DNA from: Fonticula alba ATCC 38817
Lineage: Eukaryota; Protista; Nucleariida
DNA length: 40,322 bases
Reading direction: 5' to 3' (one strand)
Assembly: GCA_000388065.2 (NCBI GenBank)
Contig: KB932203.1
Positions within the stretch are counted from its first letter, which is position 1. The number at the start of each line of letters is the position of its first letter. Positions 1 to 40,322 of the stretch are shown one piece after another. The notes below the pieces were generated by a model that did no database searches, was not told the origin of the DNA, and saw only the letters and a list, made by a program, of their open reading frames with translations. A program made the translations under genes and the position numbers.

Positions 1-60
1 GGCCCGACCGCTGTCCCTCCCCCCCCCGTTCTCTCCTTCCCGCCCGTCGTGCACCCGGCC

Positions 61-1556
61 ATGCTCCGGCATTCCCTGCTGAGGTGCGTATCATCCCTGA
101 CTGCACACCCCCCCCCCCCCCCCCCCCGCCGCTGCTTCTCCCCATGTGGGTCTGCGCGCCTCTCATCCGCTGACTCTTGCGCCCGTTGCCCTCTGCCCCG
201 GTTGCCCTCCGCCCCGTCCCCCAGGCTTTCGGCTCTCCCCGGGCGAGTCGCTCCCCAGCTCCGGCACGCGCCGCGGGCAGCCGACATCCTTTCCCCCCCG
301 CTGGCGGGGGCCGGCCCTCGGGCCGGGGCTTGGTCCGCTGGCGGGGCCTTCCCCGGCGCGCGGGCTTTCTACGCGTCGGCCCTGGCCCAGCCGGCCCCGG
401 TCCCGTCCTCCGAGGAGCCCGCGGCCCCGGCCGGCGGCGTGGTCTTGGACAAGCCGTCGGTCGAGTCGCTGGTGGCCGCCGCCTCGCGCGAGATCCACCC
501 CTACGACAAGATGTCCTTCATCGGCTCGCAGCCGCCCCTCTCCGGGCCGCTCTGCAGCTCGGACACCGTCTGGTCGCAGGCGCCGCGCGTCAACGGCCTC
601 CGGGACCTGGTCTCCACCTACATGGAGCTGACCAAGTTCCGTCTGTCCATCTTCGTCACCCTGTCGGTGTCGCTCGGGGCGCTTACCTGCCCGGCCCTGG
701 CCATCGATGCGACCACCCTGGCTGCCACCTCGCTCGGGACCTTCCTCTGCGTGTCGAGCGCCAACTCGTGCGTGCCCTTGCCCGCCTCGCTGCGCCTCCC
801 CCTGGCAGATGGTCGCCTCGCCACTCTCGCGCCCCTCCTGACATGTGTTTCCCTTGCCCCGGCGCAGTTTCAACCAGCTCCTCGAGTACACCTATGACTC
901 CCAGATGAAGCGCACCAGCAACCGGCCGCTCGCCATCCGGAAGATCTCCCCCGGCCACACGGCTTCTTATGGTGTTGGTGCGCCCTTGCTGCTGCCCCCC
1001 CCCGCCAGGTTCCCCCGAGTTCCGGCCGCTGACTGTCTCGTCCTCCGCATCTCCCTGAAGCCGCCGGTCTCCTTGGCGGAGCCATGCTCAGCGCCATTAA
1101 CCCGCTGACCGCGGCCCTCGGCGTCGGCAACATCCTCCTCTACTCCGGTCTCTACACCTACATGAAGCGGACATCCCCCTTCAACACGCACGTTGGTGCG
1201 GTGGTCGGTGCTATTCCCCCGCTGATGGTGCGTCCCCGCCGCCCCCGACGCTTCGCCATCCTCCCCGCCTCCCCGGCAGGGCCACTCACCCCCCTCTCCT
1301 TGCCTGCCTCTCTCTCTCTCTCTCTCTGCCCCTTCCCCCCCCGGTTCAGGGCTACACCGCCCTCAGCAACGCGCCGCTGGAGCTCTCCGCCTACTCGATG
1401 TCGGCGTACTCCTTCCTGCTGCTGTACCTTTGGCAGTTCCCCCACTTCCACGCCCTCAGCCATGGAATTGTCACGGACTACACGCGTGCCGGCTATCAGA
1501 TGCTCACCACCTTCGACATGCGCAAGGCCTCCCGGTCCATCATGTACAGCTCCGCC
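61..1556 (+). CDS. COX10: Protoheme IX farnesyltransferase (heme O synthase), mitochondrial; 3' end lost in or after the gap at 1680-2359
   Basis: Exons 61-83, 225-767, 868-977, 1061-1227 and 1350-1556 join via GT..AG introns in phase. The first intron is in frame and less certain. Spliced product contains [74 protein letters not shown] and [12 protein letters not shown], which are UbiA/COX10 family motifs. The N-terminus is Arg/Leu/Ala-rich, like a targeting peptide. Confidence 0.95.
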
Positions 1557-2728
1557 GTGCGTATCCCCTGCCCCCCATCGGTGTTGGTGTTCCTCATCGC
1601 CGGCGTCTGCCATCCCTCCCCTGGTTATGCACCGGATCACTGATCCCCCCCCCCCCCCCCCCCCACCTGTCGCTGTCCCNNNNNNNNNNNNNNNNNNNNN
1701 NNNNNNNNNNNNNNNNNNNNNNNNNNNNNNNNNNNNNNNNNNNNNNNNNNNNNNNNNNNNNNNNNNNNNNNNNNNNNNNNNNNNNNNNNNNNNNNNNNNN
1801 NNNNNNNNNNNNNNNNNNNNNNNNNNNNNNNNNNNNNNNNNNNNNNNNNNNNNNNNNNNNNNNNNNNNNNNNNNNNNNNNNNNNNNNNNNNNNNNNNNNN
1901 NNNNNNNNNNNNNNNNNNNNNNNNNNNNNNNNNNNNNNNNNNNNNNNNNNNNNNNNNNNNNNNNNNNNNNNNNNNNNNNNNNNNNNNNNNNNNNNNNNNN
2001 NNNNNNNNNNNNNNNNNNNNNNNNNNNNNNNNNNNNNNNNNNNNNNNNNNNNNNNNNNNNNNNNNNNNNNNNNNNNNNNNNNNNNNNNNNNNNNNNNNNN
2101 NNNNNNNNNNNNNNNNNNNNNNNNNNNNNNNNNNNNNNNNNNNNNNNNNNNNNNNNNNNNNNNNNNNNNNNNNNNNNNNNNNNNNNNNNNNNNNNNNNNN
2201 NNNNNNNNNNNNNNNNNNNNNNNNNNNNNNNNNNNNNNNNNNNNNNNNNNNNNNNNNNNNNNNNNNNNNNNNNNNNNNNNNNNNNNNNNNNNNNNNNNNN
2301 NNNNNNNNNNNNNNNNNNNNNNNNNNNNNNNNNNNNNNNNNNNNNNNNNNNNNNNNNNNCACATCGTGAGCCTCCAACCATATCGGCATTCATCCTGCCT
2401 GCGGGCCATCCTCTCTCTCAGGTATCAGGCCCATCCCTCCCCCCCTCCCCCCCTCGTGTTCGCCCTTTAGACTCTCGACACGGGGAGCGCGGCATCCGCG
2501 CCCGGGGGCAAGAGAGATCGCCCCTCCCCCTCCTCGCCTCCCTTATGGGGGACAGCCGGGCGTCCTTCTCTCTGACAGCGAAAAAAAAGCCCCAGAAAAA
2601 AGAAAAAGAAAAGCCATACCCCATGCCTCGCCAGCCTCCCTCCTTTTCAATACAACCATATACATTTACGAGAGCAGCGGGTATGTGGGCCTGGGCCATG
2701 GGGAGATGCGATCTTCTTGGGGTGTATT

Positions 2729-3925
2729 TCAGGCCTCAATGTAATCGAAGTCTTCCGGGATGTTGAAAGAGGCCCGGAACTCCGACGGGGCGAGGGAGAA
2801 TTTGTTCGAGCAGTAGGACTGGATGTTGAACAGGTTGTCCGTCCAGCGGTTGGCCGCATCCAACAGCTCCTTGGTCTCCTTCTCTGTGGGGTCCGGTCAG
2901 CGGAGAGGGTGGGCGGGAGGGAGGAGTGGGAGAGAGAGAGAGAGGGAGAGAAGGTAGGGCGTGGGTCGACGTGGTTAGGGCACGGGTATCCAGGGCAAAG
3001 GAGGTGAGCGGGCAATGTGGTCATCGGGCGACATACGCTTGGCTTCGATGACCTCCGGGTCCATGGCCTTGTATTTGTCGATCTTCTCCCGGAGACGAGC
3101 ATTCTCGGCCTCCAGCGCTGCGAGCTCAGCCAGGTCCCGGGTCCGCTCTTCCGAGGGGGGCCGAGTGAGGAGCGCCTCGTCAAGGTCCGATTGGAGTTTG
3201 GCACGCTTTTGCCGTTCGTCCTCTACCGAGGCGGCAAGATCATCGCGGCGGCGCTTCGTCTGGGCAGCGGCGAAATCCAAATGCAGGAGTCAGGGGGGGA
3301 CATCTCGATCGGCGCTGCATGGTGTGTATGTGTGTGTATGTGTGTGTGTGTGTGTGTGCGCATACCCCCTGGACAGCCTTGCTGGGGAAGGCCCAATAGT
3401 AGATGGAGGAGCCAACCTTCTCGGAGTCCACAATGCGATCGTCGACCAGACTCTGGAGGACCTCTTTGACAGTTTGCGAAACTACATCCCAATTGGGAGC
3501 GAGGGGTCAGTCGCCGAGCCGGGCAATGACTGGTACCAGCAACAAGGGCTTTGACGCACTAATTCCCTTTTGAGCCGGGCAGATGCGCTCGAGTTCCTTG
3601 ATGTTAAAGAAACATTTCTGCCATGGTGGGGGGGGGGGGGAGAGGGAGGGGAGTATCGGTGAGCAGGGGAACATGGGAGCAACGAACGACGCGCAGATGT
3701 GCGCGCGACGAAGGGCACTGGGCGAGCGCGCACCGTCTCATAGAAAAGTTCCGTCATGCGCTTGCGCTTCTCCTCGAAGCTGAGGCCCTTGGCACGCTTG
3801 GACTAAAGGCGAAGTTAGGGGAAAGGTGCTCGAGCGGGGGGGGGGGGAAAGCTCGGAGAGAAGGGAGAGGGGAGGAGAAAAGGGGGAGGAGAGGAGAAAA
3901 GGGGGAGGAGAGGAGGAGGTACCAT
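2729..3925 (-). CDS. MND1: Meiotic nuclear division protein 1 (partner of HOP2)
   Basis: Exons on the minus strand: 3925-3923 (ATG only), 3802-3734, 3617-3560, 3481-3366, 3259-3037, 2883-2729; all phases match. Product: [77 protein letters not shown]...[21 protein letters not shown]...[12 protein letters not shown]. This matches the MND1 winged-helix plus coiled-coil pattern end to end. Confidence 0.96.
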
Positions 3926-4671
3926 AGTTGTGGGAGAGAGAACAACAGTAGGATGGCTGTCGCGGGGTGGACGAGGCAGCAGGAAAAAGGAGAGAGGGAG
4001 AGAGAGAGAGGGAGAGAGAGAAGAGAAACGAGAGAAGAACAGGGAATGCGTGTGTTTGTCTAACCCGCCACGGCAGATCCCGGATCGCTCACCCCGCGCG
4101 CCGATAAATGTGTATGCATGCATGCATGTGGCCCACAGATGCGCCTGGGATATCCCTCCGTGACATGGGGCTGGGGATTTCCCCCAGGGGGCTTTGGGCT
4201 GAGATGCATCCGGGCTGATGCGCCGGCATCTGGCTGCGGGACAGCCCCGTGGCGCCACCCGGTCGGGAGGTCGACTCGATCCATATGCCAACGCATGGGC
4301 ACCCGCCCCGCCCCGGGATATGTGCCCACCCCCGTTTGGAGAAAGCGGCCCCTCTGCGAGCGAGCGAGCGAGCGTGTGTGTGTGTGCTCACTTCCGCCCG
4401 GGGGCATCCCCCCCCCCCCCCCCCCCCCTTCCGAACCCTCAGGAGCCGGGACACCACACGACTCCATTGCTCAGGCGCGCAGGGTGCCCGGTCCGCTGGC
4501 AGAGGGGCGCCAAAGAACCAACACACCCTTCCTCGCCCGGGGGCTCGCGCGAGCGAGCAAAGATAGACAAATATATATATATAGTACATTGCATCGGGAG
4601 CGGTGGCGCGGAGGCGTGCTATGCACCGCACTAATGGTGTCGGCCCGGCCTCGGCCCTGCTCCTTCGCTCA

Positions 4672-7600
4672 TTAGCCATGCATGGCCAAGGCCATGGAGA
4701 TCTTTTGCCGGAAGACAGCGGCCATCGGCCGGGTGTGAAGGTTGGAATCCCAGGCGAGCTGGATCAAGTCCACAATGGGCGACGCTTGAAGGGTGGGATT
4801 CCGTTCGGGCGAGATGGCCTCTTGGATGTCGGGGCGCGCGCCGCCCACGCTGTTGGCAAGGATTTCCTCGAATCCAAGGCCTGCATTTTCCCCCAAGAGT
4901 CCCGCAGGGCGCACACGCGCGTCAGTATGCCATGACAAAGCCACCCACCAGCAAATGGCCAAGAAAGCGCACCCTCCCATGGGCTCTGCCGAGCCAGGGT
5001 TTCCCAGAGAAGCAGCGCGGCGGAGTACATATCCGCCGGCAGGCAGGCCTCCTTGGGGAGAGCCTGTTTCCGGTTGAAGGCCATGAAGACCTGCCGGCGG
5101 GCGAGAGGGCAAGCGAGGGCGGGGAGAGAGGAGGGGGGGGGGAGGCGGGGGGAGATCCCCGAAGCACACATGTTAGAGCGGGTATTTGTGAAGCGCGGGG
5201 AGGGGTCCCCCCCCCGGGGGAAGAGGTGGGCGGGCGAGAGGGAGGCTAAAAAAGACGCACCTCCGGAGCCGCGTAGCGTGCGGTAAGGGCATTCAGCGAG
5301 GGGATCGCCGAGGTCAGGGCATTCGACCGCTCCTCGGACAGGTTGCGGCTGGTGCCCAAATCGCCGAGGGCCGCATGCCAAGTCCCGTGTGCTCTTCCGA
5401 TCTGAGGGAGGCTAAAAAAGACGCACCTCCGGAGCCGCGTAGCGTGCGGTAAGGGCATTCAGCGAGGGGATCGCCGAGGTCAGGGCATTCGACCGCTCCT
5501 CGGACAGGTTGCGGCTGGTGCCCAAATCGCCGAGGGCCGCATGCCAAGTCCCATCTGGGCGCTGCATGACAAACACATTGCCCGGCTTCAGATCGCAATG
5601 GGCGATGCCTTGCGCGTGCATGGCCTCCAGGCCGGAGGCTGCAGGTGGCACACCGAGACCAGGGGGAGGGGGAAAAAAGAGGGAACATGGTGGGGATAAT
5701 CCGCGGGTCAGTGTGCAGGCATCGGTTCATGGGCATGCACGTGGGTGGACAGCAGGGAGGGCCGGAGGGCACCGCACGTACCCCACTGGCAGGCGATTCC
5801 CAGCAGCGCATGCACGTGGGTGGACAGCAGGGAGGGCCGGAGGGCACCGCACGTACCCCACTGGCAGGCGATTCCCAGCAGCTGGCACGTGTCCAGGGGG
5901 ATCTCCGACTGCAGGAGCGTCGACAGGTCCGTCTGGTAGCACTCCATCACAATGGCCGGCGGGGCATCGCTGTAGCCGTACAGCCGCACGACATTCGGCA
6001 CATCGCGCAGCAGCCACATCAGGGCCACCTCATTCTGGAAGAGGGTCATCTGGGTGGTGCTGCGCGCGGCGCCCTCCTCAGGCGCTTGATGGCCACGGTC
6101 GACGGGCAGCCCAGGCGATCGGAGATGCCAGCACCGACAGCCCGTGCGGCATACACGGTCGCCTGGGTGCCGGCACCCAGGTCGCCACTGTCGGTCAGCG
6201 GCATGAAGTCCGCGCCAATGTTAACCATGATCGATCCTGGCAGAGAGAGTTCTGTGTGCATGGGGAGGGAGGGGGAGGGGGGCGGAAACAGGGCGTCCGA
6301 CGTGAGTAAGGCCGGCACGAAACCAACAGAGGACCAGGGCCGACTTGATGGGTGCACGTACCGAGGATGGTGTTCAAGACCGTGGCGTCTGGGGGCCACA
6401 CGTCCACACATGCACATAGGAAGGGTTTTTTTTCCCGTCAGTCGCAAGCAACAAACACGGATTCAGGCTCACACAGGGCGCATGTTCAGCGAGGGCAACC
6501 CACGCCCAGGAAAGCAGCAGCGGGGCAGCCACGTACCGACATCGTCGTCGCCCTGAAGTCACCAAAAACACACCAACAGACACGTGCGTGTGCGCGAGAA
6601 CGCACATACACACACACACACGCAGATATGTGCGAACACGCACGCATGCATATGAGGAGGTTGGGGGGGGGGGGAACGGGGTCAGAGAAAGGGCACACAT
6701 CGGGGGGGTACCCGGGGCAGTGGGCGCACCTTGGGCGCCATAGGGGAGGCCTTCCGCCGGCGGGAGAAGTAAATCAAAGCCAAAGCCACCAGGATCAGCA
6801 GTAGCAGTGAAAGCAGACCCAGACCCACGCCAAGGCCGATGGCTGATGTAAAGGCAGGAGGCAGCAGGGTGAGCACCACAATGAGCACCAGGGGAGGGGG
6901 GCAGGAGGAGGAGGAGGAGGAGGAGGGGCCACATAATGGCCCAGGGCGAGGGGGAGAGCAACATACCCAGACGACTCTTCGGCGAGAGGCCGGACCACTC
7001 GGTGCATTCGGTCTTTAGAGGCCCCAGACAAGCAAGGCACCCTGCGGGGCAGGCCATGCATGCCGGGATGGCCGAGACCGCGGCCTCCTGGTCGGCGAAG
7101 AAGCCCGGCGGGCACTCCAGAACGCACCTGGCCGGGGCCCCGGGCTCCCGGTGCAGCAGGCGCCCGGACACGCACCGGTCGCACCCGGCCACAAGGGTGC
7201 ACGAGAGGGGGCCATCGGCCGCCGGCAGCCGGCAAGCAGGCACCCCGGCCGGCAGCTCGGCATCGGCGGCGCCCGTGCAGGCCTCGCAGTGCTCCGGGCA
7301 GGGCAGGCACACCCGGTCAGGCCCAGGCCCGGCCGGGTCGGCCGGCCGGGTGACCGCCGCAAAGACCGCCGGGCAGCCGGCCTGCAGGCAAACCCGCGAC
7401 TCGTAGTCCAGCCACCCGGCCGCCGGGCAGGAGGTGCAGCGCTCGGCCGATGCTTCGCATGTCCGGCAGCCGGCATGGCAGGGGCCGCACAGCTGGCCGC
7501 CCGGCTGGCGGAACTGCCCAGCCGGGCAGGAGACCTCACACCGACCCTCTGCGGTCAAGAAACGGCCGTCCTCGCAGGCGGTGCACACCGACGCGCATGA

Positions 7601-10600
7601 CGTCCCATCGAAGGGCTCGCACGCGGTGCAGCCGTCCGGACAGGCCCGGCACTGGCGGGCCGGGTGGCACCCGAAGAAGCCTGGCGGGCAGTCGGCCCGG
7701 CAGTGGTCCTGATGGAGCAGGGCACCTTCGGGACAGCCGAGACACTGGTTGGCCCCCGGCCCGGCGCACGAGGCGCACGACGCGTGGCACGGCACGCACC
7801 GGGGCCCGGACGGGTGGTCGGCCTGGGCGAAGTGCCTCTCCGGGCAGGAGGCCATGCACCGCCCGGTCGAGCTGGCCGGCGTCGACGGGAGCAGCAGCCC
7901 CCCGCTGGGGCAGCCAGTGCAGCCGGTGCTCTGGCCATTGGCACATGAGGCGCACTGGGCGTCGCAGCCGGCACAGGCATTCTCCCCGGGCAGGCGGAAG
8001 GCACCGGCCGGGCAGGCGGCCACACACTGGCCGGCCCACATCAATGGCGTGCCCGCCGTGCAGGAAAGGCACTGGTCCGGCCCCGGGCCGAAGCACGTCC
8101 CGCACGAGCCATGGCACACGGAGCAGGCCCCGCCGAAGGGGAAGGTCAATNNNNNNNNNNNNNNNNNNNNNNNNNNNNNNNNNNNNNNNNNNNNNNNNNN
8201 NNNNNNNNNNNNNNNNNNNNNNNNNNNNNNNNNNNNNNNNNNNNNNNNNNNNNNNNNNNNNNNNNNNNNNNNNNNNNNNNNNNNNNNNNNNNNNNNNNNN
8301 NNNNNNNNNNNNNNNNNNNNNNNNNNNNNNNNNNNNNNNNNNNNNNNNNNNNNNNNNNNNNNNNNCCCGGCCCGGCGCACGAGGCGCACGACGCGTGGCA
8401 CGGCACGCACCGGGGCCCGGACGGGTGGTCGGCCTGGGCGAAGTGCCTCTCCGGGCAGGAAGACACACAATGGCCGGTGGGGCCCGCCAGGACGGCCGGC
8501 TGCAGGAGCATGTCATTGTGGCAAGTGACACAGTCGGTGTTCAGCCCACCCATGCAGGTGGCACATTGGGGATGACAAGCAATGCAGACACCCTCCGTCA
8601 AGGGCTGGTAGGCGCCAGTCGGGCAGACGGCCACACACTGGCCGGCCCACATCAATGGCGTGCCCCCCGTGCAGGAAAGGCACTGGTCCGGCCCCGGGCC
8701 GAAGCACGTCCCGCACGAGCCATGGCACACGGAGCAGGCCCCGCCGAAGGGGAAGGTCAATGCGGGGCAGGTGTGCAGGCAGACAGCGGCCATCGGCCGG
8801 GTGTGAAGGTTGGAANNNNNNNNNNNNNNNNNNNNNNNNNNNNNNNNNNNNNNNNNNNNNNNNNNNNNNNNNNNNNNNNNNNNNNNNNNNNNNNNNNNNN
8901 NNNNNNNNNNNNNNNNNNNNNNNNNNNNNNNNNNNNNNNNNNNNNNNNNNNNNNNNNNNNNNNNNNNNNNNNNNNNNNNNNNNNNNNNNNNNNNNNNNNN
9001 NNNNNNNNNNNNNNNNNNNNNNNNNNNNNNNNNNNNNNNNNNNNNNNNNNNNNNNNNNNNNNNNNNNNNNNNNNNNNNNNNNNNNNNNNNNNNNNNNNNN
9101 NNNNNNNNNNNNNNNNNNNNNNNNNNNNNNNNNNNNNNNNTCCAGCCCCGGGGCGCACGCGGTGCAGTGCCCGGCCGACTGGTCACATTCGGCACACTCG
9201 ACATCGCACATCTGGCACTCGCCCCCGCCGGCGCCAGTCCCATCGACGGTTCCCGCGTCGGCGAACCAGCCAGCTGGACAGCCCGGCTGGCAGGTGCCCT
9301 CCGGAGTGAGCCACTGCCCGGCTGCGCAGGTCAAGCACCGGGTGGCCGTGCACGTGCGGCAGCCAGACCCACAGGCGACACACTCCCCGGGGCCGACGGT
9401 GCCACTGGCCCACCGGTGGCCGGCCGCGCACACGGTGCAATTGTCCTTGCTCCCGGAGCAGAGGGCACACGAAGGGTCGCATGCGGCACACCGGTTGGCC
9501 GCCGCCGGGAGGAAGTCCCCCGCGGCGCAAGTCGACCCGCAGATGCTGGCCTCATTGGGATCGGCATCCAAGAATACCAGCCCCGGCCGACAGGCCGTAC
9601 AGGCGCCAGCCCCCCCGGCGCAGGTGTGGCAGGAAGCATCGCACGGAGCACAAGCACCGGAGCCATTCGGGAAGAAGCCCACACGGCAGTTGGTGCACTT
9701 GACTGGCGACAGACACGAGGCACAGCCGGTCGGGCAAGCCAGGCAGGATGAGCTGGCTTGGTCGTTCCAGAAGCCCGGCGGGCATGAGGTCACACAGCGG
9801 TTCTCGTGCCAGGGCATGCCTGCCGGGCAGGTCAAGCAATCGGCGCCGGTCGGCCCGGTGCAGGTATGGCAGCTGAAATGGCAAGGCAGGCACACCCCGG
9901 CCGGTGTTGGCGCCGCCGCCGGGTCCACCTCGAGGAAGAACATATCCGGGCAGGCCGTGCACATGTGCCGGTCCAGGCTGGGGATAAGGCCACAGGTGTC
10001 GCACACCCCCGAGCACGGGGTACATCCACGGTGCGGCAGGGGCGTCGTGTCGGGCGGGCACTCCACCAAGCACACACCCGGCTGGTGAATGTGCCAAGCC
10101 CGACAAGCCAGGCAATCCTCCGGGCCCGGGCCCGTGCATTCATCCAGGCAGGATGCGTGGCATGGCTGACAGAGCGAGCCAAAGCGCCCGGCCGGGCAGG
10201 GGGCCACTGCCAGGTCCATACGCAGCACCTGCTGGCCCGAACATGCCAGCAGGAAGGACACACTGGGGCCGGAGGCCCCGTCAAGGGCCCCAGCCCCGGG
10301 CGGGGCCCCGGAAAAGGGCACAATGGTCATGGCACTTACGGTTGAGGAGAAGTTGATCGGCAGGGGGACGCTGACCCCGGGCAGAAGGCGACATAGGGCC
10401 GCCCCGCCGGCCGGGCAGTGGAATGAGGAGAAGTTGATCGGCAGGGGGACGCTGACCCCGGGCAGAAGGCGACATAGGGCCGCCCCGCCGGCCGGGCAGT
10501 GGAACATCGAAACCACCACCTGGTTCGACAGCAGCAGCAGCAGAGCCGACGGGAAGTCCGGCAGGCCGAGGGTCAGGGCGAAGATGCCGCCCAGTTGGAC

Positions 10601-13496
10601 GGCCGGCGGGACCTCAAACAGCCTGTGCCGGATCTCGTGCAAGTCGGAGGTGCGACCATGCGGCCGCGTGCCAAGCGGACCATACCTGGCCTCCCAGAAG
10701 GTGCTCGTGCTCTGGCCGGTCATCCCGGTCCAAACGGTCTCGAAGGCCGGATCGCCATGTCCGGTGGCCAAATTCAGCACCGAGAAAGATCGGAAGAGCA
10801 CACGTTGCCGGATCTCGTGCAAGTCGGAGGTGCGACCATGCGGCCGCGTGCCAAGCGGACCATACCTGGCCTCCCAGAAGGTGCTCGTGCTCTGGCCGGT
10901 CATCCCGGTCCAAACGGTCTCGAAGGCCGGATCGCCATGTCCGGTGGCCAAATTCAGCACCGAGAAGCCGTGCGGTGCGGTGACCATCGGGCGCCAGGCG
11001 AATCGCGGGTCCCTCTGCCCGACGACCGTCAGCGGCGCCAGATACAGCGCGCCCATGGAGTCGCCCAGGATCGACCAGACGGCCTGGTTGCCTGGGGGAG
11101 CGGGGTCCGGGCCGAGAGCCGGAACCGGCGGCCCAGCCTGCGGGACGGTCGGCAACACATTGATCGTCTGAATGGACACCTGGCCGGTGTCATCCTTCAC
11201 CTCGAAGGCCACATACTGCCCCAGGTAGGCGGTCACCCGGCGCTCGTCGAAGGCCCGAATGTTGTAGCAAGCCCCGGAGGAAAGCAAAATCGGCGAGCTG
11301 CTGGCGGAGGGGCAGGAGGCCCCCTGACCGCCGATGCCGCACCGCAGGATGGTGTAAAAGAGGCTGTTTTGCGAACACGAAAAAAGCACCAGCACCTGGG
11401 CCCCCTCATGGTTGAAGGGGCCCAATTCCACCAGGGACGTGGTGGTCGCGTGCGGCAGGGGGGCCCACACCAGTGGCAGAGGCTCGACATCGGAGGTCGA
11501 CCCGACTGGCTCGATGTCCCGCCCATTGAACCAGGCCACCTGTCCGGTGGAGAGCATGGCAAAGTAGTGGTACTCGGCCGGGGGAAAGGCCATCGGCAGA
11601 TGCAGCACGCCCTCCTTGACCATGATCGACGTCCGGGCCAGGCCGACGATCGACAGGGTCACATCTGCCGGCGGGGTGGCCGGCTGAAGCTGGAACTGGA
11701 TGGCCGGCTTGGCGGTCTCCCCCATGCAGTGATCCATCCCAGCCCGGGTGCCTTCCGGGCAGGTGGCCACACACCGGGTGGTCTGGCCCTCGGTCAGGAG
11801 AAGCAAATCCCCCCCGCAGGCCAGGCAGGTATCGCCGATGCAGGCGTCGCAGCCACTCGGACAGGCGACGCACTCGAAGACTACACCGCACCAGGGCCAG
11901 GGTCAGTTACAGGAGGACGGGTCTTCTGGCGCGGAAGAGCAAAAGCAGCCCCCCCCCCCCCCCGCCCCTTGGCCCGGATGGAGGGAAGTATCTGCCGGCC
12001 CCCAGACCAGGCCCGGCGCCATGCATTGGCCGCCGGGCAAGTGGCGCACCATTGGGGTCCTGCCCGTCAGGCTGGAGGAAGTAGCCGGCCGGGCAGCCGG
12101 AGCACAGGCGATTCGGCAGGCGCATGGGCGACAAGACCTGGCCGGGGATGCATGTCCAACCCTCGGGCGAGGTGGCGCCCAGCCGGCCGGGGACCATCGG
12201 ATCACAGGTGATCGAGTGGTCGACGGCACACTTGAATTGCTCCGGAGTGTACAGCCCCCGCAGGCCGTCGGTCATGATCCACTGGTTGAGCGAGCCACTG
12301 AAGAAGGCCTGCACGGTTGTCGCATCCGACGAGGAGGGCAGGGCCACCGGCTGCCAGGTGATCGGGCTCCCGAAGGACACCCGCCAGAGGGCCGGCCGGG
12401 AGGTGACACGGGCATCGGCGGCGCCCGGCACGGTGGCCCCGGCGGCGCTCGGCGGCGAATGGTCCAGGTACAGCACCCACCCGACCGGCGACCGGGTGTC
12501 GGTGGAGGGCACATGCACGATGCGCCCATCGTTCGACACCTCGGCCGGCAGAGTCCCAGCATAGACCGCGGTGTCGGAGTCAATTTCCTCATCGAAGTTG
12601 AGCAGCACCAGGAAGGACCGGTCATCGAAGAGCACCAGCACATCCTCACGCCGGGCGCTCGTGGCGAGGACGCGCGTGGCGGCGAAGTCCACGATCTGAC
12701 ACGAGGGCATGGCTTGGAGAACCAGGTCCAGGCTGCCGGAGGACCCCCGGGTCACGGTGTACAGGGCGGAGTTGACCCAGGCGAAGATGACCCGGCCAGC
12801 CCCGGCGCGGAAGTGCCCGGCCGCGGTCAGCGGTGCCTCAATGGCGAATGTGCGCGGCGAGCCATTGTCATACTCCACCAGGCGATGCTGCCCGGAGGCG
12901 TCCCGCGCCACCAGGAAGGGGTCCGATGAGCGGAAGGATATCGCCACCGGCCAGAGCCCCGGGCCATAGCTCAAGGCCCGCGAGTCGTGGGTGATCGTCA
13001 GGTCGGAGTTGGTGCGCAGCATGAAGGCCGGCGAGCTGTCGTAGGTGGGCAACAGCTGGACCTCCTGGCCGATGGTCTGCGTGTTTCCGAAGACCAAGGT
13101 CGAGTAGCCGAAGCTCGAGCCCCATCGGTGGTCGGGATTCAGCTGCGTGTCTAGAGAGGCTTGCTGAAAGAGAAGGACCTGGGATTGGATGAGGTTCGCT
13201 GCCAATTGGGTGCCCTGATTGCTGCCGGTGAAGTCCGCCTGGTAGGTGGGACTGTCGATGGTGCTCATGTCCGTCACGCCGCGAAGCAGGACCAGCGGCT
13301 GGGAGGACACCAGCGAGGGGACTGTGTCGACCGGCCGAGAGGAGAACGACAGGGCCCCCTGAGCGCAGGTGGTAGCAGTTGTGGGGAGGATGGACTGCGC
13401 ACGGAGGGCTCCGGCCGAAAGGGCCACCAGAGCCACCAGGGCCATCATCACCCGGCGTAGAGTCATCTTGCCGGGGCCGATCGCGCCCTTGCCCAT
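4672..13496 (-). CDS. Receptor kinase A: signal peptide, large ectodomain with many furin-like Cys-rich repeats, one TM helix, TKL-type Ser/Thr kinase. As assembled it is frameshifted near 6078 and contains assembly artefacts
   Basis: Start MGKGAIGPGKMTLRRVMMALVALVALSAGALRA at 13496 (alternative Met at 13466). CxxCxxxCxxC repeats across about 6990-10200. TM exon 6842-6730 (AIGLGVGLGLLSLLLLILVALALIYFSRRRK). Micro-exons 6552-6537 and 6388-6362. Kinase motifs GAGTQATVY, VAIK, HCDLKPGN, DLG, RYAAPE, DMYS. Stop at 4672-4674. Confidence 0.88.
5386..5403 (-). other. Illumina TruSeq adapter remnant at the junction of a 149-bp duplication (5238-5386 / 5404-5552)
   Basis: CGTGTGCTCTTCCGATCT is the reverse complement of AGATCGGAAGAGCACACG. 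Confidence 0.96.
5733..5882. repeat. 75-bp tandem duplication spanning an exon/intron junction of kinase A; possible artefact
   Basis: GCATGCACGTGGG...GATTCCCAGCAG occurs at 5733 and 5808. No adapter is visible. Confidence 0.85.
7048..8150. repeat. Arm 1 of a roughly 1.1-kb, about 99% identical inverted repeat (partner 20771-21873); coding stalk of kinase A
   Basis: Reverse complement aligned by eye to 20771-21873: no indels, about 10 substitutions. Confidence 0.95.
10343..10504. repeat. 81-bp in-frame tandem duplication (27 aa, FHCPAGGAALCRLLPGVSVPLPINFSS x2) in the kinase A ectodomain; possible artefact
   Basis: Identical copies start at 10343 and 10424. Confidence 0.85.
10787..10805 (+). 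other. Illumina TruSeq adapter remnant at the junction of a 161-bp duplication (10626-10786 / 10806-10966)
   Basis: AGATCGGAAGAGCACACGT, an exact 19-mer match to the adapter start. Confidence 0.97.
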
Positions 13497-14559
13497 GAGC
13501 CGGGGGGGGGGGGGGGGGGGGGGGNNNNNNNNNNNNNNNNNNNNNNNNNNNNNNNNNNNNNNNNNNNNNNNNNNNNNNNNNNNNNNNNNNNNNNNNNNNN
13601 NNNNNNNNNNNNNNNNNNNNNNNNNNNNNNNNNNNNNNNNNNNNNNNNNNNNNNNNNNNNNNNNNNNNNNNNNNNNNNNNNNNNNNNNNNNNNNNNNNNN
13701 NNNNNNNNNNNNNNNNNNNNNNNNNNNNNNGCGTGTGTGCGTGTGTGCCAGAGAGGCGCTGCAATTGCAGGAGGGAGGATAGGGGGGAGGGAGGGGAGAA
13801 AGAGGTGACGGGTCTGGTGGCAACCCGTCTGGCGAGGGATCGTCATGAGTGCCGGCACTCGCGGTCACTGGTCGCCACTTCGACCAGCGGCCCGACTTGT
13901 GAGCGGGGTGAGCCGGGGGACGGGGGGGCGGGGGGGGGGGAGCCAGCGGGATGGCTGCCATGCAGCACTGGCATGCGCTCGGTCTCTGCTCAGATTGCTT
14001 GATTCCTCCCGGACGGGCATGTCTGTGCACGGCGGAGAATGACACGCGAGCTTCGTGCATCGCCCGGGCCGGGATGGGGGAGGGGGGGTTACGGCCTCCC
14101 GGGCAAGGCAAGGACACGGAATTCCACCCGCAGCCCTTGCTTGGGCGTGGTGGCGCACTTCTAGACCATCGCGGCCAGCGAAAAATCCCGACCCCATGTT
14201 CGGTTGCGATTCCCCCCCCCCCCCCCCAATGCTTTTCACTACCCACTTCAGGGGTTCCCCCTGCCGAGGAAAAAAAAGGAAGGGTAAAAAAGGGGCCAGG
14301 GAAGGGGGCCGCGCGAGTGCAGGCGCAGGCGCGCCAGCGTGGGCCAGGCCCGGAGACAGCCGGCGGCCAGGGAGCCAGGTTCTTGGGGAAAAGAAAAAGG
14401 CCAGACCCCCGCTCGATGTCAGGCCGCGGAGTTGTCCGCTGGCTCATCAGAGTGGAGCGCGGGAACGCCCCTCGTGGGCGCACTTGCGCGACGGCGTGAA
14501 AAGGCCAACATCTCCCCCGTTCCCCGGGACCCGGCCCGGGCATCACATGGGAATCACGC

Positions 14560-14790
14560 CGCCATGACTCTAAATTGAGTTTATTAAATGGCCGCCACTT
14601 AAACGCCCTGTGCATGGGCACCCCTCGCATCCCGCACCCTCCCCCCGCCCGCCGAGAAAGGCCCACGGACGTCCTCCTCTGGCGCCGGGCACGCCCCGGG
14701 GCTGTTCCCGCAGGAAGGGGGCGGCCAGCGCGCTTCGGGGGGATTTTCACGCCGGGGCAAGCGGGTGGTATATTTCGCGCGCGCGCGCGC
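14560..14790. promoter_or_regulatory. AT-rich island and TATA-like element between the divergent kinase genes; candidate shared promoter
   Basis: TGACTCTAAATTGAGTTTATTAAAT and CACTTAAAC near 14565-14605, and GGTATATTTC near 14767, in otherwise very GC-rich DNA about midway between the two ATGs. Confidence 0.25.
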
Positions 14791-15928
14791 GCAACTACGA
14801 TGTGTGCCGCCGCATGAAGCAGCCCGCGTTTTGGGGCGTGCGGTGACGGCGCCCGCCCCGGCTACGCCCCTCTCGCCTTTCGCCCGGGAGGGGGGGAGGG
14901 GCAGGCCCGTTCTGCGAGGGCTCCCCCCCCCTCCTGGGGGAGTGTGCCCCGGCCAGTTGATGGCCGGTGGTTCGCGCCGGATCCCTCCCTCCGACCGGAG
15001 CCAGGGGCGTGCGAGGCCCGAGGGGCATATGTGTGGGGCCCACTAAAACGACGGCCGGGGGAGGGGGCGGCGCGGCCGGCCGGCCCCTCGGCGTTGGGGG
15101 GTCCACCGGCGCGAGGGCATCCCCGGTGAGCGACGCCGCCGGGGATCGCGGCGGGCCCCGGGGCGATGGACCCCGCACGGTTCCCATACCGCCAAGGCGG
15201 TCGCGCGACAACTCCCCCCCCCCCCCCTGGGCATCGATCAGCGCGGGCAGGCTCGTGTTTGCTCCTACGCGCAGGGCCCCCTCGTGCTGAGGCCGCATGT
15301 CCGTTGGCATCTTCGCGCCTTGTTGGCCGGCCTCGGTCGCGAGGGCGGGGGAGGGAACCGCCACGGCCGGGAGCAGCTCCCGCCCCTGTCCTCTCATGCC
15401 CACAGTCGCCGGGGTCGTCGGACAACTGGGGCTCGACCCCCAGGGGCTCGGGCCGGTTCTCCGCCCGCCCCCGATCGGGAGCCCGGCCCAAGGCGCGTGC
15501 CCGTCTCCCGGCCCAGACTGGCTCTTGTGTATGCGCATGCCCTTCGGTCGGAGCGCCGTGCTGCTCCCCTTTTCACAAGCTCCATCCCCGCCCCCCCGGC
15601 CGGCCGATGGTCAAAAGCAGGCGAGTGCGCTCGCGAACGGCGGCCCGGGCGATCTGGAGATTGCCCCTCGGGAGCGCGCGTTGTTTTCCCCCGCCCCTCG
15701 CCTGGTCCCCGTGCCGGTGGCCCCTCCCCCCTCCGGGCGCCTCACCCCAAAAGCCCACGGGCTCCCCGGTGGCCTGGCACATCCTGGCCCGATACACCTC
15801 CCTCCCCTGCCCCGTATCACTGCTGCTCCTTCTCCTCCTTCCCCTCCACCTCTATCCTCCCTTTCCTCTCGGCTCTTTCCCGCCTCCCCCCCCCCCCCCC
15901 CCCCCCCCCCCCCTTCCGGCCACTGGCG

Positions 15929-18900
15929 ATGTCGCATCCTCCCCAGCGGCGCCGGCGCGCGGCTCGACCGCCTGGCGCGGCCCTGCCCCCCGGCTACTTG
16001 CTCCAGTTCCTGGCACTGCTGGCGGCGCTGTTCCTGCCGGCCGCGCCGCGGTCGTTGGCCACCTGTGCCGATCAGATGCTGGCCGCCATGCCGGGAGTAC
16101 TGCAGCTGGAGTCCACCCTGGCCAGCGAAAGTCGCGCGCTCCTGCGCAACCCCATCCCCCTGGCGAGCATGGCTCTCGAGGAGTTTGGCGCCTTCTCCGG
16201 GGCCAACTCCTTCGACGGATCGGTGCTTGAGGAAAGCCTTTCGTTCCTCCTCGGGCAGACCGTTCAAGAGCACTTCCCCGAGGTGCGGTACGGGCATTGC
16301 ATGGCGTCGAGTCTCCCCAAGGCACACGGGGGTCGGATGAGTCGGGGCCATCCCCACTCGCGGCGGCTGCCCCAGTTGCCCGGGCAATCCCTCGCCTATC
16401 CGCTGGTGGTCACCGAGGGGGGGCTCATGTGGGCTGAGCATGTGTTTTCCCTGGACCAGCCGGTGACCGAGGTCCTGCTGGCCACGGCCACCGATCCCGA
16501 GGGGCTCTTTGCCCTGGTTCGACATGGGCAAAATGCCTACTCGTTGGTCACCCAGTCGGGCACCTGGGAGTACCAGCCACCTCCGGCGGCGGCGGCCGGC
16601 TCGATTGTCAGTGCCCAGGCCGGCGTCCAGCGCCAGGGGTACATCCACTGGTCGAGCAACAAAGTGGACACGCTCCGTCTGGTCGACGGCCAGATCGACT
16701 TTGCTCCTCTGCTGCGAGAGTCCCTCTGCCTTGTGCGCGGCATGGCCGCCACGCGCTTGGTGACGTCGGCCCCGGTTGCCGGCGGCCCGCCGGCGGCCGG
16801 TGGCCACCGCGAGGATCTCCTGGTCCTGCTGGAGGACTCGAGCCTGGTTCTGTTGCTGGGCGTCGGCCTGAATGATGGAAGCAACCTGGGCGACGCGCAG
16901 GTGGCCGGGGTTTTCACCCTGCCCAGTGGCGTCCCGGCCGGCGGGCGCCTGGTCACGGCCCCCTCGTACGCCAACAGCCACGCGGTCGGGTGGTTTCTCT
17001 ATCAGCGCGGCTCGGACTTCTGGCAAGTGGCCATCGGCCCGGACCATGCGCTGACCTGGACGCCGCTGGGGCTGCCGGTGACTTCCGGCAGCTGGGACAC
17101 CCTGCGGCCGTTCTATCATCGCCAGCTCCTCCGCTGGGTGCTGGCCACCAGCCAGCACTTGATGCTGACGGCCGAGGAGTTCGAATGCGGCCGGGACCCC
17201 ACCATTCGATGCCACCCCGACATTTCGGACGACGGGTGGGAGTGCCTTGCCTCGCGGTATGTGTCGCCGCTTTTGCAGCCGGGGCACCTTTGTGGGGGTT
17301 GTGCGCCGGGGTTCCGCCTGGCCGCGGCCCCGGCAGGCAAGCGTACGTGCGGGTCTTCATGCGCCGGGCCTTTGCTTGGGTATGGGGGCCGTCATGCGTG
17401 GCATTCCTCCCCCCCCCCTCCCCCTGGGGCGTGCCATCCTCCGGCCGGTGGGAGCGGGCCCCTGGCTGGCCACTTGCTGGGGTGCTCTCGGGCATTCCTC
17501 GCCCGGTCGAGGGCCTCGGGTGTCGCACCCGCGCACCCGCGGCCGCACGCACCTGGCCACGCGATCTCATACCCCCAGGCTCTCTCTCCCCCTTTCGCCC
17601 TTTCCTTCTCGCCCTCCCCCCGGCCATCCACCCACACAAGGGTGCCTGTCCAACTCCGCTCACACCTACACATCCCCCCCCCCCACACACACGGCGATAG
17701 TCCGCGCCTGTGTCCCGTGCATGGAGAATTGCCAAGTGTGCACCGAAAGCCACTGCCTTGTTTGCAATGACGGATACCGCCTGCTCCCCGGCACGGCGGG
17801 CGGCTTTTGCGTCGGCTCATGCGCCCAGCCGCTGGAGAACGGCCAGAAAATGTGCCACGAGCACTCGCCCGGGCATGCCCACATCACCACCGTGTCGCTC
17901 TCCGGACTCGGTCCCTCGTTCGCATTCCTGGCCTCCACCTTTCTGGAGGTCGATGCCAATGGGCAGGCCCACCTGCCGACGGCCGCCGGCATGGCCACCG
18001 CCCGGCGGAACTACCTGTTCATGTCGGATGACAGTAAGGCCTGGTGGGTCGCAGCCGCCCAGGTGGATGCGCTGGTGGAGCCGCCGCTGGAAACGTCCCT
18101 CCAGCTGGCCGGGCCCCCCTGGGCCATGCTGCCCTTCAAGCTCCTCATCGAGCTGGGGCCGTTCCTGCTGCCGGATCCGGCCCTGGGCGGCCTCCTGGTG
18201 CCGCACTTCGTGGCCTTCGCCTGCAATGACAAAATGAGCCACCTGGTGTACCGGTGCGATGCGAGCCAAAATCCCCCGCCCATGGATGGGGCCCCCGCCT
18301 GCAGGGCGGCCATCCATCGGACGGACACCAGTACCATGTGCTCGGCCCTGCGCCCGGTGGACCGGCGCCATGTCATGCTCTTCGGTGCCGGTGGGTTTCA
18401 CTTGCTCCGGGTGTCCCTCCCACCGCCGGGGGCCCCGGGCGCGGGGCCGGTGGTGTCCATGGTCCAGGTGGCGTGGGCCCAGATGGCCATGGGCATCGCC
18501 GGGGCGCCGCCCTTTGCCCAGGCGCCGGTGGCCCCGATGGCCGACGACTGGCTGCTCGTGCTGGACCGCGGCACCACGCCGGCCCTCCTGTCCATGGACT
18601 TGGTCCTGTCCGGGGACAGCCGCGTGGCGGCCACCATGCCGGCGGCCGGGCCGGCTGTGCCGTCGGCCGGGGGCATCGTCGTCACGCTGGAGACCGGCCG
18701 GGCCGGGGCCCCGATCGAGACATTCATTTGCGGGCGCCACGAGAGCACCGGCCAGTGGCTGGCCATGCACTCGCCGCAGGGCGCCGCCACGCACGGCCGC
18801 CTGCATGACCAATCCTTCGCGCACTATGAGCTCGGCATCCTGGCCGGCTCGGGGCCTTCCTCGCCGATGTTTTTGCCGCTGCGCCTGCGCTCCGGGCGCT

Positions 18901-21900
18901 TCCCCGCGGCCCTGCTGATGATCAGCGAGCAGCAGATCGGCGTGGCCGTGCTGGAATGCCCCACGGCCGATGCGGGCCAGCCATGCCGCTTGGGAAAGGC
19001 CCAGCTGATGGCCTCCCCCGTGGGCGCAAACCTCGGCAGGCCCAGCATCTCGGCGGCCATTGTTCCCCTGGCGGCCACGGGGCCCGGGCCCGGGCCCGGC
19101 GAGGCGCCCACCACCGAAGTCAGCACCTTCCTCCTGTCGGTGGCCCCGAGCCTGTCGTCCTTCTACCTGCTGCATGTGGAGACGTATGACTGCCGGCCGG
19201 GCTCCTTCGGGCCCACGTGCAGCGCTTGCCATCCCCTCTGCGCCCGGTGCTCCGGGCCCAGCCCCGGCCAGTGCACGGAATGTTGGCTGGCCACGCCCGA
19301 GGCGCCGCAAGAGTGCCTGTCCCGTTGCCCATACGGGCGCGTGGCCACCACCAAGCCGGGCGTGTGTCGGCCCTGCTCGGGGCCCTGTCTTGACTGTGCC
19401 TTTTCCCCAGACCACGGCTTCGCCCTGTGCACTGTCTGCCAATCCGACCACTACCTGGAGCTGGTCACCTATTTGACCGACGAGATGACGGGCCTGCCGC
19501 TGCCATCCGGCACGTGCGTCAGCTGCCATCCATCCTGCCAGACGTGCCTCGGCCCGGGCATGAACGCCTGTGAATCCTGCCCCGGGGGGATGGTCCTGTT
19601 TTATGGGGCCTGCCTGGCGGAGTGCGAGAGGGGCTTCTGGGACCGGGCCGGCGTGTGCCAGCCCTGCGCGAATGGCTGCGCGCATTGCCAGGACGCCAGC
19701 ACCTGCCTGCAATGCAAGGATGGCTTCTTCCGCGGCTCGGACGGTGTCTGCCTGGCCTGTGACCCGTCGTGCGAGCTTTGCGATGCCGCCGGCGCCTGCC
19801 TCGCCTGCCGGCCGGGGCTGGTGTTCCTGGAGGCGGACCCCAGCCAGCCGGGCCTTTGTGGCAGTGTCTGCGCGGCTGGGGACTTCCGCCCGGTCGAGCC
19901 CCGGCGCTGTGCCCGGTGCGGCGACTCGTGCGCCCTTTGCACCGGCGGCGCGGACAATTGCACGGTGTGCGCCACCGGGCACCGGTGGGCCAGCGGCGGC
20001 ACCGGGCCCGGGGCCTGTGTCGGCTGCCGGGCTGGCTGTGCCGTGTGCACGGCCACCCGGTGCCTGGGCTGCCGCCAGGGTCTCTGGCTGACCCCCGGCG
20101 GTGAGTGCATGGACGCGTGTCCGCCCGGGTGGTTTGCCGACGCCGGCACCGTCGATGGGACTGGCGCCGGCGGGGGCGAGTGCCAGATGTGCGATGTCGA
20201 GTGTGCCGAATGTGACCAGTCGGCCGGGCACTGCACCGCGTGCGCCCCGGGGCTGGACCTCGTCACCGACGGGGCCGGGACCACTTGCCGGTCGGGCTGC
20301 GCGCCCGGGGAGTACCGCGACCCGGTCAGCCTCGCGTGCCTTCCCTGTCATGCGGCCTGCGCCGAGTGCAATGGCCCCACCGACCGGGACTGCTGGAGTT
20401 GCGCCGGGCCGGAGGATGTCCTCCAGGGAGGCGCGTGCGTGCAGACATGCGCCGATCGCCATGTGGCCCTGGCCCAGCGGTGCCTCCCCTGCCATGCCTC
20501 GTGCGATGCCTGTGCCGGCACCCGGTCGTCCGAGTGCACGGTCTGCGGGGCGGACCTGCGCTCGCTGCCGGCGCTGGAGGACGCCACCACCGGGCGCCGG
20601 TGCGTGCCCGCCTGCCCGGTGGGCCACGCCACCACGGACACCGGGTGCCGGGCGTGCGCGGCCAACTGCGCCCAGTGCTCCGGTGGCGGCCCGTGCGACC
20701 AGTGCGCGCGTGGCTGGCTGCTGGACATGCAGGCCAGCGCGACGGACGTCTGCGTGCACACCTGCCCCGCATTGACCTTCCCCTTCGGCGGGGCCTGCTC
20801 CGTGTGCCATGGCTCGTGCGGGACGTGCTTCGGCCCGGGGCCGGACCAGTGCCTTTCCTGCACGGCGGGCACGCCATTGATGTGGGCCGGCCAGTGTGTG
20901 GCCGCCTGCCCGGCCGGTGCCTTCCGCCTGCCCGGGGAGAATGCCTGTGCCGGCTGCGACGCCCAGTGCGCCTCATGTGCCAATGGCCAGAGCACCGGCT
21001 GCACTGGCTGCCCCAGCGGGGGGCTGCTGCTCCCGTCGACGCCGGCCAGCTCGACCGGGCGGTGCATGGCCTCCTGCCCGGAGAGGCACTTCGCCCAGGC
21101 CGACCACCCGTCCGGGCCCCGGTGCGTGCCGTGCCACGCGTCGTGCGCCTCGTGCGCCGGGCCGGGGGCCAGCCAGTGTCTCGGCTGTCCCGAAGGTGCC
21201 CTGCTCCATCAGGACCACTGCCGGGCCGACTGCCCGCCAGGCTTCTTCGGGTGCCACCCGGCCCGCCAGTGCCGGGCCTGTCCGGACGGCTGCACCGCGT
21301 GCGAGCCCTTCGATGGGACGTCATGCGCATCCATGTGCACCGCCTGCGAGGACGGCCGTTTCTTGACCGCAGAGGGTCGGTGTGAGGTCTCCTGCCCGGC
21401 TGGGCAGTTCCGCCAGCCGGGCGGCCAGCTGTGCGGCCCCTGCCATGCCGACTGCCGGACATGCGAAGCATCGGCCGAGCGCTGCACCTCCTGCCCGGCG
21501 GCCGGGTGGCTGGACTACGAGTCGCGGGTTTGCCTGCAGGCCGGCTGCCCGGCGGTCTTTGCGGCGGTCACCCGGCCGGCCGACCCGGCCGGGCCTGGGC
21601 CTGACCGGGTGTGCCTGCCCTGCCCGGAGCACTGCGAGGTCTGCACGGGCGCCGCCGATGCCGAGCTGCCGGCCGGGGCGCCTGCTTGCCGGCTGCCGGC
21701 GGCCGATGGCCCCCTCTCGTGCACCCTTGTGGCCGGGTGCGACCGGTGCGTGTCCGGGCGCCTGCTGCACCGGGAGCCCGGAGCCCCGGCCAGGTGCGTT
21801 CTGGAGTGCCCGCCGGGCTTCTTCGCCGACCAGGAGGCCGCGGCCTCGGGCATCCCGGCATGCATGGCCTGCCTGAAGGGGTGTGCGGCCTGTGACGGTC

Positions 21901-23746
21901 CCCTGGCATCGGACTGCCTCGAATGGTCTGGCCTCTCGCCTGGCACTCGCCTGGGTATGTTCCCCCCTGTGACGTTGGCTGGCTTCCCGCTCGCGCCCTG
22001 ACCAGCCGGCTGTTCGCCCCGACGTGCTTCTTTTTTCCTTTCGCCCGCGCGGCCACAGCCATCGGCCTTGGGCTTGGGCTTGGGCTGCTGCTGCTGCTGC
22101 TGGTCCTTCTGGGCGTGGGTTTGGCACTGGTGTTCTTCCTCCGGCGGCGACGCAATGTCAAGGGCCAGGTACGATGCGCTCGCGGGACGCGCCGGGGCGT
22201 GGGACGTCCTCCCCTCTTCTCTGGACTGACCGGTCGCTGGCCCGCATCGCGCGGCCCACCTGCTTCCTCGTGTCCTCTCCCCCGGCCCCAGGCCGAGGAC
22301 GATGCCGGTGCGCCACTGCCTCTTCGCCTTGCGCACACCTCCCTGCCTGTGCCCATACAGCCCCGCCGGCCGTGCTGACGCCCCCCCCCCCCCCCCCTCT
22401 TCCCCTGGCCACCACCATCGCACGTGCGCCCGCCCGCCCGCCCGCCCGTCTGGATACACCCCCCCCCCTTGCCGAAGATGCCACGGTTCTCAATACGATT
22501 GTCGGTGCGTCGAACGACAGAAGCCCCCCTGGACGCCGTCGCCATTGCGCCATCCTGACCGCCGCCCGCCTGTCGAGCCAGAGCTCTCCCTCCCGGGCTC
22601 GATCCTGGTGAGCCTGGAAACGGACTTCATGCCGGTGGACGGCCACAGCGACCTCGGCACCGGGACCCAGGCGGCGGTGTACGCGGCGCGGGCCATCGGC
22701 GCCGGGACCGCCGACCGCCTGGGCTGCCCGCCGACCGTGGCCATCAAGCGCCTGAAGGAGGGCGCCGCGCGCAGCACCACCCAGATGGCCCTCTTCCAGA
22801 ATGAGGTGGCCCTGATGTGGCTGCTGCGCGATGTGCCGAATGTCGTGCGGCTGTACGGGTACAGCGATGCCCCGCCGGCCATCGCGATGGAGCGCTATCA
22901 GACGGACCTGTCGACGCTCCTCCATTCGGAGATCCCCCTCGGCACGGGGGCGCTTCTGCACATCATCCACGAGTGGGGTACGCTGGCGCGGCTTGCCGGC
23001 CCGGAGCTTCTCGGCCGGCTGCCCCCGGGGCTTGGCACTCTTCTTTTTTCTTTTTTTTTTCCCTTTTTGGCTCCCCACCCCCCGGCGCAAGTGCCCGCAC
23101 TCACCGCCTCCCGGCGTCAGCATGCGGCCTGGAGGCCATGCACGCGCAGGGCATTGCCCACTGCGACTTGAAGCCGGGCAATGTGTTTGTCACGCGGCGC
23201 GCGGATGGCGCCTGGCATGCGGCCCTCGGCGACCTGGGGACCAGCCGTAACCTCTCCGAGCGGCGGTCCAACGCCCTGACCGCCGCGCCGCCGGCGCTCA
23301 ATGCCCTGACCGCACGCTACGCTTCCCCCGAGGTGCGATCTGGCCCGCGCCCCGCGCCCCGCGCCGTCGGCCNNNNNNNNNNNNNNNNNNNNNNNNNNNN
23401 NNNNNNNNNNNNNNNNNNNNNNNNNNNNNNNNNNNNNNNNNNNNNNNNNNNNNNNNNNNNNNNNNNNNNNNNNNNNNCCCCCCCCCCCCGCCCCGATGCG
23501 TCCGCTCGGGCGCCACGGCTTGCAGGCGAGACATTCGACCAAATCATCTCGCTCGTGCTGTCCGGCACCCGGCCACCCATCGAGCAGGCCACCGCGTCGC
23601 ATGCGGCCGCCTTGGCGGCCATCCAGCCGGTCATCGACCTGCTCTGGCTCCTGTGGAGCTCCAACGCCGACAGCCGCCCGATGGTCGCCGTCCTCCGGCA
23701 GAAGGTGTCCATGGCTTTGCAGATGGCCGGCGGCCCGGGCGCCTGA
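15929..23746 (+). CDS. Receptor kinase B: paralogue of A with the same architecture; one kinase exon is probably hidden in the gap at 23373-23477
   Basis: Start MSHPPQRRRRAARPPGAALPPGYLLQFLALLAALFLPAAP (signal peptide). Exons 15929-about 17342, 17701-21954, TM exon 22059-22168, micro-exons 22292-22307 and 22478-22504, 22582-22977, 23121-23332, last exon about 23527-23746. Kinase motifs GTGTQAAVY, VAIK, HCDLKPGN, DLG, RYASPE. Confidence 0.93.
20771..21873. repeat. Arm 2 of the inverted repeat; coding stalk of kinase B
   Basis: As above. Identity also covers about 20148-20257 versus 9141-9250, up to the gap in A. Confidence 0.95.
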
Positions 23747-23901
23747 GGAGCGTCGCCGGCCGGCGGGCAGCCCCGTTCGCCCGGCCGCCATGCGCGGCAA
23801 CGGGGCCCCCGCTGGGAATGGAAATAGATAGCCCACGACTCACAAGCCCCGCAAGATGGCTCAGACCGATATGGCGGCGGCGGTGGCAGCGGCGGCGACG
23901 G

Positions 23902-24172
23902 TGATTCATCGCTGCCCTGGCCCCCCGCCGAAGGACCAGGCGAGGCCGGCGGGTGAATCATATCACGCAGGGCGCCAGGTGGCCGACGCCGGCGGGTGAA
24001 TCATCCAGCGGGCGGAATGATTCACCGCAGTCGTCCGCCGGCGGGTCGGCCGCGGTGGCTCACAAATGATTCATTGTTCCCACACTCTCGGGCGAGCACA
24101 GGCAGGGGGGAGGGCGCACAATCCGGCCAATTGTGGGGCACGGCGGCCGGCGTAACTCAGATGGCTGAGTTA
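23902..24172. promoter_or_regulatory. Candidate enhancer-like cluster: five RTGAWTCAY sites plus a perfect TAACTCAG-N4-CTGAGTTA dyad
   Basis: TGAWTCA cores at 23902, 23954, 23997, 24018 and 24067; dyad at 24153-24172. Function is inferred from resemblance to bZIP AP-1/Gcn4 sites. Confidence 0.45.
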
Positions 24173-25893
24173 ATCACGCGGGGTGGTGTTGTGGGCTCGA
24201 TGGAGCACGCTTCACCCACAGGGTCGCGGCTGGACCCGGCGTTTGGGCTGCGCCCCGTGCCCCGCCGGCACCGTTGCTTCCCCTGTCACCCGGCCGGCTG
24301 GCCGTCCGGCCGTCCGGCCTCTGCCGGTCCTGCCCCCCCCGGGCGCTGGCGCTCCGCGCGCGCATTCGGGCATTTTGTTGCGCTCGCCGCCTCGGGCCCG
24401 TGCGCATGTAAAATGTGCATGCAGGCAACTGTGCACTTCTCCCTGCGCCAGGCAGCCGTGCTTGCATGCGCATGCCCGAGTGAGTCGGGGCAGGATGAGG
24501 GGGGGGACGAACGGGAGAGGGTGCGCCAGCCCCAGGCAAGCTGGAGGCTGTTCGGGTGGACATGGCATTTACCTCCCACCGGTCGGCGTGGGCCACTCCG
24601 GCATGGGTGCATTTTTCGCCCGGGGCGCGCGCTCGGCCCGCCCCCAATTGCCTTGACGCCGGTGCCGCAGCATGCCCATCATCCACCGGGGAGGGGGGGG
24701 CGGCGGGGGCGAGAGCTGTCTGGCAGGTGAGCTCAAAACCCCGGGCGGGTGCGCTGCCCCTCGGTACTTCCTTCCCCCCGAGAGCATTGGGCGTTTCTCC
24801 GGGTCCCCTGTGGCAGGATGGCTGCAAGCCGTCGGCCAGCGCCAAACCCGGGGGGGTAGGTCGAAACGATGGTCTGCGTAGCGCCGAGGCGCAGGCAGAG
24901 CGCGCAGTCATTGGGTACCGCTCTTTGGGGTCTTCCCGCCGCCGGGAGCTGCTCCATGGCCTCTACCGCGTCGCTGAGGCGCCGAGGACCATCTCGCGCG
25001 GGCCGAGGGGCTGGTGGCCGGGGCCTGTATGCGCCGGCGTGCGGGGCGTCGGTCATCGCGTCGCCGGGACCGCCGGCCACCGTGCGGGCGCCCGCGCGCC
25101 GAGCCTGCCCCCCCCTCCGGACGCCGGGGGCCCCGCCTCACGGGGGCCGGGCGAGTTAAAGATCCCCGCCGGCGGGGGGAGGGGGGCGGTTTGGTGGCGG
25201 AAAGGCCGATTGCTATTGCGCGCACGTTTGCATGCGTGTGTGGGTGTGCGCGCGCGCGCGCGCCTGCATGAGAGAGGGAGAGAGATAGATGGGACATGCG
25301 ACCGCGCGTGACGCCCCGTTGGCGTCCGGCGAGGGCCCCTTGCCTGCTCCGGCGCAGCATCCGCGACCCATGTGGCGATCTGGGCCCGGGCCCGGGCGCG
25401 TGGGTTGCGCTCATCCTCGCTGCTGTGGCATCCTGTGGATGGGGATCTGCGGGGCTGCGCAGGCCTGCTTCCCAGGGGCAGGCGTACGGGGAGCGGTGTA
25501 TGAGCACGGGGGCGCGGGGGGGGGGNNNNNNNNNNNNNNNNNNNNNNNNNNNNNNNNNNNNNNNNGGGGATTCACGCACGGGCTTGGGGGCGCTCGTTGG
25601 CTCCTCGCCGCGGTCCCACGGCCAGGGGACTGCTCGCGGACGGCAGAGAGGCCAGCCCCCGGGCGCCCCGGGGACGCCCCGGGTGGCGTGCACTCTGTCG
25701 GGAGCTGATGGCACACATTTATGTCCCCCACCTTGCGCAAGGGCGCACCCAGGCGCCCTCGGCATCCACCATCCAGCAGCCACACACACACACACACACA
25801 CCCTCTCCCCTCTCCCTCCTCCTGCCGTGTTTGTGCCCCCCACACCTTCTGGATACACCGCGCTTGCCCCTCCCCTCCTCTCCCCTTCGCCGT

Positions 25894-25929
<36 letters not shown>

Positions 25930-26065
25930 CACACTCACACCCTCGGGCATCCTGCTCTCGCGGACCACCTCCAGTACCCAGCATCGAGGACCCCCTGCGC
26001 CTCGGCCGCCGCTCCTTCCCCACCGCTACGCCCCCTCTCGCGTGCGCGCGCGCGTGCTCCCAGCC

Positions 26066-29000
26066 ATGTCCACTGCCACTGGGCATGCCGTCTATGGCGG
26101 CGGCACCGGGGCCTCCTCAGCCGCCTCCTCCCGGCACCAGCTCCCCTACCGCCCGGGTCTGCCGACGTTCCAGGGCTCTTCGCCCTTCATGCACAACGAG
26201 GACCCGGAGGACGGACGCCAATCGGCCACCGGGTCGCCGGAGTCCCAGCGCCACGCCGGAAGCCAGAAGTTCGCCGACCCGGCGGACTTCGGCGCCGCAC
26301 CCCCAGTCCTCCACTCGGGTACGGCCCTATGCCCGCCCTTCTCTCCCCGCCCCCCCGCCCCCCCCCCCACACACACACACCCTGTCCAACTCGATGCTGC
26401 CAACACAGCACCGGGGCGGGCCGGGGCCGCGCGGCGCCGGCGCGCACTCCCACGCGGGCGGGCGCCCCCTCAGCCCGTGCCAATGGACTAACCGCCATCG
26501 CGCCAAGGCCTCTCCAGCGGCTGGACCATGGAAAAGGACCCCTCCGGTCGGAGGTACTTCAGCAGGTGCGCACACACGCCGCGGCGCCATCGACTCCGTC
26601 ACATTCCGCGGCCACACCCGACCTGCCAGCCGAGCCTGACCATCGCCGAATGCCCCGGTGGGCCGGCGCTCGCACCCTGCGGCCGGCCGCCCGGCCGCCC
26701 GGCACAACATCCAGCTCCTCGCTCCAGTCGACCTCCTGGTTTGACCCGCGCATTCCGCTCGAGCGGTACTCGTCTTTTGGTATGCCCCCGGGCCCGGCGC
26801 AGTGGCATCGGGTGTTCCCCCGCACCCAGATGCCCTGCGGCCCCTGGCAAAAGTGCCGCACATACACACACACACACACACATCATGCTGACTCGGCCGT
26901 GCCCCCTCCGACGCCAGATAACCCCCCGGCCCCGGCCTTTGTCCGGACTGCCAAGTACATCCTGCGCGACTCGCGTCAGTATGGCTGTGCGTGCGAAGAG
27001 GACACTGCTGCGCCCTCGCCCACGCCCGCGCCCGCCCCCCGCCCCCCCTCGCCATTACCATCCCCCCGGTACCTGACCATGCCCACGCCGCCGCGTGCCA
27101 CACCTCCCACCCCGGCCCCGGCCCACCTCCGTGCCGCCGCGCACTTGCTGCCACAGTCTCCTTCCTTGACGGCGATCGCCTGGTGCGCAGCGCGCGCGCC
27201 TACCGGAAGGAGACCTCCGGCGCGCGCATGCGCAAGGGTGACCTCGAGAAGATGGTCCGCCAGGCGATGCGCTCCGCCCGGGACTGGGTGGCCCAGGGCC
27301 TGCAGGAGAGCCCCTACGCCAAGCCCACCCCGCCGGCCGACCCGGCGAGCGTCACCGACGCCGCTGTCTCCGAGAAGGACACCGAGCTGAATGCCGCGGC
27401 CGGGCGCGTCACCGATCGCGTGTTCTCCCTCCTGGACCTGTGCGTGGGTCTTGCCTCTCGAGGACCGGTCCCCGGGCGGGGGACTTTGCGCAAGCCCCTG
27501 TGACTGACCGGGACACCCCCCCGCCCCCTCCTCCTTCCCCGCTTCCCCGCTTCCCCGCTTCCCCGCTTCCCCGGACCCACTCGCCCCAGGGAGTATCAGC
27601 AACATTGCGAGCTGCGAAGCGGCCTGATCGCGCTGGCCTTCATGAGTCGCATCCGCTTCCGCAAGAAGCTGGAAGGTGCGTGTACATGCAGACACACACG
27701 CACACACAGACGCATATATGGGCCTTGTTCATGCCTCGGATGGCAGGGGCTGTGCGCCCCCCCCCCCCCTCAAGACGCGGCGGGGGAGGCAAACGGCAGG
27801 CCGAGCACACAGGCACACACAATGCCGACACCCCCCCCCCCCCCGGCGGCCGGATGATTGACACCTCCCTCCTTCACCACACATGGGGACTCGCACGCGC
27901 CCACGCCTACATCCAGTGGTCGCCGACACGCTCGACACCACGGGCAAGCGCATGCTCACCGTCGACCACATCACCTTCCTGCTGGAAACCCTGCATCAGG
28001 TACGCCGACGAGGGGTGCCCCTCACAATGTGCCGTCCACATGAGCGCCACCCCCACTGACACGCGCATTGCCTGGTCCCGGCCTCGCCCACGCTCCCGAT
28101 TCCGATCCGCTCCCCCTCTGCCTGCCGAATGCCGCGCAGCTGATCGAGCACCCGGACTACCGGTATCGCCTGCTGATGCCGGGCCAGGCCAAAGTCCAGG
28201 CGAAGGTTCGTGGCCCTGGACACCGGCGCCCGCCTTGCGAGGAGCTGCCAAACGCTAATGCCCCCCCCCCTCTCTCCCACCGTGCCATGCTCTCCCGGGC
28301 CGCGGCTTCGGTCCGGGCTCGCCCACCCACAGCGCCTTCTTTTGGTGGCGGCCACCGGCAATCCCAACGCCGCCGACCAGCCGGCCGTCGACCAGAGCGG
28401 GTCCATCATCCTCGGCCGGCGCGCTGGCGACCCGGAGGAGGTGTCGGCCACCCAGCTGGCGGACTACATCATTGGCGGAGTGGAGCACCTCCGGAAGATG
28501 GCCAAGAGCCGGAGCCGCAAGCGCGACAAGAACCTGCCCGACAACTTGGTCGAGGAGTTCGAGCTGGAGCTGCCCGATCCGCCGGGGCTGCCGCCCATCC
28601 TGCGGGCCTTCCGCATGATGGAGCGCATTGACGCGGCGGAGCGGGGTGCGTGCTCGACACACGACGGGCGGCCTGGCTGTGGCGGTGCACCGCCCCCCTT
28701 CTGCCACCGCTCCGGCATGGAGAGCGATGACGTGAGGGAGGAAGGGCACCGGGGCGCCACGCAGGGCAGAGGGGGGCGGGGGGGGGGCCACCTTCTGCTT
28801 CTCCTGGGCGCAGGGACTTTCGCCGACATTTGGGTCCCATCTTGGAGACGCACATGCAGCTATTCACACACACGAACACACACACACACACATACATGCA
28901 TACATATACATCGCTCGTAGTTACCCACGAGGGAACCATCTGCGCCGCCTGCAGTGCCAGCCCCATCCAGGGGCTTCTGTATGAACTGGCAAAGCCCCAT

Positions 29001-30927
29001 AGCTTGTCGCCGCCGAGCTCGCGCGGGGCTTCGCACGACGGCACTTCGCCGGCGCCCGGCTCGTCGGCCGGGCCGGCCACCGATTCCAAGCGCAAGTTGA
29101 GCTTGCGCTTTGGCGGGGGCAGGAGCCGGTCCACCGGCGACCAGGCCGCGGCCCCCGGTGGCGGCACGGCGGCCACCGGCCCCGGGGCTGCCGGCGACAA
29201 GGCCCCCGAGAGCCGCACCGTGTCGGCCGGCCAGGCAGTCGAGACCACGGGCACGGATTTGTGCGCGGACTGCTTCTGGGCCGGGCGCGGGCCCGCCACT
29301 CTAACTCCGGCCGCCGGGGCCGGCGCCGGGGCCACCCCGCCCTCGCCCTGGCTTCTCGGGACCCTGTCGCCCTTCTCCCGGCCGCTGGATGCCGACGACG
29401 CCTCGGGGTCCGGCGCCAAGACCGCCGCCACGCTGCCGCCGCCCCTCAGCCCGGGCCTGGTGGCGGTGGAGCGCGCGCGCTCGGTCACCCGTCGCCGCTC
29501 GGCCGGTCCCAGTCCCCTGTCCCAACAGGCCGGTGCCGCTGACGCCGCGGCCGATGCCGCCAAGAAGGCCGACAAGAAGAAGTCCGGCATGCGGGGACTA
29601 TTCCGGTGCGTCCCCGGGGGGAGAGGGAGAGCGTCCCGCTGCCCGCATCGAGCCCGCCAAACAGGGCTGGCCATGCAGCAGCGGGGACGGGCAGCACACC
29701 TCGCGGCGAGGAGGGAGCCAGAAGGGGCGCGCAGGAGCAGGCCGAGAGAGGCCCTCACCGCGAGCGGGGTGACGCCCGGCCTAGGATACATGGCATGGGG
29801 GGTGCCAGGGGGGAGGGCCGCCATACGGGCGCAAACAACACACTTCGCCGACGGCCACTGACAGCCAGACCATGCTGTGCCCACACGTGTGCGGGGCACC
29901 CGCCGCCGCGACCGGTCGTGTCGCGCACAGGCGCATCAGCAGCGGCCCGCTGGCCGGCGGATCCGGCACCCGCCGCGACGCCCCGGCCGCCGGGCAGCAG
30001 CCCCCCGCCGCGCACCACCACCCCGCCCTGTCGGAGGAGCACCAGGCCATTGCCCGGTCGCTCAGTCGCGAGGAGACCGCCGTGACGGATCTCCACCAGC
30101 AGCAACGGCAGTTCCACGAGACGGTTGGTGTGCAGCCGCTTTCCCCGGGCGGGGTGGCCTCCTACTCGCCGGAGGACGACCACGACGACGAGGAGGAGGA
30201 CGGCCATGACAACGAGAGCCACCACCATGGCCACCGTCACCATGACGAGCATTCCGACGGCTACGACAGCTACGACAGCTACGACAGCTACTACTCCGAC
30301 GAGGAGGAGGACGAGGACGAGGAGGAGGATGAGGAGTATTCCGACGAGGAGAACGCCCGGGTCGGCACGATCCCGAGCCGCCACCACCACCACCTGCAGC
30401 AGCAGCAGCAGCACGGGCGGTACGCCCATGGCGCGGGGCATGTGGCCTCGGCTGCCGGGGCTGCGGCCGTGCGCACATCGGTCGCTGCTCCTGCCGCGTC
30501 GCGCGGCCGCACCGGCGGACACCCGCATGATGATGGCCATCACAGCCACGACGACGGGTCGTACTCGGACGAGCCCGAGGAGGAGGATGACTATGACAAT
30601 GAGGAGGAGGAGGAGGAGGAGGAAGACCATGGGGGCCATCTCCATGAGGCCCACCAGCGTCAGCACCACCGGCACCTCAAGGTGGCACCCTCGACGCGCA
30701 TGAGCCACTCCCAACATCATGGTCATCATCATGGTGAGGATGGCCGCCGGCATGAGAGCGATTTCAGCGCCAGCAATGATGAGCATGATGATGAGCATGA
30801 TGAGGAGGAGGATGAGGACCACAGCGACGTGGAGTACGGCCAGGGAGCTGGCGGCTCGGCTAATGTGGCTCGCCCGGCGGTGGCCGCCATGCACCACCAC
30901 CATCGCCACCCCCCGCGCCAGCAGGCC

Positions 30928-30958
<31 letters not shown>

Positions 30959-31089
30959 GTCACTCGCAGGATAGCTTCTACTCTGACGAGGAAGATGACC
31001 AGGAAACCGACACCGAGTCGGTGTACCATGACGCGTCGGAGTCCGCTTCGGATATCGACAGCCCGGTGGTGCGTTCGGTTCGTGCGTGA
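26066..31089 (+). CDS. Short dystrophin/utrophin-like protein: WW, dystrophin-type EF-hand region, ZZ finger, His/Asp/Glu-rich tail
   Basis: Exons 26066-26318, 26508-26565, 26715-26779, 26918-26974, 27157-27439, 27590-27675, 27917-27999, 28140-28205, 28333-28645, 28921-29605, 29931-31089. All ten introns are GT..AG with matching phases. WW: LSSGWTMEKDPSGRRYFSSSSLQSTSWFDPR. Further colinear segments: AFVRTAKYILR, FSLLDLEYQQHCELRSGLIALAF, DTTGKRMLTVDHITFLLETLHQ, EVSATQLADYI, RIDAAERVTHEGTICAACSASPIQGLLY...[11 protein letters not shown]. The start codon and last-exon end are less certain. Confidence 0.82.
27533..27572. repeat. Intronic 8-bp minisatellite (CTTCCCCG)n, about 5 copies
   Basis: Read directly from the sequence. 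Confidence 0.9.
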
Positions 31090-31560
31090 ATGTGCAATCC
31101 CGAGCACCGTGTACCGCACGACGACCGGAGCGCATATCCCCGAGGCCCCGAGAGGGGGGGACGCGCGCGGAAACGCGGCATGCCATCGGAAAGCCCGCCG
31201 GGAAGATCCCATGTGGTGTGCAGAGTGCGAGCTGCTCCCGCTGCCGTTGCTGGGGGGAGGGTCTATGCCCTTTTTTAAGGACCGAGGGATGGTGAGCATG
31301 CCGAGATGCGGATACTCACACAGACACACGGGCAGATGCATGTCTGTGTGTGTGTGTGTTTGTGTGTGTTTGTGCGCATGCGCAGACGGGCACATAATGT
31401 ACTGTAGGATAGACAGGTGCCACGCTCTTTGGGCAGAACGGGGAGGGGGGGGGGGGGGGAGGGGGAACAGGAGGCGCCTACCTAGATCAAGGAGCCGGAT
31501 CTCAAGCAGGAGGAGAGCGTGGTGGGAGAGGGGGCGGCGGAAGGGCCTGCCTGATCCGCC

Positions 31561-31562
31561 CG

Positions 31563-31593
<31 letters not shown>
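31561..31593. repeat. (CGTG)n tetranucleotide microsatellite between convergent genes
   Basis: Read directly from the sequence. Confidence 0.9.
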
Positions 31594-31594
<1 letters not shown>

Positions 31595-31650
31595 GGTGTA
31601 GGTGGCTTTGGTATGTATTTCGTGCGGGGAAGGAGGGCACGGCCGATGTC

Positions 31651-32898
31651 TCAGGAAGGGGCAGGCTGGTTGCGGAGAACGTGCAGGAGGCTGGCCTGGA
31701 GGCTCGCCGAATCCGGTGTCCCGGCGCCAGGCGACTCGGGCGCTTGGGACAGGGGCACCGCCGCGTGGGCCACCGCCTGGCTGATGCCCTGCCGGAGCGC
31801 TTGGATGGACACCCGGCCCTGAGCGGCCATCGAGTCGCGCACAGCGCCCAGCAGCTCCGGAGGCAGGTGAATGAACCTGTCGGGCGAGCGGGTGAGCGGC
31901 CGGGCACGGGGCAAGGAAAGGCGTTGTCATGTCAGCGTCCGAAAAAGGCAAAGGGCGAGGAGGGGAAGGGGGGAAGAAGACAGACACGAACACACGCAGA
32001 CAGAGGGAGAGAGAGAGAGAGAGAGGGAGGGAGGGAGGGAAAGCAAGAAGGACAAACACCCCACGCACCGACCGCGGTTGTCAAAGATCCCAGGTAGCTC
32101 GGCTGATCGGGCCAACTCAGTCAGGAAGTCCACCAGGACCGGAGTCCCGAGACCCAGTTGAGCGGCGGCCGCTTCCACCAGGATCACACCCTGGCCCTGG
32201 GCCACCAGGCGCCGGATGTGCGCCAAATACCGGGCCCGGTCGGCCACAGCAATCGAGTCCTGCCCGGTGGCTGCGATGACCACCGACGCATCGTACACCG
32301 AGTCTTGGAAGCGGGCTCGACGCCGCGCTCGCTCCTCGCGAGCGCGGCGGCGCGCCGCGTCTGCCCGGACATCGCGGTCGCCAGATTCGAGGACGCCCCC
32401 ATCGGTGACCTCGTCCCCCAGGCCATCCTCGTCGTCCTCATCGCTGAGCAGCACCACATCCTCCGCTGGGTCGAAGGCGCCCAGGGGGCCTGCCGCCCGG
32501 TCCGGCCCGGCCAAGCCACCCGGCGCCACAGCCTGCGCGGGAGGGGCCCCGCGCGCACGGGCCGCCATCGCCGCGTCCCGCTGCGAGGTGAGCCGCGTGC
32601 TGGCCGACAGGAGTTGCTCGTATGAGGCGTCAGCCGACACCAGCCCCAGCGCCAGGAGTTCCTGCCGCTGACGGTCCAGATGTCGGCGCTGCTGCCGGGA
32701 CATCGTTCGAAGGGTCTGCCCGCGGCCGGGCGCCCGGGCCGAGGCCAAGTGGCGAGCCCGAGCTGCCCGCATCAAGGGGTGGTCCGTTTTCCGAAGCCAG
32801 AAATAATGCCCGAAGAAGAGCGCCGACAGAAGCAGCGCCCCCCAGGTCCCCGGGCTGATCGGATGGCCGACCAAGCCCGAGAGCGTGGGGCCGATCAT
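31651..32898 (-). CDS. DDRGK1: DDRGK domain-containing protein 1 (UFBP1, UFMylation E3 adaptor)
   Basis: Exons 32898-32069 and 31876-31651 (phase-2 intron). N-terminal hydrophobic anchor GALLLSALFFGHYFWL, charged helical middle, and C-terminal winged helix VILVEAAAAQLGL...LPGIFDNRGRFIHLPPELLGAVRDSMAAQGRVSIQALRQ, matching the family GVxDDRGKFIYI...GRVSIxEL pattern. Confidence 0.88.
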
Positions 32899-33583
32899 TG
32901 ATCAATGGGTGGAGAAGGGAAGGGAGGGACGGAGGGAGGGGGGGGGGGAGGGGGCGAAGAGAAGGGATGACCCCCACCTGGGTTGGCCACTGGTGGCTTT
33001 GGACGCGCCCTTTTCTCCACCGAGAGGGCGAGGGGGGAGTGAGGGAGCAACCTCGCGCTTCGGCCAGTTCGTGCGCCAGGGGGACGGGGGGTAGACGCCT
33101 GCCTCCGTGCTCTCTTGCCAGCCATCTCTCGACCGCCATCCGTGTGCACCCTCGGCGGGTGGCGGGTCGATCGCCGGCCCGAATGCCACCAACGTTGGAT
33201 TGGCTTGGAGCAAATAATCCTTCCAACATGGACGCGTGATCAGCGGGAGTGGGTCACATTTCACGCACGCACATTGTGGTCCTCGCCCCCCCCCCACCCG
33301 GCTCAGATCCCCCGCCAGTGTGCGGCTTGACCAACGGCCGGGGTCCAAGGAGGAGTGCGATCTTGGGCCCCTGCCCCTCTGGACGCCACCCAAGTGCGGG
33401 CTGCTCATGGCAAGGACCCGCCGCGGGGGCCGCACGGTCATCTAGCTGCCTCCCCCCCTCCTCCCCTCCCTCTCTCTCTCTCTCTCTCTCTCTGCCCATC
33501 CATCACCACGGCCATTTAAACATACACGCGCACGCCTCCCCTCTCCCTCCCTCCCTCCCTCCCTCCCTCAACAAAGCCTAGCG

Positions 33584-35220
33584 ATGTCTGATCCTGACCG
33601 TCCCGCTGATGGCGAGACTCCCTCTCCTGTCCCCCCCGTCGACGCGACCCCCGCCGCTGCGGCTGCCAGTGCCCCTGCTGGCGGTGATGACACAGCCATC
33701 GCCGAGGACAATACCCCCCGCCCTCGGCACATCTGCAGCGGCCTGCGTGTGCCAGCCTCGCGCAAGCCTCTGGCCACGCTGCCAAAACGCCTGACCGATC
33801 TGACTGCCGAGGAGAAGCGCCTCACGACCACGGTGCATGCTCTGCTACGCAAGGCTCGGCCTCGGACCCCGGTGCCGGATTTGACCCCGCAGCTGTGGCT
33901 CCGTCGGCAGGCCGGCAGCCTGGTGGAGATTGGCGGCATTGCCGACTCGCCGTTGGCCCGCTGGTTCCTCGGTCTGGTGAAGAACAGCTGGCCCACCGAG
34001 GAGGAGCTCCTACTTGCCGGGGGTGACGCCATCGAGAAGGATCTTGCTCGGGGATTGGACTTCTTCGCACGTCGGGCGCCGGCTCTGTTTGATCTGCTCG
34101 GGACCAGCATCGCGGTGTGCGAGGCTTTCAGCCTGGCGGTGACGGCCGAGGATGAGGCTGAGGCCAAGGCTGACGCTGGGACTGGCACCAAGGCTGCGAC
34201 TGAAGTCGACACCGGGACTGGGACCGGAGCCAACGCCGAGGCTGGCACCCGGGCCGCGACCGAGGACAAGGTTGAATCCAATACCGATGCCGGTGCCGAT
34301 GCCGATGCCGGTGCCGATGCCGATGCCGGTGCCGGTGCCGGTGCCGACTCCAACACCAACTCCAAGGCTGATGCCGGTGGCGACTCCAAGGCTGATGCCA
34401 GCCCCGAGGCCGATGGCGACGCTGCCTGGGCTCACGCCGAACGCCAATACGCGCAGGCCGAGCACCGTCTGGCCCTGGGCCTGCGTCTCCTGCTGGGCGC
34501 CGAGCTGGCCGAGGTCCTTCTCTGGCGTGTGGGTGCCTTCTCCTTCTATGTGGCCAACATCATCGAGGGTGCCTTGAAGGAGCAGGGCGGCCTGATGGAG
34601 CAGGCGCCCAGCTGGCTGGCCGGGCGTGTGGCCCAGGGGACCAAGTACCTGCGCGCCCTGCACCGGGTCCACGATTACGACGCGCGCACGTGCATCCCCC
34701 TGCCGTACGGTGTCCGGCCGCTGACCGGGGCCGAACATCGCAGCCCTGCCCTGGATCTCGGCCCGTTGCAGTACATCCGCAACTCCAACTACACCTTGTC
34801 TTTGGTGTTCCTGGCCGAGATGGAACTCCTTCGCGAGGTGCTGGCGACGCCCTCCGAGCTGAACACCGACGCCGTACGTTGTCGGTCGTCTTTCATCCAT
34901 CGTGCACACGCGTGCGGTGGGGAGAGGGCGGAGAGCCTCCTGGGCCTTCACCCGCCCGGTCCCCATGTATATGCCACCCTCCCCCCCCCCCTCCCGAGCT
35001 GACCTTTACCCCACCGCCACTCCCCCTTTCTTTCTCTCTCTCTCTCTCTCCCTCGTATGGAACGACCGCAATGTAGACGGCCGAGGCGCTGCGCGCCTCC
35101 TTCCGCATGGCTGGCATGTATATCGCGGTGACCGAGCTTTCTGGCGGCCGCCAGGCCGGTTGGGAGCTGGAGCCTGCGCAGAAGCTCCGGGAACAGGTTG
35201 CCAAAAAGCTGGCCCTCTAG
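33584..35220 (+). CDS. Probable RIMOC1/C5orf51 (UPF0600) homologue, with an Ala/Asp/Gly-rich insertion
   Basis: Exons 33584-34873 and 35077-35220 (phase 0). Four colinear segments resemble human C5orf51 as I recall it: LLLGAELAEVLLWRVGAFSFY (vs LLGDELLECLSWRRGALLY), QGTKYLRAL (vs DGISYLLQM), SNYTLSLVFLAEM (vs SDIHLLAMMYSGEM), YIAVTELSGGRQAGWELEPAQKL (vs YVSVCEGPLKEQEWNTTNAKQIL). The CDS is solid; the family assignment is from memory. Confidence 0.68.
34270..34400 (+). repeat. Coding (GATGCC/GGTGCC)n repeat giving DAGADADAGADADAGAGAGA in the RIMOC1-like gene
   Basis: Read directly from the sequence. Confidence 0.85.
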
Positions 35221-35468
35221 ACCGGGCCAATATACATGGAGCCGACGGGGGGGGAGGGGCGGGAGGGCCACGGAAGTGTGCCATCCTGTGCGGCCAATCC
35301 ACCTCTCCAAGAATATGGCCAAGTGCCCGCAGTGGTGGGGATGGGGGGGGAGGGGCAGCACAGACGAGGTGCATGGTGTGCATGTGGACGGTGTATATTG
35401 TACATCGAGGTGAGAGCGCGCAGGGAGGGGGAGGGGGGGGGCGCCAGAGGCACACCAGTCCAAGTGGC

Positions 35469-37015
35469 TCAGAGCTTGACGAAGCTGGTCTTGCCGGCGA
35501 CGGTCTTGACGTTGAAGATGGCGCCGCTGGCGGGGCGCTCCTCGGTGCCCTTGGCCCAGGCGATAACCGCCCTGGGTGAGTCCGGTGGAGGGGCGGGGGG
35601 GGGGGGGGGGGAAGGGCGACACGAAAGTCAGACGGAGCGGCACCACGGGGGAGAGGGCATGAAGCGAGGGGGAGGGGGGAGCACGCACTCGGGGATGACG
35701 GTGATCGGGTTCCAGGAGGAGAAGTCGGTGTCGGCGGCGGCCCAGCTGCGGTTGCTAGGGGTGTCGAGGGTGTTGCTGTGGGGGCAAAGGGGACGCGAAG
35801 GGGGGAGCGTCAGCGACCGACGCAACAGGGAGGGAGGGAGAGGGAGAGAGAGAGAGAGAGAGGGGGGAGAGGGAGGGAGGGAGGGAAGAAGCGGCAGGCA
35901 TGCAGGTGGCCAGACGTACGGGAGGAAGCCCACGGCAATGGAGTCGGCAGGCATGCCAGAGTCAGCCTGGCCGAGGGAAGTCACCAGGTGGTGGACGGCG
36001 GCCTTGGCAAGACCGTAACCCATGAAGCCTGCGTACGAGCCGGTGGGGAGCGGAGGGGAGGGCGGGGGATCGTCAGATGTCGCAAGGGTAGGCCGGGGAC
36101 ATGCTGCGGGGAGGGACGCACCGGCAGTCGGCCCAAGGGCACCAGCAGAGCCCACCAGGGCAAGGATACCGTTGCTGGAGGAGGAGGAGGAGGAGGAGGA
36201 GAGTCCCGGAGGCGCGCGGAGCAAACAGGTGAAATCACAGAGCAGGGCGGGCCGGGGCGGTGAGGGAGGATGTCAGTGTGCAAGTCCAGCCCAATCGCCC
36301 AGCGGGCGGGCGGATGGGGAGCGGGGGGAGATGGAGCGCGGCGCGGAGGCCTGGGCCACACATACGCCTTCAGGCTGCTGCCGGCGATGGCGGCGGCCAC
36401 GGCACTGCTGACGATGCTCTGGCTGACAGAGGCATCGACGCCCTTGGCGAAAGCCACCGGGTCAGCCACCGAGCCGCCGACCCAGCCGCCGGCCGGGCAG
36501 ATGATCACGTCGTAGAGGTCCTTCTCGCGGAAGGCGGCCGGGATGGCCTCGAGCATGGCCTCCACGGAGTTGGTGGCGGCCGAGGCCACGATGATGTGCT
36601 TGCCATCGACGGAGGCCGTCTCGGCGCGGCTGACCTGGGTGATGTCCTGCATGCGACCGGTGGGCAGGGGACCGAAGGAGAGGGGCAATCGGGCAGGGTC
36701 AGTGATCGGGTGAAGCCCCGGCACGGGGGCCAGCACGGAGGCCGGGCGCCCGGACGGCCGCATGGGAGAGAGAGAGGGGGGGAGGGAGGGAGGGAGGGAG
36801 GGAGTGGGAGGAAGTGGGAGGGAGTGGGAGGAAGTGGGAGGAAGTGGGAGGGAGTGGGAGGAAGTGGGAGGGAGAGGGAGAGAGAGAGAGAGAGAGAGAG
36901 ACGTGGAGGAACAAGAGGAAGGGAGACGTACGTAGCCAGCGGTCTGGAAGGTCTCGACGCAGGCCTTGCCAAGGGCGCCCTGGCAGCCGATGATGAGGAC
37001 GGTGGGGGAGGTCAT
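35469..37015 (-). CDS. QDPR: Dihydropteridine reductase (SDR family)
   Basis: Exons 37015-36932, 36646-36366, 36174-36122, 36028-35920, 35775-35689, 35571-35469; phases consistent. Motifs IIGCQGALG, AGGWVGG, GYGLAKAAVHHL (YxxxK), SGMP, TLDTPSNR, DFSSWNP and RPASGAIFNVKT match DHPR. Confidence 0.95.
36780..36900. repeat. Purine-rich intronic repeat in QDPR intron 1: (GGGA)n, 10-bp GGGAG(G/A)(G/A)AGT-type units and (GA)n
   Basis: Read directly. Similar (CA)n, (GA)n and poly-C/G tracts fill most introns in the window. Confidence 0.9.
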
Positions 37016-37496
37016 GGTGGGCGGGGGGGGTGGGAGGGGGACGGAAGAGGCGAAGGCAGGTGGGATGCGGGACGTCTCGGTGCGGCCCCAGCCCCAAGGT
37101 CGCGCGCCCAGCCCGGTGGCCGAAGACCTGGGGCACTCTCTCCATTGCCCCTCCGACCAGGATCTGTCCTTCAGGACAGTGGCCTCCCCCCGTCCCCCGT
37201 CCCCCCCCCCCCTCCACCGGACACCAGGCACCCACAGGCTTGGGGCGCGCGCGCGGCCTCAGCCCTCCCCGTTCCCCCAGAGCAGGGGGCGATGAGACGG
37301 ACAAACGAGACCCGACCATCGGGGGGGAGTTGGCGGGGGGCCCCCCCTCCGGTGGCTAGTCGCCGCCACCGCCGGGAGCTGCACTGTCGATGTGTTGTCG
37401 GCCGAGCAAGTCACCTCGGCTTGGGGCGCACACGTGATGGGCCCATCGCCATGCCCCCGCGCACCTACCCACGCCCGACGCCACACACAGGGCTCG

Positions 37497-37534
<38 letters not shown>

Positions 37535-38097
37535 CACCCCCCCCCACCCCTGCCGTTGGCGCCTGCCCGCCCTGCTGCCCCCGATGTCTGTGCGTCGGCC
37601 GCTTGTCGCTGCTCGAACAAAAGGACCCACGGGAATGGCCCCGCCCAGGAGGCGGCGAGGGCGACGCGCAGGCGCAGTGCGCATGTGCCTGCACACGGGG
37701 GAAATGGTGTGGATTCTTTGGAGTTTTTCTTGTTTGTGGTGCCACAGCGCAGATGGTACAAGGGGGGAGGGGAAGGCAGGTAACGGGGGGAGGAGAAGGC
37801 CGCAGCCGAGCTGAAATGAGGAAGCCGCGCGCGCGCGCGCATGGAGAGGAGGGAGGGAGAAGGGAGGGGCACACACGGAGAGGCGCACAACCCTTGCGCC
37901 GTCTCCTCTCGCTGGTGGGACTTCGGCGTTTGAGGGGAATGATGAAGGGGAGCGGGAGCGGGAGCGGGAGGGGGGCGATATGAGGGGAAAGGCGGCGATA
38001 GGGGCCTGGTGGTGGTGGTGGTGGCGGCGGCGGCGGCGGCGGCGGGGTAAGGCGCCCCGGCCCCTGGCCACGCACATGAACATGCACGCATCATACA

Positions 38098-38128
<31 letters not shown>

Positions 38129-38334
38129 GGACCCGCGCCGGGCCCCTGCACGCGACACACCATCCCACCTCGCTCCCCTCTCGCCCCGCCTTTAGCAGCC
38201 CCGCCCCGGCATTCGGCCACCCCCTTGTCCCGAATGCGGGGGGGAGGGGGGGGGGGGAAGAGAAGGGCCGCCAGGCACACTAGGGGACCACAGCGAGGGA
38301 AGTGAATTTGCGCCCAGGCACACAGACAGACCGC

Positions 38335-40252
38335 TTAGTAGACACGCTTGACCGGGGGCACGGGCTTGCACTCCTCCTCGTCGAGGGTGGTCTTGGTGAC
38401 ATCGCGGTACCAGATCTTGGTCTTGCCGGTGGTGGGGCAAGTGTAGGAGAGAGTGTGCTTGATCCAGTTGGCGTCGTCACGCTCGGGGAAGTCCTCGCGG
38501 GCGTGGGCACCGCGGGACTCCTTGCGCTCGCGGGCGGCGTAGATGGTCTGCACGGCGTTGAGCATGAGGTTCTGCAGCTCCAGGGTCTCGATCAGGTCGG
38601 TGTTCCAGACGACACCCTTGTCCTTGATGTAGACGTCCTTGAGGGTGGTGTTGATCTCGTCCATGCGCTCGCAACCCTCGGCCAGGGTCTCCTGGGTGCG
38701 GAAGACACCGGCATCCAGCTGCATGGTGCGCTGCATGTTGCCACGGATCTCGGCGGTCGAGAGGGTGCCCTCCTTGAAGCGGAGGTGGTCCAGGTTGGCG
38801 ATGGAGGCCTCGCCGGCGGTGTCCGGCAGGGGAGACAGCGCCTCGCCGGGCTTGTGGTTGTCGCGAATGTGCAGGGCACAAGCACGACCGAAGACCACGA
38901 TGTCCAGCAGGGAGTTGGCACCCAGACGGTTGGCACCGTGCACGGACACGCAGGCCGCCTCACCGGCGGCATAGAGGCCGGGCACGACGGTGTCCTTGCC
39001 GTCCTTGTTGTTGATCACCTGGCCGTGGTAGTTGGTGGGAATGCCACCCATGTTGTAGTGCACGGTCGGCAGGACGGGAATCGGCTCCTTGGTGACGTCG
39101 ACACCGGCGAAAATGGCCGCGGTCTCGGAAATACCCGGCAGGCGCTCGGCCAGCAGCTCCTTCGGCAGGTGGTGCAGGTTCAGGTGGATGTGGTCCTTGT
39201 TGGGGCCGACACCGCGACCCTCGCGGATCTCGATGGTCATGGCGCGGGAGACAACATCGCGCGAGGCCAGATCCTTGGCGGTGGGGGCATAGCGCTCCAT
39301 GAAGCGCTCACCCAGGGAGTTGGTCAGGTAGCCACCCTCACCGCGGGAACCCTCGGTGATGAGGCACCCGGCGCGGTAGATACCGGTCGGGTGGAACTGG
39401 ACAAACTCCTGGTCCTGCAGGGGCAGGCCAGCGCGGGTGACCATACCACCACCATCACCGGTGCAGGTGTGGGCCGAGGTGCAGGAGAAGTAGGCACGCC
39501 CGTAGCCACCGGTGGCCAGGACGGTGTTGTTGGCGCGGAAGCGGTGCAGGCTGCCGTCCTCCATGTTCATGGCGATGACACCGATGCAGGCGCCGGAGTC
39601 GTCCATGATCAGGTCCAGGGCGAAGTACTCGATGAAGAACTTGGTGTTGTGCTTGACGGCCTGGCCGTAGAGGGTGTGGAGGATGGCATGCCCGGTGCGA
39701 TCGGCCACCGCGCAGCAGCGGTACGCCTGGGACCCCTTGCCGAAGTTGAGGCTCTGCCCGCCGAAAGCGCGCTGGTAGATCTTGCCCTCCGGGGTGCGGG
39801 AGAAGGGGACACCGTAGTGCTCGAGCTCGATCACGGTGTTCGGGGCCTCCTTGCACATGTAGTGGATGGCGTCCTGGTCACCGAGCCAGTCGGACCCCTT
39901 GACGGTGTCGTACATGTGCCAGCGCCAGTCATCCTCGGTCATGTTGCCGAGAGCGGCGTTGACACCACCCTGGATGTGTGTGTGTGTGTGTGTGTGACGG
40001 GGGAGGGGGGGAGAATGAGTAAAGGGCCCACGGGAGTGGGGGGGGGGGAGGGGGCGCGGAGGGTGGAGGGGAGAGGGATGTTCGTACCTGGGCGGCAACA
40101 GTGTGCGAGCGGGTGGGGAAGAGCTTGGTGATGCAGGCAACGCGGTGACCGCCCTCGGCCAGACCGAAGGCAGCGCGGAGACCGGCACCACCGGCACCGA
40201 CGACGACGGCGTCATACTCGTGGTCGATGACCTTGTAGTCACCGGCGACGTG
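38335..40252 (-). CDS. SDHA: Succinate dehydrogenase flavoprotein subunit; 5' exon(s) lie beyond the window end
   Basis: Exons 40252-40088 and 39969-38335. Motifs [29 protein letters not shown] (covalent-FAD His), [46 protein letters not shown]-like segment, C-terminal VPPVKRVY*. Confidence 0.98.
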
Positions 40253-40322
40253 CTGTGTGTGTGCGTGTGTGCGCGCGCATATGAGGGGATGGAGCAAAGA
40301 GATGGCGGAGGGAGAGGGAGAG

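Follow-up and report, generated by a model that had tools for sequence, protein, structure and literature searches.

Does a protist on the fungal side of Opisthokonta encode the WW-EF-ZZ cassette of dystrophin as a protein of its own? A sequence-only reading of a 40,322-nucleotide stretch of DNA (the window) raised this question by proposing such a stand-alone module in an apparently non-animal and possibly holomycotan host. The host is indeed of this kind: the DNA comes from the slime-mould-like amoeba Fonticula alba (Rotosphaerida), which established phylogeny places outside Holozoa, on the fungal branch of Opisthokonta. The locus is part of scaffold KB932203.1 (3.6 Mb) and has ordinary genes on both sides. 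In published surveys, the cysteine-rich domain is restricted to animals, choanoflagellates and Capsaspora (PMC4582122, PMC3753549). Our analyses indicate that the intact gene H696_01926, with a probable eleventh exon, quite probably encodes a WW-EF-ZZ adaptor, and that its family is probably the closest kin outside Holozoa both of the dystrophin, utrophin and DRP2 cassette and of the EF-ZZ region that dystrobrevin and dystrotelin possess.

The gene and its exons

Splicing of the eleven proposed exons (Table 1) yielded an open frame of 3,120 nt with a lone stop at its end. The ten introns are all of the GT..AG type with matching phases, as had been proposed, and seven of them have GTGCG or GTACG donors. 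The annotated counterpart is NCBI gene H696_01926 (product "WW domain-containing protein"; P0001, 738 aa), and our model equals P0001 residue for residue up to residue 654, i.e., over exons 1 to 10. The annotation places the exon-4 donor (GTGCGT) at 26986/26987, which is backed by homologues; a donor at 26974/26975 was rejected because the extra residues ending in GF are present in those homologues. Four homologues that are intron-free or resemble cDNA align without gaps across junctions 2/3, 3/4, 4/5, 5/6, 6/7, 7/8 and 9/10, and these seven junctions are thus backed independently of the annotation. The GC fractions at codon positions 1, 2 and 3 of the gene are 0.67, 0.57 and 0.88; the last value is of host type, as are the GTGCGT donors. 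H696_01926 is a genuine, intact multi-exon gene. The kinase gene upstream ends at window position 23746, and no calponin-homology or spectrin match was found with Pfam in the ORFs of the intervening 2.3 kb, in agreement with the initial claim that no such coding sequence precedes the gene.

Table 1. Features of the Fonticula locus, in window positions
Feature	Position	Strand	Basis
Exon 1: start codon and 85-residue low-complexity N terminus	26066..26318	+	Model equals annotation; no Pfam match
Exon 2: first half of WW (GW...GRRYFS)	26508..26565	+	Subthreshold Pfam WW; YAP1 WW match; CTAAC 16 nt before acceptor
Exon 3: second half of WW (STSWFDPRIP) and linker	26715..26779	+	Intron position and phase common to environmental orthologue L002
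Exon 4: first post-WW helix (APAFVRTAKYILRDS...GF)	26918..26986	+	Annotated GTGCGT donor at 26987; homologues agree
Exon 5: first EF-hand-like helix-loop-helix, ~30-residue Fonticula-specific insert, DRVFSLLDL	27157..27439	+	Invariant columns; AF2 helices and short strands
Exon 6: second EF-hand-like motif	27590..27675	+	Homologue alignment, family profile, AF2 model
Exon 7: third EF-hand-like loop (DTTGKRMLTVDH, non-canonical) and exit helix	27917..27999	+	Hippocalcin EF3 alignment via family profile; AF2
Exon 8: LxExPxYRY segment following EF3	28140..28205	+	L, E, R and Y columns invariant
Exon 9: fourth EF-hand-like motif, ~37-residue Fonticula-specific insert, linker helix into ZZ	28333..28645	+	Alignments; AF2
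Exon 10: split ZZ-like finger and disordered region	28921..29605	+	Three-homologue HMM; Pfam ZZ; low AF2 confidence here
Proposed intron 10	29606..29930	+	GTGCGT...CACAG; NCBI: coding read-through to the stop
Proposed exon 11: 385-residue acidic His/Ser/Tyr-rich low-complexity tail and stop	29931..31089	+	In phase; not annotated

In the annotation, exon 11 is absent and the coding frame runs on across intron 10 until a stop at 29861. In this intron, a GTGCGT donor is paired, in phase, with a CAG acceptor, and a CTGAC motif lies 69 nt before the acceptor with no AG between them except two at the motif; such a motif and largely AG-free tract are likewise present in seven of the nine other introns. 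The GC fractions at the three codon positions are 0.80/0.44/0.81 in exon 11, versus a flat 0.71/0.72/0.76 in the read-through tail. An acidic tail also ends the homologue P0004. Pfam gave no match in the exon-11 tail. Contigs of probable RNA runs were found at 30634-30832 and 31117-31200, but no splice joints were seen in these sparse runs, and one low-depth contig extends by 11 nt into intron 10, which argues against exon 11. It is plausible that exon 11 is the last exon of the gene.

A very small WW-EF-ZZ family

An exhaustive phmmer search of 1.84 billion representatives returned only four non-WW homologues (E 1e-19 to 8e-10), all of them environmental sequence clusters, which makes a family of five clusters with Fonticula. 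The order WW, four EF-hands, ZZ is found in compact form in all four, and the orthologue L002 has four intron positions and phases in common with Fonticula. In the complete cDNA-like relatives, the protein starts a few residues ahead of the WW, and in-frame stops are found upstream of that start. The Fonticula protein retains all family-invariant residues; its three lineage-specific inserts are about 30, 37 and 85 residues long, and the third lies inside the ZZ. These alignments place it in a very small family whose members are stand-alone WW-EF-ZZ proteins.

The WW domain immediately precedes the EF-hand region. Pfam WW scored 16-17 bits on residues 86-115 of P0001, under the cut-off of 26.9, and 37-38 bits, over the cut-off, on the relatives. 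The phmmer comparison with the YAP1 WW gave an E value of 4e-7, and in the AF2 model the domain forms a three-stranded sheet, which fits onto ITCH WW3 at 0.8 Å; by sequence, the nearest WWs are of the YAP/NEDD4 type. In HMMER alignments, the PPxY-pocket His of YAP1 and ITCH (F-L-N-H-N) is replaced with Ser in Fonticula and with Glu in the family consensus. As this His reads the tyrosine, a ligand other than a classical PPxY is probable, and binding of a PPxY tail such as that of beta-dystroglycan, which the sequence-only reading had cited for animals, is not transferable. Dystroglycan is confined to Metazoa in published surveys (PMC4582122).

Four degenerate EF-hand-like motifs, arranged in two pairs, separate the WW from the ZZ. 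DRVFSLLDL, in exon 5, is the best-conserved motif of the family (alignments A1-A5). The loops lack canonical ligands, with His, Ala or Gln rather than Glu at position 12, and the generic EF-hand models of Pfam remained below their cut-offs. The linker helix in exon 9 corresponds to the part of P0004 and of the family profile that aligns with dystrophin 3275-3305.

The ZZ-like finger of Fonticula is split. Its first half, H..CAAC..PIQG..Y, lies at about 28926-28983 and its second at 29241-29288; about 85 extra residues separate the two, each of which has a C-x2-C pair. When an HMM was made from three homologues with Fonticula excluded, it recovered both halves in order (26.5 and 4.9 bits). Pfam ZZ scored 12.1 bits on the second half (E 0.18; cut-off 21.4) and 17.7-19.2 bits on the relatives, such that all members, at 12-19 bits, are under the cut-off. 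In Fonticula, Leu replaces the Arg of the relatives' RY and the VEY strand is missing; the AF2 models do not fold the ZZ. It is followed by a long, acidic, His-rich, low-complexity tail.

Resemblance to dystrophin and possible function

The sequence evidence for a link to dystrophin is weak when drawn from Fonticula alone. P0004 has dystrophin as its best PDB match (E 3.8e-9), which covers the linker, the ZZ and a VEY-T-x-x-T motif. With the WW included, the family profile matched dystrophin at 8.4e-13 in one colinear stretch (profile 22-313, chain 1-295), the best PDB match other than multi-WW proteins; this single stretch upholds the colinear order initially proposed. Without the WW, dystrophin was the top solved structure (1.9e-11, over linker and ZZ), with hippocalcin nearly equal; dystrobrevin followed at 2.9e-9, likewise over linker and ZZ, and other ZZ proteins in the PDB were at 5e-4 or worse. 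The motifs H-x(2,3)-C-x2-C...PI-x-G-x-(R)Y and C-x2-C-F-[FW]-x-G-R are common with dystrophin, and V/I-E-Y-x-T is common to dystrophin and the relatives. Of five residue parallels with dystrophin put forward earlier, three held when chained from two alignments, Fonticula to P0004 and P0004 to dystrophin, with the three-homologue HMM used for the second ZZ half. These three are the pre-ZZ helix and the two halves of the ZZ, of which the second contains CFWAGR.

The EF-hand region by itself gave another answer. The dystrophin-type models EF-hand_2 (PF09068) and EF-hand_3 (PF09069) had no match at E<=10 in the Fonticula protein or its exon pieces, nor at E<=1 in the four relatives, an outcome that the sequence-only reading itself had named as contrary to its claim. 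An EF-only profile matched neuronal calcium sensors (NCS) at 1.8e-10, with hippocalcin, NCS-1 and recoverin between 1e-10 and 1e-6; dystrophin and dystrobrevin were absent among the 60 matches listed. Because the EF region alone is NCS-like and devoid of EF-hand_2/3 matches, what ties the sequence specifically to dystrophin is the last EF helix together with the linker, the ZZ and the short post-ZZ motif. Membership of the Fonticula protein in the NCS family was rejected, as the block sits within a larger protein and has loops without canonical ligands. The compact four-EF-hand domain of hippocalcin, neurocalcin, NCS-1 and recoverin is the strongest sequence likeness of the region and a second-tier structural match; those proteins are free-standing and N-myristoylated with canonical loops, whereas the Fonticula block is internal, flanked by WW and ZZ, and non-canonical.

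Predicted structures pointed to dystrophin. The AF2 models were computed from a five-sequence alignment, with mean pLDDT values of 59-66. In a Foldseek search of the PDB with the Fonticula model, only dystrophin 1EG3 and 9C3C_D were found at E<=0.001. VIA-align gave Z 18.8 over 222 residues for 1EG3, Z 18.0 over 245 residues for 9C3C_D (dystrophin 3040-3315) and Z 17.6 for a third dystrophin-complex entry, with superpositions of 203-245 residues on these chains; the next unrelated family was NCS-1 at Z 11.1, with NCS proteins at 8.7-11.1. The best 15 Swiss-Prot models were all DRP2, dystrophin, dystrotelin or dystrobrevin, followed by a fivefold gap in E value. The P0002 model gave the same answer in the PDB, AFDB clusters and ESM Atlas, and the ESM Atlas structure search with the Fonticula protein itself agreed. 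Identity to dystrophin in the structural alignments is about 11-15%. The EF-hand pairs are predicted to form one block with the WW docked onto it, as in 1EG3.

Domain order and spacing are the same as in the cysteine-rich region of dystrophin, utrophin and DRP2 (1EG3; 9C3C chain D; 8YT8 chain E). Dystrophin, like the family, has degenerate EF loops and lacks the second C-x2-C pair that ZZ fingers typically carry. In contrast to those three proteins, the Fonticula protein has no CH domains, spectrin rod, recognizable syntrophin site or coiled-coil by Pfam, and it differs from dystrophin by the Ser at the WW pocket His, the three inserts and the tail. Dystrobrevin and dystrotelin match the family in EF block and ZZ by structure and profile, but they have no WW, and their syntrophin-binding and coiled-coil regions were not seen in Fonticula. 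The proposed likeness to the short Dp71-type isoforms holds insofar as the protein stands alone without an actin-binding or spectrin part; it fails at the C terminus, where the recognizable cassette ends at the ZZ and gives way to the acidic tail.

By analogy with dystrophin 1EG3, we infer that the protein might act as a cytosolic adaptor made of WW, four degenerate EF-hand-like motifs, linker helix, one-zinc ZZ-type finger and disordered acidic tail. The WW would pack on the first EF-hand pair, and the composite groove between them would clamp a partner through a proline-rich peptide, probably of a type other than classical PPxY; this peptide could plausibly belong to a membrane protein's cytoplasmic tail. 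The ZZ and linker helix would stabilize the surface of the groove, and the EF loops appear too degenerate for calcium.

Origin of the cassette

BLAST searches with human dystrophin have recovered the whole or parts of a dystrophin-type cassette in pre-animal unicellular holozoans (PMC3753549). The Fonticula family is holomycotan and too divergent for such a search. As a host on the fungal side carries a protein resembling the dystrophin end, the WW-EF-ZZ module may be older than animals and their closest unicellular kin, and its origin might be sought in the opisthokont ancestor. A more detailed proposal, to which we hold only tentatively, is that the family is the surviving holomycotan descendant of a free-standing WW-EF-ZZ ancestor of the dystrophin and dystrobrevin regions, and that the EF hands of dystrophin derive from a recoverin/NCS-type four-EF-hand sensor, to which the family's EF sequence is still similar. 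If true, the last common ancestor of fungi and animals already had the cassette, which would then be older than dystroglycan and than the fusion to a spectrin rod.

The NCS-like EF profile, without dystrophin among its 60 listed matches, the missing EF-hand_2/3 signature and the YAP/NEDD4-type WW would also be expected if these promiscuous domains had been joined independently, in the same order, in the Fonticula lineage. We consider such convergence unlikely. The ZZ and its flanks are far nearer to dystrophin and dystrobrevin than to any other ZZ protein of the PDB, a single colinear HMM alignment runs from WW to ZZ, the EF block superposes better on dystrophin-complex chains (Z 17.6-18.8) than on NCS (11.1), and the best 15 Swiss-Prot structural matches all belong to the dystrophin superfamily. 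We give hardly any credence to a decaying or mis-modelled gene, in which the inserts, split ZZ and low-complexity tail would reflect a pseudogene or an annotation artefact of GC-rich DNA. The GC content of 69% does create many spurious long ORFs, including a 546-aa antisense ORF over exon 11, the ZZ is disrupted, and RNA is sparse with an unspliced read at intron 10; nevertheless, phase is kept through ten introns without a stop, GC contrast between codon positions is strong, seven junctions are spanned by gapless homologue alignment, and no family-invariant residue is lost.

Common descent of the cassette is also to be weighed against its transfer into the Fonticula lineage, with a holozoan or an animal as donor, which would make it uninformative on the opisthokont ancestor. 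A patchy distribution, with published records limited to animals, choanoflagellates and Capsaspora (PMC4582122, PMC3753549) and a family of merely five clusters among 1.84 billion representatives, is what transfer might produce. We nonetheless regard it as very improbable, given the low identity to dystrophin, the ten host-type introns with GTGCGT donors and GC3 of 0.88 inside a 3.6-Mb scaffold, and the four intron positions common to the environmental orthologue. In addition, the family has kept NCS-like sequence features no longer present in the dystrophins of animals, and an old divergence accounts for this better.

Gene structure and locus of H696_01926

The sequence-only reading had joined eleven plus-strand stretches between positions 26066 and 31089 into one dystrophin-like gene, and when spliced these do yield one open frame that closes with its only stop. 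The introns, ten in number, all run from GT to AG with agreeing phases, seven of the donors reading GTGCG or GTACG, and the model is identical to the NCBI annotation up to residue 654 (exons 1 to 10). The annotated protein, H696_01926, was the sole one returned when the stop-free stretch holding exons 3 and 4 served as query in a word-indexed search; it has 738 residues and the UniRef name WW domain-containing protein. The gene is thus already annotated, though only as a WW protein. For exon 4, a donor at 26974/26975 (GT at 26975) was dropped for the annotated one at 26986/26987 (GTGCGT at 26987), which fits the homologues. Seven junctions are crossed without gaps in protein alignments with intron-free or cDNA-like relatives, and an orthologue in the environmental locus L002 matches Fonticula introns 1 to 4 in position and phase, including an identical TTC codon split after its first T. 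A CTRAY motif lies 16 to 82 nt ahead of the acceptor in all introns except 6 and 9, i.e., in eight of ten, and the tract from motif to acceptor is free of AG, the exception being intron 10 with two AGs right at its motif. These features suggest that the branch points in the introns of this gene lie far from the acceptor, ahead of a zone from which AG is excluded. Several of them (window 26319-29930) also contain CA repeats or poly-C runs.

The annotation leaves intron 10 (29606 to 29930) unspliced and reads through to a stop at 29861, whereas the sequence-only reading had proposed an exon 11 at 29931 to 31089. Exon 11 is probably the correct reading, because intron 10 has a consensus GTGCGT donor, a CTGAC motif and a largely AG-free tract, because the G+C content by codon position is 0.80/0.44/0.81 in exon 11 compared with a flat 0.71/0.72/0.76 in the read-through tail, and because an acidic tail like that of exon 11 also terminates the environmental homologue P0004. 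Against this stand sparse RNA contigs. In three probable RNA runs from 2012 with very sparse coverage, no splice joint of the gene was seen and some contigs carry intron ends; the runs were too sparse for the reads to confirm any junction. In window 29400-29616, one contig extends 11 nt into intron 10, and another stops exactly at 29606, the base common to the starts of intron 10 and exon 11. The latter end is what an assembly would show where spliced and unspliced forms diverge, and the two contigs are compatible with a mixture of both kinds of transcript. A Pfam search found no recognizable domain in the acidic, His-rich tail encoded by exon 11. The antisense ORF opposite to it shows the codon-position G+C pattern of exon 11 in reverse and most likely arises only because the coding strand is GC-rich and GAN/CAN-rich.

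The window has a G+C content of 69% and six assembly gaps. H696_01926 is flanked by a gene for a 2195-residue kinase, which ends at 23746, and on the other side by a DDRGK gene. The 40-nt gap in the upstream spacer could conceivably conceal a small upstream exon. Fonticula alba is classed under Opisthokonta, Rotosphaerida, in the taxonomy record. As Rotosphaerida belong to the fungal side of Opisthokonta (Holomycota) by established phylogeny, the earlier guess that the host was a holomycotan amoeba such as Fonticula was right.

Features of the H696_01926 locus and of the environmental orthologue
Feature	Location	Strand	Description
H696_01926, annotated gene	window 26066-29861	+	3.6-Mb scaffold KB932203.1; NCBI annotation
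Assembly gap (N run)	window 25526-25565		40 nt, within the 2.3 kb between the kinase gene and H696_01926
Assembly gap (N run)	window 23373-23477		inside the neighboring kinase gene
Antisense ORF	window 29755-31395	minus	546 aa, Leu/Val/Ile-rich; mirror image of the exon 11 acidic tail
Fonticula-specific insert …KRDKNLPDNLVEEFELELPDPPG…	window 28472-28570	+	exon 9; without counterpart in relatives
Orthologue P0036, mis-called	L002:2200-2700		ENA ERZ28594394, scaffold_11955

A small WW-EF-ZZ family and its sequence link to dystrophin

Searched as a whole against Pfam and the PDB, the Fonticula protein yielded its WW domain as the sole find. This domain scored 16 to 17 bits against a Pfam cut-off of 26.9, and its clear PDB matches were WWs of the YAP1 and NEDD4 types (E 4e-7). 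Single exons gave a 14-bit match to DUF7917, a ZZ match of only 12 bits and PCNA matches on the exon 9 insert. The PCNA matches, weak ones to archaeal sliding clamps (E 0.02 to 0.03) in a segment that the relatives lack, are probably due to chance and were discarded. Neither the protein nor its single exons matched dystrophin in the PDB or the dystrophin-specific Pfam models EF-hand_2 (PF09068) and EF-hand_3 (PF09069); the sequence-only reading had itself regarded the lack of a match to these EF-hand models as refuting a dystrophin-like gene. Taken alone, the whole-protein evidence from Pfam and the PDB would reject that reading.

An exhaustive phmmer search with residues 80 to 560 against 1.84 billion representatives returned 35 proteins. 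Thirty match the WW region alone, and four environmental homologues match the region behind it: P0002 (1e-19), P0003 (4e-13), P0004 (2e-10) and P0005 (8e-10), which come from one JGI sample (3300031411), two SRA runs (SRR10968375 and SRR32944840) and one ENA metagenome (ERZ28594394). P0002 and P0003 (368 and 373 residues) are complete, their start codons being preceded by in-frame stops; both begin with the WW and end soon after the ZZ. The apparent absence of a WW from P0004 comes from four upstream junctions that the gene caller overlooked. In L002, at least four upstream junctions lie in the part of the gene that encodes the WW and the first helix, and the remainder is intronless; its introns have Fonticula-like GTRCGY donors, and the locus probably stems from an unsequenced relative of Fonticula.

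All members of the family share one domain order and strongly conserved motifs: DRVFSLLDL, LxExPxYRY and a finger of the form H..C-x2-C..PI-x-G-x-RY..C-x2-C-F-W-x-G. The Fonticula protein carries three inserts that its relatives lack, about 30, 37 and 85 residues long; the longest sits inside the ZZ. An HMM built from three relatives without Fonticula nevertheless placed the two ZZ halves in order at Fonticula residues 408 to 447 and 533 to 548. Word-indexed protein searches returned no family member beyond the Fonticula protein itself; their one extra match, P0037, was discarded as a fragment of a NEDD4/Rsp5-type multi-WW protein. Scanning JGI metagenome contigs by pattern added no relatives. 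Near matches in an ESM Atlas feature search (residues 85 to 560) included clusters of fungal proteins (Mucoromycota, 842 residues; Ascomycota, 971 residues) with ZZ and canonical EF-hand domains; they might be further holomycotan EF-ZZ relatives, although scores in this range often arise by chance.

The family, unlike the single protein, does match dystrophin. The top PDB match of P0004 was dystrophin (8YT8_E, E 3.8e-9), in an alignment that starts in the last EF helix, spans linker and ZZ and ends with a V/I-E-Y-x-T-x-x-T-x-G motif (dystrophin 3275 to 3364). A family profile that includes Fonticula matched dystrophin in one stretch with an E value of 8.4e-13 (profile 22 to 313, chain 1 to 295). 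After removal of the WW, dystrophin still ranked first in the PDB (1.9e-11), with dystrobrevin at 2.9e-9 and other ZZ proteins (MIB1, HERC2) at 5e-4 or worse; hippocalcin matched over the EF region (3.2e-11). A profile restricted to the EF region found only neuronal calcium sensors (NCS; best 1.8e-10), and neither dystrophin nor dystrobrevin was among the 60 matches listed. By these comparisons, what ties the sequence specifically to dystrophin is the linker together with the ZZ and the tail motif, and the EF block retains a more general, NCS-like sequence.

Predicted fold and proposed working of the protein

We modeled Fonticula residues 80 to 560 with AlphaFold2 from a shallow, five-sequence alignment. 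The model (pTM 0.59; core pLDDT 70 to 90; inserts and ZZ disordered) shows a three-stranded WW and four helix-short strand-helix motifs. Foldseek found only two PDB matches at E ≤ 0.001, 1EG3, the dystrophin WW-EF fragment with a beta-dystroglycan peptide, and 9C3C_D, dystrophin in its native complex. In the superposition on dystrophin structures suggested in the sequence-only reading, VIA-align gave Z 18.8 over 222 residues for 1EG3, followed by Z 18.0 over 245 residues for 9C3C_D (dystrophin 3040 to 3315) and Z 17.6 for a further chain from 8YT8, also an entry of the complex (203/206 residues, 2.9 Å); NCS-1 and recoverin reached Z 11.1 and 8.7. Among Swiss-Prot models, the best fifteen were DRP2, Drosophila dystrophin, dystrotelin and dystrobrevins, beyond which the E value jumped from 4e-3 to 2e-2. 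The P0002 model matched 9C3C_D in the PDB (2.4e-8, TM 0.61), dystrophin-like and utrophin-like proteins and dystrotelin as the best AFDB clusters, and in the ESM Atlas four best clusters all with EF-hand_2, EF-hand_3 and ZZ (TM 0.65 to 0.67). The Atlas's own Fonticula model likewise points to the dystrophin superfamily. These are all predictions built on a shallow alignment, yet they agree strongly across libraries and between two family members.

The domain order, the predicted fold and the family come out of the analysis itself; how the protein might work is inferred. By analogy with 1EG3, the WW would share a single peptide-binding surface with the first EF pair, and the linker helix would support it along with a ZZ that binds one zinc. 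The ZZ keeps only cysteines C1, C2, C5 and C6 and, like that of dystrophin, is devoid of the second C-x2-C pair. In the alignments, the EF loops have no canonical ligands, which makes calcium sensing by the EF block unlikely. The WW His that reads the PPxY tyrosine is replaced by Ser in Fonticula and by Glu in the relatives, and dystroglycan is confined to animals in published surveys (PMC4582122); thus, the ligand is probably not a classical PPxY tail.

Origin of the cassette

Adams and Brancaccio placed dystrophin at the base of Metazoa (PMC4582122), and the dystroglycan-binding cysteine-rich domain has been traced no further back than choanoflagellates and Capsaspora (PMC4582122, PMC10293626, PMC3753549), for which Suga et al. 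listed components of the dystrophin complex (PMC3753549). A 2023 review described unicellular organisms as devoid of dystrophin (PMC10293626). Our literature search found no paper relevantly connecting dystrophin with Fonticula or Holomycota. The Fonticula protein and its environmental relatives represent a divergent family of free-standing WW-EF-ZZ proteins outside Holozoa.

The cassette may have been present in the opisthokont ancestor. Horizontal transfer into the Fonticula lineage is a much less likely origin. Independent assembly from an NCS-like domain is also a less likely alternative; the NCS matches of the EF block speak for it, and the closeness of the ZZ and its flanks to dystrophin speaks against it. 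If the Fonticula protein is truly a dystrophin-like WW-EF-ZZ, the module would date back at least to the opisthokont ancestor and would work without dystroglycan or a spectrin rod. Its NCS-like EF block suggests where the degenerate EF hands of dystrophin may have come from, an idea open to testing, and a protein of about 370 residues, as in the relatives, would be a small and tractable one for addressing the original ligand of the cassette.
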